Source: Chloroflexota bacterium
GTDB taxonomy: Bacteria; Chloroflexota; Anaerolineae; B4-G1
DNA length: 64,000 nucleotides
Direction of reading: 5' to 3'
NCBI GenBank assembly: GCA_012514315.1
Contig: JAAZAN010000096.1
Span: 1,884 to 65,883, forward strand
Shown: positions 1-64,000 of the stretch, one piece after another
Position numbering within the stretch: position 1 is the first letter of the stretch
Layout: every line of letters starts with the position of its first letter
Made by a program: the position numbers and the translations under genes
The notes under the pieces: generated by a model
The model's input: the letters and a program-made list of their open reading frames with translations, nothing else
The model's database searches: none
What the model was told of the DNA's origin: nothing

Positions 1-930
1 AGCGGCTATATGCGCATCACATACGGTACTTCCCGTGTGGGGTACGCGGCGAACTCGATCGTCTACGCGAATCCGACGCCGCCGGCTGCGCCCACCGGGT
101 TGACCGCGACCCCTGCGGGACAGGTCCAGATCACGCTCAACTGGGTGGACAACGCATCGAATGAGGAGGGTTTCCGGATCGAGCGGTCGCCTGGGGGCGC
201 CAATACGTGGACCCAGATCGGCACGGTGGGACCGAACGTGACGACGTACGCGAGCGGAGGTCTGACGTGCAACACCCAGTACGATCACCGGGTGCGCGCC
301 TACAACGGGGCGGGGAGTTCAGCGTACAGCAACGTGGCGCCAGCAACAACCGGCGCTTGCGCGCCGTTGACCGCCCGTCAGTACCTGCCAACGGTCTACC
401 GACGCCATCCGGTCATCCCAGACGGGGTGCTCAACGGCAGCTTCGAGAGCGGCGCGGCACACTGGACGCAGTACTCATCACACGGTTGGGCGCTGATCAT
501 GAACTCGGGCTTCCCCGGATCCGTGGCGCCGCGCACGGGGAGTTGGGCGGCCTGGCTAGGCGGCGACGATGATGAGATTGCGTACGTGCGCCAGCAGGTC
601 AGCGTGCCGCCGGGCGCGCCTTACCTGACCTACTGGTACTGGATCGCCTCGTCGGATAGCTGTGGCTATGATTTCGGCGGCGTGCTGGTGAACGATGCGA
701 CGGTCGTCGACGTGTATGAGCTGTGCAGTGCGACGAACACGGGAGGGTGGGTCAAGCGCACGGTGGATCTGAGTGGCTATGCTGGCCAGTCGATCTCCTT
801 CCAGATCCGGGTGGAGACAAACGGTTCGCTCAACAGCAACCTGTTTGTCGATGATGTGTCGTTCCAGGCCAGCGCGGCGGCTGCGGGCGATCTGGACGGC
901 GCCCAGCGCACGAGCCCGGACGCTGCCTAG
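1..930 (+). CDS. Surface/secreted protein, 5' end cut by the window edge: fibronectin type III domain plus a C-terminal jelly-roll (carbohydrate-binding-like) domain
   Basis: The frame is open from nt 1 (AGC GGC TAT ATG). FN3-like segment: LTATPAGQVQITLNWVDNASNEEGFRIERS...YDHRVRAYNGAGSSAYS. The C-terminal ~170 aa (NGSFESG..HW...FVDDVSFQ) resembles the C-terminus of the 36385..39090 protein. Confidence 0.6.
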   Translation, partial: SGYMRITYGTSRVGYAANSIVYANPTPPAAPTGLTATPAGQVQITLNWVDNASNEEGFRIERSPGGANTWTQIGTVGPNVTTYASGGLTCNTQYDHRVRAYNGAGSSAYSNVAPATTGACAPLTARQYLPTVYRRHPVIPDGVLNGSFESGAAHWTQYSSHGWALIMNSGFPGSVAPRTGSWAAWLGGDDDEIAYVRQQVSVPPGAPYLTYWYWIASSDSCGYDFGGVLVNDATVVDVYELCSATNTGGWVKRTVDLSGYAGQSISFQIRVETNGSLNSNLFVDDVSFQASAAAAGDLDGAQRTSPDAA

Positions 931-1158
931 GCTCGCCTCGGTAGCGCACAACCTGTACCGCGGACACGGTCGCCGCGCGTGTTTGGGGGCCGGTAGGGTG
1001 TGGTTCGTTCGATTTGGGGACGGCGCCCTCAAGTGGTGTGTCTTGCGTGCTTCATCGGTGGGGATAGTGGGCGCGACGATGCGCCTTCCGCGGTGAACCA
1101 TAGACAGAGAGGCGGCTGTCGATGCGCTAGTGTGCCGGCAGCCGCCCCTGGAATCTGA

Positions 1159-2172
1159 TCAGCTCAGCAGGCTCCAGTCGAAAATGACGCCCAAATCGCG
1201 CGAGCGATCGGTCAGCAGGTCGGCGTACACAGCCGGCGCGTCTGCTGGCGAGCATCGTCGCGTTGTCAGATCGGCGACAGTCATCCGACCCTGGACAATG
1301 TAGTCCATGAAGAGGGCTCTGGTCTCTTCCCCGGTCCAAGGGTTGAAGGGTGACGCCTCGGACGGATTCATAGATGCGTGAATAGCCAGAATGGCGAGCG
1401 AGCGGCTCAGCACCCGCGGTCCCAGGTGCTGCTGCGATGGGGTCGGCGTATCACCGACGAGGACGACGCGACCCAGCTTGCGGAGCAGCTCTGTGGACGG
1501 CGCCAGGGCGGATGGGTGGCCAGTCACGTCAAACACTGCGTCGAGCATGCGGCCAAGAGTGAGTTTCTCGATCTCGGCCCTGGCCTGCGTGGCGTCCATC
1601 GTGAGGGCGTGCGTCGCCCCGCGCGTCAGCGCGCGCGCCGCACGTCCGGGAACGGGATCAATAGCGAAGATCTGCCGCGCGCCACAGACCCAGAGGTACT
1701 GCACGATCAACTGCCCGAGCATACCCAGCCCGACGACGCCGACTGTCTCGCCCATCGCCAGCTCTGCGCGGCGAACCGCCAACTGTGTCGTGTTGCTCAG
1801 CGACAACCAGGCGCCATCTTCGTACGATACGCCGTCAGGCAGCTTCTGAACGCGATTGGCGCCGACTCGGAACAGCTGCTGATGCGGAACAGCCACGCCG
1901 ACGCGGTCGCCCTCGCGAACATCCTGGACTCCGCTTCCGACGGCGATGACGCGCGCGGACATGCTGTAACCCGGACGAAACGGATAGCGCACCCAGCCGG
2001 CCCAGTTGGTGCCCGGATCGAATACGCCCCGGAGGCAGTGAAGCTCGGTTCCGATGCTGATCAGCGAGCGTTCGGCGGCGCACAGCACCTCGCCCGGCTC
2101 AGGCGATGAGACATCCTCTTCGAAGAGATCGACGGCGTTGGGTTCGGTGAACACAATGTAGGTTGACTTCAT
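1159..2172 (-). CDS. Zinc-type (MDR family) alcohol/polyol dehydrogenase
   Basis: 337-aa ORF. GroES-like N-terminus (GEVLCAAERSLISIGTE...GYSMSARVIAVGSGV..GDRV) and Rossmann segment VGVVGLGMLGQL. Last gene of the sugar ABC operon. Confidence 0.8.
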   Translation of the reverse strand: MKSTYIVFTEPNAVDLFEEDVSSPEPGEVLCAAERSLISIGTELHCLRGVFDPGTNWAGWVRYPFRPGYSMSARVIAVGSGVQDVREGDRVGVAVPHQQLFRVGANRVQKLPDGVSYEDGAWLSLSNTTQLAVRRAELAMGETVGVVGLGMLGQLIVQYLWVCGARQIFAIDPVPGRAARALTRGATHALTMDATQARAEIEKLTLGRMLDAVFDVTGHPSALAPSTELLRKLGRVVLVGDTPTPSQQHLGPRVLSRSLAILAIHASMNPSEASPFNPWTGEETRALFMDYIVQGRMTVADLTTRRCSPADAPAVYADLLTDRSRDLGVIFDWSLLS

Positions 2173-2204
2173 GATCGATGCTCCGTGGATAGTGTACGGC
2201 TGAC

Positions 2205-3299
2205 CTAGAACGGGTAGAAGTCGCGTGCGGTGTCGAACGCGGCGACGATGTTCTCCGGCGGCGTGCCGGCCTGGATGGCGTGTGACGGCCCCAGTATGTA
2301 GCCGCCGTTCCTGCCCAGTGTGCTGATCAGATGCTGGACCTCGTTGCGGACATCGTCCACCGTGCCGAATGGCAACGTAGTCTGCACGCTGACGCCGCCC
2401 TCAAAGCAGAGTCGCTCGCCGAAGCGATTCTTGAGGTCCGCCGGGTCCATGCCCTCGGCGCTGAACTGCAGCGCCTGCAGGATGTCAATGCCCATGTCGA
2501 TCAGGCCATCGACGAAACTGCTGACCGCGCCGTCAGTGTGGTAGATCACCTTGACCCCGTCGAAGTTGTGGATCGCTGCGTTCATTCGTTCGTGATAGGG
2601 CTTGATGAACGTCTCCCACATCTGGCGCGACATCAGGGGGCCCTGCTGCCCGGCCAGGTCGTCGGCTGTGAAGACCAGGTCGATCTCCCCCTGGCCGGCC
2701 TCAAGGACGCGCGCGAAGAACGGAACGTAGAAGTCGGTGACGCGGCCCATAATGGCGTGCACCAGCTCCGGGTTGAGCGCCATGTCCATGAACATGTTTT
2801 CGAAGCCGCGCATGTACCAGGACGTCTCGAAGATATTGCCGTTAGCGACGATGACGCACCGCTCACCATCGGCCTGGATACTGGCGATGCGCTCCGGTAT
2901 GACAGAATAGTCGAACCATTCGACGCTGGGCCAGCGATGGGCATTGAGACCGTCGACATCCTCCACTCCAGCCAGGGGATAGAACTCGATCTCGTCGTAG
3001 CTACTGTCTGGATCCCCATAGCTGTAGTTCACGGCTTTCCGGCGCACCGACCAGATATCCTCGCCCTCGCTCAGCGATGGCCCGATGTACTGAGGAGCCA
3101 CGCCTCGGATGTCGATGAGCGGATCCAGGTAGGCTTCAACCGAGAGGCCACGCGTGCGTTGGAGGTAGTCGGTCAACGCACGGTATGCGGGCGGATTGAT
3201 GCCGGAGCAGACCATCGCGATGGGGACGCGGTCCGTTTCCTGATGATCCAGCGCCAGGCGCACGCGCTCACGGCTTGACATTGTCTCTCTGCGTGACAT
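2205..3299 (-). CDS. Uroporphyrinogen decarboxylase (URO-D) family protein, MtaA/CmuA-like, substrate unknown
   Basis: 364-aa ORF. N-terminal RERVRLALDHQETDRVPI and C-terminal GGYILGPSHAIQAGTPPENI are typical of URO-D-fold proteins. The start could be 3281 (MSSRER). Confidence 0.75.
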   Translation of the reverse strand: MSRRETMSSRERVRLALDHQETDRVPIAMVCSGINPPAYRALTDYLQRTRGLSVEAYLDPLIDIRGVAPQYIGPSLSEGEDIWSVRRKAVNYSYGDPDSSYDEIEFYPLAGVEDVDGLNAHRWPSVEWFDYSVIPERIASIQADGERCVIVANGNIFETSWYMRGFENMFMDMALNPELVHAIMGRVTDFYVPFFARVLEAGQGEIDLVFTADDLAGQQGPLMSRQMWETFIKPYHERMNAAIHNFDGVKVIYHTDGAVSSFVDGLIDMGIDILQALQFSAEGMDPADLKNRFGERLCFEGGVSVQTTLPFGTVDDVRNEVQHLISTLGRNGGYILGPSHAIQAGTPPENIVAAFDTARDFYPF

Positions 3300-3332
3300 A
3301 TCGTCTCTCCAAGTAGGTGCAGGGCGGGTGGA

Positions 3333-4241
3333 CTATCCCTTGATTCCCGACATCACGACGCCACGGACGAAGTACTGCTGCAGGAAGATGAACAAGAGGA
3401 GCGAGGGCAACGTCATCATCATCGCCGAAGCCATCAGCAGATGCTCGGTGGCTCCACCGCCCGCCTCTGCCGACCGACGGTAGTACTGCAGCCCGAGCTG
3501 CAGTGTGAACTTCTCCAGCGTGTTCAGATAGATGAGGGGATAGAAGAAGTCGTTCCAGCTCCCAAGAAACGAGAAGATGGCCATCGTGATGAAGACGGGT
3601 TTCGACATCGGGACCAGGATACGGAAGAAGATGGACAGTGAAGAGGCTCCATCGATTGTCGCGGCCTCGTCGAACTCCTTGGGGAGCGTCAGAAAGAACT
3701 GGCGGAATAGGAAGATGGCGAACGCGCCGCCGCCAAAGTAGGCTGGCACGATCAGCGGGTTGTAGCTATCGAGCCACCCCAGGAATCTGAACAAGATGAA
3801 CTGGGGGATGATCGTGACTTGACTGGGAAGCATGAGGGTGCTCAACATCACGACAAACAGCGCGTCGCGTCCGGGGAAGCGGAAGCGCGAGAATCCATAG
3901 GCAACGAGCGAGGCAGATAGCATCTGTCCGATCAGCGTCGCGACGGTGACGACGATACTGTTGCGGTAGAAGAGCGCGAAGGGTATCTGGCGCCAGATCT
4001 CAATGTAGTTGTGCCACTGGAAGACCTTCGGAAACAGCGTGGGCGGAAAGATGAATATCTCGCGCGTGGTCTTGAGCGATGTGAACAGGGCCCACATGAA
4101 CGGACCACCGAACAGCACCGCCAGCACCAAGATGAGCAAGTAGGTACCTGATTGAAGCAGATGCCGTCTCCAAGTGCGGCTGCGACGCGTCCTCGTCAGC
4201 CCGTTGGCTGCCTGCTGTACGGCGACTGGCTGTGATCTCAT
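3333..4241 (-). CDS. Carbohydrate ABC transporter permease (MalG-like)
   Basis: Six predicted TM segments and an EAA loop (EAATIDGASSLSIFFRILVPM). The start abuts the stop of the upstream permease. Confidence 0.9.
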   Translation of the reverse strand: MRSQPVAVQQAANGLTRTRRSRTWRRHLLQSGTYLLILVLAVLFGGPFMWALFTSLKTTREIFIFPPTLFPKVFQWHNYIEIWRQIPFALFYRNSIVVTVATLIGQMLSASLVAYGFSRFRFPGRDALFVVMLSTLMLPSQVTIIPQFILFRFLGWLDSYNPLIVPAYFGGGAFAIFLFRQFFLTLPKEFDEAATIDGASSLSIFFRILVPMSKPVFITMAIFSFLGSWNDFFYPLIYLNTLEKFTLQLGLQYYRRSAEAGGGATEHLLMASAMMMTLPSLLLFIFLQQYFVRGVVMSGIKG

Positions 4242-5203
4242 CAGATACCCCCCGACTGTGTCTCATAGTAGACCCAGCTCCGCGCCATTCGAAGCTGCAG
4301 ATAGGTCAGAAGCAGCACCATGAAGAAGAAGACCCACGCCAGCGCCGATCCGTAGCCCATCTCCCAGTACATGAAGGCGTATTTATACAGGTTAAGTACA
4401 TAGAAGAGCGTTGACTGCGACGGGCCGCCAACCGAGTGAGCCCCGCTCGAGGCGACGTAGGCAGAGGAGAAGAGCTGCAGAGCGCCAATGATGCCCATAA
4501 CCAGGCTGAAGAAGATCGTCGGAGTCAGCAGCGGTAGCGTGACGCGCCAGAAGCGACTCCACGAGCCCGCTCCGTCGATCTCGGCCGCTTCGTGAAGCTC
4601 GATGGGGACGCCCTGCAGTCCGGCCAGAAAGATCAGCATCGTTCCTCCGCCAACGCTGCCCCACAGCCCGATGATGATCAACGCGGGCTTCGACCAGGTA
4701 GGGCTCGCGAACCATCCAGGTCCGTCGATGCCGATCAGCGAGAGCAGGTAGTTGATCAACCCGACCTGAGGATTGAATATCCAGATCCACAGCATCATCG
4801 CAGCGACGATCGGGGTGACTGAGGGCAGGAAGAAGATGGTACGGAACAGCGCCCTGCCCCTGATCCGGCCGTTCAGCAGCATTGCGCAGAGTAGCGAGCC
4901 GGTGACCCCTACCGGGACCGCTATCGCCGTATAGTACAGAGTGTTCTCCAAGGATTTCCAGAACGTTGGGTCGGTGGTGATGCGGGCATAGTTGGCCAAC
5001 CCGGTGAATCGAGGCGGCTGGATTAGGGCAAAGGTTGTCAGGCTCAAGTACAGGGACGCGAGGACTGGTCCAAACGTGAAGACCAGGTACCCGATTATCC
5101 AGGGCGAGATGTACGCGTACCCCAGGATCGCCTCATGGCGTTCGAGCGTGAGCCAGGGTCGCTTACGTCCGCTGCTATCTGCTTGCCAGGTCCCCGTTGT
5201 CAT
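4241..5203 (-). CDS. Carbohydrate ABC transporter permease (MalF-like)
   Basis: EAA loop EAAEIDGAGSWSRFWRVTLPLL. I chose the ATG at 5203 (MTTGTWQ) because AAGGAG lies 9 nt upstream. The track ORF extends to 5302. Confidence 0.85.
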   Translation of the reverse strand: MTTGTWQADSSGRKRPWLTLERHEAILGYAYISPWIIGYLVFTFGPVLASLYLSLTTFALIQPPRFTGLANYARITTDPTFWKSLENTLYYTAIAVPVGVTGSLLCAMLLNGRIRGRALFRTIFFLPSVTPIVAAMMLWIWIFNPQVGLINYLLSLIGIDGPGWFASPTWSKPALIIIGLWGSVGGGTMLIFLAGLQGVPIELHEAAEIDGAGSWSRFWRVTLPLLTPTIFFSLVMGIIGALQLFSSAYVASSGAHSVGGPSQSTLFYVLNLYKYAFMYWEMGYGSALAWVFFFMVLLLTYLQLRMARSWVYYETQSGGI

Positions 5204-5342
5204 AGTGATGCACTCCTTGCGTCCGGCCGCTGCCCACATCATGATTGTCAGCGGCCGGACGGATCTACTGAGTGGCATGGAGAGGCCAACCTGGCATCGC
5301 ATTCACTCAGGTTGTCGGCCTCTCCACTGTGCGTCCCTTACG

Positions 5343-6737
5343 TCACGTTAGCAGCGACGGTCTGTCGAGAGTCTCCTGGCCGGCCTGGACGACGTCGGGC
5401 ATGACCTCGTCGAACGTCCTCTCGCCTGTCCAGATTGGCTCGAGGCCCTCGTTGACCACCTGCCAGTACTCCTTCTCGCGGAAGTTCGCCGGGCAGGGCA
5501 GCCGGGGTGGCATACCCTCCGCCTGCAGCATCTCCGTGTTGACCTTGAAGTGCGGATCTGCCAGGGCTTCCTCGCTCTCCCAGATATCCGGTCGGCAGCC
5601 AGGGACGCTCCGATAGTCACGCCAGAGCTCCATGCCTGCCTCGTAGCCGCACACATAGGTGAGGTACTCGAAGGTCTCCGCCGGGTACTTGGAGGCGGCG
5701 GTGACGCCGACATTGTCGACGAACATGACGAGCCCGCGTCCGGCTGGGCCGAGCGGGGTGCCGACGACGCCCCAGGAGTCAGGTGCGACGTAGTCGTCCA
5801 CGACCTTCCCCCAGAATCCGCTCTGGAACATGGCCAGTTTGCCGGCAGCGAACATCTGGTATTCACTGCCCGCGAGTTCGGCGGTTGTAGGCGTAACCCC
5901 GTGCACGTGGAAGAGGTCGCTGAATACCCGCATGCCCTCGACCGTTCCCGGCGCATCGATATTCGTCTTCGTGCCGTCGGCGCTGAGCAGGTCTCCACCG
6001 TAAGCCCGTGCAGCCGCCGGCGGGCTGCCGCCATAGTAATTGCTCGTTACCAGGCCGAAGATTCCTTCGTCTGGTTTGCTGAACACCTTGGCCGTCTCAA
6101 TCATCTCGTCCCAGGTCCAATCCAACGCTGGGTACTCGACGCCGGCCTCATCGAACATCGTCTTGTTGTAGTAGATATCGCTGCCCGACCCGATGTTGAG
6201 GAGGTACGGCAGGGCATATAGGTTCCCCTCGTACCGGAGCGCCTCGATCGATTCTGGGTAGAATTGGTTCAGGTCGTAGTCTTTGGATGCGACAATGTCG
6301 TCGAGGGCCGCGTAAATGCCCGTCGCCGCATACTGGTCGAAACCGTTGCCCAACCAGATCCAGAAGGCGTCGCCTATCGTGCCGCCTGCCAGCATCGTAT
6401 CGAGCTTCTGGTAGTAGTCCGCGTCCGAGAACAACTCTGTCTTGACGAAGACATTGGGATGGTGCTCCTCGTTGTACAGGTGGGCGTACTTGTTGAAGTG
6501 ATCCCCCTGGTCTCCCAGTCTGGCTTCGATGCGGAGCGTAATCGGCTCAGCTTGCTCGACGATGGTTGTTACCTGGGGCTCTGACGGAACCTCCACTTCG
6601 CGCGTGACCTCGACTGGGACCTCGACGGTCTCTCGCTCGGTGATCACCTGCGGAGCGCAGGCGGCCAGTGCTGCGCCCGCTGCACTCAATGCGCCCAACC
6701 GCAGGAACTGACGCCGACTGATTGACTTGCTATCCAC
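5343..6737 (-). CDS. Extracellular solute-binding protein (CUT1 sugar ABC), Tat/lipoprotein-type signal
   Basis: Twin-arginine signal SRRQFLRLGALSAAGAALAAC, followed by a family-1 SBP-like body. A GTG at 6737 is preceded by AAGGAGG at 6-nt spacing. Alternative starts are 6761 and 6821. Confidence 0.85.
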   Translation of the reverse strand: MDSKSISRRQFLRLGALSAAGAALAACAPQVITERETVEVPVEVTREVEVPSEPQVTTIVEQAEPITLRIEARLGDQGDHFNKYAHLYNEEHHPNVFVKTELFSDADYYQKLDTMLAGGTIGDAFWIWLGNGFDQYAATGIYAALDDIVASKDYDLNQFYPESIEALRYEGNLYALPYLLNIGSGSDIYYNKTMFDEAGVEYPALDWTWDEMIETAKVFSKPDEGIFGLVTSNYYGGSPPAAARAYGGDLLSADGTKTNIDAPGTVEGMRVFSDLFHVHGVTPTTAELAGSEYQMFAAGKLAMFQSGFWGKVVDDYVAPDSWGVVGTPLGPAGRGLVMFVDNVGVTAASKYPAETFEYLTYVCGYEAGMELWRDYRSVPGCRPDIWESEEALADPHFKVNTEMLQAEGMPPRLPCPANFREKEYWQVVNEGLEPIWTGERTFDEVMPDVVQAGQETLDRPSLLT

Positions 6738-6998
6738 TTGGGTCCTCCTTTGACTTGTCATGGGCCTATGGTAGAATCGTAGCCCGTGGGGCAACCCCAC
6801 ACTGGTAAGGCGGCAGGTCACCTTCCCTGAGCCGGTGGGTGACCTGCACGCTATCCGGATTCATTCCGGAAGGTGCAGCGGTCCCGACTTGTCGATGCGA
6901 CATCACCTCCTCCCAGAGTCTCACTCCATATTCGCACCCCGCGCCAACAGACACAGTCTTTGTCCGCGCCGCGGATGGCCCTTGCGCTGGTCTGTAGC

Positions 6999-7027
6999 TT
7001 GACAACCCGCTGGGCTTGCGATACGAT
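6999..7027 (+). promoter_or_regulatory. Sigma-70-type promoter candidate for the 7101 gene
   Basis: TTGACA (6999-7004), 17-nt spacer, TACGAT (7022-7027). Confidence 0.5.
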
Positions 7028-7100
7028 GGAGGCGGCAGAGGGCCAGCTGGCTTCTCTGCACATCGTGTGCGCGTGAACTCATCATAGCATAGCGCCTGGC

Positions 7101-8423
7101 GTGAGTCCAGAGCAGAAACGAGTCAGAATAGTGTCACAGTGTCCTGCAACAGCGGACGAGTTCAGAGACTGGCTCTCCGAGGTTCTCGTCCGCCTCCACG
7201 ATCCAGACTACGATCCACCGGCTCGCTTCGTCCAGGCGCTGGGATGCCAGCGTGAGGACGGTGCTATCGGGGTGCAGACGGCAATCCTGGCAGCTATCGG
7301 CGGCCTGAAGCCGTCGGACGGCATACCGTCAGCAACCCACGATCGGCGTGTGTTCGATTTCCTGCATCACCGCTTCGTGCTGGGGCTGACCCGCGAGGAG
7401 ACGGCTGAGCGCCTGCACGTCAGTGTCAGCAGCGTGCAGCGTGGCCAGCGGGAGGCGATTCACGCACTGGCGCGCATCCTCTGGACACGAGATCGTGAGG
7501 CCGGAGAGGGACCGGAGGGCCGCGAGGAGTCGGAACCGACGGGGGTGCAGGCTGCCGACTGGCGAGACCAGGCGCAGCGAGAGCTGGCGGTCCTGCAGAC
7601 GGTTGCACCCGACGCCGTGTCCGACGTCGCGTCGGCGATATCCGACGCGCTCGAGCTGACCCGTTCCTTGATCGCGCAGGCCGGTGTGTCGGTCGAGGTC
7701 GCGTTTGTGCAGCGCGATTTGGTGGCTGGGGTCCATCCCACCGCACTACAGCAGGTGTTGATCACGGCGCTGGAGCGGTTCGCCGGCCACATTGAGGGCG
7801 TGCTCTCGGTCTACGCCCGCCTTGAAGATGGCAACGTGAGGATCACATTCACGGGTTCGGCCCGACCCGGCAACGAAGGGGTGTCTCGGGCTCTTGTCGA
7901 CGAGATTTTGACGCCGGATGATGTCTCGGTTGATGTCGGCGTCGAGGGGGAGCAGGTGTTCCTGTGGATCGAGGCCCCTTACGTCGGGCAGGCCACGGTA
8001 CTGGTCGTCGACGATAACCCCGATATGGCTCGCTTCTATCGCCGCTGCGCCCAGGGAACCCGATACCGCATTGTTCATGTTCCTGAGGGCGAGGGGCTTC
8101 TGGAGCTGGTCTGCAGGTCAAGTCCCGATGCGATCCTGCTTGACGTTATGCTGCCCGACATCGACGGATGGCGGCTGCTGATGCATCTGCGTGAAAATCT
8201 GGAGACGCGTTCCATACCGGTGGTCATCTGTTCTGTCGTGCGGGAGGAGGCGCTGGCGATGTCGCTGGGCGCGGCCGCCTATCTGGCGAAGCCCATTTCT
8301 CCCAGCGAGCTCATCCAGACGCTGGATCGATTGGTGCCTCCAGCCGGAGCAGAAGCGCCGAGACACTCAGAAGACAGCGCAGGAGGGCGCGCATCGGCAA
8401 TCCGTCGTCGATCGTGGCAGTGA
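7101..8423 (+). CDS. Atypical response regulator: N-terminal sigma-70 region-4-like HTH, central HATPase-like segment without an H-box, C-terminal receiver domain
   Basis: GTG start. HTH LTREETAERLHVSVSSVQRGQREAIHAL. Central LQQVLITALERFAGH...VRITFTG...VFLWIEAP. Receiver TVLVVDDNPDMARFY...AILLDVMLPDIDGW...YLAKP. Confidence 0.75.
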   Translation: MSPEQKRVRIVSQCPATADEFRDWLSEVLVRLHDPDYDPPARFVQALGCQREDGAIGVQTAILAAIGGLKPSDGIPSATHDRRVFDFLHHRFVLGLTREETAERLHVSVSSVQRGQREAIHALARILWTRDREAGEGPEGREESEPTGVQAADWRDQAQRELAVLQTVAPDAVSDVASAISDALELTRSLIAQAGVSVEVAFVQRDLVAGVHPTALQQVLITALERFAGHIEGVLSVYARLEDGNVRITFTGSARPGNEGVSRALVDEILTPDDVSVDVGVEGEQVFLWIEAPYVGQATVLVVDDNPDMARFYRRCAQGTRYRIVHVPEGEGLLELVCRSSPDAILLDVMLPDIDGWRLLMHLRENLETRSIPVVICSVVREEALAMSLGAAAYLAKPISPSELIQTLDRLVPPAGAEAPRHSEDSAGGRASAIRRRSWQ

Positions 8424-10530
8424 TCATGCGGCTCAGCGTGGGCTGGTCAGCAGGGTCCTGAGCCGAGACGACGTAAGTCGCCACCCGGTCGATGATGCCG
8501 TCCTGCGCCATGGTCTCCAATACGCTCCAACCGTCCGTATCGGGCATGACGACATCAAGCAGCATCAGGTCAAACGGTGCGCGCCGCAGGTTCGCGAGTG
8601 CAGATTCCCCGTTCGAAGCTCTGACGATCTGGAGTTCGGGATCGTGGAGCTGCAGCATACGCTCGAACAAGCCCAGAATGGCGTCATCGTCGTCGACCAG
8701 AAGCACCCGCTTGACAGGCCGTCCTGCCTCCTGGAGAACACGCGCGATCTCCGCGCGGGTGACCGGCTTGACCAGGTGTCCCCTTGCGCCGAGGGAGACC
8801 GCGCGCTCGACGGTGCGGGGCACAGAACACGCGACGATGGGTGTGCCTGGGAAGCGGTCACGCCCCATGTCGAGCAAACCCCAGAGATCGTCACCGGGGG
8901 TGACATTGATCACGACGGCGTGCGCAGGGCTCTCCCGCAATGCTGTCTTGACCTCCCCGAAATCACTGGCAGGTACGAACTCGACATCCTCTGTCTGCCG
9001 TGATAGAGCGCCCGGCAGATCATCCGCCGGGTCGTAGACGACGAATCTGGCCCTTTGCAGATCACCCGGCAGCGAGCGAGGAACATGTTGTTCCCGCCAG
9101 ACCCATTCCTCGCGGATATGGCGCCCGGCTGGCGCCAGGTGTCCGACCGGTGGATCGATGGGGAGGTCGAATGTGAAGGTCGTCCCGGCTCCTAGCTCGG
9201 TCTCCAGACCGATATGGCCGCCGTGCAGCTCGATGAACTGCTTGCTGATGCTCAGGCCGAGGCCGCTTCCGCCGCGGTCCCGCCAGATATCGGTCGTTCC
9301 CTGGCAGAATGGCTCGAAGATGCGTTCGGCATCGCGTTGCGCGATGCCTGGGCCGGTGTCCGCGACGCTCACCACCGCGCGTCCATCTCGACGGGTGACG
9401 GTCACAGTGATGCCGCCGCGCTCTGTGTAGCGCGCTGCGTTGCTGAGCAGGTTGAGAACGACCTGCTGGATGCGCGTTCGGTCGCAGTAGACTGCCGGCA
9501 GGTCCTCGGAGAGTGTGATATCCAGCTTCAGCCCTTTGTTGTGGAGGAGTGGACTGACCGCGGCGGCCGCATCCTCCACAACTTGTGCCAGATTCACCCG
9601 TTCACGGTGCAGGACCATACGGTCTGCTTCAATGCGTGTGAGATCCAGTACGTCGTTCACCATGCGCGACAGGTGTTCGCAGTTGCGCTGTACGACCTCC
9701 AGGTCCTCGCGCATTTTGGGCGACAGCTTCACATCAAACATATGCGGGGCGTCGACCATCAGCTCCACCAGGCCGGTGATCATGTTGAGCGGGGTGCGGA
9801 ACTCGTGACTGACGCGGGCGACGAAGCGCGTCTTGGCCTCCTGGGCCTCCTCAGCGATGGAGCGGAGCATGGCCGTGCGTTCGTTGGCCAAGAGGAGCTG
9901 GCGACTGGTATGGCCCAGATCGGACAGTGCTTGCCCAAGCTCAGCCCGTCGATCTCTGGCCTCCTCGAGTCGCGCTTGAGCATCATCGAGATACCGCTCG
10001 AGCCACTCCGCCAGCTGGTAGACCGGCAGGTACGCACCGGTGATGATGAGTATCCCGGACCAGACCACGAACAGCGCGATCTCCTGATCTGCGGAGGTCA
10101 GGGAGAGGCCCGGCCCGGGACTGAGCGATAGTATCAGCGCTGTCACGACGACTCCGACGAGCCAGGCCGCGCGCAGCCCTATGAGGCCTGCGGTCAACAG
10201 CGCTGGAATGAAGAGCAGGGCTAGCGAAGCGGGCACACCGGTCCACCGATAGGCCGCTACCACAATGGCGATCGGAGTCAGAGCGGCGGCCCACGTGCCT
10301 ACCTGCGGCCAGCGCAGAAGCAGCACCGCATCCGCGGCAGCCACGGCAAAGGTGAGCACGGCGAGGTTGGACAGGCTGGACCAGCTCGCGAGGCTCGGAT
10401 GGGTCTGGGCCCGAATGGTCAACGCGACTCCAACCGTGAGCAGTGCGAATGTCACGGGCCACGGTGCTACCCTCAATTCGCCTCGCAGTCCTGACGTGCT
10501 TGGTCTCACACGATCCACGATCAACTCCAT
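8311..10530 (-). CDS. Hybrid sensor histidine kinase (polytopic N-terminus, HisKA, HATPase_c, one degenerate and one canonical receiver domain)
   Basis: H-box SHEFRTPLNMI. N/G boxes LLSNAARYT, DTGPGI, GGSGLGLSI. REC2 RVLLVDDDDAILG...LMLLDVVMPDTDGW. The ATG at 10530 lies 1 nt after the upstream gene's stop; the track ORF extends to 10590. Confidence 0.9.
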   Translation of the reverse strand: MELIVDRVRPSTSGLRGELRVAPWPVTFALLTVGVALTIRAQTHPSLASWSSLSNLAVLTFAVAAADAVLLLRWPQVGTWAAALTPIAIVVAAYRWTGVPASLALLFIPALLTAGLIGLRAAWLVGVVVTALILSLSPGPGLSLTSADQEIALFVVWSGILIITGAYLPVYQLAEWLERYLDDAQARLEEARDRRAELGQALSDLGHTSRQLLLANERTAMLRSIAEEAQEAKTRFVARVSHEFRTPLNMITGLVELMVDAPHMFDVKLSPKMREDLEVVQRNCEHLSRMVNDVLDLTRIEADRMVLHRERVNLAQVVEDAAAAVSPLLHNKGLKLDITLSEDLPAVYCDRTRIQQVVLNLLSNAARYTERGGITVTVTRRDGRAVVSVADTGPGIAQRDAERIFEPFCQGTTDIWRDRGGSGLGLSISKQFIELHGGHIGLETELGAGTTFTFDLPIDPPVGHLAPAGRHIREEWVWREQHVPRSLPGDLQRARFVVYDPADDLPGALSRQTEDVEFVPASDFGEVKTALRESPAHAVVINVTPGDDLWGLLDMGRDRFPGTPIVACSVPRTVERAVSLGARGHLVKPVTRAEIARVLQEAGRPVKRVLLVDDDDAILGLFERMLQLHDPELQIVRASNGESALANLRRAPFDLMLLDVVMPDTDGWSVLETMAQDGIIDRVATYVVSAQDPADQPTLSRMITATIDDGLPMRALLRCLLSVSALLLRLEAPIDPASG

Positions 10531-10531
10531 A

Positions 10532-11674
10532 TCACTCCACACTTCCTGGGGCTTCGCTACGCGACGGAGGACCGCCGGCCGCCGTTGCATAGACGTGATA
10601 GGCGCGGCTGTAGCTGATGATTGCGTCGAGACAGGACGCAGTCGTGATGAACGCTGCCGCTACCTGCGTGGTGTAACCGATGATGCGGGCGAAGTCGCCC
10701 GCGGTGATGCCCAATCGGGTGCGCAGCGCCAGGGCCATGAATACGACGATGAACTGGCTGCCAACCAGCGCTGCCTCGCGGATATAGAGAAAGGATTGGC
10801 TCCTCGTGACAAGCGTCTGCAGCACGACCCGCCGGATGCGCATAATCTCCTTGAAGCGAGTCCGTACCTCCTCGTTGTCTCGTTCGGCAATCGCCCTGAT
10901 GGCGGTGCCCGAAAGCTGGCTGCCGACGGAGTACTGCGAGTCGAGCAGCACGCGCAGCCACCGGTTGAAGACAACGGTCATCCCTGTGGGAACGATCAAC
11001 GACGCCAGGTAGACCAGGCCAAGCCAGCGGTTGTAGCTGAGGAGGTTGCCCGACACAATGATGATCTTGATGATGACCGGGGTGAAGCTTCCCAGGACGT
11101 GGTACGTGGCGTTTGTGATGCCGCTGACTGCATTTGCCAGCCGAGCGTAGGCGGAGCCGGCCTCTTCCGACGTCTCCGCGTCGCCACGATCCGATGCTTT
11201 GAGCACCAGCTCGACCATCTTCTGGAAGTCGGTCCTGTAGAACATGATGTGACGGAGGATGACGTTGGCGCGCGCCAACGCAGGGCTGAACAGGCTCGCG
11301 AAGAGAAGGAGCCACACTGTGCGGCCGATGTCGCCGCTGGGAAGGCGGTCGATGAACTCTCCAAGCAGGTTGACCGGCCACAGGGCAGCGAATTCCTGAG
11401 CGGTCGTGACCGCGAATATCGCCAGGCTGTACCTACGGTATTCCCAGATGAGGCGGGCTACGTCGCGCGCGAACTGGCCCACAGGCGTGTACTCAAACCA
11501 CTGGCGGACGAGCACGATCAGGCGGGTAGGGTGCAGGTCAATCGGGTTGGCGGCTGCCATCGATGCTCTGTCGCCACGGCTGAACAGCGCCCGCAGGCGG
11601 CGGAGGGGGCCCGCGGCGCTGACATCACCCCGTACCCGACGTTTCGACCCTCTGGAGGATGGCTGGTCTGTCAC
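10532..11674 (-). CDS. ABC exporter-type transmembrane domain protein with no nucleotide-binding domain
   Basis: 380 aa. The six-helix layout and inter-helix segments (SAYARLANAVSGITNATYH..., AIRAIAERDNEEVRTRFKEIMRIRR, FIVVFMALALRTRLGITAGDF) resemble a type I ABC exporter TMD. The ORF ends without Walker A/B or signature motifs. Confidence 0.6.
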   Translation of the reverse strand: MTDQPSSRGSKRRVRGDVSAAGPLRRLRALFSRGDRASMAAANPIDLHPTRLIVLVRQWFEYTPVGQFARDVARLIWEYRRYSLAIFAVTTAQEFAALWPVNLLGEFIDRLPSGDIGRTVWLLLFASLFSPALARANVILRHIMFYRTDFQKMVELVLKASDRGDAETSEEAGSAYARLANAVSGITNATYHVLGSFTPVIIKIIIVSGNLLSYNRWLGLVYLASLIVPTGMTVVFNRWLRVLLDSQYSVGSQLSGTAIRAIAERDNEEVRTRFKEIMRIRRVVLQTLVTRSQSFLYIREAALVGSQFIVVFMALALRTRLGITAGDFARIIGYTTQVAAAFITTASCLDAIISYSRAYHVYATAAGGPPSRSEAPGSVE

Positions 11675-11895
11675 TCGCTTCGTGCCATTCTGTGGGTTGA
11701 CTCTCTGGGCGCTCCGTGTGACTGCTCGCGTGCGTTGCGTTCAGGAAGCTCGTGGCTGCGCAGTCGCGCCAGCTCGAACAAGCGAAATGGGCAGCACTGC
11801 ACGTCGGCCACGGGAATGTGCGCTGCAGGCTGTACCCTTCGCGTCTGGATCTTCATGGTGGAAAGCGGCGCCATAGGCCCGGTCAGGCCATGACC

Positions 11896-12426
11896 CTACC
11901 TGGGTACTGACACAAACTGCATCACAATCCCGCCGAGCAGCACACAGGCGATGCAGGCGCTCAAAGTCACACACACGATGCCGATCGCCATACCCCAGGC
12001 GAATCCTTCAGCCGTACGCTCCAGAACCGCGTCGGAAGGCTTCTCGGGGTCGTAGTAGACATTGACCTGACCCCCCAGCGGATAGCTCTCCAACGTGGTC
12101 TCCGCGCGAGACGGACTGCTCTGTGCTGTGATCCCCCCGAAGGCGATTCGCTTGCCGGTGAACACCTGGTTGCCTACCTGATACACATACTCAACGGCGG
12201 GATAGTAGGCGTAACTGGTGTGGCCATCATCGTCGGTACTGGCGCTGCGTTTGACTTGCGCAGACGTGATTTGGCCCGTCGTTAGCGGCCAGTCCTGACT
12301 GGCCGACGCCTTGCGCCGGCTGCGTACACTGGAGACGATGAGGAATACACCGAGAGCGAGCAGGGCAACCACGAAAATGCTGCCACATACGACTGCGAAC
12401 CCCAGCGGAACGATTTCGCCCGACAT
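11896..12426 (-). CDS. DUF3592-like membrane protein
   Basis: The ATG at 12426 is preceded by AGGAGG. TM helix, then beta-rich domain (WPLTTGQITSAQV...VYYDPEKPSDAVLE), then C-terminal TM helix. Confidence 0.6.
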   Translation of the reverse strand: MSGEIVPLGFAVVCGSIFVVALLALGVFLIVSSVRSRRKASASQDWPLTTGQITSAQVKRSASTDDDGHTSYAYYPAVEYVYQVGNQVFTGKRIAFGGITAQSSPSRAETTLESYPLGGQVNVYYDPEKPSDAVLERTAEGFAWGMAIGIVCVTLSACIACVLLGGIVMQFVSVPR

Positions 12427-12563
12427 CTTACCTCCTAACCTGGTCATGCAGGCCGTGTGACTCGATTGTGGCCAGTCTGCCTCCATTCCACCGGGGTGGA
12501 GACTGACGTCGCAGCTCTGTCAGCGCATAGGTCCGTCTGTGCAGCGCAATCTGAGGCATTCTG

Positions 12564-13361
12564 TTACGCCGCGAACGTCAGGCACCGCAACACCTCGAAG
12601 TAGTCATCGTGCTCGAATGCCACCGTATGGGCGTCGATGCGTTCTGCTCCCGGATAGAAGCTGCCGGCATAGGCGCTGCTGTGTGTCCGGTAACATATCT
12701 CCATTCGGAAGTGGTCCGGCAATGTGATTAGAGCGCGTGACAGATCGCCCTGCAGCGCGCGCTCCACGGCCTCGCTGATACGGGCGGTCGCCAGCGCCGG
12801 GTGGATGTTGACCGTCGATGCGCCGATGCCTTCCTTCACCGCGACACTCGCGATATGCGGGTTGAGCTCTGACGCGAGTTCGCATAGTGCGCGATCGCCC
12901 GACACAAACACCACGGGCACGCCGACGTAGGCGGCCACGAAGGCGTGCAGCAGGAACTCGGATGCGTACTGGCCGTTGAGCTTGATGTGCACGAAGTCGA
13001 GGCTCATGGTATGCGCGAGGGGGTTGCCGCCCCCGCCCGCGGGTGAATGATAGCCCACCATCAGCATGGCCTGGAAGCTCCGATCGAGTTCCTCAACCAT
13101 GCCGAATGGGTGACCGCTCCAACCGCGCACGAGCTTCACCTGCTGCGGTAGTCTGTCACCGGCGACGTTCCGGCCCTCGCCGTGTGCGTCCTTGACCCAG
13201 ACCTCGCTGGCGCCCGCGTTGAGCGCGCCTTCACATGCGGCGGCCACCTCCGCCGTCATCTGGTCGCGATGTGGGGCGGCGGATTCCTTCTGGAGGTGCG
13301 TCTCGTCCCAGTGTGTGACCCCGGTGACGCCCTCGATATCGGCGCTGATGAAGACCTTCAT
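12564..13361 (-). CDS. M55 family D-aminopeptidase (DppA-like)
   Basis: N-terminus MKVFISADIEGVTGV and overall 265-aa length are typical of peptidase M55. Confidence 0.75.
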   Translation of the reverse strand: MKVFISADIEGVTGVTHWDETHLQKESAAPHRDQMTAEVAAACEGALNAGASEVWVKDAHGEGRNVAGDRLPQQVKLVRGWSGHPFGMVEELDRSFQAMLMVGYHSPAGGGGNPLAHTMSLDFVHIKLNGQYASEFLLHAFVAAYVGVPVVFVSGDRALCELASELNPHIASVAVKEGIGASTVNIHPALATARISEAVERALQGDLSRALITLPDHFRMEICYRTHSSAYAGSFYPGAERIDAHTVAFEHDDYFEVLRCLTFAA

Positions 13362-13391
13362 GGATCCCTCCTGTGTGCAGATCGTGACTTG

Positions 13392-14327
13392 CTACTCCGT
13401 TCCCGTGAGCTCCGGTTCGAGGACGGCGACGCGCAGTTCGTTCGTGTTGTTGGGGCGCGCTGCCTCAAAGTAGACAAAGATGCGTCCCTGGCGTGGCACC
13501 CAGGCCGAGTAGCGCCACGTGTGATAGTCCCGGGCGGTTGTGCTTGTCAGCAGGGGGCTCGCGGGCGTCAGGTCGAAGTAGGAGGACAGATCGGGGGAGT
13601 AGGCCAGGCCGGTCGCGATGTTGTAGACCGGATCGCGCCACTCGAGATTAGATCCCTCGTAGACGATGAGGTAGCCAACCGACAGCGGCAGCACGCTGGC
13701 CGGGCGCGTGAAGAAGTTGTGCCACCCGTCATTCGGCATCACAGGGCCCGCGGACGCTGGCTGCCAGTCGTCGCCGGTGTCGCTCACGAAGTGCCGGATC
13801 CGTTCGACGCGATCGATGGCGATGACGAACATGTGCCAGATTCGCTGGTCGTGGAACACGATAGGATCCTTGTAGCCCGTCACGTGGACGAATCCATCGT
13901 CTGGATAGGATGCGCTGAGCACGGTGCGCGCGGTTGTCGGGCGGAACCCGCCTGGGTCCGGTGAGTCGTCAAACCGAAGAATTACCCATCCTTGCTGAAG
14001 TCCAGTGCAGGTGTAGAGACGGTACGCACCGGTCCCGTGGTCCCATAGCAGCGCGGGGCGTTCGAACCCTGACACGCCGACGTCCTCGCGTCGAATGTGG
14101 TGGATAGGCGTGAAGTGGAGGCCGTCGGTGCTTCTGAGGATGCGGATTTCGTATCCGCGCTTCCCGCGCGGCGAGTCGCCCTCGCGCATACGAGCGGCGA
14201 GATAGAAGACGCCATCGGGCGACACAGCGACCGATGGCGCTCCGGCCCACCACTCTGGAACGTCGCGGTCTGGCTGAAGGACCACGGTGTAGTCCGCGAG
14301 GGCTTCAACGATGGAGCGCAGATTCAT
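13392..14327 (-). CDS. Asp-box (BNR-like) beta-propeller protein, glycoside-hydrolase-like, function unknown
   Basis: The ATG at 14327 has AAGGAG upstream. Asp-box-like RSTDGLHF. Distant paralog of 49969..51090. Confidence 0.55.
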   Translation of the reverse strand: MNLRSIVEALADYTVVLQPDRDVPEWWAGAPSVAVSPDGVFYLAARMREGDSPRGKRGYEIRILRSTDGLHFTPIHHIRREDVGVSGFERPALLWDHGTGAYRLYTCTGLQQGWVILRFDDSPDPGGFRPTTARTVLSASYPDDGFVHVTGYKDPIVFHDQRIWHMFVIAIDRVERIRHFVSDTGDDWQPASAGPVMPNDGWHNFFTRPASVLPLSVGYLIVYEGSNLEWRDPVYNIATGLAYSPDLSSYFDLTPASPLLTSTTARDYHTWRYSAWVPRQGRIFVYFEAARPNNTNELRVAVLEPELTGTE

Positions 14328-14590
14328 AGATACTCTCCTTCGCACCAGCCTGGGTGACGCAGGTCAATGTATGTATGCGTTGACTCAGCTATTGTAGCAC
14401 GATGGCAACCCCAGAGCAATTCACCGGGTTGATGTTTCTGACTCACAACGCGGCGTCAGCACGGAGCACTACGTGCGTGGAGATCCGTGCCCGGAACAGA
14501 CTGGCGCGGCAAGGCAAACAACCCCGCGTGCCCCGCTACTCCTAGGCCGCTCGTCGTGACGATTGACAGGCTCCGGACGGCGAGTAGAAT

Positions 14591-15763
14591 GTGCGCATGG
14601 GCTTCAAGCACTGCTTTCCGTTTCTTGGTCTGGTCACTGGGGCTCTGCTCATCGGCTGTCAGGCCGAGGGGTACCTGGACCCAGCAGCGACGCCACACGT
14701 GGAACGTGCCACAGCAAGCCTGAGCGCTACCGCACCGATGCCCACACAGACCCTTGTGTGCACCCCGGGACCCACGTTGACGCCATCGCGAACACCCACG
14801 AGGACGCCCACACTGACGCCTACACCGAGCCCAACTCCGGCGCACCCGCTCGCGATTGAGAGCCTGCGTGCGGTCCCGTACGCTGGAAGCGACTTGGTGG
14901 TGGAGCAGGCTCTGGGGCCTGGATCCAACTACGACCGCTTCATCGCGTCGTATGACTCCGATGGACTCAAGATCTACGGCCTGCTGACGGTTCCCCACGG
15001 TGAACGTCCCGAGTCAGGCTGGCCGGCCGTGATCTTCAACCATGGGTACATCCCCCCAGATCAGTACCGGACGACGGAGCGATACATCGCCTACACCGAT
15101 GCTTTCTCTCGTAACGGGTACGTGCTGTTCCGGCCCGACTATCGGGGACACGGTAACTCCGAAGGTGACGCTGGCGGCGCCTATACCTCGGCCGACTACA
15201 CGATCGACGTGTTGAACGCTCTGGCGAGCGTGCGTCGTTACCCTGCTGTCGATCCCAATCGGATCGGGATGTGGGGCCACTCGATGGGCGGCCAGATCAC
15301 ATTACAGGTGATGGTTGTGTCACGTGATGTACGGGCTGGCGTGATCTGGGCCGGTCTCATGGGGTCGTACGAGGACCTGCAGCGTTGGTGGTGGTGGCCG
15401 CGCTGGGGATGGTCGGATGGCACGCCAGTCGCCGGCGGTGCGTCCCAGGATCGTGCGAGCGCCTGGTTGGCGGAGATGGAGACATTGTACGGCGCCGTGG
15501 ACGACGACGCCCCATTCTGGGCTGCCCTGTCTCCGACATCGTACCTGGTCGATCTCTCGGGCCCTCTTCAGCTCCATCACGGGACTGGCGACACGACGGT
15601 CTCGACGGTCTTCTCGGAGAAGCTGTACCGCCTTGTTCAGGAAGCTGGCCACCCCGTCGAGCTCTATCTGTACGATGGAGACGATCACAATATCTCGAAC
15701 AGTTTCGGGGTGGCCATGGTCCGCTCCGTCGAGTTCTTCGATCTACACGTCAAGGCACGGTAG
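14591..15763 (+). CDS. Alpha/beta hydrolase, S9 prolyl-oligopeptidase/dienelactone-hydrolase-like lipoprotein
   Basis: Lipobox LLIGC, Pro/Thr linker TPTRTPTLTPTPSPTP, nucleophile elbow GMWGHSMGG, C-terminal HHGTGD and DDH. The start is GTG 14591 or ATG 14597. Confidence 0.75.
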   Translation: MRMGFKHCFPFLGLVTGALLIGCQAEGYLDPAATPHVERATASLSATAPMPTQTLVCTPGPTLTPSRTPTRTPTLTPTPSPTPAHPLAIESLRAVPYAGSDLVVEQALGPGSNYDRFIASYDSDGLKIYGLLTVPHGERPESGWPAVIFNHGYIPPDQYRTTERYIAYTDAFSRNGYVLFRPDYRGHGNSEGDAGGAYTSADYTIDVLNALASVRRYPAVDPNRIGMWGHSMGGQITLQVMVVSRDVRAGVIWAGLMGSYEDLQRWWWWPRWGWSDGTPVAGGASQDRASAWLAEMETLYGAVDDDAPFWAALSPTSYLVDLSGPLQLHHGTGDTTVSTVFSEKLYRLVQEAGHPVELYLYDGDDHNISNSFGVAMVRSVEFFDLHVKAR

Positions 15764-15851
15764 CAGTCCGGCCGGCGGATCGATGCTTGGTGGCACTGCC
15801 CGGCAGGCAGCGCCGTGCTCGGGCGAGATGTGGCGACATAGGGAGGTAGAC

Positions 15852-16388
15852 ATGACTCAGCGCGTATCGATTGCTATAGAGGACTTCTCAGTGAGGATTC
15901 ATCCTCTGTGGGCGAACCGGTGGTTCTTGCTCACCAGCGGTGATTTCGCGGCAGGGCACTTCAACACGATGACTGTGGCCTGGGGCAGCATGGGCACCAT
16001 GTGGGAGAAGCCGTTCGTGCAGGTGGTGGTACGACCAGTCCGCTACACGTACGAGTTTATGGAACGGTACGACTCGTTCACGCTCTCGGCGTTCCCAAGC
16101 GAGCACCGTGACACGCTGCTGTTCCTGGGCGCCAGATCGGGCCGTGATTCTGACAAGATCGCCGAGTCGGGTCTCACGCCGATCGCTTCATCGCGGGTGG
16201 CCGCGCCGGGCTTCGCCGAGGCGGAGCTGATCGTCGAGTGCCGCAAGGTCTATTGGCAGGATATGGACGCTGCGCACTTTCTGACTCCAGAGATCGAACG
16301 ACACTACCCAGAGCGCGACTACCACCGCATCTACTTCGGCGAAGTGCTTGCCATTTGGGGTGATCAGGCGCAGTACTGCGCTCGTTAG
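15852..16388 (+). CDS. Flavin reductase-like (FMN-binding split-barrel) protein
   Basis: The ATG at 15852 is preceded by GGGAGG (15841-15846). NTMTVAWGSMG is typical of the family. The track ORF's upstream extension overlaps the previous gene. Confidence 0.7.
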   Translation: MTQRVSIAIEDFSVRIHPLWANRWFLLTSGDFAAGHFNTMTVAWGSMGTMWEKPFVQVVVRPVRYTYEFMERYDSFTLSAFPSEHRDTLLFLGARSGRDSDKIAESGLTPIASSRVAAPGFAEAELIVECRKVYWQDMDAAHFLTPEIERHYPERDYHRIYFGEVLAIWGDQAQYCAR

Positions 16389-16464
16389 CCATCGGACTTC
16401 CTAGCACACTGATCATATCTCGCTGGATATCGCGCCGATCGGCTCAACACGCGGGGAGGGGACG

Positions 16465-17199
16465 ATGCACGTTCTAGGGCTGGATATCGGGGGCACCGGC
16501 ATCAAAGGGGCGCTGGTGGAGACGGGTACGGGTGTCCTGATCACCGAGCGTTTCAGGCTGCGAACGCCGGAGAAGGCCGAGCCGGGCCCGGTGATGGAGA
16601 CCATACGGAAGGTTGTGGAGCACTTCGCGTGGAACGGGTCTGTCGGGTGTGGTTTCCCTGCTGTGATCAAGCATGGCGTCGCGTATACGGCCGCCAACAT
16701 ATCCGACAGATGGATCGGCTTCGACGTACGGCAAGCGCTTGTGGATGCAACGGGATGCCCCGCCACCGTAATCAACGATGCCGATGCGGCTGGCATCGCC
16801 GAGATGCGCTTCGGGGCGGGGATGGGCGAGGCCGGCACGGTGCTGGTCCTGACGCTTGGCACAGGGATCGGTACAGCGCTCTTTGTCCGCGGACAGCTCG
16901 TACCCAATATGGAGCTGGGCCACATTGAGGTGAATGGTCGCGAGGCCGAGCCATGGACGGCGGATATCGCGCGAAAGCGCGAGCGGCTGTCGTGGAAGAA
17001 GTGGGGGCGCCGCCTCAACATCTACCTTCAAGCACTGGAGCGGCTCGTGAGCCCGGACCTAATCATCATCGGCGGTGGGGCAAGTCGTGAGCACGAGAAG
17101 TTCTTCCCGTGTCTGGACCTTGAGACGCGAGTCGTGCCAGCGGCTATGCTAAACGAGGCTGGGATCATCGGAGCCGCACTCGCTGCAACAGGTCTCTGA
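16465..17199 (+). CDS. ppgK: Polyphosphate glucokinase (ROK family, short form without the Zn-Cys motif)
   Basis: [39 protein letters not shown]; 244 aa. Confidence 0.75.
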
Positions 17200-17280
17200 G
17201 GCGGCGACATCTGAGATGGTACTGACGCTGCCGACTTGGCAACGTGTGAAAATTTCGCGTAGTGATTATAATTCAGTTAC

Positions 17281-19311
17281 TCACGAACCAAGGCACTCAA
17301 TTGGCAACACAACCGCATCAGATGCTGGTAGATCGCTTGGCCAGATGATGCCCGTGGCCGGTTCCCACATTCCAACGCGGAGAACGTAGCGCCCAGGCGG
17401 CACGTGCGGGATAACCCGTAGGTCGCGCAGACGCTCACCAGGTAGCCACAGCCAGAATGGCCGCATCCCCAGAAGCGGATATCCATCTGCCTGGGCAACG
17501 GTATTCCCATGTGAGTCAGCCAGGTGCACGGAGACGGTCACATCGTTATGTACTGCGGTCTGTGTGTGCCACGTGAGTTCGAGTTCGACGGAGCCCTGCG
17601 CGGAGCAGGCTACATCCACCGACGCGAGGGCGATGCGCTGCGCCCCGTCAGGGCTCTCATAGCGCGCGAGTGACACGTCAGGCAGACCCGCCTCGATCGG
17701 CCCGCCCGCCTCAATGAGATGAATCGTGTCTGTCGCATAGCGGACCAGGTACACCATGCGTGCCTGGCGGGTGAGATCGGCCAGTTCCTCCCAGCCGAGG
17801 ACGGGGCCCCAGTAGAGCACGTCGTACGTTGAAGGAGGGTCGCCCGCTACGACACCGGCAGCACCTGAGTATGCAGCGTCATGCAGCCCCGTGTGGACCA
17901 GTACGAGATCGGCGGCGGCGACACGTTGTGGAAGTGGCGTGATCCCCTCAAAGCCCAGCGGGTAGATGCGTCGGTGAGGTGTGATCCGCATCGGAAGGTT
18001 GATCAGAAGAATCGGGGAGTCCGATGAATCCTCGTATCCAGAACGGGAATCTGTCTGCGCGGCGGTAGCGCTGGCCCAGATCACGTCACCAACCATCCGG
18101 TACAGCCTCATCCCACCGCGGATGTAGATGATCGCAGGTACAAGGACCAGAGCGGCCAGAGACAGACTCCCGGGCGCAAGCCAGGCGCGCGCCGGCCGAC
18201 TGATTCGATCCATCAGCGGAACAAGCCACGCAGTGATAGCGGCCGTCCACACCAGGGCGACGCCGCCTGCAGTCATGTACAGGTAACGTGGCGCGAGAGC
18301 AAACCAGTCGGCCGCCATGGATACTGTCGGCGGCATTGAGAATAGAGCTATCCAACCTAAGCCGAGCAAGACCGCATCGGCGCTGCGATGGAGTCCGGCC
18401 CACATAGCCAGAGCGAGGGTGAACAGCGCAATCGCCCACAGCTCGACCTCCGGGTTGAAGCCCAACCATTCGGCGACGACCTGAGCCAATGGCGCCGTGG
18501 GGTAGATCAGGCCCTGAAGTACAAAGCCGGCGTTGTGTAGAAGATCCATTGGGACAAGCCCGAACCCAGTCACACCGACGCCTCGCATCGCTCGCCACAA
18601 AACCAGCCCACCGAGAAAGATCGCTGCGAACGGCAGCGCGTACCACCAGCTACGATTGGGCCAGCGCGCACGATGGCGCCCCAGCACCTCAACCAACACG
18701 ATGGCTGCGGGAAGAAGCAGCCCCACCTCATACATCAGTGGCGCCAGAGCTGCCAGAATGATTGCAGGCATGAGCCACAAGACGCCTCGGGAATGTGGCC
18801 CGACTCGAGCGTGACGCGCCCTGTCGTATGCCAGGATGGCGCCGGTCGCCATTGCACTGACGAGAGGGTTGTATACAGCGCCTGGCCAGACCACCGCCTG
18901 CCTGGAGAACGGAAATACCGCGAACATGACTGTCGCAATTGCCGCTGGCACTGAGCTCCGGTCGCCTCTGACCCGCACGTCGATCCACTCGCTGGCCAGG
19001 ATTCCGATGAGCCACGCGGCCGCGAAGTGCGCCAGTAGATTGAGTGCGTGCAGGGGAAAGGGGCTGAGCCCACCCGGGACCAGGTCCATCATACGCCACA
19101 AGGAGTACCACAACGGGCGGTAATAGCCGTACGGACTTGGGCCTGTCCACAATTCAGGCCACGAGATCGTCTGCAGCCAGGGAATCTGAACGAGATCATC
19201 GGAGAAGAGGGGTAGGGACAGGGCGTCTCCGTACAGGCACCCGGTCAGCACGAGTGCAAGTATGCCCGAGATGACTGCTGGACGACTTAGGAGTGGCAGA
19301 ATACGTCGCAT
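17281..19311 (-). CDS. Large polytopic membrane protein, GT-C (ArnT/PMT-like) glycosyltransferase fold suspected, with a C-terminal soluble domain
   Basis: More than 10 hydrophobic segments in the first ~430 aa, then a soluble ~250-aa tail. The start is ambiguous (19311 MRRILPLL or 19359). Confidence 0.5.
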   Translation of the reverse strand: MRRILPLLSRPAVISGILALVLTGCLYGDALSLPLFSDDLVQIPWLQTISWPELWTGPSPYGYYRPLWYSLWRMMDLVPGGLSPFPLHALNLLAHFAAAWLIGILASEWIDVRVRGDRSSVPAAIATVMFAVFPFSRQAVVWPGAVYNPLVSAMATGAILAYDRARHARVGPHSRGVLWLMPAIILAALAPLMYEVGLLLPAAIVLVEVLGRHRARWPNRSWWYALPFAAIFLGGLVLWRAMRGVGVTGFGLVPMDLLHNAGFVLQGLIYPTAPLAQVVAEWLGFNPEVELWAIALFTLALAMWAGLHRSADAVLLGLGWIALFSMPPTVSMAADWFALAPRYLYMTAGGVALVWTAAITAWLVPLMDRISRPARAWLAPGSLSLAALVLVPAIIYIRGGMRLYRMVGDVIWASATAAQTDSRSGYEDSSDSPILLINLPMRITPHRRIYPLGFEGITPLPQRVAAADLVLVHTGLHDAAYSGAAGVVAGDPPSTYDVLYWGPVLGWEELADLTRQARMVYLVRYATDTIHLIEAGGPIEAGLPDVSLARYESPDGAQRIALASVDVACSAQGSVELELTWHTQTAVHNDVTVSVHLADSHGNTVAQADGYPLLGMRPFWLWLPGERLRDLRVIPHVPPGRYVLRVGMWEPATGIIWPSDLPASDAVVLPIECLGS

Positions 19312-19456
19312 CGTGTGGCGCCGCAGGCTCCATTCGTTGTGATGTGGGCCGAAGGTCACCGGAACCCGGTGTCCAGAATCTATTCTACTCCAACATCGTC
19401 GAACCGTGAAGCCCGGAGTTCATTCGGACAACCGTGCGTCGCCTCAGCGCTCGCGA

Positions 19457-19485
19457 TTGGGTGGGCATAGGCTACGTGGTATAAT
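19457..19485 (+). promoter_or_regulatory. Promoter candidate for the NUDIX gene
   Basis: TTGGGT, 17-nt spacer, TATAAT (19480-19485) with an extended -10 TG. CAGGAGG RBS before the ATG at 19528. Confidence 0.5.
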
Positions 19486-19527
19486 GATGCTGCATCAGGC
19501 GGGCAGTCTCCCAGGAGGTATGGCTGT

Positions 19528-19977
19528 ATGGAACACCGGCGAACAGAGCGGTACCTCGCCGCGGGCGGGGTCGTGGTACACGATAACCAGGTGCTGGTAT
19601 TACGTCGGCCGCATCGCGCTGAGGTGCGGCTTCCCAAGGGACATGTCGAACCGGGAGAGGATGCCGCGGAGGCCGCTATTCGCGAGACACAGGAGGAGAG
19701 CGGCTATCAGGATGTCCGTATCATCGCGGATCTCGGCATTCAGGAGGTCGTGTTCGACTTCCAGGGCCGTCACATCGAGCGGATCGAGCACTACTTCCTG
19801 ATGAATCTGACCAGTACGGCGGATGATGACGCGGTACCGGACCCAGTCGGGGGCGAACCCCAGTTCGACCCGATCTGGCTGCCTTGGAATGAAGCGATGG
19901 ATGCGCTCAGCTTTCCCGCGGAGAAGGAGTGGGTGCGCCGGGCTTACGCCCTGTCCGCACGCGGGTATGGAGTGTAG
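19528..19977 (+). CDS. NUDIX hydrolase
   Basis: Nudix box GHVEPGEDAAEAAIRETQEESGY. Confidence 0.85.
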   Translation: MEHRRTERYLAAGGVVVHDNQVLVLRRPHRAEVRLPKGHVEPGEDAAEAAIRETQEESGYQDVRIIADLGIQEVVFDFQGRHIERIEHYFLMNLTSTADDDAVPDPVGGEPQFDPIWLPWNEAMDALSFPAEKEWVRRAYALSARGYGV

Positions 19978-20048
19978 TCAGCGGTCACTGGGTATCCAGC
20001 GACCCGTGCGGCAGGCGCACAGACGGGGGCGAAGACTGAGGTCTCCCG

Positions 20049-20903
20049 CTAGGTCACGAAGGCAGGCTTGGGGCCACGCGGTCCCCCGCAGTTGGGACAC
20101 CTGGTCAGGTGAGCCTCAGCTTCGCTGTAACCGTGGCCACAGTACTCACAGTGCGTCCACGCCCGGATGGCCGCCTCGCGCGCACGCCGGCGCGCCTCGT
20201 TGATGCGGCGTTCATTGAGGTACGACTTCTCAGCGGCTTCGCCGACACGGTCAATCACCTTCCAGACGCGGCTGGGTAACCTGAGATCCTGGACATCCTC
20301 CACAACGCGCTCAACTCCCTGCAGCACGTGTCCGGCCGCATCCAGTAGCGCGCCCGGACCGCGTCCGCGGCGCCGCAGCAGCACATCACGGCTCTGCTGC
20401 AGGACGGTGGCTCCCATAGAGCTCCACGCACCACGCGCCGAGTCCTGGTTGAGGTCGCTCAACGTCACAGTGAGTGTGTCCGCCTGATAGACCAACGTGG
20501 CGGTCAGGGCGGGCACAAACCCATGAAACCCTCCCTGTTGGCTCTGAAGGATGGTGACCTCAGTCGCCTCAGCGGCCTGTCTGACCTCAACTCGCGTATC
20601 GGCATCCGCGATCTCCTGACCGAGCGCGTTGATGATGATCTCTGGGCGGACTCCTTCGTATGTCGCCGGGTTCCGATGCGGGGCGACTGCTCCGGCCAGA
20701 ACGCCAGCACCGATACCCACACCGGCCAGGGCGCTATCCGGGCCGCTCCCACCGCTTGGCGCGGTCGTTGGCTCGCGCTCGAACTCGAAGCCTCGGTTAA
20801 GACGGGCACGCTCCGCTGCCAACCACTCTTCCAGACTCTGATCCTTCTCACCCATTGGCCACCCCGCTGTGGGAGAAATCAATGCAACCGATCGGACGTC
20901 CAC
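20049..20903 (-). CDS. Hypothetical protein with C-terminal zinc ribbon
   Basis: 284-aa ORF ending HCEYCGHGYSEAEAHLTRCPNCGG. Alternative start at 20855. Confidence 0.5.
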   Translation of the reverse strand: MDVRSVALISPTAGWPMGEKDQSLEEWLAAERARLNRGFEFEREPTTAPSGGSGPDSALAGVGIGAGVLAGAVAPHRNPATYEGVRPEIIINALGQEIADADTRVEVRQAAEATEVTILQSQQGGFHGFVPALTATLVYQADTLTVTLSDLNQDSARGAWSSMGATVLQQSRDVLLRRRGRGPGALLDAAGHVLQGVERVVEDVQDLRLPSRVWKVIDRVGEAAEKSYLNERRINEARRRAREAAIRAWTHCEYCGHGYSEAEAHLTRCPNCGGPRGPKPAFVT

Positions 20904-20945
20904 ATTGTAGCACGGGAATCCGTTGTCTCCAAGTCTACTCGCGCG

Positions 20946-22046
20946 CTAGACTGCGCCCACGATGTCCTTGAGGCGTGAGGCATAATAGTAGTAGTTCGTC
21001 CAGCTCACGTCGTCCGGAATCAGGTGATCAAGGTCGGGAATGTAGCGCCCTTGCGCGATGGCCGGGCGGATTCTCTCCAGCTCCCGATCGATGTCGGCAC
21101 GGCCCCTGGCGAGGACGCGCTTGTCTATACCGCCCATGAGGGCGAGCGTGGGGCGCTGTGCTCGCCACACGTTGACATCACAGTCCGCAGCTACCTCCAT
21201 CGGAAACAGCAGGTTCACTCCACAATCGACCATGTGGGACGCGATCATGCTCGGGTTGCCATCGGTATCGACTGAGACAACGGGTATCCCGTGCTCGTCC
21301 GCAAATCGGCGAATGCGCCGATAGTGAGGCCCCATAAACTCCATCCAGTGTCTCGGTGAGATCAGCGGTCCGCTTCGAAAGCACATATCCTCCCACAGGT
21401 GAATGACGTCAACCCGTATCTCGCGAACGACTTGCTCGAAAACGGTAAGGTACAACGTCGTCATGTGGTTCATGATATCGTGCACAAGGTCCGGCGCGGT
21501 GTGGAACGCGACGAGTCCCTCTTCGTCGCCAAGAAGCCAGCGCACCGGTCCGAATATCCCAGCGTCAGGGAAGTCGCCGAGCTGAATGGGATAACCGCGA
21601 TTCATCCACTCCGCTCCCAGCTTGCGCCAGTCGCCCGCAAGTCGCGCTGGGTCATTGGGATTGAGGCGTTCGCGCTTGAACTCCTCCCAGGTCGGCCAGT
21701 CGAGCACCGGGAACTCCAGGAATTCGGACATCGACTCCCTGTGCCGGAAATCGCGGCGCTTGATGCCCCAGCTGTCGAGATGGATGACAAACTCTGGCGT
21801 CTCTTCGAATACTACCGGGTCAAATCGTGGGCAAGGCCCGGTGTTCACTGGCAGTGCCAGAGGGGGCTGGTCAGGACCGAAAAGTGATCGGTGATCTGTG
21901 ACCGCACTCGGCTTTCCTTCTCGGGTCCACCGTTCCCAGGTAGTCGCCCAAGGACCCCAGAAGAGCCAATACGGTGGTCGATCCACCGGCTCCCCGAGGA
22001 CACAGGCGACAAATCGCTCGCGGTCAGTCATTGGCGACCCTGTCAT
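20946..22046 (-). CDS. URO-D family protein (second paralog), substrate unknown
   Basis: TDRERFVACVLGEPVDRPPYW N-terminus, a TIM-barrel-length ORF, and GRYIPDLDHLIPDDV near the C-terminus. Confidence 0.7.
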   Translation of the reverse strand: MTGSPMTDRERFVACVLGEPVDRPPYWLFWGPWATTWERWTREGKPSAVTDHRSLFGPDQPPLALPVNTGPCPRFDPVVFEETPEFVIHLDSWGIKRRDFRHRESMSEFLEFPVLDWPTWEEFKRERLNPNDPARLAGDWRKLGAEWMNRGYPIQLGDFPDAGIFGPVRWLLGDEEGLVAFHTAPDLVHDIMNHMTTLYLTVFEQVVREIRVDVIHLWEDMCFRSGPLISPRHWMEFMGPHYRRIRRFADEHGIPVVSVDTDGNPSMIASHMVDCGVNLLFPMEVAADCDVNVWRAQRPTLALMGGIDKRVLARGRADIDRELERIRPAIAQGRYIPDLDHLIPDDVSWTNYYYYASRLKDIVGAV

Positions 22047-22290
22047 CAGCAGTCTGAGGCCCTCCTTATGAGAAGATCAGAGGCGCTCTGGTCAGCGGCG
22101 TAGGTGAGCAAGTCGACGCTTGACCCTGGAAGCTGCACGATATCACGATCGAGACGCTCTGTCAAATCGGTTGTCCATTCGGCGAAACCGTTTGACTTCT
22201 CTGAGACCTAGAGTCATAATATTGGAGGAGCACGGCAGGCAGGTGTTGTGGTATTGTGAAGCGTCTCGTCAGACGCGGGGAGTGTGGGAT

Positions 22291-22716
22291 ATGGCACGTA
22301 GACGGGTCCGGAACAGATGGTGGGGCAGGCCGAGAAGATTGCTGTGGCGGTTTCTCGTCTCCGGAATTGTGGCATTCGTTGCCTGGTGGTGGGTGCGGCA
22401 TCGTGGCGAGCATTCGTCCGAGGAAACCGAATCGTCAATCCGGATCGGCGGACAGGAAACACCGGGTGAGCCCATGATACATGGGATGGCGGACGTTCAA
22501 GACGATCTTCAGCAGATCGAAGGCATTGGACCCAAGGTGAATGCGCTGCTCCGCGACGCGGGTATCACCACATTCGAGAGCCTGGCGACGACGGATGTTG
22601 ATCAACTGAAGAGCGTTCTGCGTCGCGCCGATCTGGCGATGATTGATCCCTCAGGCTGGCCCGCCAAGGCCAGATTAGCCGCAGGCGAGGCCGCAGTGGA
22701 CACAGAGCCCGCGTAG
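22291..22716 (+). CDS. Small membrane-anchored protein with C-terminal helix-hairpin-helix motif
   Basis: ATG at 22291. Arg-rich N-terminus, one TM (FLVSGIVAFVAWWWV), and HhH-like IEGIGPKVNALLRDAGITTFESLA. Confidence 0.5.
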   Translation: MARRRVRNRWWGRPRRLLWRFLVSGIVAFVAWWWVRHRGEHSSEETESSIRIGGQETPGEPMIHGMADVQDDLQQIEGIGPKVNALLRDAGITTFESLATTDVDQLKSVLRRADLAMIDPSGWPAKARLAAGEAAVDTEPA

Positions 22717-22879
22717 CGAGCCAAGCCATCGCGGCGAGCCTACGTTCGGGCGACGGTGGCGGCATCGCTTCGGACCGCGCTACGCAGCAGCCTTCTTGAC
22801 TGGGTGCACGAGGCAGGCCTGTCGTGCACGCTGTATCGGTCGCTGCTATGTCGACAGTACTTCGTCGCGCTCTGACTGG

Positions 22880-22937
22880 CAGCGGCTTAGGACGACCTGC
22901 ACTCGTGAGGATTGGGGCAGGTCGTCCTAAGCCGCTG
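22880..22937. terminator. Perfect 21-bp stem / 16-nt loop hairpin between convergent genes
   Basis: CAGCGGCTTAGGACGACCTGC (22880-22900) pairs with GCAGGTCGTCCTAAGCCGCTG (22917-22937). It ends 4 nt from the stop of the minus-strand gene. No clear U-tract on either strand. Confidence 0.5.
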
Positions 22938-22941
22938 GTAT

Positions 22942-23589
22942 CTAGGCAGCCTTCTCGCCACATTCCGAGCAGAATTTCGCTCCGGGTGTCAGTTTGGCTC
23001 CACACTGAGCACAGTGGCCCGCGTCCTTGATCTTGGCGCCACACTCAGGGCAAAACTTCGCATTGGTCGCGAGAGGCGCTTCGCAGTTAGGGCAAGTGGC
23101 CCGGATCGTCTCCCTCCAGTCCTCCCTCGTCAGATGCTTATCCTCTGCCGCCATAGCTGCATGCGCCCAGACTTCCTCCACTGAACGGGTGGATTGAGCG
23201 GCCGACATCTCCACGCCCAGATCTGGCGCGCACTCCTTGCAGAGGCCCCGTCTGGTGTTCCAGCAGCCCTTCCGGCACACCCAGGTCGAACACCGCGGGC
23301 ACTGAACGAAAGATGGCTTGATCTCCTCCAGCGCGTGTCCAAACGCGTCGTCATGCGCCTTCTGCCATCCTGCCGACCGCACACGCTCGCCCACATTGGC
23401 AGCCGATCCGAGCACGCCGCCGAAGAGACTGCCAGCAGCATCCAGCACGGCCGATGCGGTACCGACACTCCATGCCTTGAAGGGAGTTCGGAATCCAGAG
23501 CCACATCTGTTGCAGAAGAACTCAAACTGGAAGCCCCGCTCTGTGCTGAGATCCCCATAGTTGGACACAAACTCGATGTTCTGATCCAT
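22942..23589 (-). CDS. Multi-zinc-ribbon protein (C-terminal double zinc ribbon)
   Basis: ATG at 23589 (MDQNIEF). CNRCG...CPRCSTWVC...CKEC, then CPNCEAPL..FCPECGAKI..HCAQCGAKL..FCSECG. Confidence 0.6.
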   Translation of the reverse strand: MDQNIEFVSNYGDLSTERGFQFEFFCNRCGSGFRTPFKAWSVGTASAVLDAAGSLFGGVLGSAANVGERVRSAGWQKAHDDAFGHALEEIKPSFVQCPRCSTWVCRKGCWNTRRGLCKECAPDLGVEMSAAQSTRSVEEVWAHAAMAAEDKHLTREDWRETIRATCPNCEAPLATNAKFCPECGAKIKDAGHCAQCGAKLTPGAKFCSECGEKAA

Positions 23590-23742
23590 GTCTATGCACC
23601 TCACGGTAGAGTGATGTCAGGCTCACGCGAGACGACGCCTGGCCACTCGGACACCGTCAACCAGCCGTTGGGTGTGTCGCATGAACCGGACAGCATGATA
23701 GTACTGAATGCTCGGTTGTCAACCGATGGAGAGGCGAATGAC

Positions 23743-27219
<3,477 letters not shown>

Positions 27220-27269
27220 GACCGAATTGGGTCCCGTGAGCCTGCTGACAAGAGGAGTGGGGGCGCCCT

Positions 27270-29639
27270 ATGCCGATAAGTGAGCGAGTGACGCGGCTGC
27301 GCGCTGAGAGCCTGGCCGCCGTGCCCTCGATATCGACCGAACGAGCTGAGCTTGTCACGGCGTTCTACCGCGAGCATCAGCACGCGCTCCTGGCGCCTCC
27401 ACTGCTGCGCGCGCAGGCCTTCGCGTACCTGATGGAGCACAGGACGCTCTACCTGAGCCCAGATGAGCTGATCGTGGGCGAGAAAGGACCTGCTCCCAAG
27501 GCAACGCCAACTTACCCCGAGCTATGCTGCCACAGTCTCGCTGATCTCGATATCCTGAACTCGCGTCAGAAGATCCCGTTTCGTGTCTCATCAGAGGCTC
27601 GCCGGACGTACGATGAGATCGTGATTCCGTTCTGGCGCGGGCGTTCCATGCGCGATTTGATCTTCTCCGAGATGACGCCCGAGTGGATTGCTGCGTATGA
27701 GGCCGGCGTCTTCACGGAATTCATGGAGCAGCGCGCCCCGGGCCATACCGTTCTAGACGACAAAATCTACAGACGCGGCTTTCTCGACTTCAGGGTTCAG
27801 ATAGAGCACGCGCTGGCCCGGATCGACCCCCTGTCAGATCCGGAAGCATACGCCAGGCAGAATGAACTGCGGGCCATGCTCATCTGCATCGATGCCCTGC
27901 TGCGTATGGCGCAGCGTTACGCCGAGCGTGCGCGGGAGCTGGCTGTGCTGGAGATGGACCCAACCCGTCGCTCTGAGCTACTCCGGATCGCCAGCGTGTG
28001 TATGCACGTTCCGGCCCACGCTCCGCGTGACTTCTGGGAAGCGCTGCAGAGCTACTGGTTCGTGCACCTGGGTGTCACGACCGAATTGAATACATGGGAT
28101 TCGTTCTCACCGGGCAGGCTTGATCAGCATCTTCTGCCGTTCTATCAGCAGGGACTGGCGGACGGGACGTTGACACGAAATGCGGCAGAGGAGCTGCTGC
28201 AATGTCTTTGGATCAAGTTCAATAACCAACCGGCCCCGCCCAAGGTTGGCGTAACAGCCGAAGAGAGCGGCACCTACACGGACTTCGCCCAGATCAACCT
28301 GGGCGGCTTGCGTCCTGACGGATCTGACGGCGTCAACGAGGTCACGTACCTACTGCTGGATGTGGTTGAGGAGATGCGACTGATCCAGCCCAGCGCATCG
28401 ATTCAGGTGAGTAGGCTCAGTCCAGACCCGTTCATCAAGCGGGCCGGCCGCGTGATCCGCACGGGCTTTGGCCAGCCGTCGATCTTCAATGCGGACCTGA
28501 TCGTGCAGGAGCTCCTGCGACAGGGCAAATCGTTGATGGATGCGCGCAGTGGCGGCTCCAGTGGCTGCGTTGAGGTAGGAGCTTTCGGCAAAGAGAACTA
28601 CAATCTGACGGGCTACTTCAACCTGCCCAAAGTACTTGAACTCACACTGCACGACGGCGTGGATCCACGATCGGGTGAGAGGGTGGGGCTCGCGACGGGA
28701 GCGCCGACTTCATTTGAGACGTTCGAAGACTTGCTGAAGGCGTACTCTGCTCAGGTGAACCACCTGGTCGACGTGAAGGTGCGGGGCAACAACGCGATCG
28801 AACGGATGTATGCCAGCATGATGCCATGCCCGTTCCTGTCGCTGTTGATCGATGACTGCATTCCACAGGGTAAGGACTATCACGACGGCGGCGCGCGGTA
28901 CAACACGAGCTACATTCAAGGAGTTGGTCTGGGTTCGATCACCGATGAGCTGACCTCTATCCGGCGCCACGTGTTCGATGAGCGTTCACTCAGCATGGCA
29001 GAGCTGATGACTGTTCTGGAAGCTGACTTCGATGGTTTTGAGCGGTTGCACGGCATGCTGATGAACCGGACGCCGAAGTACGGCAATGATGACGACTACG
29101 CGGACAGTGTGATGCAGGCCATCTTCGAGATCTACTACCAGGCCGTGGAGGACCGCCCCAACACTCGGGGCGGACACTATCACATCAACATGCTGCCGAC
29201 GACGGTCCACGTATACTTTGGAGCGGTCACTGGAGCGATGCCAGATGGGCGCAGGTCCGGCGAGCCGCTTTCGGAGGGCATATCGCCGGTTCAGGGCGCC
29301 GATCGCCATGGCCCAACCGCCGTGTTGCGCTCGGCAGCCAAGCTCGACCACGTGCGCACAGGCGGCACCTTACTCAACCAGAAGCTGACGCCCTCGCTGC
29401 TGGCCAAGGACGAGGACCTGGACAATGTCGGATACCTGGTGAGGTCATACTTCGCGATGAACGGACACCACATTCAGTTCAATGTGGTTGACGCGTCCAT
29501 ACTGCGAGCTGCGCAGCGCGATCCTGATCGATTCAGAGACCTCATTGTGCGGGTGGCTGGATACAGCGACTACTTCTGTGACCTGAGCGAGTCTCTCCAG
29601 AACGAGATCATATCCCGCACCGAGCACAGTGTCCTGTAG
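27270..29639 (+). CDS. Glycyl radical enzyme, PFL2/dehydratase clade (trans-4-hydroxy-L-proline dehydratase-like candidate)
   Basis: 789 aa. Glycyl radical motif RVAGYSDYF (Gly764, nt 29559-29561). Thiyl loop GCVE (Cys433 nt 28566-28568, Glu435). Starts 50 nt after the GH127 stop. Confidence 0.85.
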   Translation: MPISERVTRLRAESLAAVPSISTERAELVTAFYREHQHALLAPPLLRAQAFAYLMEHRTLYLSPDELIVGEKGPAPKATPTYPELCCHSLADLDILNSRQKIPFRVSSEARRTYDEIVIPFWRGRSMRDLIFSEMTPEWIAAYEAGVFTEFMEQRAPGHTVLDDKIYRRGFLDFRVQIEHALARIDPLSDPEAYARQNELRAMLICIDALLRMAQRYAERARELAVLEMDPTRRSELLRIASVCMHVPAHAPRDFWEALQSYWFVHLGVTTELNTWDSFSPGRLDQHLLPFYQQGLADGTLTRNAAEELLQCLWIKFNNQPAPPKVGVTAEESGTYTDFAQINLGGLRPDGSDGVNEVTYLLLDVVEEMRLIQPSASIQVSRLSPDPFIKRAGRVIRTGFGQPSIFNADLIVQELLRQGKSLMDARSGGSSGCVEVGAFGKENYNLTGYFNLPKVLELTLHDGVDPRSGERVGLATGAPTSFETFEDLLKAYSAQVNHLVDVKVRGNNAIERMYASMMPCPFLSLLIDDCIPQGKDYHDGGARYNTSYIQGVGLGSITDELTSIRRHVFDERSLSMAELMTVLEADFDGFERLHGMLMNRTPKYGNDDDYADSVMQAIFEIYYQAVEDRPNTRGGHYHINMLPTTVHVYFGAVTGAMPDGRRSGEPLSEGISPVQGADRHGPTAVLRSAAKLDHVRTGGTLLNQKLTPSLLAKDEDLDNVGYLVRSYFAMNGHHIQFNVVDASILRAAQRDPDRFRDLIVRVAGYSDYFCDLSESLQNEIISRTEHSVL

Positions 29640-29858
29640 GCGGGTGTACGCAGTCTGGCGGTACGGGACCAATACGATGCGGCTGCTCTCCGGTTGGCAA
29701 GGCCTACCCCCGGATCGAAGCGCACATTCGCAGACAGAACGATCATTTGTGTGTCTGCGCGCAAAGTGCTACAATCCGATCGTCCTTGGCGCGCCTGCGA
29801 ACAGGGCGCTCCGATCAGGCCTGAGCCGAGTGAATGAGATCTCAAAGGAGAGGGCAAC

Positions 29859-30515
29859 GTGCTGCGCGAGGGGTTATCCGTGCTGAAGATGCCTGTCGAG
29901 ACACTGCCGGAGGGATGGGTTGTAGCCGCCGTTGTCGCAGCTCTGGCAATCGTGACTATGCTGATGTGGGCACAGGCTTTCCTGTTGCATCGGCGCTACA
30001 CAGGGCCCTACACGTTGCTTGAAGCCTCGGCGCAGGATAAATGGCGCCGGGCTGTGGCAATCGCGTTCTGGGAGACGGCGCCTGTTCTGGCGGCCGGTAT
30101 GCTCGTCGCCATACTGGACGTAAGGACCAATCACCTGATGCTCTATCCGCTGCTTGGTCTGGGGTCCTGGCTGGTTCTCTTCTCGCTGACCTTGCAGGTG
30201 AGCCGCCAGCGCATGGATTTCCGACTCAAACGATACATTGCGCTAGACCGGGCGATCCAGTCCGATGGCTCCGGAGAGCGCGTCCGACGGTTGGTGCGCC
30301 GTCTCCCGCGATGGCTTGACACGGTCGAGATCCAGGAGTTCGCTGAACGAGGCTACAGCGTACGCATGCCAGCGACTGACCCGGCGCCTACACAGGAAGG
30401 CCACGCTGCCGCAGTGATGGCGGACGAAGCAGCTCCACCGCCCCTCGAAGGCCAGACAGCCCCCCCGCCGTCGGAGGACGCCTCCTCTGCGCCGCGCCCG
30501 CCCATTCCGCTCTAG
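29859..30515 (+). CDS. Hypothetical membrane protein with Pro-rich C-terminus
   Basis: GTG start after AAGGAGAGGG. Three or four hydrophobic helices. Tail APPPLEGQTAPPPSEDASSAPRPPIPL. Confidence 0.5.
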   Translation: MLREGLSVLKMPVETLPEGWVVAAVVAALAIVTMLMWAQAFLLHRRYTGPYTLLEASAQDKWRRAVAIAFWETAPVLAAGMLVAILDVRTNHLMLYPLLGLGSWLVLFSLTLQVSRQRMDFRLKRYIALDRAIQSDGSGERVRRLVRRLPRWLDTVEIQEFAERGYSVRMPATDPAPTQEGHAAAVMADEAAPPPLEGQTAPPPSEDASSAPRPPIPL

Positions 30516-30583
30516 CGCGAGCTCGAGCCGGCGCTCCCACGCTACAGCCGGCAGGGCGCAGTGGACGTGAGGATCCGCGCTCC

Positions 30584-32362
30584 TCAGACGGAGACTGGCC
30601 AGAGAACAAGAACCAGTCCGAGACACACTCCGGCGATGAGGATTGTGAGCGGCAGGCCCACTTTGACGAAGTCGAAGAACTTGTAGCGCCCGGGCCCATA
30701 CACAAGCAGGCAGGCCGGTTCGAGCGGTGTGAGAAAGGAGCTGCTGGCCGCCAGTGCGATGATGATGGCGAAGCTCCGTGGGTTGAGTCCCATCTGCGTG
30801 GCTGTACGGAGCGCCACGGGTAACACCACGGCCGCGGATGCCTGGTTGGACATAGGCTGGGTCAGTAGCATGGTCAGCAGGTAGAATCCGAGCAGCAGCC
30901 AAGCGGGTTGAACCTGGCGAGCGAATCGCACGATCTGCTCGGCCAGGTAGGCGGCTGTGCCAGTGCTCTCCATCGCCGCGCCCAGCGCCAACATGCAGGC
31001 GACCAAGATGAGCACGCTCCAATTCACCTCTCTGTAGGCTTCCTCCGGCGTAATACATCGGGTTGCCAGCACCAAGAGCGCCCCGAGTACCATGGCCACG
31101 GACAGAGGAACCAGCCCTGTCGTTGCCAGGACGAGTGTCCCGATGAAGATGGTTGTGGCTGCAGGCGCTCGGGCCTGATTCGGAAGCCGCTCAACCGAGG
31201 TTCCCAGGAGCCGAAACACGCCTTCCCGCTCCAACGCTTCGATACGACGGCGATCCCCCTGGACGACAAGGACGTCTCCTGTGCGTAGCCGGGCCCGGCT
31301 GAGCCGGCCAGTGAGTCGCTCACCGTGTCGCTCGACGGCCAATACCTGGAGCTGGTACTGATCGCGGAATCGCAAGCCCTGCAACGTCCTGCCGATCAGC
31401 GGGGAACCCGGAGTGATGATCACGTCAGTCAGGAAGACCCCCTCGGCCTGGCCGTCTGAGAGGGCGAACTTGACATCAGGACGGATATCGAGGCCCGATG
31501 TCGCCCTGATGCGCAGGATGTTCTCGCGATCTCCCTCCACCAGGAGCACATCTTCCACCCGCAGGCGCGTCTCGGCCCGCGGCAGGACAAAGCGAGTCCG
31601 GTCGCGCACGATTCGGATCACCTTGAGATCGAGGTCGCGTCCCAGGGCCGAGGCGGCCAGTGTCTGCCCCACCAACGGTGAATCCGGACGCAACACGAGC
31701 TCTGTGAAGTAGAGTCCGGTTTCCGGACCGGCAAGTGCGTCGGGTTCGATGCGGTCTGGAATGAGGCGGCGCCCCACGACGAACAGGTAGACCATACCGA
31801 CGAGGGCAATGGGCAGCCCTGCCGGCGTCAGCTCGAACATCGTGATGGGGTCCAGCCCGTACTGAACCATCAGGCCACTTACCACCATGTTGGTGGACGT
31901 CCCGATCAGGGTGAGGGAGCCGGCCAGGATGGACGAGAATGCCAGCGGCATCAGCAGGCGCGCAGGACTGATTCGGGCGCTTCGAGCCAGCCCGATGGTG
32001 ATGGGGAGGAAGAACGCCGTGGCTGCCGTGTTGCTCATGAAGGCGCCGATGAGGATCGCGGCCACCATCACCAGAAGGAGGATGTGGTCGGCATTCGACC
32101 CCGTGCGGCGCATAATCTCGCGCCCGACAAGATCTGTGACACCGGTATGTGCGAGTGCAGCCATCAGAATCAGCAGCCCGAGGATCATCAGGACGGGATC
32201 ACTGCCGAACCCCGCAAAGGCGGCCTCAGCCGGCAAGAGACCTGTCAGGATGACGAACATCAGGACACTCAAGGCAGTGACATCAGTTGGGATCCTGTCG
32301 ATGGAGAACAGCACCATGGCTGCCACAATGGCTGACAGAAGCAGCGCAATCTGGATGGTCAA
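30584..32362 (-). CDS. Anion/DASS (SLC13-like) permease with two internal TrkA-C (RCK_C) domains
   Basis: TTG start with a GAGGAG RBS. Hydrophobic N- and C-terminal halves flank two TrkA-C-like repeats (LVGQTLAASALGRDLDLKVIRIVR; LIGRTLQGLRFRDQYQLQVLAVER). Confidence 0.8.
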   Translation of the reverse strand: MTIQIALLLSAIVAAMVLFSIDRIPTDVTALSVLMFVILTGLLPAEAAFAGFGSDPVLMILGLLILMAALAHTGVTDLVGREIMRRTGSNADHILLLVMVAAILIGAFMSNTAATAFFLPITIGLARSARISPARLLMPLAFSSILAGSLTLIGTSTNMVVSGLMVQYGLDPITMFELTPAGLPIALVGMVYLFVVGRRLIPDRIEPDALAGPETGLYFTELVLRPDSPLVGQTLAASALGRDLDLKVIRIVRDRTRFVLPRAETRLRVEDVLLVEGDRENILRIRATSGLDIRPDVKFALSDGQAEGVFLTDVIITPGSPLIGRTLQGLRFRDQYQLQVLAVERHGERLTGRLSRARLRTGDVLVVQGDRRRIEALEREGVFRLLGTSVERLPNQARAPAATTIFIGTLVLATTGLVPLSVAMVLGALLVLATRCITPEEAYREVNWSVLILVACMLALGAAMESTGTAAYLAEQIVRFARQVQPAWLLLGFYLLTMLLTQPMSNQASAAVVLPVALRTATQMGLNPRSFAIIIALAASSSFLTPLEPACLLVYGPGRYKFFDFVKVGLPLTILIAGVCLGLVLVLWPVSV

Positions 32363-32643
32363 GGCCCTCTCCTCAGTGCTTGGTGTTCAGGCTACCCTCA
32401 ACAGGCTGCGTTAGATTCTACCACCGATGGACACAGACGGGAAGCTGCCATACCGCCGCCACCCACGACGCGGCCTCCTGCTGAGGGCGCGCGAGATCGA
32501 CCGGAAGCGCGTGGTCCGTTGCCCCCCAGGTCAGTCGATAGTAGAATGCGACAAGGCCTGCGACCGGTCCGACACGGGCGCAGCAGCGTGATTGTCCGAC
32601 AGCGCCGCTGTGTAGGACTCGGGCATTTATGGGAGGTAGTCCG

Positions 32644-34080
32644 ATGGACGGTCTGGAACAGATCTACGAACCTGGACGACAGATACCGGTCTGCGCGCGC
32701 ACCGATGTAGTGGTGGCGGGAGGAGGCGTGTCCGGTTGCGCCGCCGCGCTGGCCGCCCGGCGGGCTGGCTCGCAGGTCATACTCCTGGAGCGCAACGGGA
32801 TTCTGGGCGGTGTGGCAACGGCCGGGCTGATGGCCAACATCGGCAACCATTTCCTGGACAACGCGGGACAGCCGGTGTCGGGCGGCATTCCTCTGGAGAT
32901 CGTGAATCGTCTGGTTGCCATCGGGGGCGCCAGCGACCAGTGGTGCAGCCGCGAGGTGCCCGGGGTCGTGGTCGATTCGGAGAGGCTTAGGTACCTGCTT
33001 GGGAAGATGCTCCAGGAGGAGGGCGTGACCGTGTTGACCCACGCGCCTGCGGTCCGACCCATTGTAGATAGTGGCGATGCACGCGGAGTGTTCATCGAGA
33101 CGAAGACGGGGCGAGGGGCAATCCTGGCCGCTGTGGTTGTCGACGCGACCGGCGAGGCCGATCTGGCGTTCCGGGCGGGGTGCCCGATGCGCTGGGAGGA
33201 TGGAACAGCCAGCTTGGAGTTCAAGATGGGCGGCGCTAATCTGGAAGCGCTGTACCAGCACTTCAGGAACCAGCCAGAGACCTTCCCCGTTGGCATGGAC
33301 ATGGTAAAGGGCTTCACCGAGTTCGAGCGGAACTGGGTCGAGAGGGGCATCTTCTTCTTCCCTCACGGAGGGGGGCGCGTGTGGGACATCTTCCAACACG
33401 CCATCGTGTGCGGAGAGTTCGTCCGAGACCGAGGCGAACTGTGGTCTCTGGACGCTGCAGGGCTGTACGGGCTGCGCGGCCTGGACACGGTCATCGTCAA
33501 CTCCAACTTCTATACCGTCACATCACTGGACACAGTCTCGCTGTCGCGGGCTACGCTCGCGTGCGAGGAAGCCTGTTACTACGTGGCTGACTTCTTTCGC
33601 ACGCACGTGCCTGGCTTTGGACAGGCCAACATCGTCCAGATGGCGACCGATTTGGGCATAAGAACCAGCCGGGCGATCGAAGGAAGGGCTACGTACACCG
33701 ATGTCTGCGTCCCGGAAGAGCGGCCAGTGCGATGCCGCGACGTGATCGGATGCGCGTTGGTAGATGTCCGGTTCGCAGACACCGGAAGATTCTTTGCCGC
33801 ACAGACGCGTGACATCCCGTCCGGCATTCTGCTGCCTCAGGAGATCGAGGGTCTCCTCGTTTGCAGCGGCAAGAGCGCATCCACTGCGCCGCTGAAACTG
33901 CTTCGAGGTATGATGGACTGTATGGTACTCGGACAGGCGGCCGGTGCGATGGCGGCAGTCGCCGCGCGGTCAGGCGTTCGCCCGGCGGCGGTTCCGGTCC
34001 GCGACGTGCAGACGACGCTGCTTGAGCAGGGCGCCTACCTGGGACCTCGGGATCGGATGCTGGAACTCGGACTGTCGTAG
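32644..34080 (+). CDS. FAD-dependent oxidoreductase (FAD_oxidored family)
   Basis: Dinucleotide fold DVVVAGGGVSGCAAALAARRAG. GGAGG lies 7 nt before the ATG at 32644 (alternative start 32629). Confidence 0.75.
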   Translation: MDGLEQIYEPGRQIPVCARTDVVVAGGGVSGCAAALAARRAGSQVILLERNGILGGVATAGLMANIGNHFLDNAGQPVSGGIPLEIVNRLVAIGGASDQWCSREVPGVVVDSERLRYLLGKMLQEEGVTVLTHAPAVRPIVDSGDARGVFIETKTGRGAILAAVVVDATGEADLAFRAGCPMRWEDGTASLEFKMGGANLEALYQHFRNQPETFPVGMDMVKGFTEFERNWVERGIFFFPHGGGRVWDIFQHAIVCGEFVRDRGELWSLDAAGLYGLRGLDTVIVNSNFYTVTSLDTVSLSRATLACEEACYYVADFFRTHVPGFGQANIVQMATDLGIRTSRAIEGRATYTDVCVPEERPVRCRDVIGCALVDVRFADTGRFFAAQTRDIPSGILLPQEIEGLLVCSGKSASTAPLKLLRGMMDCMVLGQAAGAMAAVAARSGVRPAAVPVRDVQTTLLEQGAYLGPRDRMLELGLS

Positions 34081-34105
34081 GTCGACCGTCCGACTCAACA
34101 TCCTT

Positions 34106-34981
34106 CTATGTTGGGTCTCCACCGAGCAAGCGCACGAGGTCATCGTACTCATCAGCCTTCATGCCGAACCAGTTCTCAGGCTGTGGGAACTCCCCGTCGG
34201 TCACCTCGGCTCGATACTGCCTGATCCCGTCGAGAATGATCTTCCCGGCATCGGCGTACATCTTGGCCATACGCGGTCGGAAGTGCGGATAGAGACCGAA
34301 CATGTCGTGATAGATGAGGAGCTGACCGTCAGCGGCTGGGCCGGATCCCAACCCGATGATGATCGCCTCCTTACTGCGCTCAGCGGCGATGCGGCAGACT
34401 TGCTCGGGAACCAGTTCCAGAAGCACTGCGAACGCGCCTGCGTCGATCAGAATGGCGACATCATCGATGATACGCTTGGCTTTGTGTGCATCCTTGCCCT
34501 GAAGCCGGAATCCGCCCAGCGCCCCGGCGCTCTGAGGCGTGAGGCCCAGGTGGCCCATGACGGGTATGCCGGATGCGACGATCGCGGCAACCCGATCCGC
34601 CATTTCCCGTCCGCCCTCTAGCTTGACGGCATCGCACCCCGCTTCGGCCATAAAGCGACCGGCATTGCGGATGGCGGCCTCCGTCGAGGGTTGGTAGCTC
34701 ATATACGGCATGTCGCCGACGAGCCACACGTGCGGCGCACCCCGTCGCACGGCCTGAGCGTGACGGATCATGTCATCCATCGTGACGGGCAGAGTGGTCT
34801 CGTACCCGAGCATCGTCATACCGAGGCTGTCACCCACGAGGATCATATCGACCCCCGCCTGGTCCTGGAAGTGGGCCGTCGGATAGTCGTAACAGGTCAG
34901 CATCACAATCGGTCTGCCGTCCGCTTTCATCCTGTAGAGGGCAGGGAGTGAGACTTTCTTGCGCTCGGTATCAGTAGACAT
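34106..34981 (-). CDS. panB: 3-methyl-2-oxobutanoate hydroxymethyltransferase
   Basis: IVMLTCYDYPTA, MILVGDSLGMTMLGY, VGDMPYMSYQ, VKLEGG. Confidence 0.9.
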   Translation of the reverse strand: MSTDTERKKVSLPALYRMKADGRPIVMLTCYDYPTAHFQDQAGVDMILVGDSLGMTMLGYETTLPVTMDDMIRHAQAVRRGAPHVWLVGDMPYMSYQPSTEAAIRNAGRFMAEAGCDAVKLEGGREMADRVAAIVASGIPVMGHLGLTPQSAGALGGFRLQGKDAHKAKRIIDDVAILIDAGAFAVLLELVPEQVCRIAAERSKEAIIIGLGSGPAADGQLLIYHDMFGLYPHFRPRMAKMYADAGKIILDGIRQYRAEVTDGEFPQPENWFGMKADEYDDLVRLLGGDPT

Positions 34982-34984
34982 GAG

Positions 34985-36124
34985 TCAGCCTCCTTGTTCG
35001 CGAAGCAGCTCGTCAACCTTGGGCATCCAGGCACTGATCTCGATACCCTGCGGGCACTGCTCCTCACACTCGCGACATGCGATACACGCTGCCGCGCGCT
35101 CGGCCTCGGTCATATGCGCGTAGTTGATTCGATTCACTGTTCTGCCGGGTTCGTGGAGCATCGCCTGATTGTACATCTCGAAGTTGCGAGGGATGTCGAC
35201 TCCGTTAGGGCACGGCATGCAGTAACGACACTTCGTACAGGGCACGGGGCTGAGCGTGCGATAGGCGTCTTGGATTCGGCCGATCAGCTCGCGTTCATCT
35301 GGAGAGAGCGAGCCCACACCGGACCGTTCGGCGCTCAGTAGGTTCTGCTGAACCTGCTCGAGCGTGTTCATACCGCTGAGGACGACACCGATCTCGGGCT
35401 TGTCCCAAAGCCAACGCAGAGCCAGATCAACAATGCTGTGTGAAGAACCGTCCGCCTCGAGCACTGCTCGGACGACGTCAGGCGGCTGAGCCAGGCTCCC
35501 GCCATAGAGCGGTTCCATGATAACCAGGGCTACTCCATTCTCGGCGGCATACGTGACGCCCCGGGTGCCCGCCTGCACGTCTTCGCACAGGATGTTGTAC
35601 TGAACCTGACAGAACTCCCAGTCGTACTCCGCCAGGATTTCGACGAAGCGATCGTACGAGTCGTGGAACGAGAAGCCGAGGTGTCGAATCCGTCCGTCGC
35701 TCAGTGGACGTCGGACCCAGTCGAGCACGCCCAGATCGCGCACCTTGTCCCAGCGCGGACCGCGCAGAGCATGCAGCAGATAGAAGTCAAGGTAGTCTAC
35801 CCCGAGCTTGGCGAGCTGCTCGTCCAGGAGCCGATCGAAATCGGTATAGGATTCAACCTCCCACACTGGCATTTTCGTTGCTAGATAGACGCGTTCGCGA
35901 TAGCCGTTGGCCAGCGCCTCACCGACAACGAGCTCGCTGTTGCCACCGTGATAGGCGTACGCAGTATCGACGTAGTTCACGCCGCGATCGAACGCATACT
36001 GCATCAACTCAATTGCTACCGGCCGGTCAATCTCGTCCTCGCTGTCTTCGTGAGGCAGCCTCATAGCGCCAAAACCCAGCGCAGAAACACGCACACCTGT
36101 CTTCCCGAAATCGCGATACTTCAC
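34985..36124 (-). CDS. Aldo/keto reductase fused to a C-terminal Fe-S (ferredoxin-type Cys cluster) domain
   Basis: AKR N-terminus GFGAMRL...GVNYVDTAYAYHGG. C-terminal CTKCRYCMPCP and CIACRECEEQCP. The stop lies 3 nt from the panB start. Confidence 0.8.
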   Translation of the reverse strand: MKYRDFGKTGVRVSALGFGAMRLPHEDSEDEIDRPVAIELMQYAFDRGVNYVDTAYAYHGGNSELVVGEALANGYRERVYLATKMPVWEVESYTDFDRLLDEQLAKLGVDYLDFYLLHALRGPRWDKVRDLGVLDWVRRPLSDGRIRHLGFSFHDSYDRFVEILAEYDWEFCQVQYNILCEDVQAGTRGVTYAAENGVALVIMEPLYGGSLAQPPDVVRAVLEADGSSHSIVDLALRWLWDKPEIGVVLSGMNTLEQVQQNLLSAERSGVGSLSPDERELIGRIQDAYRTLSPVPCTKCRYCMPCPNGVDIPRNFEMYNQAMLHEPGRTVNRINYAHMTEAERAAACIACRECEEQCPQGIEISAWMPKVDELLREQGG

Positions 36125-36256
36125 TGCTCACTCCTTCCACAGATGCCGGGTACGTGCCTTTGTTTGTACCATCGGAGGCAACTGGTGTCAAGTGGGCCGA
36201 TTCGCTGAGGCAGAGTCGAACTGGCGGCGCTTCTGAGTGGCGTGGAGTGGGGTTGC

Positions 36257-36285
36257 TTGACACCCGACGCCAGTTAGCGCATACT
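36257..36285 (+). promoter_or_regulatory. Promoter candidate for the 36385 gene
   Basis: TTGACA (36257-36262), 17-nt spacer, CATACT (36280-36285). Confidence 0.5.
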
Positions 36286-36384
36286 GGCCGAAATCTGTGG
36301 CCGCGTCAAGGCATTCTGCTTGCAGCGCTGCGCTCTCAGCTCTAGATATGCCGTCGATCGCGCCCCTGATCACAGGAGCACGGG

Positions 36385-39090
36385 ATGACCAAGCCAGCTA
36401 CAGTCGTGATGGTGGTGATGCTGGTGCTTGTCACCAGCGGGGCGTCATTCGCATCGGAAGGCAGTTCGCCTGCGCCGATTGGGATGCTCCCTCGCTCCGC
36501 GCCACGCGCCGAATCCGATCGTGTCACGGCTGGATTCGCCTTTGTGCGCGAGGGGGATATCTGGTTCGTCGATCTGACGCGCAACGCTTCGACCCGCATC
36601 ACCGAGTCGGGGCGTGCGTTCAGTCCGAGGCTGTCGCCCGATGGCCGCTGGATCGCCTATCTGTCGGCCAGACCGTCCGGACAACCGAGTGCGGCGCCTC
36701 CCGTCGATATCCGGATTGCCGCCACAGATGGCGGCTTCGACGTGATCGTGGGGACAAGCACAGGACCGGCCAGCGAACCGGCCTGGTCAGGAAGTGCGCG
36801 CCGGTTGGCCTTCGTCGCGGACGAGCGACTGTTCGTCTGCGATCTCGGGGATGGCAGCAATGAGCAGCCCACGGCCCGGGTCGTTGCTGTGGGTATGTCG
36901 CTTCGCGGGATCGGCGTTCCTCGGCCGGCCTGGTCTCAGAACGGTGATCGGCTGGCGGTGCTGCTGTGGCGCGGTGGCGTCCAGTCGGTGTGGACGATCG
37001 ACTCCGATACTGGCGAGGCCGAACCAATGGGGATCGAGCTACCGATCGACACTCCACTGGCTTACGCCCCTTCAGGCGGACTAGGTGTGCTCATGCCGGC
37101 TGCAGACGGCCGGACCGACCTGGCGCTGGCGTCCGATGGTGGTGGGTTCCGCACGCTGCTGGGAGGTGTGACCGAGTTCGCGTGGTCTCCGGATGGAACC
37201 CGACTGGCCACACGCCGGTTGGGTGGCGGCCTCTGGGTCGGCGATCGGGTCGGCCATGCGGCGCGGCGCGTCGATGGCGATGCAGAACCGGTGGTGGGCT
37301 GGGCGTGGCTTCCCGATGGGAGATTGGCGTGGCAGACACGCCGCGGCATCCACGTGATCGATCCGGGCGGTGCGGGACTCGGGGGAGAGGGCGTAGTCCT
37401 CGAACTGGCGGCGTCGATCGATGGAGTCGCCCCAGCATCGACCGCGGCAATCATTACGGGCACGATCGACACCCCCTGGCGCACGCAGTTCGAAGGCGTC
37501 TGTGGGAGCACGAACTGCGGCCCATCTTCACTCGGCATCTCGATGCAATATCTGGGAGTCAACCACTCCAATGACACGATTCGGCGTGCAATCAACGCCG
37601 AGTTCCACAATGGCGAGACGATCTGCTGGGGAGGCGTAAACTACAGTGATCTGCGCTGGTATGCGCAGGAGCACGCGGGCCTGGATGCGACGCCAATGTA
37701 TACCGGCCTGACCATCGACGATCTCACGGCGTGGATCTCGTTGGGGCAGCCAGTGGTTCTGCTCGTGCACTATCGAAGTCTTCCCGGCCACGAGGCCTCT
37801 GAGTACGCGTACGATCATTTCATCGTTTTTCAGGGCATTCGGCCGGATGGATTGGTGTCCTACGACGACCCGGCATTCTATACATCGTCGGACGGCGACA
37901 ACAAGACGATGACGCAGGAGACGCTGATGAAGGCGTGGACGTCGTGCGTGCCCGGAAACCCACAGCGGAGCGGCATGGCGGTCTTCGGCAATGCATGCTC
38001 GGCGCCCGCGTTGACCTCACCGCCGTCTGGTACAGTCCAGATTGGGCTGAGCCGTGTGATCACACCGACTTGGGGACCGTCTTCGGGATGCACCCCGGAA
38101 GGATACAACCTCCGCATCAAGACGACGCCGGACATGGACGACAGCGGCGCCATTGTCCACGATGAGATCGTCTCGGGCGCGAGCGCGGTGTTGACCGTGC
38201 CGGCAGAACGAGATGGGGAGACGCTCTACTGGTCGGTGCGTGCGTGCGCGCCGTGTACACCCACGATCAACGGGGGGGCCTGGGGTATGCCATCAACCCT
38301 GCGGGTCCTGCCGGGTATCGTACGGCTGTACGATGGTGTTGGATACACCGGCGAGGTGTTCACCGTGACACGCCTTGGTCTCGTGTCGCTCGTCAATCTC
38401 TTCGATGCGCGGGCCCGATCGGTTGAGATGCCCGATGGCTGGTCAATGAGGTTGTTCAAGGACAGTGTCGTCGGGCCTCACGCATGCTTTCAGGGCCGCG
38501 ATAGCGATCTGGCGGACGATACGTACAGTGACGGAAGCGCTGTTGCTGGGACCGCGTCGTTTGCAGAGACTTTCGTATCCGACGATTGCCCGCCAGTGCG
38601 CGATCGGCTAACATTCGCGCCCATCATCCTGCGTCCCGGCTGTCGAAATATCGTCGTGAATGGCGAGTTCGAGGCCGAGGACGGATGGATTCTGCTGAAT
38701 GGCGCAGCGTTCACCTCCGAGATAGTCCACAGCGGCACGCGGGCGATGCGGATCGCCCCCTCGGAGCCGACGTACTATGCCTCGGCTTCGCAAGTCATCA
38801 CCATACCGGTCGGATTCGAGGCGATGCTGAGCTACTGGGTCAACCCCACATGCGTCGACTGCGACACGGCTGACAGGCAGTACGTCTGGATACGGGATGC
38901 GGCGGGCGCACCGCATTTCCTGGTGAACTACACGCGCGATAACGATCAGATGTGGATACGACGGGAACACGATGTCAGCGCCTTCGCAGGCCAGAGTGTG
39001 CGGCTGTTCTTCAGCGTCTACGGTGATGGGAGCGGTGAGACAAACGTCGTGTACCTGGATGATGTGCGGATCGATGCATGCCCGAGATGA
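36385..39090 (+). CDS. Secreted multidomain protein: signal peptide, TolB/PD40-like beta-propeller repeats, C39-like papain-fold peptidase domain, Ig/FN3-like domain, beta/gamma-crystallin-like domain, C-terminal jelly-roll
   Basis: Signal VMVVMLVLVTSGASFA. PD40-like FSPRLSPDGRWIAYLS, FAWSPDGTRLA. CGPSSLGISMQY...YDHFIVFQG. VRLYDGVGYTGEVF. The C-terminus resembles the end of the 1..930 protein. Confidence 0.7.
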   Translation: MTKPATVVMVVMLVLVTSGASFASEGSSPAPIGMLPRSAPRAESDRVTAGFAFVREGDIWFVDLTRNASTRITESGRAFSPRLSPDGRWIAYLSARPSGQPSAAPPVDIRIAATDGGFDVIVGTSTGPASEPAWSGSARRLAFVADERLFVCDLGDGSNEQPTARVVAVGMSLRGIGVPRPAWSQNGDRLAVLLWRGGVQSVWTIDSDTGEAEPMGIELPIDTPLAYAPSGGLGVLMPAADGRTDLALASDGGGFRTLLGGVTEFAWSPDGTRLATRRLGGGLWVGDRVGHAARRVDGDAEPVVGWAWLPDGRLAWQTRRGIHVIDPGGAGLGGEGVVLELAASIDGVAPASTAAIITGTIDTPWRTQFEGVCGSTNCGPSSLGISMQYLGVNHSNDTIRRAINAEFHNGETICWGGVNYSDLRWYAQEHAGLDATPMYTGLTIDDLTAWISLGQPVVLLVHYRSLPGHEASEYAYDHFIVFQGIRPDGLVSYDDPAFYTSSDGDNKTMTQETLMKAWTSCVPGNPQRSGMAVFGNACSAPALTSPPSGTVQIGLSRVITPTWGPSSGCTPEGYNLRIKTTPDMDDSGAIVHDEIVSGASAVLTVPAERDGETLYWSVRACAPCTPTINGGAWGMPSTLRVLPGIVRLYDGVGYTGEVFTVTRLGLVSLVNLFDARARSVEMPDGWSMRLFKDSVVGPHACFQGRDSDLADDTYSDGSAVAGTASFAETFVSDDCPPVRDRLTFAPIILRPGCRNIVVNGEFEAEDGWILLNGAAFTSEIVHSGTRAMRIAPSEPTYYASASQVITIPVGFEAMLSYWVNPTCVDCDTADRQYVWIRDAAGAPHFLVNYTRDNDQMWIRREHDVSAFAGQSVRLFFSVYGDGSGETNVVYLDDVRIDACPR

Positions 39091-39192
39091 ACCGGGGGGC
39101 ACGCATCGCCCGGCTTGCGGCGTCGTGGCATGCTAGTATAATCGCGGACGGTAGGCAGGGCGGAGGGAGTCAGCGATCAACCGGAGGCGCCT

Positions 39193-39762
39193 GTGACCGC
39201 GATCACGATTTCCCGTCAGTTGGGTAGCTTGGGCACTCAGGTTGCCGAGATCGTCGGGGAGTACCTGGGGTATCGCGTCGTGTGGCGCGAGCTGATCAAT
39301 GAGGCTGGCCGGCGCGCTGGCGCTGGCGAGACGGCCCTGGCTGCCATCGATGACCTGGGACTGTTGGGTGTGCGGCCGAGCCTGAGAGCTCATCGAGCCT
39401 ACCGAACAGCGATGGCACAGGTCATGTATGAGCTGGTGGAGGCGGGCGAAGTCATCATCGTAGGTCGGGCAGGGCAGGCCATCCTCCACGCGGCGCCTTG
39501 CGTACTGCACGCGCGGGTGATCGCTCCGTTCGACGTCCGTGTCGAGCGGGTCGCTACGCGCCACAGCGTTCCACAACAGGCTGCGCGGATCCAGGTGGAG
39601 ACCAGTGACCGATCGCGGCGTGACTACCTGCGGAGGTTCTACCACGTCCGGTGGGACGACCCGGAGCTGTATGACATCGTCATCAACACGGCACGCTACA
39701 CAGCGGAGGCAGCGGCCGACCTGATCTGTGAATCGGTCGCCTGGCTGAAGCAGAGACACTGA
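39193..39762 (+). CDS. Cytidylate kinase-like family protein
   Basis: GTG start after GGAGG. ITISRQLGSLGTQVA is the P-loop-like N-terminus of the Cytidylate_kin2 family. Confidence 0.65.
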   Translation: MTAITISRQLGSLGTQVAEIVGEYLGYRVVWRELINEAGRRAGAGETALAAIDDLGLLGVRPSLRAHRAYRTAMAQVMYELVEAGEVIIVGRAGQAILHAAPCVLHARVIAPFDVRVERVATRHSVPQQAARIQVETSDRSRRDYLRRFYHVRWDDPELYDIVINTARYTAEAAADLICESVAWLKQRH

Positions 39763-39791
39763 GGAACCCTGACTGCATCGGGAGCACATCA

Positions 39792-40214
39792 TTGAGTGAA
39801 TCTGACGAGAGGCGATCTCCGTTCTCCCATCCGACTGAGGAGGCGTTTGCTCGCATATTGGATTTCTACGGCATAGCCTGGATGTACGAACCGCGGACCT
39901 TTCCCCTCGAGTGGGACGCTGACGGGAATGTCACCGAGGCGTTCTCACCAGACTTCTATCTCCCTGATCAGGACTTGTACGTCGAGCTCACAACGCTGCG
40001 GCCGAAACTGGCCAGGTACAAGAATCGGCGTCTCCGCCGAATGCAGGAACTATACCCGGACGTGAATGTCAAGTTGTTCAAGCGGAAGGACCTCCGCGAA
40101 CTGATGATCAAGTATGGACTCGACAGTCAGGCGGCGCCAATCATCGGGACAGAAGCGCAGACTGAGAGAGATGGGCCCGACTCAGACGCTGATGTGGAGG
40201 GAGGAACTCCGTGA
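39792..40214 (+). CDS. Hypothetical protein with PD-(D/E)xK nuclease-like motif
   Basis: TTG start. SPDFYLPDQDLYVELTTLRPK fits D...(D/E)xK spacing. The stop overlaps the hpt start (GTGA). Confidence 0.45.
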   Translation: MSESDERRSPFSHPTEEAFARILDFYGIAWMYEPRTFPLEWDADGNVTEAFSPDFYLPDQDLYVELTTLRPKLARYKNRRLRRMQELYPDVNVKLFKRKDLRELMIKYGLDSQAAPIIGTEAQTERDGPDSDADVEGGTP

Positions 40215-40801
40215 GCTGGTATAGCCTGGATGAGTATGGAGGGCTGGCGCCGTCGATCTCGGAGGTGCTCATCACTGAGAGTGAGCTGCACCAGAAAGTG
40301 CGCGAGATGGGCGCTGCAATCTCGCGCGATTACGCTGGACTGAACCCTCTGCTGGTGGGGGTTCTGAAGGGCGTCGTGGTCTTCCTGGCCGATCTGCAGC
40401 GGGCCATCACCATACCGATCGAGATGGACTGCATCGCGGTCTCGAAATACGGGCCCGGAGGAATGGGCGTTGTCCGGCTGATCAAGGATCTGGAAGCATC
40501 GATCACTGGGCGGCATGTGCTCTTTGTCGAGGATGTCGTGGATACCGGGCTGACACTGAACTATCTGTTACGGAACCTGCGCACCCGTGATCCAGCGAGC
40601 CTCGACGTCTGCGTGCTCTTCAACAAACCCCACCATCGTCTCATCGACATCCCAGTGAAGTACGCGGGATTTGACCTACCGGATCGCTTCGTGGTGGGAT
40701 ATGGGCTCGACTACCGTGAGCGATTCCGAAATCTGCCCTTCGTCGGGGTGCTGGCAGCTGAAACGCTGCAGAACCATCAGTCTGATACTGAATCAGTCTA
40801 G
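40211..40801 (+). CDS. hpt: Hypoxanthine(-guanine) phosphoribosyltransferase
   Basis: LLVGVLKGVVVFLADL and the PRPP loop VLFVEDVVDTGLTLNYL. Confidence 0.9.
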   Translation: MSWYSLDEYGGLAPSISEVLITESELHQKVREMGAAISRDYAGLNPLLVGVLKGVVVFLADLQRAITIPIEMDCIAVSKYGPGGMGVVRLIKDLEASITGRHVLFVEDVVDTGLTLNYLLRNLRTRDPASLDVCVLFNKPHHRLIDIPVKYAGFDLPDRFVVGYGLDYRERFRNLPFVGVLAAETLQNHQSDTESV

Positions 40802-40842
40802 CTGCCCGCTGCGCCAACGCGCGCGTCTGATGTACTTCACCA

Positions 40843-41208
40843 GGCAAGAAGAGCCCCCCGGCCATACAAACAGCCGGGGGGCTCTTTGGACGCACAAAAA
40901 GCGGGAGCCCCAAGTAACCTTCCGGCTCTTCTTCACTGAACCCTTTCGGGTCTCTCTCGATGCTCCGCTCCTTTGATCTTCCTTTGGCGGTCCCCCTTTC
41001 GAGTTTCCGCTTTTCGGTTGATCTTAGAAGCCTCATTACTCCGAGAGGTCTTCTGTCTCTGTTCTCCGAGTTTCCTATCTGACGATTTCTCGCCCTACTT
41101 TCCACTCTTTGAACTTGACTTCAGATCTGTGAAGCCACCATCCAATTCCTCGGGGCTTCCCTACCCTTTGGTCTGCCTTCCCCTTCGAGTTGGCTTTCCT
41201 TAGGGTGT
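40843..41208 (-). ncRNA. Candidate ~360-nt purine-rich, GGA-rich small RNA of unknown family
   Basis: Bounded by a consensus promoter (41213-41241) and the 40851-40884 hairpin. No ORF with a stop before the terminator. Repeated AACUCGrAr(G)GGGA modules occur in predicted loops. Confidence 0.5.
40851..40884. terminator. Bidirectional intrinsic-terminator-like hairpin
   Basis: GAGCCCCCCGGC (40851-40862), 10-nt loop, GCCGGGGGGCTC (40873-40884). Followed by TTTGG on the + strand and TCTTGCC on the - strand. Confidence 0.65.
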
Positions 41209-41212
41209 AGAT

Positions 41213-41241
41213 ACTATACCAGATAATGCGCCATGTGTCAA
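41213..41241 (-). promoter_or_regulatory. Near-consensus sigma-70 promoter driving the candidate sRNA
   Basis: Minus strand: TTGACA (41241-41236), 17-nt spacer, TATAGT (41218-41213). Confidence 0.65.
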
Positions 41242-41332
41242 TAGGCTAACCTTAAAATTCTGGGACTTCGGCGGTTCGATGTACGATCAGGCCCCGTCTA
41301 GGTCGGGTCACTTAGGCTGGTCCTCTCTGCGT

Positions 41333-41361
41333 TTGACGCCAGATAGCATCAGGGCCATACT
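41333..41361 (+). promoter_or_regulatory. Promoter candidate giving a leaderless sulfatase mRNA
   Basis: TTGACG (41333-41338), 17-nt spacer, CATACT (41356-41361). The ATG at 41368 lies 7 nt after the -10 element and has no Shine-Dalgarno. Confidence 0.5.
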
Positions 41362-41367
41362 AGCCCT

Positions 41368-42807
41368 ATGACAGATCAACTCAAGCAGCCGAACATCATA
41401 CTCATCATCACGGATCAACAGCGCTACGATACCGTGCGAGCGCTCGGTTTCCCATATGTGGACACTCCGAATCTGGATCGTCTGGCACGGGAGGGAGTAG
41501 CGTTCACTCAGTGTCACGTGACCGCGCCCTCGTGTGTGCCTTCGCGGTGCAGCCTGTTCACTGGCTACCACCCTCACACAACCGGTGTGCTCAAGAACGG
41601 GGATCGGTGGCAGCATTCGTGGGTGGAGAGGCTGGCCGCCGAAGGGTATACGTGCATCAACATCGGCAAGATGCATACCGTGCCGTTTGAGGCGAGCGCC
41701 GGGTTCCACGAGCGCTACATCGTTGAGAACAAGGATCGGTATCTGGAGGGACGATACTTCCTCGATGAGTGGGATAAGGCGATGCACGCACGCGGACTGG
41801 TCAAGCAGCAGCGGGAGCTATACCGCCAGTTGCCAGACTACGCCGAGCGACTTGGCGCGTTTGAGTGGGAGCTGCCGGAGGATCTCCACTCCGACGTCTT
41901 CGTCGGAGGGTTGGCGACCTGGTGGCTGGAGACCAAGCCTCGCCCAGACGGGCCCTTGTTTCTGCAGATCGGCTTCGCTGGACCGCATCCCCCTTATGAC
42001 CCTACGCCGCGCCATGCCGAACCATATCTGGACAGGGATCTGCCGCTGCCGACGTTCACGCCTGAGGAACTCGCCTCACAGCCCCCACCGCTCCAGGCGA
42101 TGCGGCGGCACAACGCGGAGGCCGATCACGACTCGATTGTGCATCTCCTCGACCCGTCTCGGACACAGCTTCATCGTCAGCGGGCCTACTACTTGGCGAA
42201 TATCACAATGATCGACGAACAGGTAGGTCGCATCCTGACCTCGCTCGATCGGAGCGGATACCTGGATGATGCGGTGGTCATATTCACTTCGGATCACGGC
42301 GACTGTCTCGGCGATCACGGGCACAGTCAGAAGTGGACCATGTATGACGCTGTAACTCGCGTGCCGCTGTTGATCTGGGCTCCCGGTCGTGCAGTGGCCG
42401 GACTCCATCGCGATGGGCTGTGCCAGATGATGGACATCGGGCCAACCATCCTCGAGTTGGCCGGGGTGGCACGGCCTGCGTCTATGGAGGCGCAATCGCT
42501 GGCGCCGGCGTTGACTGGCAGTGAGTGGGCGGGGCGTAACAGGGTTTTCTCCGAGCACGGGCGTGACGGCATCCTGCGTGAGGCGGAGTTTATGACAATG
42601 GTGCGCACCAGGGATTGGAAACTCGTTCACTTCCTCGATGCACCGTACGGGCAGTTGTTCGATCTGGCGAACGACCCGACTGAGACGCACAATCTGTGGG
42701 ATGAACCGCGGCATCGCGCTGAGAAGGATTGGCTCCTGGAGGAGTTGCGCGAATGGCGGATGCGAAGCGCATACCAAACTCGGAAGCTGTTCGAGCACTG
42801 CCGATAG
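41368..42807 (+). CDS. Cys-type (formylglycine) sulfatase, no signal peptide
   Basis: NIILIITDQQRYD and the CxPxR motif SCVPSRCSLFTG. Confidence 0.85.
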   Translation: MTDQLKQPNIILIITDQQRYDTVRALGFPYVDTPNLDRLAREGVAFTQCHVTAPSCVPSRCSLFTGYHPHTTGVLKNGDRWQHSWVERLAAEGYTCINIGKMHTVPFEASAGFHERYIVENKDRYLEGRYFLDEWDKAMHARGLVKQQRELYRQLPDYAERLGAFEWELPEDLHSDVFVGGLATWWLETKPRPDGPLFLQIGFAGPHPPYDPTPRHAEPYLDRDLPLPTFTPEELASQPPPLQAMRRHNAEADHDSIVHLLDPSRTQLHRQRAYYLANITMIDEQVGRILTSLDRSGYLDDAVVIFTSDHGDCLGDHGHSQKWTMYDAVTRVPLLIWAPGRAVAGLHRDGLCQMMDIGPTILELAGVARPASMEAQSLAPALTGSEWAGRNRVFSEHGRDGILREAEFMTMVRTRDWKLVHFLDAPYGQLFDLANDPTETHNLWDEPRHRAEKDWLLEELREWRMRSAYQTRKLFEHCR

Positions 42808-42839
42808 ATGAGGGCCAATTGCTGCCGGAGGGTAGATCT

Positions 42840-44252
42840 ATGTCCAGACTCACCGATGTCCGGGTAACCGCTGCTGCGCTCTACTTCCTTCCTGTCGAGA
42901 CTCGAGTACCACTCAAGTTCGGGCGGGAGATCGCTACGTACGTGACATGCGCCCGCGCGTGTCTACGGGTGCGTGATGCGCGAGGCCGCACCGCGGTTGG
43001 GTGGGGCGAGACGCCGCTGAGCGTCCAATGGGTCTGGCCTAGTACAATGCCCTACGAGGATCGTCACGAGGCGCTCAAGCATCTCTGCGTGCAGTTGGCT
43101 GAGTCGTGGTCCGACTATGACAGAAGAGGGCATCCGATCGAGATCGGACACGCGTTCGTCAGAGAGGTTCTACCAGAGTGTTTGGAAATGCTGAACACCG
43201 GTACACCGCCCGGGAGCGAACCGGTCCCGGGGCTTGCTGGGCTTGTCTGCTGCTCAGCGTTTGACATCGCGCTTCACGACGCATACGGCGCATTGCACGC
43301 GGCTCCAGTCTACCAGACGTATGGCCCGGACTACATGACTGCTGATCTCTCCCAACTGATCACGCCGGCAGATGATGTCGACATCGACTTCGCGCACAGG
43401 TTCCCGGAGTCTTTCACCATACAGCAACCGCCTACCAGCGTAGTTGCGTGGCATCTCGTGGGCGGGTTGGATCCACTCGACGAGGATGATCTGCAGGGCA
43501 ACGAACCGGATGACGGCTACCCGGTCACGCTCAGAGAGTGGATCGCCCGCGATGGATTGAAGTGTCTCAAGGTGAAGCTGCTGGGAACAGATAGCGAGTG
43601 GGACACCAGGCGACTGGTTGACGTGGGGAAGCTCGCTATTGAAGGCAACGTGGACTGGTTGACCAGTGACTTCAATTGCACGGTGAGCGACCCGCGTTAT
43701 GTTGTCGAGATACTGGATCGCTTGCTGCTCGATCATCCCCGAATCTACGGCATGCTCTTGTATGTCGAGCAACCATTTCCCTATGACCTCGAAGCCCACC
43801 GCATCGACGTGCACAGCATCTCGGCGCGCAAGCCGTTGTTCATGGACGAGAGCGCTCACGACTGGAGGATGGTGCGTCTGGGCCGTGAGCTTGGCTGGAC
43901 AGGAGTTGCGCTCAAGACGTGCAAGACACAGACTGGAGCGCTACTGTCGATGTGCTGGGCGAAGGCCCACGGGATGACGCTGATGGTGCAGGACCTGACG
44001 AACCCGATGCTGGCGCAGATTCCACACGTGTTGCTCGCGGCCCACGCCGGGACGATCATGGGCGTGGAGACGAACGCGATGCAATTCTACCCGGAGGCAT
44101 CGCGGCCCGAGTCGCTGGTTCATCCGGGGCTGTACCGACGGCAGAACGGCGCCGTCGACCTGTCCACCCTATCCGGCCCGGGATTCGGCTACAGATTGGG
44201 CGAGATCGAGCGCGATCTGCCAGAACCCGTGGCCGCCTTCGGGGATTGGTGA
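42840..44252 (+). CDS. Enolase-superfamily enzyme (mandelate racemase/acid-sugar dehydratase-like)
   Basis: ATG at 42840 after GGAGGG. KxK motif LKVKLLG. Candidate metal ligands SDFN, YVEQPF, FMDESAH. The track ORF's earlier start overlaps the sulfatase gene. Confidence 0.7.
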   Translation: MSRLTDVRVTAAALYFLPVETRVPLKFGREIATYVTCARACLRVRDARGRTAVGWGETPLSVQWVWPSTMPYEDRHEALKHLCVQLAESWSDYDRRGHPIEIGHAFVREVLPECLEMLNTGTPPGSEPVPGLAGLVCCSAFDIALHDAYGALHAAPVYQTYGPDYMTADLSQLITPADDVDIDFAHRFPESFTIQQPPTSVVAWHLVGGLDPLDEDDLQGNEPDDGYPVTLREWIARDGLKCLKVKLLGTDSEWDTRRLVDVGKLAIEGNVDWLTSDFNCTVSDPRYVVEILDRLLLDHPRIYGMLLYVEQPFPYDLEAHRIDVHSISARKPLFMDESAHDWRMVRLGRELGWTGVALKTCKTQTGALLSMCWAKAHGMTLMVQDLTNPMLAQIPHVLLAAHAGTIMGVETNAMQFYPEASRPESLVHPGLYRRQNGAVDLSTLSGPGFGYRLGEIERDLPEPVAAFGDW

Positions 44253-44287
44253 ATCCGTACAGGCCAGAGGCGCCTCGCCGCCGCGGT

Positions 44288-45337
44288 TTACTTGCACACC
44301 TGGCAGACGAGTCCGGTACGGGCCGAGTTGTAGAGCGCTTCGATGATGGCCACGGCCTTGCGTGCGTCAATGCCCGTAACGGCGGGGCGACGGTTGTGGA
44401 TCACCACTTCGGCGAAGTCAGCGATCTGTCGCTCGTGGCCCACGTGTGAGATGGCCATAGGGTCGGCCGATGCGTCGCCTCCTGCAGCCGTGCTGAAGCG
44501 CCGGTGCATGGCCTCTTGTTCCGCCTTCGCGATCTGCAGGCCCTGCCACGAGACGATCTTGTCATCCTCCAAGATCGCGCCGCCCTGGTCGCCATGGACT
44601 TCGAGTCGCTTGGCGTACCCCGGGTAGGCCGAGGTCATCGCCTCGATCACTCCAAGCGCTCCGTTAGCAAAGCGCAAGACGGCAACTGCCGTATCCTCAA
44701 CTTCCAGCCCATGATGGGCTAAACAGTCGGCGAAGGCGAATATCGATTCGACCTGGCCCATCATCCATTGAAGCAGGTCAACCTGGTGGATGGCCTGGTT
44801 CATGACCGCGCCACCGCCGTCGAGCCGCCACGTACCGCGCCAGTCGGCCTGGTCGTAGTACTCCTGTGACCGCCACCAGTCAACGTACGCTGCGCCGTGG
44901 ACCAGGCGTCCGAAACGGCCTGAGGCGACCGCCTCGTGTGTGAGGATGTTGCCGTCATAGAACCGGCTTTGAAAGACGCCGCCCAGATGGACTCCTGACC
45001 GCTCACAGGCCTCGATCATCGCGTCGCAACGCTCCAAGGTAACCTCGAGGGGCTTCTCGACCAGCACGTGTTTTCCCGCCGCAGCCGCGGCTAGCGCTGG
45101 CTCGAGGTGAGCGCCGCTCGCTGTGCAGATGTCGATAACATCGATATCATCGCGCAACACGAGTTCCTCGTACGAACCAGCCCACTCGCACCCGCAATCG
45201 GACGCGATCGCCTGTCCCCGGACGGGGTCTCGACTCGCGACGGCGACAAGCCTGGCCTGAGGGACCCGGAGGATGGCATCAATGTGGACTGCCGCGATCG
45301 CGCCAAGCCCAACTACCCCAAATGCTACTTGAGTCAT
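44288..45337 (-). CDS. Gfo/Idh/MocA family NAD(P)-dependent oxidoreductase
   Basis: FGVVGLGAIAAVHIDA Rossmann N-terminus, EKPL motif (VLVEKPLEV), C-terminal alpha/beta domain. Confidence 0.85.
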   Translation of the reverse strand: MTQVAFGVVGLGAIAAVHIDAILRVPQARLVAVASRDPVRGQAIASDCGCEWAGSYEELVLRDDIDVIDICTASGAHLEPALAAAAAGKHVLVEKPLEVTLERCDAMIEACERSGVHLGGVFQSRFYDGNILTHEAVASGRFGRLVHGAAYVDWWRSQEYYDQADWRGTWRLDGGGAVMNQAIHQVDLLQWMMGQVESIFAFADCLAHHGLEVEDTAVAVLRFANGALGVIEAMTSAYPGYAKRLEVHGDQGGAILEDDKIVSWQGLQIAKAEQEAMHRRFSTAAGGDASADPMAISHVGHERQIADFAEVVIHNRRPAVTGIDARKAVAIIEALYNSARTGLVCQVCK

Positions 45338-45456
45338 GGATCAACCTCCTCTCCCAGGGAACCACCGCGAGCCCCATCGGACTCGAGGATGGACTGACTC
45401 GACCGGTGGAGGGCCGGCCAGCAATCCGACGGGACCCGCGGCGTCGGGGCGCCACC

Positions 45457-45484
45457 ATGATAGGCCGGTCCGGCGGAACGTCAA
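45457..45484 (-). promoter_or_regulatory. Promoter candidate for the Gfo/Idh/MocA gene
   Basis: Minus strand: TTGACG (45484-45479), 16-nt spacer, TATCAT (45462-45457). Confidence 0.4.
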
Positions 45485-45554
45485 GTTGGGCTGGGGGGAC
45501 ACATCGAGCGTGCCGTTGTGTGCCAAAGCCTCTCCCCTGGGCCTGTCTGCCGGC

Positions 45555-47390
45555 CTAAAGGTACCCCAGGCTCCTCAGCCTGTCCTCCAGGGCGTCTTCG
45601 TCTTCCTCACTCCCCTGCACCGGTGGCTGTACACGACGGCCAGGCGGCAACTCTGCACCGATTGCTAGCACGGGGAAGTCCCGATAGGAGGGGTGGGGGA
45701 AGCCACCTAGATCCCGGTTGGCGAAGAGCACCCCGGGCACATGCTCCGAGTCAATGCAATGGTCCGCTCCCCAGTGGTCTGTATTGGCCTCAATCTCGGC
45801 ATCCGGCCATCGCCCCAAACCGGTCTCCGCCGAAGCCCGGTAGCCGGGCGAGAATCCCACGACCAGATCTGGGCCGTAGACCGCCAACGGGCCCTCAAAG
45901 GCCTGGTCTCGCGTCAGCACCCTCTCCACCACCCGGCGGCCATCGGGCCCACGCCAGCGCAGCAGGTCGGTTTGAACGGACTCCATTACCTGTGAGCTCT
46001 CTGCGGCGTCTACGCTGCCCTGTCCCTCGCGCTCGATCAGGTTCAAGTAAATGCTATTGAGGCCGACCGCATAGGCCTGGCTGCGGCGCCAGTCCACATC
46101 GCGTAGCCCTCCCTGGCGTGGGCTTCCGGCCGGCGCTAGATAGCTGTGCGCGATCAGCCAGCGATTCACGTGCGCCTTGTAGTCAAATCTTGAGAAGCCG
46201 TGATCAGATACGACCAGGAAACGCGTGTCTTCGCGTGCATCCAGTTGCTGGCCTAACCTGCCCACCAGGCCATCCAGCCGGCAATACCACTCATCCACGA
46301 TATCCGGTCGGTCTCGCCAGAACATATGCTGCACCCGATCGAGCGAATCAAAGACGCAGGCGAGAAGCCCTTCCTGAAACTGGCTGATCTGGTGAGTCAG
46401 CACACGTTCCCGTTCTGCATCGATCAGTTCGCAAAGGGTAAGGAATTGATCGTCCGTGAGACAACCGTCCTCAAGACCGGTAGTGTCCTGCGGCATTCCC
46501 AGTGTCAGGAAGGGGCCACACGAACCCCAGAGCGCTCGCACCTGTCCACGCGGAGTCGCGTAGCGCCACGGCGTACTCAGGGGATGGATCTGTGTCGGCA
46601 GGGCGTAGAGTCGAACCCCCTGCTCCACCTGACTTAGCAGGAACCGGGTGAGAGCGCGGAATCTGAACGGCCACCCCATGCTGAACTCCAGTTCCACAAT
46701 CGGGCTCCACCGGCCCACCGTCAGCTCGACCTGCCTCTTGCCCAGATTCAGACGAGCCATCTCTCCGTCGAACACTTCTAGCTCCAGACGGATCTCAGAC
46801 GACTTCGTCCCTTTGCGCGTCTGCCGGCTCGGGCCTTCCAGAGCGCCGGCGTATCGCCGCGATGAGAGCGCAGAGAGCGGCTTAACCGGCGTCTTCATGC
46901 CGGTCTGGTCGACGGCCTCAGGGTCGGACGTGTAAAGGGTACCCACGCCAAGGCGGCCATGGATGTCGGGGGCGCCGAGTCCGGGCAGCGTGGCTACTGG
47001 CAGCTCAGGGCGCGCCGGGAAGGTTGCCGGCCACCACAACGCAGTGGCGGGAAACCCCTGGCGAGCAGCCTCCTCGAAGATCGTGCACGCGCGATGGGGC
47101 GGCACGAACTGCGTTCCAGCCACACCGCGGCGGGTTGGCAACAGAGAGACGTATGGCGTATAGGTGGAGGGATCACGATGCACGAAGTCGAAGATACCGT
47201 GGCGGCCCGGATTGAGTCCAGTCGCGATGCTGGTCCAGGAAACCTCAGTCTGCGGCGGGTCGGACACTTTGAACCGGGCGTAGCCGCCCGAGGCGGCGAG
47301 CGTTGCCAGATGGGGCAACCGTCCTTGGCCAGCCAGCTCCTCGAACTTCACTGGGTCAAACGCGTCAAAGCCGAGTATCAGAGTCCGCAT
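45555..47390 (-). CDS. Alkaline-phosphatase superfamily protein, nucleotide pyrophosphatase/phosphodiesterase (NPP)-like
   Basis: LILGFDAFDP and PPQTEVSWTSIATGLNPGRHG fit the NPP pattern P..T.....S..TG..P..HG. Later LVVSDHG. Confidence 0.7.
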   Translation of the reverse strand: MRTLILGFDAFDPVKFEELAGQGRLPHLATLAASGGYARFKVSDPPQTEVSWTSIATGLNPGRHGIFDFVHRDPSTYTPYVSLLPTRRGVAGTQFVPPHRACTIFEEAARQGFPATALWWPATFPARPELPVATLPGLGAPDIHGRLGVGTLYTSDPEAVDQTGMKTPVKPLSALSSRRYAGALEGPSRQTRKGTKSSEIRLELEVFDGEMARLNLGKRQVELTVGRWSPIVELEFSMGWPFRFRALTRFLLSQVEQGVRLYALPTQIHPLSTPWRYATPRGQVRALWGSCGPFLTLGMPQDTTGLEDGCLTDDQFLTLCELIDAERERVLTHQISQFQEGLLACVFDSLDRVQHMFWRDRPDIVDEWYCRLDGLVGRLGQQLDAREDTRFLVVSDHGFSRFDYKAHVNRWLIAHSYLAPAGSPRQGGLRDVDWRRSQAYAVGLNSIYLNLIEREGQGSVDAAESSQVMESVQTDLLRWRGPDGRRVVERVLTRDQAFEGPLAVYGPDLVVGFSPGYRASAETGLGRWPDAEIEANTDHWGADHCIDSEHVPGVLFANRDLGGFPHPSYRDFPVLAIGAELPPGRRVQPPVQGSEEDEDALEDRLRSLGYL

Positions 47391-47432
47391 CGTTTCTCCA
47401 TTCGGACGGGCAGATCCGGCCGAACCGACGTG

Positions 47433-47726
47433 TTACTGCCCGTCTGACACACCAATCTCGTCGTCCGTAGTCCCAGGATCGACCTGAGGCGACGACGCAG
47501 CGTCCTGATGGCGAAGCCCCCTTAACTTGCGCGCGATTCGGGCAACTGCCGTGCGAATCTGACGTGAGAAGATGAGGGCGAAGCCCGAGATAACGCCGAA
47601 GGCAGTTGCCAGAATCTGAAATAGCAGGCCGCCTGTATTGGGGTCGATGTAGGCCAGCGCGGGTCGCGCCGCGACCAGTGCGAACAGCAGCCCCAGGACA
47701 AGCGACTTGACGACGGTCTTGGTCAC
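47433..47726 (-). CDS. Small membrane protein (signal/TM, YIDPNTGG motif, second TM, basic tail)
   Basis: GTG start with GGAGGAGG 6 nt upstream; 97 aa. Confidence 0.55.
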   Translation of the reverse strand: MTKTVVKSLVLGLLFALVAARPALAYIDPNTGGLLFQILATAFGVISGFALIFSRQIRTAVARIARKLRGLRHQDAASSPQVDPGTTDDEIGVSDGQ

Positions 47727-47763
47727 GCTCTACCTCCTCCGAGCTCAAGGGCTCGCTGCAGTC

Positions 47764-49302
47764 TCATTGTTCGGACAGCGCCACAGTCGCCTGATTCACC
47801 CGGTACTCCAGCTCAGACCGGAGCGTCTCGGCCACCGGGTCGGAGGGCGAATACTGGTTGTGTCGCTCGCCCGGATCATCCGTCAGATCATAGAGCTCCC
47901 AGGAATCTGGACACTCCGGGTATCCTAGGTAATGAATCAACTTGCGTGATCCATTGATCAGCGCGATGCTGGCCTTGGTGAGGGGCGCCATCTTGGGATT
48001 GCTCTTGGCCTCCACGACGAAGAGACTCCTGTCACCCGCGTTGGTCTCGGGACCGAACGAGGGCAATACCCGGCCCTCACACCAGTCGGGGGCCTCCTGA
48101 CCGCTTGCCTGCAACAGAGTCGGGAGCAGGTCAACCGAGCTGGTTGGGGTGTGGATGTCCCTGCGTCGTCGTTGCCCGGGTCGCGATATGATGAGCGGCA
48201 CCCGGATCAGCGAATCGTACAACGCCGGGGTCATATGTCCGGCGATGCCACGCTCGAACAGCTCGCCGTGATCCGATGTCACGATGAGCATTGTGTTATC
48301 CAGCGCCCCGGTACGCGACATCGTATCGATCAAACGTCCGAACTCCGCGTCCACGTACGCCACATACTCATCGTACTCCACGCGCTTTCGGTTGAGCGTC
48401 TCTTGCGTGTGGCCGCCTGAGAAGGCTCCCGGCGGCAGGGGCTCCGGCGCCCACCCATCGTCGAACAGACCGACAAACTCCCGGCGCGCTGTGTAGGGCT
48501 CGTGCGGTGGCAGCAAATGGTAATAGGCCAGGTATGGCTGTGGGGACTGGGCCGTGCTCTCCAGGATATAGTCGATGGCCTCCTCCAGAATGAAGTAGAG
48601 GTTGTGCATCGTCGGTAGGCCTCGTGGGAAGCTCGCCCTGTGCTCAGCCTCCAGCACCGCCTGACGTCGCGGCCGCCGCACCCTGTCCAGGAGTGATATG
48701 AACAGCGAGACTGGCGGCGAGTAACCCTTGCGCATAAGGATCCACTCGCTCCAGAAGGCCACATTGTAGTCGTGCGGGAACAGGCGATCAGCCAGCTCGT
48801 CATCGCTCAGGCATAGCTCGCGCGCAGGAATCAGTAGGTCAAGATGGCGCCGGGCCTGATACATCAGCGATGTGACGAAGAGATTGTGCGAGAAGCCCAC
48901 ACGGTGATAGCCAGCAGGGCCAAAGGCGCTGAACAGGTTGCGATCCTCGTATGGATGTGCGACGGTTCCGTGCAGGTTGAGGGCTCGGTGAGTCCAGGGG
49001 TAGACGCCGGTGAAGAGCGATGCTACCCCGGGCGTTGTATAGCTGCCCGCGCTGTAGTGGGCGTGAAACACCGTTGCCTGTTCCGCAAAGCGGTCCAGGT
49101 TGGGCGTAGTGCGACGGGGATATCCGTGCAGTGACAGATGCTTGGCTGAGAGAGCGTCGAACACGAGTATGAGGATGTTGGGCGCTGAGATCGACGTACC
49201 ACGCCTGAGCGGGTCGTTGCTCAGTGACTCTCCAGCCATCGGGAGGAACGGAAGCCCCGCCAGGAGCCGCGTGAACTCGCGCCGACTGATACGGTATCCC
49301 AT
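47764..49302 (-). CDS. Sulfatase-like hydrolase/transferase with Thr in place of the formylglycine Cys, Tat-type signal
   Basis: SRREFTRLLAG signal. ILILVFDALSAKH. YTTPGVASLFTG versus the canonical C-x-P-x-R. TSDHGE. Confidence 0.7.
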   Translation of the reverse strand: MGYRISRREFTRLLAGLPFLPMAGESLSNDPLRRGTSISAPNILILVFDALSAKHLSLHGYPRRTTPNLDRFAEQATVFHAHYSAGSYTTPGVASLFTGVYPWTHRALNLHGTVAHPYEDRNLFSAFGPAGYHRVGFSHNLFVTSLMYQARRHLDLLIPARELCLSDDELADRLFPHDYNVAFWSEWILMRKGYSPPVSLFISLLDRVRRPRRQAVLEAEHRASFPRGLPTMHNLYFILEEAIDYILESTAQSPQPYLAYYHLLPPHEPYTARREFVGLFDDGWAPEPLPPGAFSGGHTQETLNRKRVEYDEYVAYVDAEFGRLIDTMSRTGALDNTMLIVTSDHGELFERGIAGHMTPALYDSLIRVPLIISRPGQRRRRDIHTPTSSVDLLPTLLQASGQEAPDWCEGRVLPSFGPETNAGDRSLFVVEAKSNPKMAPLTKASIALINGSRKLIHYLGYPECPDSWELYDLTDDPGERHNQYSPSDPVAETLRSELEYRVNQATVALSEQ

Positions 49303-49842
49303 CTAGCCAGCACCTGCAAGGTTGCGGCCCAACACGATCAGGATGCCCAAGATGTCAAGGAGCAGATAAGGCCAGGTCAGAACGGTTGCCCTCTCCGCCA
49401 GCGAGCGTGCCACCCGGGCAACAGCCGGCTTGAGGTGGATGAACGCCAGGGGCAACGCGACTGAGAGGGTGCAGAGGACGATGCCAAGGGCGTGGCCCGA
49501 CAGGATAGACGCGTCCGGGCTATAATGCGCAACGACAGCCCACGCGGCGGTGACCAGAACTACTGCGGCGCCGTGGGCGGCAAACCGTGTCCGAAACCAC
49601 GACGCCGGCAGGAGCATGCTCAGGATAACCAGAGCAACAGGAAGCAACAGGCTCTCAAACAGCGCAAACGCCAGTGTGTAGGCGAACACGCCGAGCAGTT
49701 CCCACAGGCTGAGGCGAAGGATGAGCGCCGGCGTCTCGCGGAGTACATTCACGATCGACCATGTGTGCACAACGACGACGGATATGGACAAGACGAGGAA
49801 AGCCTCCCGTCTGGCAGGCAGAAGACGCCGAAGCCTAATCAA
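49303..49842 (-). CDS. Hypothetical polytopic membrane protein
   Basis: 179 aa with about 5 TM helices. Its stop TAG directly abuts the ATG of the downstream gene (TAGATG). Confidence 0.55.
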   Translation of the reverse strand: MIRLRRLLPARREAFLVLSISVVVVHTWSIVNVLRETPALILRLSLWELLGVFAYTLAFALFESLLLPVALVILSMLLPASWFRTRFAAHGAAVVLVTAAWAVVAHYSPDASILSGHALGIVLCTLSVALPLAFIHLKPAVARVARSLAERATVLTWPYLLLDILGILIVLGRNLAGAG

Positions 49843-49968
49843 CCCGCCAGTACCTCCCTGCCGGGTTCCCGAACGTCAAACAGTCTGTGCATCTGCCCAC
49901 CGTCAGGCGAGCCGAATCTTCCCATAGCCACACCGCGGAGTATACCACGGCATCCGTGAATTGCCTAC

Positions 49969-51090
49969 TCAGCGCCCAGACAGGAAGCTCTCGACCTCGG
50001 ACATAGGTAGGAAGTGGGACACCAACGCTTGGGATAGATCCATCTGCGATTGCTGCCACGTTGCCAGAATGCCGTCGTCGAGAGTGATCGCATCAACGTA
50101 ACGGCTGCATCCCGTGCCCCAGGGCGACACAAACAGCGGCCCACTATCGGAGAGCCGCACCATTGACGGGAACTCACTGTCCCAGCCGAAGAAGGCGCCT
50201 CCCAGCTCCTCACACGAATAGCCACGGGGACGCCGGAAAGCGCGATCGCTCTCGTCGTGTTCACGCATACACTCGGCGCCATCGTAGAAGTAGATGGAGC
50301 ACGGTGGCAGGTTCGAGAAAATGCCTTTGCGTGGAATCGGCAAGCGGCACGTGATCCGTGTGGCTGCGACATCCCACGCTGCCCCTCGCGATACGATCTC
50401 ATCTCGGAGCAACTTGAACTCCTGACCTCCAGCGGCCTGTGTCGCCCACGATGTGTTCGCAGAGGCCCAAGTGTATGGATGGGTGCAGAACAGCATGTGT
50501 GTTGCGTCGCCGGGGCCATCGAACACCACGGGATCCTTAGCGTGAAGATACAGCGGTTTGTCGTGATTCTCTACCACGGCCCCGATGGAGCGAGGCGCAA
50601 GCTTTTCCACGGAGTCCGCGACGATTCGGTCGATCGTCCAGACGCCAGTCCCCGGCTTCTGGAACATCTCACAGTCTGCTGGGTACGTGAGATCCTTTTC
50701 AGAGGAGACGAATAATTCGATGCGACCATCCGACCGTCGATGTAGTGCGGTACCCTCGATAGAGATGATGCGGCGACCGGGCCGACTCATGTCAGCCTTG
50801 GACCAGGCAGCCCACTTGCGAAACGTGCGGCCGCGATCGTCCGAGCGGAAGATGGCACACTCGAGTCCTCGCTCACCGGCCGCCAGACCCTGACGCGAAT
50901 CGCCCGCATTCCGATAGCGTCCACTCAACCACAACACTTCGTCTTGGTCAACGAGAATGTTCCCGCCACCGAACCAGTAACCCGGTTGCTGTGCGTAGGC
51001 AGGCACGGTGACGCGGGCCTGGCGCTGGTTAACCAGAGCGAGAAGCAGACGGTTGAGAGCATCTATGAGTTCTGGTGTGAGATGAAGCAT
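49969..51090 (-). CDS. Asp-box beta-propeller protein (paralog of 13392..14327), function unknown
   Basis: The ATG at 51090 is preceded by GGAGGG. Asp-box-like FRSDDRGRTF. Shares the W(W/F)xGG...L(S/A)(G/A)R.R..GDS(P/R).G pattern with the other copy. Confidence 0.55.
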   Translation of the reverse strand: MLHLTPELIDALNRLLLALVNQRQARVTVPAYAQQPGYWFGGGNILVDQDEVLWLSGRYRNAGDSRQGLAAGERGLECAIFRSDDRGRTFRKWAAWSKADMSRPGRRIISIEGTALHRRSDGRIELFVSSEKDLTYPADCEMFQKPGTGVWTIDRIVADSVEKLAPRSIGAVVENHDKPLYLHAKDPVVFDGPGDATHMLFCTHPYTWASANTSWATQAAGGQEFKLLRDEIVSRGAAWDVAATRITCRLPIPRKGIFSNLPPCSIYFYDGAECMREHDESDRAFRRPRGYSCEELGGAFFGWDSEFPSMVRLSDSGPLFVSPWGTGCSRYVDAITLDDGILATWQQSQMDLSQALVSHFLPMSEVESFLSGR

Positions 51091-51281
51091 TGTCCCTCCG
51101 AAGATCAATCAGCGCTTGATACATTCTACCCGTGTCCAGGAAATGCAGTATAGTCTGCTCCGACGCACTGGACAAGCCGCTATCGTCCATTGCCGAGGAG
51201 GTACGGTCTTCCATGTGTCATAGCACTGGGGCGCAGTGTTGTTATACTGAGTAGACCGGCGCGAACTGAGGAGGCCGTCAG

Positions 51282-52271
51282 ATGCGTGATTCAGCGCGGC
51301 ATCATCCCGTGCAGAGATGCGAGTGGCTGCTCCGCGGCATGGGCGTGTTGTGCTTGTTGGTTGGGCTGGGGCTGTTGTACGTCGGGCCGCTCGAACTCTA
51401 CTGTTTCTACCTGTTCGAGGACGGGGGACGATTTCACTACGCCGGCTTCGGATTCGGCTCGTTCATGTTCGCGGTGATAGCCGCTCAGATTGCCGGATAC
51501 TACCTGGCAGGCGGCATTCTCGTCGCGTTGGGCTACGGGCATCTCTTCGTGCGCAGGTGGGCCTGGGCGCTTACCTTGACCACACTGTGGGTCTGGCTGG
51601 TCGTCGGGCTTCCCATCACCCTGGCAGGGCTGTTTGTGTTCGCCACCAGTAAGGACCCGTCGATCTCACAGTTCATCGCTGTTCTTCCGCTTGCCGTCAT
51701 TGCATACCCCGCGTTGCCCCTGCTTCTGCTCTCGATCTATCGGAGCACGCGTTTCCGCACGGTGTTTGAGGCAGCGAGTCCGGAAGCACCGTGGATCGAA
51801 CGCGTGCCGCTCGCCGTGCGCGGTCTCTGTGGGCTGTGGGTCTTCCACGTCATCGGGTGGCACGGAACGATCATGCTCAACGGTGTGTTCCCGCTGTTCG
51901 GAGCCCTGCTGACAGGATCACGGGGCATCGCGATGATTGCCGGTCTCATCGCGATGGCGCCAGTACTGATCTGGGGACTGGCTCAACTGCGTCCGTGGGC
52001 CTGGTGGCTGTCCGTTCTGTTGTCCGGCGCGACGGCCGCATCGTCACTGGTCACCTTCCAGCGCATCACCTTCGCCGAGCTGATCGCGGCCATCGAACTG
52101 CCATCCGCGGAGATGGCGATGTTCAGGCAACTGCCGTTCTTACACCGGCATCCAACGGCGGTCGCGATACTCCCTTCACTCGCGACGCTGATCGTTTCAG
52201 CGATGGTCGGACGCAGCTTCTTTCGGCACGCGGTTGCCCGGGAGAACGCGACTCAGGTAGGCGTGGACTGA
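51282..52271 (+). CDS. Hypothetical polytopic membrane protein
   Basis: 329 aa, 8 or more hydrophobic helices, GAGGAGG RBS upstream. Confidence 0.55.
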   Translation: MRDSARHHPVQRCEWLLRGMGVLCLLVGLGLLYVGPLELYCFYLFEDGGRFHYAGFGFGSFMFAVIAAQIAGYYLAGGILVALGYGHLFVRRWAWALTLTTLWVWLVVGLPITLAGLFVFATSKDPSISQFIAVLPLAVIAYPALPLLLLSIYRSTRFRTVFEAASPEAPWIERVPLAVRGLCGLWVFHVIGWHGTIMLNGVFPLFGALLTGSRGIAMIAGLIAMAPVLIWGLAQLRPWAWWLSVLLSGATAASSLVTFQRITFAELIAAIELPSAEMAMFRQLPFLHRHPTAVAILPSLATLIVSAMVGRSFFRHAVARENATQVGVD

Positions 52272-52442
52272 CCCCTTCGGTCTGGCGACGGCTCGAGTGC
52301 GTGTGGCCCGATGCGTGTCTCCATGGTAGAATGACGGTATGCGCTGCTCGATCTGTTCGGCCACTTCCTTGCAGATCTTGCCGAACAACGGTGAAACAGG
52401 GGCCGCATCCCATTGGCCTCAACAAATAGAAGGAGGATTTCA

Positions 52443-53024
52443 GTGGCTTTCACACTTCAGATTGGAGATAAGGCGCCGGCCTTCACGCTACCGGCGACCG
52501 ATGGGCGCGTGTACAGCCTGTCCGAGTTCGAGGAAGCCGAGGTACTTGTCGTGTTCTTCACGTGTAACCACTGTCCGTTCGTCACGGGATCGGACGAGGT
52601 AACCCGCCAGACCGCGGAGAAGCACGCCTCCGCTGGGGTTCAGTTCGTTGGGATCAACTCCAACAGTGTTCATACCTACGCTGAGGACAGCTTCGAGCAT
52701 ATGGTGCAGCGGATGGCTACCCACCGATTTCCGTGGGTGTACCTCCACGATGAGTCTCAGGAGATCGCGCGGGCTTACGGGGCGCTCCGAACCCCCCACT
52801 TCTATGTCTTCGACCGTGACCGGAGACTGGTCTATACCGGGCGAGGCGTCGACAACCCCCGCGACACATCTCAGATGACCGTTAACGACCTTGATCGGGC
52901 GTTGACAGAACACCTGGCCGGTCAGCCAGTCAGCGTGCCGGTGACCAATCCCATTGGGTGCAACGTCAAATGGGAAGGTCAAGATGCGCATTGGATGCCA
53001 CCGGAGGCGTGCGATCTCGTATAG
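52443..53024 (+). CDS. Thioredoxin-fold (AhpC/TSA-redoxin family) protein
   Basis: GTG at 52443 after [23 protein letters not shown]...[14 protein letters not shown] (CxxC). Confidence 0.75.
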
Positions 53025-53121
53025 CTGAAGAGGTGAGTTCTTGTGAAACTGGATGTGGGGGCCGAATGTGATCCTGCAGAGCCAAGCTGCCTGAAGCGGC
53101 ATCGGGGAAAGGACTATCGTT

Positions 53122-54225
53122 GTGAAGATCACTCGGGTCGAGACATTTCTTGTCAAGCCGCGCTGGCTGTTCCTCAAGATTCACACCGATGAGGGGCTAG
53201 TCGGTCTCGGGGAACCGATTCTGGAAGGCCGAGCACTGACCTGCGCGCGTGCCGTCGATGAGCTGGCTCCATATCTCTTGGGCAAGGACCCCCGCCGCGT
53301 CGTACATCATTGGCAGGCGATGTATCGCCACGCGTTCTACCGCGGTGGCCCGATTCTGACCAGCGCCCTGAGCGGTGTGGAGCAGGCTTTGTGGGACCTC
53401 GCGGGCAAGGCGCTTGGTGTGCCGGTCTACCAGCTGTTCGGCGGTCCCACCAGAGATCGCATTCGGATGTACAAGCATGTTGGAGACCCAGAGGCTTTGC
53501 TTGACTGGAAGGCTGAGGGGTTCACGGCCTTCAAGACAGGGGTCCAATCGGAGTCGCCAGCGCGCGCGATCGAGAACAAAGCGTTCGTGGATCGCGCCGT
53601 TGAGCGTTTCGCCGCGTTGCGCGAGGCCGGTGGTCCTGACGTCGACATTGCCATCGATTTCCACGGCGCCATCAGTCCACAAACCGCCAGGGTGCTGATC
53701 AAAGCGCTCGAACCCTATCAGCCCATGTTCATCGAGGAGCCCTGCCAATGCCAGAATGTCGATGTGATGGCTGATATTGCTCGTGGAACACACCTCCCGA
53801 TCGCAGCGGGAGAGCGAGTATTCACCAAGTGGGGGTTCCGAGAGTTGCTGGAGAAGCGCGCTGCGTCCGTCCTGCAACCGGATCTGTGTCACGCGGGGGG
53901 GATCCATGAAGTGCGTATCATCGCGGGCATGGCTGAGTCGTACTACGCCGCCATTGCCCCACACAATCCTCTCGGGCCCATCTCATTGGCGGCGTGCATT
54001 CAGCTCGATGCATCCATCCCGAACTTTGTGGCTCAGGAGCATACTACGCTGGGCGAGGGCTATTTGAAGAACCCGTTCGTGTGTCGAGATGGCTTCGTTG
54101 ACCTGCCGGCTGGCCCCGGCCTGGGTATTGAACTGGACGAGAATGCTATGGCCGATCAGATCGACCATAGTTGGCGCAACCCGGAAACCTACCATCCTGA
54201 CGACAATTCGGTCGTCGACTGGTGA
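53122..54225 (+). CDS. dgoD: D-galactonate dehydratase family enzyme (enolase superfamily)
   Basis: MKITRVETFLVKPRWLFLKIHTDEGLVGLGEP...FYRGGPILTSA closely parallels my recollection of the E. coli DgoD N-terminus. Confidence 0.8.
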   Translation: MKITRVETFLVKPRWLFLKIHTDEGLVGLGEPILEGRALTCARAVDELAPYLLGKDPRRVVHHWQAMYRHAFYRGGPILTSALSGVEQALWDLAGKALGVPVYQLFGGPTRDRIRMYKHVGDPEALLDWKAEGFTAFKTGVQSESPARAIENKAFVDRAVERFAALREAGGPDVDIAIDFHGAISPQTARVLIKALEPYQPMFIEEPCQCQNVDVMADIARGTHLPIAAGERVFTKWGFRELLEKRAASVLQPDLCHAGGIHEVRIIAGMAESYYAAIAPHNPLGPISLAACIQLDASIPNFVAQEHTTLGEGYLKNPFVCRDGFVDLPAGPGLGIELDENAMADQIDHSWRNPETYHPDDNSVVDW

Positions 54226-54248
54226 TCCCCTGGCGGTATCGGCGGGTC

Positions 54249-56306
54249 CTACTCAATCGTCAGGACGACGATCCCGCAGAATGGAGTATCGTCGCCGAGC
54301 GCTATGGTAAGCCCATGTCCTGACGGCTGAGCCTCCGCAGCGATGCTGGTGGGGATCGCGTTGGCAGACAGCATCGACGCTGCGCGAACCGTGGTTGCGA
54401 GCGATATGTGGACAACGGGACGCTGCGGGTCCAGCGATCCGTTGAAGATCACAACCCTGCGTGTGTTGGCATCACACAGATCGATGGGGAACGCGTAGGC
54501 GGCTCCAGTAACCAGAGTGGGCGCGTGTACGACACCGGACGCGAGCGTCGAGATCAGTTGTTGCACCAGGACCTGGCGATGCGGTGATAGGGTATAGCCG
54601 TATGGGTGTGTCGCCAGCGGCCAGGCACAGGCCGCAACGCGTCCTCCGAGGCGATTGTCCCACAATGCCATCCCACAGCCGATCCGACTTCCACGTGCGT
54701 CTCGCAGACTCGTCCACTCTACCGCACCGTCCTTCGGCGTCTGGTACGCAACCCGGGCCATCTGATTCACCGAGAGCCAGATATCGCGGTGTAGCCCGGT
54801 GACGTCCTGTTCCGGGTGCTCCATGCTGTAGTTCATGTCTCCTCGCGACCACCAGTGACCGTGTTCGACAGGCAGGAGCGCGCCGAAACCCCGCTGCTGC
54901 AGTATGCATACAGACTCGGCATCGAGCCAGACTCTCCCGGACAGAATCCGGGTGAGCTCATCATCGTCGTATGCCCAGCAGACCTGCCCCCACAGACAGT
55001 TGACGTCGCCCTCACGCGCCTGAACCGCGATTCCCAACGACTGCAGTATCTCGGCGGCAGGCGTCAGAGGCACGTAGAGCTCCGACATACTCTCGCCGCG
55101 AGATGTGCGCGCGTGCAGAGCGGCATCTTCGCGCCAAAGGACCCCTACGCCGCGAGTCTGCAGATGCGGCGGGAACATCTCGGCCAGGGCATCCAGACCC
55201 GGCCGGATCATGTCTAGCAGCCCCCCGACCCACGGCTCGTCCTTGATCCGCAATCCGGTGAAGCTGAACAGGTCGAGCAACTGCGCATCGGCGCCATGTA
55301 TCTGGGCCAACGCCATCTGCCCCCAGGTGACGGCGTTGGACTTACTGAACGGCGACATCGGGAAGTTCTCGATCTCAGGGGCCACCTCAAACCGCAGCGA
55401 GCTAGGGCGAATACCTTTCTGCACATCCAGCAGGAATGAGGACCTCGCGAAGTCGGCCCTGGTCCCATCCTGGTATCCCGCGAAGTGTGGGCGGTGCGCC
55501 ACCAGTCCACGCTCCCCAGCGAAGGCGCTGAAGAAGCACGACCAGTCGCGTCCTTCGATGCTATGATTGCTCGGATGAGACGTCATGACTCCGATACATG
55601 TGTCAGGCGCTGTGTCGCGCACTGCGTCGCGGATCCGCTGCGCTACCTCGAGCTGTGTCTCGCGCCACGTCTCCAGCCAGACGCTACGCCACTCGTGCGG
55701 AGGGCCGGGGCGCAGGATGCTCTTGACGACCTCGTCCCTGGACACGTCTCGACCTACCTTCCTCGCGAACCTAGCGACCATCGGCTGACTGAAGTCACCG
55801 CCCCAGTCAAGCGGCGCGTGGTTGTGGTAACGCAGATCATCCTCCACCCACACAACGCGGAACCCTGGTTCTGCAAGGCCCCCGTACATACGGACGATAT
55901 ACGCCTGCCAGTTGGGACATGCCATTGAGGCGACGGCCCGTGCTGCATATCCAGACGGTGACACCATCGGAGTGAACGCCGCGCCCCCGGGCATGCGCCG
56001 GCCCCGATCGCAGTGCAACACGGTATACCACGGGTTCAGGCTGACGGTAATCCCGTGTGCGCGCAGAACCTCACAGCAGGTTCGAAGGGCATCCTGCCAT
56101 GCTCTGATGTCACTGTCCGGCAGGTGGCCATCGTTCCAGTCCTCGGCTCCCCCGGCAAAGAGAACCACCTCCTCCACATCATGTGCACGGCAGAAGGTGG
56201 CCAGCTCCAAGGCGCGGCCGGTGACATCGGGTCCTGGGAGAATCTGGAAGCGCAGGTGATAATGAGTCTCCCTCGTTGACAAGGCGTACCTCCTTCGTTC
56301 CATCAA
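54249..56306 (-). CDS. Large hypothetical protein, TIM-barrel/glycoside-hydrolase-like N-terminal half
   Basis: 685-aa ORF with coding-like composition. Its start overlaps the GNAT stop by 4 nt (ATGA). Confidence 0.5.
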   Translation of the reverse strand: MMERRRYALSTRETHYHLRFQILPGPDVTGRALELATFCRAHDVEEVVLFAGGAEDWNDGHLPDSDIRAWQDALRTCCEVLRAHGITVSLNPWYTVLHCDRGRRMPGGAAFTPMVSPSGYAARAVASMACPNWQAYIVRMYGGLAEPGFRVVWVEDDLRYHNHAPLDWGGDFSQPMVARFARKVGRDVSRDEVVKSILRPGPPHEWRSVWLETWRETQLEVAQRIRDAVRDTAPDTCIGVMTSHPSNHSIEGRDWSCFFSAFAGERGLVAHRPHFAGYQDGTRADFARSSFLLDVQKGIRPSSLRFEVAPEIENFPMSPFSKSNAVTWGQMALAQIHGADAQLLDLFSFTGLRIKDEPWVGGLLDMIRPGLDALAEMFPPHLQTRGVGVLWREDAALHARTSRGESMSELYVPLTPAAEILQSLGIAVQAREGDVNCLWGQVCWAYDDDELTRILSGRVWLDAESVCILQQRGFGALLPVEHGHWWSRGDMNYSMEHPEQDVTGLHRDIWLSVNQMARVAYQTPKDGAVEWTSLRDARGSRIGCGMALWDNRLGGRVAACAWPLATHPYGYTLSPHRQVLVQQLISTLASGVVHAPTLVTGAAYAFPIDLCDANTRRVVIFNGSLDPQRPVVHISLATTVRAASMLSANAIPTSIAAEAQPSGHGLTIALGDDTPFCGIVVLTIE

Positions 56307-56818
56307 TTCCCTACGACCGCATTCGCGAGGGCGAGTTCATACGTTACGGTGCTGTCACCGTTGACACGCGTGTTGAGTTCTTCGTCTGTGAACCGGAACC
56401 CTACAGCCTCGAACGTGCCTCGCGCGGCTCGATTGCTGCCCCACGTGGCCACGAGCAATCGCGCCATCCCCCTAACCCGAGCCCACTCGATGATGTCCAG
56501 AATCATGCGCTTTCCCAGCCCCTTGCCTCGCAGACTGCGAGAAATGAAGGTCGGGCCAATGCTCACCGTGCGTGCGTCCGCTTCTGGCAGGGTCATAGTG
56601 AATCCCACTGGTCGGGAGCTGGCGTCTGTCAGAACGAACACCTGGTAGCCGTGATGCCCGCCGTACACCTGATCCACGATCCGATGAAAAGGCGCGTCAT
56701 CAGACCGGCGCTGCAGTAACGCCTCTGTGCGATCCGCCTCCTCAACCAGACCGAGTACGTCGGCGTAGGCACACTCCCGAAGCGTGTATCCTGGGTGGTG
56801 CTCGGAAACGTGGGACAT
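56303..56818 (-). CDS. GNAT family N-acetyltransferase
   Basis: Acetyl-CoA loop SRSLRGKGLGKRMILDIIEWA. Confidence 0.8.
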   Translation of the reverse strand: MSHVSEHHPGYTLRECAYADVLGLVEEADRTEALLQRRSDDAPFHRIVDQVYGGHHGYQVFVLTDASSRPVGFTMTLPEADARTVSIGPTFISRSLRGKGLGKRMILDIIEWARVRGMARLLVATWGSNRAARGTFEAVGFRFTDEELNTRVNGDSTVTYELALANAVVGN

Positions 56819-56889
56819 TGAACTCCTCTCGATGGTGTGGTTCTTGCTGACCTCAACGGGGCAATCGCTCAGGGTTGCACTGCTGTCCG

Positions 56890-57867
56890 CTAGACGTTTG
56901 TCTCCGGCCCATCGTCCTGCATGACTTGAATAAACAGCTGTTCCAGAGTCGGCCTCTGCGGCGCCAGCGCGAGGACTCTCAGCCCCTGCGCCACAAGCCA
57001 GACATTCAGATCGGCTACACGCGTCTCATCAGCTACAGTCAGCTCCAGCGTCTGCTCATCAACCTCTTTGACCTGGTCACCCCAGACAGCCAGGGAATCC
57101 GCAAAGCCTTGGGGTACACGCTCCAGTCTCACCTGAATCCGAACGCTCCCGGCTGCAAGATCCTTGAGAGAGCCAGCGCGGATCACCTGGCCGTGGCGAA
57201 TGAACGCCACCCGGTCGCACGTCACCTCGACTTCGCTCAGCAAATGCGAGTTGATGAACACAGTCGTTCCCTCATCCCGGGCTGTGCGGATCACATCCCT
57301 CACGAGCAGCCGACCAAACGGATCCAGACCCGATGTGGGTTCATCGAGAAACACCAGGTCAGGGTGGGGGAGCAGCGCCATAGCCAATCCAATTCGTTGG
57401 AGCATGCCTTTGGAGAACTCTCCAAGACGGTCTTGTGCCGCCTGCTTGAGGTCGACACGCTCAATCAGCGCCTGAGCGCGCCTTACCCGGTCGGTACGGC
57501 TCATTCCGTACAGCCGGCCGTGCAGGTCAAGGAACTCATCCGCCCGCATCCACTCGTGGAACCGGAAATGCTCCGGCAGGAATCCAACTCGCATGCGCGC
57601 CTGATAGGATTCCACAGACGTACCCAAGAGCGTGGCACGGCCGCTGGTTGGCTTGACCAGGCCCAGCAGCATGTTCACCGACGTGGTCTTTCCGGCGCCA
57701 TTGGGGCCCAGGAAGCCAAACACCTCGCCGCGACCCACCCGAAGGGTCAGGCCCTCAACAGCGACCTTGGTTCCGTCGAAGACCTTGCGGAGCGCGACGG
57801 TCTCGATTGCCGCATCAGATCCACACATCACTGTACCATCCCCGTCTGAGTATACTACGCGTTTCAC
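56890..57867 (-). CDS. ABC transporter ATP-binding protein (ABC-2/DrrA-like)
   Basis: Walker [10 protein letters not shown], signature FSKGMLQR, Walker [13 protein letters not shown]. The start may be 57828. Confidence 0.9.
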
Positions 57868-57920
57868 CTAACGCTAACGTGCTGCCCGGCAACTGCTCAA
57901 CCCAGGCGACAATCGCTCCC

Positions 57921-58529
57921 TCACTCAGATGTGGCATCTCGTTCGCCCTCGTTGGCCGGTCCTACCTTGCCGTCGATCCGGTCGTAGTGTTTCAGGAACG
58001 TCTTCCGTGCCCGATCCAATAGCTTTCCAACCGAACCCGGGGCGACGTTGACCACATTCGCGATCTCACGATAGCTCAGTCCCATTTCCCGGAGGATGAG
58101 CATTTGTGCCGCCCGCCGCGGCATCCGCGCCAGTACTCGCTGCACCTGACGCCGGGTTTCGCGGTGGACCACCTCGGCATAGGAGGGGTCTGATGTCGCT
58201 GGCGGTCCGGGCAGAACCGTCCGTTCACGGCGCAGTCGACGCTGCTCCGCCTTCAGTGCATTGTAGGCTGTGTTGAGCGCTACCCGGTACAGCCAACCCG
58301 CCAGGTTCTCCGTGTGCTGCGGCGGTCGATAGAGCAGCTTCAGGAAGACCTCCTGCGCCAGGTCCTCGGCATCGCCGCGATTGCCCACGACGCGGAATAG
58401 CACGCCGTACACCATGCTGTAGTGCCGCTCGAACAGAGCCTCGAATGAAGTTTCGTCTCCGTCCAGAAGCCTCTGGGCGAGAACTGCGTCGCTCATCGCC
58501 ACCACCTTGGGATCCTCAGGCTGTGTCAT
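57921..58529 (-). CDS. ECF-type RNA polymerase sigma-70 factor
   Basis: Region 2 FEALFERHYSMVYGVLFRVVGNRGDAEDLAQEVFLKL. Region 4 MLILREMGLSYREIANVVNVAPGSV. Confidence 0.9.
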   Translation of the reverse strand: MTQPEDPKVVAMSDAVLAQRLLDGDETSFEALFERHYSMVYGVLFRVVGNRGDAEDLAQEVFLKLLYRPPQHTENLAGWLYRVALNTAYNALKAEQRRLRRERTVLPGPPATSDPSYAEVVHRETRRQVQRVLARMPRRAAQMLILREMGLSYREIANVVNVAPGSVGKLLDRARKTFLKHYDRIDGKVGPANEGERDATSE

Positions 58530-58858
58530 GGGTCTCTACTCTGCCAGTCACCGTGTCTCCACCCATCGTGACGCGTGCATCCGGGCTTCGCACCTGTGCA
58601 ACTACTTCCACGCCGGACCATCGGCGAGCGCCGCGTCGTCTGCTTCGTCCCAGCGACAGCGGGTAGGACCGGAGAGAAGCGGGCCTCTCGCCCAACGAGT
58701 GCTGGAACTGGAAGGCGCTTGCCACCAATGCTGAGATCCCTTGGGCGGGACTCCGCGCCCGCGCTGGCCGAGTCGTGTTCATAGGTCGCTGTGTCAGGGT
58801 GGCGATCACGTGCGCTGCGCTCCAATCCCGAGGCAGTCCAGACCGTTCGCAGCGCAGG

Positions 58859-59734
58859 TTACAGGTCGCGCCGCTCGAACAGCACGATGGCGACAATCAG
58901 GAGCGCGATCGTGTAGACTATCGCGTATGCGACGAAGGCCGGCGTCGGCTGGATTGCGAGTGCGAAGGGGCCCAGCTGACTCTGAAGGGTCCTCAGGCCG
59001 TGGTGCTGCATCAGGCTCGAGGCGTATTTCCACAGCCCTTCGCTCGGCATCAACAGACTCGATGCTGTGCCAAGGTCCTGAGCCGTCTGGCTGTTTGACA
59101 TCGCGCCGATCTGTTCGACCCATCCACCGACAAAGGCGATACTGTAGAGCATGAAGACCATGACTCCGTTGGCCAACGTACTGAGCTGCGCACTGCCTGC
59201 GATCGTGAGGCTCAGAACCACCAGACCTTCGAGGACCATCACGGCCAGGATGCCGACCACGTGCGCTGGCAGGTAGCCACTGATCAACAGCACAGGAGTG
59301 ACTACGCCGAACACCAACAGGCTTGTGTACAACGCTACAATAGCGGCGTGGCCCAGCCACTTGCCAAGGACGATCTCCCAACGGAGAATCGGCTTGGCTG
59401 CAACGGCGTGGATCGCGGCGGTCTCCACCTCGGTCGAGATGGCGCCGACCGCCGTGAGGACTGTGACCATCACGACCATGAAGTTCACTACATACAGCCC
59501 TGCTGTGATGAAAGAAATCGAGAACAGCTCGATCTGGAGGCTTGAGCGCCGAACCTGGGCGGACCCACCGATGTAGTCGATATAGGTGTAGTAGAACCCG
59601 AGCGTGAACACGCCGACAAACACCGTGCCAAGGATCAGACCCAGCCACAGTATCTTGCGGCGCCGCGCCTCGCGCCATGCCAGGAGCGAAATCGTCCCTA
59701 CGCGCCGAACGGACCCCTCACCTCGCCGATGCAT
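58859..59734 (-). CDS. ABC-2 type transporter permease
   Basis: ATG at 59734. LLAWREARRRKILW N-terminus and AAKPILRWEIVLGKWLG motif. Six TM helices. Confidence 0.7.
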   Translation of the reverse strand: MHRRGEGSVRRVGTISLLAWREARRRKILWLGLILGTVFVGVFTLGFYYTYIDYIGGSAQVRRSSLQIELFSISFITAGLYVVNFMVVMVTVLTAVGAISTEVETAAIHAVAAKPILRWEIVLGKWLGHAAIVALYTSLLVFGVVTPVLLISGYLPAHVVGILAVMVLEGLVVLSLTIAGSAQLSTLANGVMVFMLYSIAFVGGWVEQIGAMSNSQTAQDLGTASSLLMPSEGLWKYASSLMQHHGLRTLQSQLGPFALAIQPTPAFVAYAIVYTIALLIVAIVLFERRDL

Positions 59735-60026
59735 CAAGCGCTCTCCCTCGACTCGTCGTAGTGTGACGCGGTGGGAACAAGCGACTGTTCTGGACTCAGC
59801 ACGGGTGATGCCAGCTCCAAACGATCCTTCATCACTGGCGCCGCTCGCTGCACGCCCACATCGACATCGCTCATTCCCACCACGTGGAATCATTGGCCGT
59901 CCATTCTTCCGTCGCTTAGTATACTACGCGCCTTGCCGAGCGCGAACTTGCTGCTGCCTAACCACCACGCTCGATACGCCATCGGGGGCTCGCGATCACA
60001 CGAGCCCCCGGGTCGACATCTCCGAG

Positions 60027-61154
60027 TTACCGGATCGAATTGCCGATAGCTAGCAGATCCGACTCGCCGCTCCCATTGCCTGCCACCAGCGTGATAATCC
60101 CGTCTCGCTGCCACAGAAGTGCCTGAGCCCGGTCTGCATCGCCGACGCTCTTCACGAATAGGGCCGGCGCTCCGGCTACCTCCGTCTCTTGTGCCTGCCC
60201 CACACCTGCGGGCACCGGAAGCACCAACGTCGATGTCCAGTCTATCTCGCCGCTCAGGCGCGCGGCATCCTGCCCATCCAATCCCAGCAGTTCAAGCCAC
60301 ACGCGCCCCAACGCCTCAAAATCCGCTTCCTCGAGCCCTTCCACCGTCGGACTCCGCATCTGGTAGACGTAGAACTCGCCCCACGCACCGCGATCACCCG
60401 CCTCGTACGTCAACTCCACGTGCGCCGGTATCATCACCTCGATCGACTCACCGTCCAGGCTGTCCGGCAGTAGCCCGGGATCGGCCTCAACTGCCTCCAG
60501 CAAATCGCGTAACGCCGTGAAGTCTGGGCTGAATCGCGCCTCGCCGGCACCCGACACGACAATGCGTGTTGGCTCCGGGTACCCTGCTGGCGTGCCCACT
60601 GTGAAGCCCACCCGGTCACTCGCTTCAGCAACTGTCTTCACAGTCACCGGATCGTCGGCTTCCTGCACCACCTCTGGTTCGCCCAGGATCGCTCTGGTCT
60701 GCATCGAGGACATGAGCGTCTCGACGCGATCTGGGTCCACATCGACCGCCACGATCTTCTCCACTCTGAACAACCCCAGGAAATCGCTCGCCAACGCCCG
60801 CACCGCTGGCAAGCTGAGGAGCCCCACCAAGACGGCCGTGGACGCCACGGCAATCGCTGCGCGCTCCAGGCGCTTGCGCATTTTCCTCTCTGTTGACATA
60901 GCTTCTACTGACCTCCCTTGATTCGTGTAGGCCCGCCACACGGCCGCCGAATGCCGCTGCCGAGCCTGCTCACCACGTTCTGGCGCCAGGGTCGACATCG
61001 CCGTTGTTACTCGTGCTGCCCTGACCCTAGCTACCTCTACCCGACGGTGGCACGTCCGACATATCTCAACGTGGGTGTCAACGGCGCGGGCTTGCCCGTC
61101 CTCCAGCTCCCCGTCCACGTAGGCAACGATCGTGCTCTTGCTCAGATGACGCAT
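60027..61154 (-). CDS. Anti-sigma factor (zf-HC2), single TM, extracytoplasmic DUF4367/LolA-like domain
   Basis: ATG at 61154. YVDGELEDGQARAVDTHVEICRTCHRRV (H-x3-C-x2-C). TM AAIAVASTAVLVGLLSL. Confidence 0.8.
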   Translation of the reverse strand: MRHLSKSTIVAYVDGELEDGQARAVDTHVEICRTCHRRVEVARVRAARVTTAMSTLAPERGEQARQRHSAAVWRAYTNQGRSVEAMSTERKMRKRLERAAIAVASTAVLVGLLSLPAVRALASDFLGLFRVEKIVAVDVDPDRVETLMSSMQTRAILGEPEVVQEADDPVTVKTVAEASDRVGFTVGTPAGYPEPTRIVVSGAGEARFSPDFTALRDLLEAVEADPGLLPDSLDGESIEVMIPAHVELTYEAGDRGAWGEFYVYQMRSPTVEGLEEADFEALGRVWLELLGLDGQDAARLSGEIDWTSTLVLPVPAGVGQAQETEVAGAPALFVKSVGDADRAQALLWQRDGIITLVAGNGSGESDLLAIGNSIR

Positions 61155-61339
61155 ATCACCCCCATCAATCGCTCCTATCCTCCAGTCCACTCCGTGTAAT
61201 TTGTTCCAGATGCGCCCGATTGCAGAAGCATCAGGTATCTGAGGCTGTGTTGCTTGCCTCTACACAGAAAACAGCGTACCGTCGCCGTTTGTGACAGGCA
61301 GATGTTGGACGCGGGTGTTCTTACAGGACGTGGCTGACC

Positions 61340-61368
61340 TTGGATTGCCAGTTCACGTAGTGTATACT
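61340..61368 (+). promoter_or_regulatory. Promoter candidate for the isomerase gene
   Basis: TTGGAT (61340-61345), 17-nt spacer, TATACT (61363-61368) with an upstream TG. Confidence 0.5.
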
Positions 61369-61399
61369 CAGGTCACATTACGTGCGTGGAGGAACGGAG

Positions 61400-62866
61400 T
61401 TGAACAGAGAGACTTGTCTGGTTGCACGTCGCAGGCCGCTCACCGCCAACATCGGTGTCTTCGGAGTTGGGTTCGATGTCTACTGGTCCCAGTTTCCCGG
61501 GCTGAGGGATGAACTCATGGGGTACCTCAACCAGTTCGAGCGACAGGTACGGGAACACGGCGTCTGCACAATCAACTTCGGGATGGTCGACAACGCTGAG
61601 GCCGCGTATGCCACGCTGAAGCGGCTGAGAGCTTCAGATCTCGACCTGGTGTTCTGCGATATGCTCACGTACGCGACCTCGTCCACGTTCGCCGCCATAG
61701 TGCGCGAGCTCGATGTGCCGCTAGTGCTCGTTGCGCTTCAACCTCGGAGGCGTCTGGACTATGCCCAAGCCACGACGTATATGCAGCTGTGCAATGACAA
61801 CATCTGTTCCCTGCCCGAGTTTACTGGAGTAGCGGCTCGACTGGGCAAACGAGTCCCTGATGTGATCATTGGCACGCTGGACGGCGACGCGAACGCCAGT
61901 AGGGAGGTTCATCGCTGGTGCAGTATCGCGCGAGTCCTGCACGATCTGAAGACCGCGCGGATCGGGCACTTCGGCCATCCGATTGAGGCGATGCTCGACA
62001 TGCATACCGACCCGACAGCCCTGACAGCCGCGTTCGGCTTGCACGTCGTTCAGGCCGAGATCGATCTCCTGGTCAGCCTGGCGCGCGACGTCGATGAGAC
62101 TGCCATCTGTGAGAAGCAGGCCAAGATTCTGCAGTTCTTTGACACGCCGGACCCCGGAGCGGATCCGCTGACACGGAAGATCACTCGAGAAGACCTACGC
62201 GAGGCCGCACGGGTCGCTGTTGCATTGGATAGATTCCTGGAGGAACTACGGCTGGATGGCCTTGCGTATTACTACAAGGGTGAACCCGGGAGCGACACAG
62301 AGCGGGTTGCCGCGAGCCTGATCGTTGGCAACTCCCTGTTGTGCGCCGCCGGTGTACCCGTCTGCGGAGAGTCCGACCTGAAGACGTGTGTCGGCATGCT
62401 CATCATGGATCGCCTGGAGATCGGTGGAAGTTTTGCCGAGTTTCACCCCATCGACTTCGTTGATGATTTCGTACTCGTTGGACACGATGGCCCGCACCAC
62501 ATCAATATCGCGGAAGGACGGCCGGTTCTCAGGAGCCTAAGCAAGTATCACGGCAAACCGGGGTCCGGAGCCTCCGTGGAGTTCAAGATCCGTGAGGGTC
62601 CGATCACACTGCTCGGCGTCACATCCACGGCCGCTGGTCGCCCCAAGTTTGTGATCGCCGAGGGCGAATCTGTACGAGGGCCAATCCCTGCCACGGGGAA
62701 CACCAACACGCGAGGACACTTCGGCCCGGACGCGGTGACATTTCTCAAGAGGTGGGTTGCTGAGGGACCGACGCATCACTTCTCGCTGGGCACCGGCCAC
62801 CACGCCGAGACCCTGCGGCTCATTGCGGACCTGCTCGGGATCGAAAGCGCAACCGTCTCAGCCTGA
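61400..62866 (+). CDS. L-arabinose/L-fucose isomerase family protein
   Basis: TTG at 61400 lies 7 nt after GGAGG (alternative GTG at 61382). IGVFGVGFDVYW...DLVFCDMLTYA...GHFGHPIEAMLD is typical of AraA-like isomerases. Confidence 0.75.
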   Translation: MNRETCLVARRRPLTANIGVFGVGFDVYWSQFPGLRDELMGYLNQFERQVREHGVCTINFGMVDNAEAAYATLKRLRASDLDLVFCDMLTYATSSTFAAIVRELDVPLVLVALQPRRRLDYAQATTYMQLCNDNICSLPEFTGVAARLGKRVPDVIIGTLDGDANASREVHRWCSIARVLHDLKTARIGHFGHPIEAMLDMHTDPTALTAAFGLHVVQAEIDLLVSLARDVDETAICEKQAKILQFFDTPDPGADPLTRKITREDLREAARVAVALDRFLEELRLDGLAYYYKGEPGSDTERVAASLIVGNSLLCAAGVPVCGESDLKTCVGMLIMDRLEIGGSFAEFHPIDFVDDFVLVGHDGPHHINIAEGRPVLRSLSKYHGKPGSGASVEFKIREGPITLLGVTSTAAGRPKFVIAEGESVRGPIPATGNTNTRGHFGPDAVTFLKRWVAEGPTHHFSLGTGHHAETLRLIADLLGIESATVSA

Positions 62867-62895
62867 GGAAATCCCGCCGTCGATGGAATTGCGCA

Positions 62896-63636
62896 TCAGA
62901 CGAGCAGGCGCGAAAGCCCAAGAAGAAGCAGGAACCCCAACACGAACCCAAACGTCGCCTGGTGCTCATACCCGTGACTGTGGCTCTCTGGGATCAGCTC
63001 GTCGGAGACAACGTAGAGCATAGCGCCTCCCGCGAACGCCAGGCTGAAGGGCAGCAAAGCCTCCACATACGTCACGGCAATTGCGCCAACCAGAGCGGCG
63101 ATCGGTTCTGTAAGTCCCGAAACGGTCGCCCACGCGATATACTGGCGCGGAGGCATTCCGCACGCCCGAAAGGGACCCGCGACCGCGATGCCTTCCGGGA
63201 TGTTGTGTAGGGCGATTGCCACTGCCAGGAGGGTCCCCAGAGATGGCTGTGCGGCGTAGCTCGTCCCGACCGCCAGGCCTTCGGGTACATTGTGGAGCGT
63301 CATCGCGGCAAAGAGCATGAGCCCGCGACGGTAGTCCAATGGGCTCGTGCACGCGAAGCGCAAATGCTCATGTTCGTGGGGCAACCCACGGTCGAATCCG
63401 AATAGCGCGGCGGCGCCTACCGCCACTCCGAGCAGCACGACCAGGACAGTCCCTCGTTCGAGAGCTTCTTGGATCAGTCCGAACGTGGCCACCGCAGTCA
63501 TCACCCCCGCCGCGAACCCCAGCAGGGTATCGTAGGTACGCATCCGCAGCTCGCCGATCAGGGCAACGATGCCTCCACCCAATGTGGTGGACAGGCCCGC
63601 GATCAGGCTCAACAATACAGCATTCAGAACTCCCAT
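62896..63636 (-). CDS. ZIP family divalent metal transporter (ZupT-like)
   Basis: HNVPEGLAVG and HNIPEGIAVAGP motifs. ATG at 63636 (MGVLNAV); the track ORF extends to 63837. Confidence 0.85.
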   Translation of the reverse strand: MGVLNAVLLSLIAGLSTTLGGGIVALIGELRMRTYDTLLGFAAGVMTAVATFGLIQEALERGTVLVVLLGVAVGAAALFGFDRGLPHEHEHLRFACTSPLDYRRGLMLFAAMTLHNVPEGLAVGTSYAAQPSLGTLLAVAIALHNIPEGIAVAGPFRACGMPPRQYIAWATVSGLTEPIAALVGAIAVTYVEALLPFSLAFAGGAMLYVVSDELIPESHSHGYEHQATFGFVLGFLLLLGLSRLLV

Positions 63637-63756
63637 GTTCGCCTCGACGAAGACCACGATGGGATGGGCGGCACAACCGCAATGTATCGGCGGATTGAAT
63701 CGCTGATCACCAGTAAAGGTACCCCCTTCAGCAGTGTTTGCGGCTCCAAGGAACGC

Positions 63757-63784
63757 ATTATACGACATCTCGCTCAGGGGGCAA
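63757..63784 (-). promoter_or_regulatory. Promoter candidate for the ZIP transporter (would give a ~115-nt leader)
   Basis: Minus strand: TTGCCC (63784-63779), 16-nt spacer, TATAAT (63762-63757). Confidence 0.4.
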
Positions 63785-64000
63785 TAGTCCAGGCCGCCTG
63801 ATTCAATCAGGTCTCCCGTGGACCGACACCCAGGCAAGTAGTCACCGTCGTTGGCGTGGACACTCGCCGTCGTGTGGACAAAATGGTTTTAGCGTGCTAC
63901 ACTCGCCAGCAACCTGCGGCTCGGCGGCTCATCATCGGCGAGGACCGCCGCACAGCCGTACGGACAAGCGTGCAGTCCTGATGGGTTTCATCTTGGCGGA

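Follow-up and report, generated by a model that had tools for sequence, protein, structure and literature searches.

The 64-kb stretch of DNA analysed here (the window), whose host is an Anaerolineae (Chloroflexota) bacterium, encodes a protein that by every sequence criterion is identified as a HypD-type glycyl radical enzyme (GRE), and that is predicted to be an ordinary, clear-cut anaerobic hydroxyproline dehydratase, adding one member to a well-known family. The explanation that we regard as very probable is that this HypD, activated by an activating enzyme (activase) whose gene is not linked to its own, makes Δ1-pyrroline-5-carboxylate (P5C) from hydroxyproline (Hyp), and that hypD is most likely co-transcribed with a GH127 gene. 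The locus has one unusual feature, namely that a gene for a plant-glycan β-L-arabinofuranosidase occupies the normal place of the activase gene. The hypD gene, its motifs and the spacer in front of it are located as follows.

27270..29639, plus strand: hypD, encoding a HypD-type GRE of 789 aa (NF043068, PDB 6vxc, Pfam, 13 residues)
28566..28574, plus strand: codons of Cys433-Val434-Glu435 in the thiyl loop (GCVE), equivalent to C434/V435/E436 of HypD (alignment; PMC7077986)
29550..29567, plus strand: codons of the RVAGYS glycyl radical motif, Gly764 being equivalent to G765 of HypD
27220..27269, plus strand: the 50-bp spacer between the GH127 gene and hypD, which holds the ribosome-binding site of hypD (GAGGAG) and no terminator-like hairpin

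The hypD ORF has an ATG start codon preceded by a ribosome-binding site of the AGGAG type. It is not a chance ORF, since Pfam matched it with a PFL-like domain at full length (E = 1e-221) as well as with a Gly_radical domain (PF01228, E = 7e-32). The two motifs that a preliminary description of this DNA had read in the 789-aa ORF, RVAGYS and GCVE, are both there: GCVE spans residues 432-435 and is aligned to C434/E436 of Clostridioides difficile HypD, while the C-terminal pattern RVxG[FY] is represented by RVAGYS, with Gly764 inside the Gly_radical domain. The ORF is full-length, and all of its functional positions, i.e. every catalytic residue and the glycine motif, are intact. A database look-up returned no record of the exact protein.

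The protein scored 1264.6 bits against the NCBIfam equivalog NF043068 (glycl_HYPD, cutoff 1100), and was far under the cutoff of each of the remaining glycyl radical equivalogs (among them those for sulfopropanediol dehydratase, CutC and PFL, and for the decarboxylases of indoleacetate and hydroxyphenylacetate). Its top solved relative is C. difficile HypD (PDB 6vxc, 1052 bits), the runner-up being glycerol dehydratase (GD, 559 bits), with propanediol dehydratase at 498 bits and CutC at ~476 bits. The window protein and C. difficile HypD are collinear and 55.3% identical over 781 aligned residues, with a single one-residue indel. The 6vxc sequence was rebuilt from the printed alignment, and a MAFFT alignment was made of it, the window protein and over 80 homologues. 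The active site of C. difficile HypD consists of F152, R156, H160, W277, D278, K326, S334, D339, F340, C434, E436, Y450 and T645 (Backman et al. 2020, eLife structure paper; PMC7077986). All 13 of these published substrate-binding or catalytic residues are identical in the window protein, each at position n-1, and 94 homologues show little or no variation at them. Furthermore, the protein was placed within the large HypD clade of a neighbour-joining (NJ) tree, which was not bootstrapped. The equivalog score, the margin among PDB entries, the 13 conserved residues and the position in the clade thus support the HypD reading. The preliminary description had arrived at the same identity through the residue numbers that it gave for C. 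difficile HypD, which agree with those of Backman et al.; the residues that it listed in the window protein (F151, H159, D277, S333, F339, C433, E435, Y449, T644, G764, G282 and T447) all stand at the positions given there. Its offset of one position is borne out as well, in that the alignment pairs window residue n with HypD residue n+1, and in the comparison with characterised GREs the residues it had matched to HypD do align with the substrate-binding residues of that enzyme.

The contrast with GD needs a correction of detail. Gly282 and Thr447, which had been set against Ser282 and Asp447 of GD, do exist, and a contrast with GD holds at the aligned positions, but the original comparison had relied on equal numbering rather than on an alignment. 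When aligned, S282 of GD falls on S278 of the window protein, the serine being conserved, and D447 of GD falls on L446; the aligned discriminators between GD and the window protein are H281 vs D277, F333 vs S333, M338 vs D338, Y339 vs F339 and D447 vs L446. The B12-independent GD of Clostridium butyricum (PDB 1R8W) has in common with the window protein the PFL2-type eliminase fold, C433, E435 and a histidine (H164 in GD, H159 in the window protein), but it differs at these five positions and by its much lower score, and it was rejected as an identity with H281, F333, Y339 and D447 replaced. Three GREs acting on Hyp isomers were also rejected, i.e. HplG (7vua, 409 bits), HpyG (8id1, 440 bits) and HpzG (8iof, 447 bits), which have been described and named recently (PMC13450708). 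It is extremely unlikely, in our judgement, that the window protein is a HypD-like enzyme for another substrate, such as a different Hyp isomer, an N-methyl derivative or a small diol (as in GD and propanediol dehydratase). The CXE loop and the overall fold are indeed common to GRE eliminases, and the isomer enzymes are recent additions to the GREs; however, the latter reach only 409-447 bits where HypD has 1052, all other NCBIfam equivalog scores lie far beneath their cutoffs, the Hyp-contacting residues are all identical to those of C. difficile HypD, and the GD-specific residues are missing.

We infer with high confidence that the window HypD, once activated, would dehydrate trans-4-L-Hyp to P5C. 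Gly764 would receive its radical from a radical-SAM activase encoded outside the window; this radical would pass to Cys433, which would abstract a hydrogen from C5 of Hyp, and Asp277, His159, Glu435 and Asp338 would assist the elimination of water to give P5C. The route through a glycine radical, a cysteine radical, C5-H abstraction and water elimination is established for C. difficile HypD and is proposed here for the window HypD by likeness. Two negative results weaken the explanation favoured above. One is that neither proC nor a P5C dehydrogenase gene was found among the ~47 window ORFs scanned, which are all but about five smaller ones. The other is that the window encodes no activase, in contrast to 62 of 82 related loci, where its gene immediately precedes hypD.

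The activase was sought by tblastn over the 64 kb with the HypD activating enzyme of Paramaledivibacter (locus L065, 9062-9982), which has CPLECWWC at residue 35; the best match had an E-value of 2.4. The motif CxxxCxxC is absent from every window ORF of at least 100 aa, and a six-frame scan of the window returned matches to it only in short out-of-frame segments. When the ORFs within 5 kb of hypD were clustered over ~85 loci, the activase (together with a shadow ORF) was the only widely conserved neighbour, and it is present at L170, the nearest homologue with context (74.5% identity). On the other hand, at least 14 other loci with adequate flanks lack a linked activase and yet retain an intact hypD; they are mostly from Chloroflexota (L001, L002, L005, L008, L012, L018, L022, L037, L040 and L041, mostly of this phylum, plus L084-L086 and L174/L175), and they are dispersed over the unbootstrapped NJ tree rather than forming a single clade. 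Because so many scattered loci keep an intact HypD in this arrangement, an unlinked activase is a recurrent and viable state in Chloroflexota, and it is not in itself a sign of decay. One could still suppose that the window hypD is a decaying or silent relic, whose adjacent activase was lost and whose activation is no longer possible, as the lack of any activase within 64 kb and the occupation of its usual slot by a GH127 gene might suggest. We judge this to be very unlikely, for the ORF is full-length with all its catalytic residues and glycine motif intact, a good ribosome-binding site precedes it, and the loci just described persist across the tree without a linked activase. The activase of the active HypD that we favour is presumably encoded elsewhere in the genome. 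That hypD and its activase are so often unlinked in Chloroflexota raises the question of which activase serves such enzymes.

The nearest homologues of the window HypD (72-75% identity) are proteins of Anaerolineae, Thermoflexales and Chloroflexota metagenome-assembled genomes (MAGs), several of which are named HypD by NCBI. The HypDs of these Chloroflexota and Anaerolineae MAGs resemble that of the window in their length of 786-790 aa and in coming from one phylum, and several of them likewise lack an adjacent activase; however, none of those inspected has a GH127 gene beside hypD, save a separate group described below (that of L091). The neighbours of hypD in the MAGs inspected are peptidases (M24, M20, C45-like), SDR and DAO/OCD genes, or the activase. 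The GC content of the window is 61.7%, with no compositional break at the hypD locus, and no signature of horizontal transfer was found, GC content and skew being unremarkable over 20-34 kb. Compared with C. difficile HypD, with which it shares the glycyl radical motif, the GCVE loop and the active site, the window HypD belongs to a high-GC Anaerolineae host rather than to Clostridium, and its gene has neither an adjacent activase nor an adjacent proC, but has a glycosidase gene upstream instead; co-localisation of hypD and proC is common in Clostridiales (PMC6219649).

A scan of species-representative genomes gave at least 600 matches, and the best 80 of them, which were examined, include Chloroflexota, Gemmatimonadota, Aminicenantes, Acidobacteriota, Calditrichota, Ignavibacteria, Bathyarchaeia and Asgard archaea. 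Homologues of HypD from Chloroflexota, Gemmatimonadota, Aminicenantes and archaea number in the hundreds, and some of them bear the HypD name. It has been reported that HypD occurs in more than 850 genomes of 11 phyla, archaea included (Huang et al. 2018; PMC6219649), so that the earlier suggestion that this gene extends the known distribution of anaerobic hydroxyproline metabolism was overstated. A literature search found no paper treating HypD in Chloroflexota specifically; nonetheless, a non-clostridial HypD is not a new kind of observation. The window HypD as such adds little to a family that has been characterised both structurally and biochemically, that is found in many phyla, and that is annotated automatically in Chloroflexota MAGs.

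What sets the locus apart is the gene upstream of hypD, which is listed below with its putative promoter.

25339..27219, plus strand: GH127 β-L-arabinofuranosidase-like gene, 626 aa from ATG 25339 (three GH127 Pfam domains, PDB matches)
25266..25295, plus strand: promoter-like sequence (TTGTCG-18 nt-TATAAT, plus an upstream TG) lying ~44 bp ahead of the GH127 gene (consensus match only)

The mechanically called ORF of the GH127 gene starts with GTG at 25258, but ATG 25339 is the likelier start, since it is preceded by AGGAGG and by the promoter-like site. The protein that begins at this ATG has no signal peptide. Its catalytic, middle and C-terminal domains match PF07944 (350.6 bits), PF20736 (76 bits) and PF20737 (86 bits), respectively, and its top PDB matches are the Geobacillus β-L-arabinofuranosidase 4qjy (503 bits) and HypBA1 of Bifidobacterium longum (3wkw, 378 bits). 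E322, E338, C340, C417 and C418 of HypBA1 align with E300, E316, C318, C384 and C385 of the window protein, all five being conserved. We take E338, C340, C417 and C418 to be the individual zinc ligands of HypBA1. In that enzyme Cys417 serves as the nucleophile and Glu322 as the acid/base, and zinc is bound in a (Cys)3-Glu site (PMC8106489). The window GH127 is therefore like HypBA1 and XeHypBA1 of Xanthomonas in its three domains, cysteine nucleophile, glutamate acid/base and zinc site, and its lack of a signal peptide matches the reported intracellular location of HypBA1, although it is nearer to the Geobacillus enzyme than to HypBA1. It is predicted to be an intact cytoplasmic β-L-arabinofuranosidase. 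The aceric acid hydrolase subgroup of GH127 (NF049879) was rejected, as the protein scored 494 bits against a cutoff of 950. Whereas the B. longum cluster and the Xanthomonas genes include GH121, GH43 and ABC-transporter partners, none of these adjoins the window GH127 gene, which is paired with hypD instead.

The GH127 gene ends 50 bp ahead of hypD on the same strand, in the slot upstream of hypD where the activase normally sits. As the gap is so short, as a search of the spacer gave no terminator-like site, and as a promoter-like site is seen only before the GH127 gene, hypD is most likely co-transcribed with it, with 25266..25295 as the candidate promoter of the transcript.

Whether this pairing recurs was examined from both sides. 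From the HypD side, a GH127 gene within 10 kb was seen at only one of the 82 loci outside the window, L039, where it lies ~10 kb away and is not adjacent. From the GH127 side, the 80 closest loci from metagenomes include seven, from seven metagenomes, in which a HypD homologue stands immediately upstream of GH127 on the same strand (L091, L093, L094, L095, L097, L098 and L100; identities of 64-66% for GH127 and 67% for HypD). The gene order in these seven loci is HypD, GH127, peptidase M55, which is opposite to the order GH127, hypD of the window, and no activase was found within the flanks fetched. Since their M55 proteins are 88-92% identical, the seven loci represent a single genus-level lineage and hence one event. 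The HypD of this lineage has kept all the active-site residues and carries a 24-aa insertion after window residue 572; it belongs to a subclade different from that of the window HypD, the two not being sisters in the unbootstrapped NJ tree. In four of the seven loci a flavodoxin gene is found nearby on the opposite strand. The window itself also encodes an M55 peptidase.

12564..13361, minus strand: peptidase M55 (DppA-type aminopeptidase), 60% identical to the M55 of the HypD-GH127-M55 lineage

This peptidase, encoded about 14 kb from the GH127-hypD pair, is a possible pathway partner.

Characterised GH127 enzymes have been shown to free L-arabinose from Araf-β-Hyp, which XeHypBA1 prefers, while HypBA1 also takes Ara2-Hyp and Ara3-Hyp (PMC6085000). 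As such a reaction leaves free Hyp, the substrate of HypD, it is plausible that the two enzymes form a coupled route leading from Hyp-arabinosides of plants to P5C. In such a route the glycopeptides may first be shortened by an M55 aminopeptidase; imported Ara(n)-Hyp would lose its final β-L-arabinofuranose to the cytoplasmic GH127, and the Hyp set free in this way would be turned into P5C by HypD. In its full form, this would make GH127 and HypD a two-gene catabolic module that feeds the Hyp-O-arabinosides of plants and algae (those of extensins and other hydroxyproline-rich glycoproteins, HRGPs) into anaerobic metabolism, a proposal that we advance tentatively, as a serious possibility.

We lean slightly towards the reading that the adjacency is coincidental, the GH127 serving the general use of β-L-arabino-oligosaccharides and HypD acting on free Hyp from peptides of collagen, HRGP or microbial origin. 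This reading contests the coupled pathway only, and not the identity of HypD. It accords with the solitary and distant GH127 gene among the 82 HypD loci, with the activase being the only widely conserved neighbour of HypD, and with the highly variable HypD neighbourhoods of Chloroflexota. Moreover, most relatives of the window GH127 adjoin sugar ABC transporters and LacI regulators, and also SDR and luciferase-like genes; Hyp-pathway genes were looked for in these neighbourhoods and were not found. Against coincidence, immediate adjacency on the same strand occurs in two lineages, one with the reverse gene order of the other, whose HypDs are not sisters in the unbootstrapped tree, which argues for selection on adjacency; two events are thin evidence. 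The expected number of second occurrences by chance in the searched set is ~0.03, a rough back-of-envelope inference rather than a computed statistic. In addition, the reported release of Hyp by GH127 enzymes yields precisely the substrate of HypD.

The occurrence of the GH127-HypD unit in two lineages with opposite orders suggests that environmental anaerobes may harvest Hyp from arabinosylated plant cell-wall glycoproteins. A literature search found no paper joining arabinofuranosidase, HypD and hydroxyproline. If the module is real, genomic data would for the first time connect the deglycosylation of HRGPs with the glycyl radical pathway of Hyp, and the source of Hyp for environmental Chloroflexota would be plant cell-wall glycoproteins rather than collagen. 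The proposed coupling would tie the catabolism of glycans to that of amino acids in a way that can be tested directly.

No structured RNA or riboswitch in the window was matched by Rfam. The divergent neighbour of the GH127-hypD pair is a prolyl-tRNA synthetase (ProRS) gene (23743..25173, minus strand), a tempting functional partner since HypD feeds proline. It was rejected in this role as a coincidence, its closest relatives (at L167 and L168) having neither GH127 nor HypD nearby; its product is 75-79% identical to named Anaerolineae proteins.

Among the related loci fetched for comparison, a conserved cluster of same-strand genes encoding HypD, a GH127 protein and peptidase M55 was found in seven metagenomes, where it represents a single lineage:

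L091, 3451-9022: HypD, GH127 and peptidase M55 genes, same strand
L094, 3356-8731: the same cluster, present also in loci L093, L095, L097, L098 and L100

The HypD of this L091-type lineage carries a 24-aa insertion, placed after residue 572 of the window protein, and in four of the seven loci a flavodoxin gene lies directly downstream of the cluster on the opposite strand. The window itself encodes a peptidase group (12564-15763), located ~12-14 kb from hypD:

12564-13361, minus strand: peptidase M55 gene, adjoined by a 317-aa ORF without assigned family
14591-15763, plus strand: divergent gene for an S9/S33-type alpha/beta-hydrolase peptidase

Together, these genes are possible peptide-trimming machinery.

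A different neighbour, a gene of the ornithine cyclodeaminase/mu-crystallin family, adjoins hypD in four loci:

L001, 7790-9962: ornithine cyclodeaminase/mu-crystallin family gene adjoining hypD, as also in L064, L070 and L082

This gene may encode an alternative pyrroline-carboxylate reductase in place of ProC; L001 also has a DAO-type FAD oxidoreductase alongside it, but no activase.

Two kinds of HypD relatives differ in sequence at active-site residues:

L076, 3286-5637; L078, 1114-3465; L080, 3798-6146: HypD-like proteins with GCVT
L019, 1624-3987: HypD homologue of an Ignavibacterium album MAG, with G764D and R155C

The former make up a small clade hosted by a Hermod/Asgard archaeon, an unclassified bacterium and a Phycisphaerales MAG, in which GCVT replaces GCVE, so that the essential Glu436 becomes Thr, with the remaining 12 HypD residues retained. 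An adjacent activase is absent in two of these three loci, and the proteins may have an altered chemistry or substrate. The L019 homologue, in which Asp occupies the position of the radical Gly and R155C is a second change, is either an inactive protein or the product of a sequencing or assembly error.

Two further ORFs lie close to hypD in the window:

23743-26082, minus strand: mechanical ORF of ProRS, 779 aa
29859-30515, plus strand: predicted membrane protein, 218 aa, with a Pro/Ala-rich C-terminal tail

The former is too long to be the real gene, whose true start is the ATG at 25173, giving 476 aa that match database entry P0121 identically; the extension, which overlaps the GH127 gene on the opposite strand, is a typical high-GC shadow-ORF artefact. 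The membrane protein gene starts 220 bp downstream of hypD, and its product matched nothing in Pfam or NCBIfam, nor did any of the fetched loci contain a homologue.

Elsewhere in the window are the following genes:

2205-6821 and 20946-22046: two genes for URO-D-like proteins (uroporphyrinogen decarboxylase/MtaA type)
61382-62866, plus strand: 494-aa protein
45555-49302, minus strand: a sulfatase gene next to one of the type I phosphodiesterase family

One of the two URO-D-like genes adjoins a sugar-type ABC transporter (SBP_bac_1 and two permeases). The 494-aa protein weakly matches the C-terminal domains of L-arabinose isomerase and L-fucose isomerase (27-28 bits) and could have a role in arabinose use, although its gene lies 32 kb away from the GH127 gene. 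The sulfatase and phosphodiesterase genes suggest a polysaccharide- or ester-scavenging lifestyle.

Follow-up and report, generated by a model that had tools for sequence, protein, structure and literature searches.

A structured RNA family without an Rfam match, encoded convergently to hpt in Anaerolineae-type Chloroflexota

The window analysed here is a stretch of 64,000 nucleotides from a Chloroflexota bacterium (contig JAAZAN010000096.1). Its minus strand, from 41206 to about 40896, is best read as a stand-alone gene of a structured non-coding RNA. The RNA belongs to a family which is conserved among Anaerolineae-type Chloroflexota and has no match in Rfam, and it probably acts in trans through its terminal rod. 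A probability of roughly 0.6 is assigned to this reading as a whole. The family is new, as no prior description of it was found in the open-access literature and neither a model nor a searched paper matches it; the word refers to the RNA family, and no new mechanism is demonstrated. The initial annotation had proposed that the minus strand encodes a non-coding RNA as a complete unit with its own promoter and terminator, and this proposal is supported by a promoter kept among relatives, by covarying helices and by the absence of a conserved ORF. The RNA is class-wide and strongly conserved, with its own promoter, a recognition-like invariant motif and a stable place by the purine-salvage gene hpt.

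The intergenic gap between the end of hpt (40801) and the start of the sulfatase gene (41368) is 566 bp long. Its G+C content was determined to be 0.50-0.53 compared to 0.58-0.62 in the flanks, and its plus strand is rich in C and T (AT skew -0.47, GC skew -0.28), in agreement with the earlier description. The hpt gene (40211-40801, plus strand) is the operon partner of a gene for a 140-aa protein (39792-40214, plus strand) with no assigned family, and both are conserved convergent neighbours of the RNA gene. The RNA gene and hpt of the window do not overlap, being set apart by a spacer of 95 nt which contains a 17-bp hairpin. In the sense of the RNA, nothing lies before hpt except the unconserved ORF 40641..41105 which, as described before, runs antisense into hpt.

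A near-consensus sigma-70 promoter was detected on the minus strand exactly where it had been reported. It consists of the -35 hexamer TTGACA (41241-41236), a 17-nt spacer and the -10 hexamer TATAGT (41218-41213) with an upstream TG, giving an extended -10 element TGgTATAGT at 41221-41213 which aligns with the TATAAT-like hexamers of relatives. The hexamers match the consensus at 11 of 12 positions; 2 sites of such quality were found in 4 kb, where 1.1 are expected. Among the family copies with enough upstream sequence, the promoter is kept in 91 of 104, when at least 5/6 matches to TTGACA are required 16-18 nt before TAnnnT.

The predicted RNA is about 311 nt long (41206-40896, minus strand), with the start placed 7 nt past the -10 hexamer and the 3' end at the U-tract UUUUU (40900-40896), which follows directly 3' of the long-range helix P1 and is the more likely primary 3' end. 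P1 and this tract have the form of an intrinsic terminator, a G/C-rich stem with an immediate U-tract. A run of at least four U within 14 nt 3' of P1 was found in 87 of the 112 family copies, and the 12 nt 3' of P1 are on average 62% T across copies. As a terminator stem, P1 is atypical, being a long-range helix which closes about 250 nt instead of a local hairpin. The initial annotation had ended a transcript of about 360 nt at a 12-13-bp G/C hairpin further downstream. That hairpin is real but longer, with up to 17 bp over 40849-40888; it is probably a second terminator, common to the RNA gene and hpt, and the first terminator lies about 50 nt earlier, after P1. The hairpin is followed only by UCUU, and the terminator scan made no call there. 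The 3' end could alternatively lie near 40845, past this hairpin. A strong hairpin occurs at the same position in about half of the family members (mean z = -2.3). In the contig L103, otherwise identical to the window, the hairpin loop is inverted.

The family was collected with nhmmer and two sequence anchors, resulting in 112 copies from 36 Anaerolineae-type genome loci and more than 70 metagenome contigs. All the genome loci are labelled Chloroflexota except one, labelled Acidobacteriota. Among the copies are those of A. thermolimosa IMO-1 (L038 4565-4800, minus strand) and of Promineofilum (L025 4590-4920). The family HMM found a single copy in the window, with E = 3e-77. The 22 hpt loci from outside the Chloroflexota contained no copy, and neither did viral contigs; a phage or mobile origin was dropped after the viral-contig scan gave two chance matches, both lacking the 5' anchor. 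At the gathering score, none of the 4227 models of Rfam 15 matched anywhere in the window, and only tRNAs were matched in seven related loci. With the threshold relaxed to E <= 10, the G/C hairpin of the window was matched weakly, and the related loci L055 and L024 gave weak matches to unrelated viral, snoRNA, lncRNA and CRISPR-repeat models, all below the gathering score. These searches agree with the earlier observation that the sequence is not recognisable as 6S, tmRNA, RNase P, SRP or a riboswitch.

The window RNA folds far more stably than its shuffles, with z = -7.2 both with and without the G/C hairpin. In the family, P1 and P2 are 95.8% paired (87 sequences), and the value falls to 35-61% when the 3' partners are slid. 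Double-change cells numbered 152 compared to 43.6 in shuffles, of which 0/500 reached the observed value. RNAalifold, applied to an E-INS-i alignment, recovered P1, P2, P3 and inner helices. The helices covary, with many compensatory changes. The conserved G.U and U.G pairs identify the minus strand as that of the RNA, since the opposite strand would have A.C mismatches in their place.

The RNA begins with a variable hairpin P0 (41206-41163) which contains GCC-AACUCGAAGGGGAA-GGC and is not conserved in sequence. Of the 91 copies with a recognisable promoter, 51 have a leader of 27-88 nt, and all the 31 such leaders that were folded form a hairpin; in the other 40 copies the leader has just 3-7 nt and P0 is absent. 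P1 is formed by AGGGAAGCCCCGAG (41162-41149) and CUUGGGGCUCCC (40914-40903), with compensatory changes in 9 of 18 pairs (87 sequences); the column pair 13-81, for example, is G.U in 45/87 and A-U in 40/87. This 12-bp closing helix had been overlooked in the initial annotation. Beside P1 lies the invariant motif. Its 5' half, G followed by AAUUGGA (41148-41141; columns 16-23 of alignment A3), has A17, A18, U19 and U20 conserved to at least 86%, and in its 3' half, GAAGGUU followed by A (40922-40915), the 87 sequences show no variation at G74, G75, U76 and U77. The family consensus at this place, GAG-R-AAUUGGA / GAAGGUU-A-CUUG, is almost invariant, and the two U.G pairs vary to C-G alone, in 4 and 6 of the 87 sequences. 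The motif can also be written AAUUGGA/GAAGGUUA. A GG/CC pairing directly after AAUU/GGUU was considered and rejected, as the pairing there is only 68%; GGA opposite GAA is now read as a probable purine-purine internal loop. Between GGUUACUUG and the 16S 3' region (CAAGGUAACC) there is imperfect complementarity, which was dropped as a chance match by reasoning alone, the bases being already paired inside P1 and P2.

Further inside, P3 pairs GGCUUCAC (41136-41129) with GUGAA(GAAGA)GCC (40936-40924), and compensatory changes were detected by RNAalifold (column pairs 31-34 with 397-407). The GAAA-tetraloop hairpin at 40952-40938, noted before, is present in the window; many relatives have a larger branch in its place, and an AGUA-helix-GAA motif occurs in 9/72. 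The subtype of the window also carries a kink-turn-like motif, identified by motif scan and covariation. The 5' strand of helix S1 (41048-41042) is followed by the bulged strand GU/AAU/GA/GGCUUC (41039-41027), and the non-bulged strand GGAGC G/GA/GC (40971-40962) is followed by the 3' strand of S1 (40959-40952). The elements of a kink-turn are recognisable in this sequence: a C stem, a 3-nt bulge, tandem G.A/A.G pairs, an NC stem and covarying helices. The motif with 7/7 flanking pairs was found in 32 of 72 long-subtype RNAs compared to 1.0 in shuffles. Its flanking helices are 84-100% paired, with double changes in 10 of 12 pairs; the GA dinucleotides, together with two of the three helices, had served to select these rows. 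Beyond the motif, the variable apical hairpin GCGG-AAACUCGAAAGGGGGA-CCGC (41010-40987) is present in the window and not conserved in relatives.

The interior of the family ranges from a hairpin of about 50 nt up to about 300 nt. Short forms, in which 160-190 nt separate the two strands of P1, fold into rods whose ends are paired, and long forms are branched. The minimal members L003 and L005 consist of just P1, the invariant motif and a simple hairpin; therefore, the shared function should reside in the rod. Our best guess at this function is a trans-acting stable RNA which is recognised through the invariant terminal rod. The near-consensus sigma-70 promoter would drive transcription towards the 3' end of the operon that hpt forms with the gene for the 140-aa protein, and the transcript would be closed by P1 and end at the U-tract. 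The R.A mismatch, AAUU/GGUU with its two U.G pairs and GGA opposite GAA make up the almost invariant rod beside P1, through which a partner, most likely a protein, would recognise the RNA. The distal domain, which varies by lineage and in the window's subtype includes the kink-turn-like motif, would serve as a scaffold. The RNA is presumably abundant and may owe its stability to the pairing of its ends, to its 5' hairpin and to its U-tail. Three observations fit this reading poorly: the near-constant convergent position by hpt is left unexplained by a purely trans role, an intrinsic terminator whose stem closes about 250 nt is unusual, and two loci, L041 and L047, keep only a part of the P1-like hairpin sequence and no invariant motif. 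With regard to candidate partners, no match to CsrA, Hfq or YbxF was obtained by tblastn, and no L7Ae-type protein was found, in the window and 202 loci (about 1.3 Mb, a part of the genomes concerned).

The position by hpt raises the question whether the RNA gene is a cis partner of the hpt operon, its convergent promoter and terminators setting the 3' end or the level of the hpt mRNA. This could be achieved by transcriptional interference, by a shared terminator or by pairing of the RNA 3' end with the hpt 3' UTR, as in GadY/gadX. The 3' ends of the RNA and hpt face each other in about 85-90% of the copies. In metagenome copies found by RNA sequence, independently of hpt, the gene was convergent downstream in 62 of 72, in 59 of these within 400 nt, and conservation of the neighbour is seen on the hpt side but not on the promoter side. 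Several copies have a gap of at most 2 nt, so that the 3' end of hpt necessarily extends into the RNA gene there, and the second hairpin found in about half of the copies also lies between the genes. However, a purely positional or antisense role requires neither an invariant internal-loop motif nor covarying helices nor a kink-turn. About 10% of the copies are located elsewhere with unrelated neighbours, some of them without hpt, additional copies are present at the loci L012 and L034, and the two genes of the window are set apart by the 95-nt spacer with its hairpin. A cis role is judged unlikely as the main function. The 140-aa protein was also considered as the RNA partner and rejected: synteny is its only tie to the RNA, and 17 loci have its gene without an adjacent RNA despite room for one. 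The protein has no Pfam or NCBIfam family and gave weak matches to the PD-(D/E)xK nuclease fold.

It is improbable that the RNA is a sensor in which the core beside P1 binds a purine-pathway signal, another small molecule or a protein, the state of the core deciding between a stop at the U-tract and antisense read-through into the operon of the 140-aa gene and hpt. Binding would have this effect since one helix, P1, closes the core and also serves as the stem of the terminator. The U-tract directly after P1, the clustering of invariant nucleotides in the internal loop beside P1 and the role of the convergent gene in purine salvage are in line with such a sensor, and riboswitch-controlled antisense or non-coding RNAs have precedents, as with B12 and AspocR or the SAM riboswitch that precedes the ubiG antisense RNA. 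If true, the RNA would be a riboswitch-like element which controls purine salvage by antisense transcription and is conserved throughout a bacterial class. In contrast, no conserved anti-terminator pairing was found, the 40 of 91 copies with the shortest leaders have none that could compete with P1, and an interior of about 50 to 300 nt is an unusual size range for an aptamer. The second hairpins downstream would block read-through, and no riboswitch model matched. The transcript ends facing the 3' end of hpt, whereas a cis-leader lies upstream of the controlled gene and in the same sense.

A still smaller chance is given to a 6S- or Ms1-like RNA which binds RNA polymerase by mimicking an open promoter. 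The resemblance is in the paired 5' and 3' ends, the rod-like short forms, of which those of Anaerolineaceae can be drawn with a central internal loop, and the strong housekeeping-type promoter which suggests abundance. However, neither the 6S nor the 6S-like models gave a match to the window, L055 or L024 when E <= 10 was allowed, the minimal L003 and L005 are plain hairpins without a bubble, the long forms are branched, and the conservation lies at the base of the rod and not in a central bubble. The minimal members and the place of conservation led to the rejection of this reading.

The initial annotation had favoured a sponge of the CsrB/RsmY/RsmZ type, titrating a GGA-binding protein through many GGA loops, an attractive but wrong assignment which is corrected here and is retained at a very low probability. 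The family is purine-rich (53-69%), and some GGA of the window RNA, in this genome alone, do stand in hairpin loops. The count of 15 GGA was correct, but it is no excess because shuffles of the same composition give 11.9 +/- 2.7 (P = 0.16); across 38 family members the enrichment was similarly low (mean z = 0.54). In the minimum-free-energy fold most GGA are located in stems or linkers. Of the three AACUCG...GGGA modules described, two agree within one mismatch (0.14 expected) and stand at hairpin tops, but the third, at 41075-41061, is partial. The modules are parts of variable hairpins, the one at the 5' end and apical ones, and no conservation of them was detected in any aligned relative; the conserved parts are the terminal helix and the internal-loop motif, with no array of GGA loops. 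The Csr/Rsm covariance models did not match at the gathering score or at E <= 10, and csrA was absent from the window and 202 loci, a weak test as these are not whole genomes. The CsrB-like reading is thus largely refuted, as far as comparative sequence data can tell.

The idea that there is no RNA gene, and that the element is a small protein-coding gene or a structured 3' UTR or terminator of hpt, is hardly credible: stop-free stretches of 34-106 codons exist on either strand and the element follows hpt in about 85-90% of the copies, but no ORF is conserved at the protein level (those of the window match the identical contig alone, and the coding reading was rejected, in accordance with the earlier view that a protein product is unlikely), the alignment is rich in indels and size classes, the G.U pairs and the promoter point to the strand opposite hpt, and copies without hpt exist.

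Among known systems, GadY-type cis-antisense RNAs resemble the family in being convergent with a protein gene, with 3' overlap in some lineages. Such RNAs act through the overlap, without a conserved fold, whereas the fold of the present family is conserved and the overlap is absent in the window. In the Y RNAs, which bind Ro/Rsr, the end-pairing stem holds a conserved recognition element and the molecule has a 3' U-tail and a variable remainder. The logic of the present family is similar, with a paired-end stem, a conserved element and a U-tail, but no Y RNA or YrlA model matched, and the conserved sequence differs. Neither rsr nor rtcB was found near the RNA loci.

In sludge, sediments and soils, few bacteria are as abundant and as little cultured as the Anaerolineae, and there is almost no knowledge of their RNA biology. 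For similar RNAs, namely 6S, OLE and raiA, basic cellular roles were later proved. The present family is a testable object, with coordinates, a consensus, more than 100 sequences and the cultured hosts Anaerolinea thermophila and A. thermolimosa. It is most similar in kind to the raiA motif RNA, OLE, ROOL and GOLLD: these are stand-alone genes with strong covariation, near-invariant patches, restriction to lineages and stable synteny, and their function cannot be read from the sequence. In contrast to them, the conservation in the family is concentrated in the terminal rod and not spread across the fold, no homology to them is detectable with Rfam, and the hpt-linked RNAs are much shorter than OLE, ROOL and GOLLD and very variable in size. 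raiA is rare in Chloroflexota (PMC10861870). Like these orphan RNAs, the family is predicted to use standard 3D modules, namely the kink-turn, GNRA loops and an S-turn-like motif, and OLE RNA also has a kink-turn (PMC9723947).

The 566-bp gap between hpt (40211-40801, +, TIGR01203) and the sulfatase gene (41368-42807, +) contains a stand-alone gene for a conserved, structured RNA with its own promoter and terminator. The predicted transcript runs on the minus strand from 41206 to about 40896. The gap had a G+C content of 0.50-0.53, lower than that of the flanks (about 0.6), and a purine-rich minus strand. The initial annotation had proposed an sRNA here, and its elements were located as described: the minus-strand promoter (TTGACA, 17 nt, TATAGT; 11 of 12 positions matching, with TG upstream), a G/C hairpin taken as a terminator shared with hpt, the ORF 40641..41105, two full AACUCG modules and a GAAA hairpin. 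The fold of the region was far more stable than those of shuffled sequences (z = -7.2), with or without the G/C hairpin. The closing element was a long-range helix pairing 41162-41149 with 40914-40903, absent from that annotation.

With the hpt protein as a query, 80 genome loci were retrieved. The best of these (56-71% identical) were labelled Anaerolineae, Anaerolineales, Ardenticatenaceae, Caldilineaceae, Promineifilum or 'Chloroflexota', the exception being L001 (Acidobacteriota); the remaining loci belonged to Firmicutes and other phyla. Iterated nhmmer searches over the hpt loci, started with the candidate RNA, detected homologues in 35 loci, on the opposite strand directly downstream of hpt. 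All were Chloroflexota by label save L001, and none of the 22 hpt loci of other phyla carried a homologue. Metagenome contigs were searched with the 3' anchor of the family, AAGGUUACUUGGGGCCCC, only, and the search was blind to hpt. The 5' anchor, GGGAGCCCCGAGAAAUUGG, was present 150-370 nt upstream in 72 of the 120 matches. Convergent hpt was found downstream in 62 of these 72 copies and lay less than 400 nt away in 59, the gap sometimes being only about 2 nt; seven copies had space for hpt, but no hpt. The same anchor pattern gave two chance matches in viral contigs. The copies totalled 112, exactly one of them in the window. Two RNA copies stand in tandem in a Promineifilum MAG (L012 1521-2066, -), their P1 strands being 240 and 155 nt apart, and in a Caldilineaceae MAG an additional copy (L034 7379-7700, +) lies about 2.5 kb off, on the other strand and away from hpt.

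Alignment A3 comprised 87 distinct base regions, each with 40 nt of the 5' side and 46 nt of the 3' side joined. Since the two anchors had been matched separately, the pairing between them was unselected. The terminal helix P1 and the neighbouring AAUU/GGUU helix were 95.8% paired, compared with 35-61% when the 3' partners were slid by 1-3 columns. Double-change cells amounted to 152 versus 43.6 +/- 6 in shuffles, and none of 500 shuffles was as high. Compensatory changes were observed in columns 2-91 (CG 37, GC 15, UA 11, AU 6), 6-87 (GC 65, AU 21), 9-85 (CG 49, UA 36) and 10-84 (UA 31, CG 28, UG 27). P3 and the other inner helices, with compensatory changes, were also recovered by RNAalifold with 19 and 71 long-type sequences. 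A GG/CC pairing past AAUU/GGUU was dropped; as it was only 68% paired, the segment is read as a purine-purine loop. Conserved wobble pairs at 13-81 (GU 45, AU 40), 19-75 (UG 83, CG 4) and 20-74 (UG 75, CG 6) become A.C mismatches on the plus strand. Because of these pairs and the promoter, the minus strand is the RNA strand.

The universal part of the family is the terminal rod. A sigma-70-type promoter precedes the RNA in 91 of 104 copies, with a leader of 3-7 nt in 40 copies and 27-88 nt in 51. The leader hairpin P0 formed in all 31 long leaders folded, its sequence being unconserved; in one subtype a 5' domain, purine-rich and about 135 nt long, takes its place. Members of this subtype (L024 7478-7840, L031, L056) have a consensus promoter 171-176 nt before P1. 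P1 is a 12-15 bp helix with a single bulged A, and after it comes an invariant motif: an R.A mismatch, AAUU/GGUU with two U.G pairs, then GGA opposite GAA. The interior falls into three size classes and is only about 50 nt in the minimal members L003 and L005. P1 is followed by a U-tract, in which 87 of 112 copies have at least four consecutive U. In about half of the copies, another strong hairpin then stands in front of hpt; in the window it is the 'terminator' of the initial annotation. In three minimal members, useful to define the functional core, the P1 strands are about 85 nt apart: L003 (~4585-4780, -), L005 (~3286-3482, -) and L049, downstream of hpt. L049 is divergent, GAUUU and GGUUC replacing AAUU and GGUUA. 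Downstream of hpt, L041 has a bare P1-like hairpin (GGAGCCCCGAG...CUUGGGGCCC) with the invariant motif missing, and L047 has the 3' strand sequence CUUGGGGCCC alone; a 5' partner is not obvious.

In the long forms, the central helix S1 is followed by GY / NNN / GA / AGCUUC opposite GAAGU-G / GA / GC. This is the arrangement of a kink-turn, with a C stem, a 3-nt bulge and tandem G.A/A.G pairs, 3b.3n being mostly A.G. The motif with 7/7 flanking pairs occurred in 32 of 72 long forms versus 1.0 (maximum 4) in shuffled interiors, and in none of the 35 short or middle forms. The flanking helices covary; S1, which played no part in choosing the rows, was 84.5% paired with double changes in 5/5 pairs. 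The window copy lies at 41039-41027 and 40971-40962 (-). An S-turn-like AGUA-helix-GAA motif was found in nine long forms, the window's not among them.

As to known families, Rfam 15, a check proposed in the initial annotation, gave no gathering-score match anywhere in the window; matches at E <= 10 were weak and aligned to the G/C hairpin. Membership tests for Csr/Rsm, 6S, a riboswitch position and all Rfam models were each negative. A search of open-access full texts retrieved no description of the family. On these grounds the RNA is rated as a new family, though made of familiar modules. In behaviour it is akin to raiA and OLE, two orphan structured RNAs, and its layout resembles that of RNAs with the recognition site in the paired ends, such as Y RNAs. 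Taken alone, a real structured RNA family is highly probable. We suggest that it would be a stable trans-acting RNA recognised via the terminal rod, most likely by a protein, the interior serving as a lineage-specific scaffold. The whole statement, gene and mechanism together, is given a probability of about 0.6; the mechanism alone is held with much less confidence than the family.

Positional or antisense coupling to hpt would account for the synteny but leaves the fold unexplained, and is considered rather unlikely. A sensor built into the terminator is improbable. A 6S-like RNA, given the failed membership test, is still less probable. For the CsrB/RsmY/RsmZ-type sponge favoured initially, the count of 15 GGA was correct, but same-composition shuffles gave 11.9 +/- 2.7 (P = 0.16), therefore there is no excess; the modules lie within P0 and the apical hairpin past the kink-turn, both variable, and the Csr/Rsm test failed. 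Such a sponge is very improbable. Coding or UTR sequence can practically be dismissed. The region is non-coding: window ORFs on either strand matched the identical contig only (tblastn) and the family alignments are full of indels.

The hpt side of the RNA is conserved and the promoter side is not; RNA copies without hpt have unrelated neighbours. The reading frame of an uncharacterised 140-aa protein (39792-40214, +; relatives about 127-140 aa) shares 4 nt with the start of hpt, and a cytidylate-kinase-like gene often precedes it. The gene for the 140-aa protein was directly upstream of hpt in 56/56 Chloroflexota-type loci covering that DNA and in 0/22 other loci. No Pfam or NCBIfam family was assigned to the protein; its 5232 homologous clusters had only 'hypothetical' as source names (one as hpt), the named sources being Anaerolineae-type bacteria, and 51 alignment columns were invariant across 24 sequences. 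The AlphaFold2 model (pLDDT 72) gave weak matches only, to the PD-(D/E)xK nuclease fold (R2 endonuclease domain, I-Bth0305I, Vsr, AbaSI), and PDF...VELT falls at the site of PDF...VETK of T7 endonuclease I.

The metagenome contig L103 is from the same organism as the window (99.67% identity over 2.4 kb, window 43031-40606). All eight mismatches stem from the inverted loop of the 17-bp G/C hairpin that separates hpt from the RNA (window 40849-40886, L103 2146-2183); the inverted repeat has flipped its loop, or the difference is an artefact of assembly. In Promineifilum-type loci (L012 2248-2430; L025 5021-5447), the RNA gene is immediately preceded by tRNA genes in the same orientation, a setting typical of stable RNAs. 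In the hpt-less metagenome copies L101, L148 and L156, the RNA lies just downstream of a gene whose product ends in a domain resembling a formylglycine-generating enzyme, the likeness (...RAANRSS...GFRC) being read by eye from sequence. The window gene divergent from the RNA promoter encodes a sulfatase, and these neighbours are possibly a coincidence. A weaker promoter-like site (41333-41361, +; TTGACG, 17 nt, CATACT; 9/12) lies 7 nt before the start of the sulfatase gene and points towards it; with this site, the gap would contain a divergent promoter pair spaced by about 90 bp. An enolase-superfamily ORF (42729..44252, TTG start) overlaps the sulfatase 3' end by 79 nt (42729-42807), and its true start is probably further downstream.
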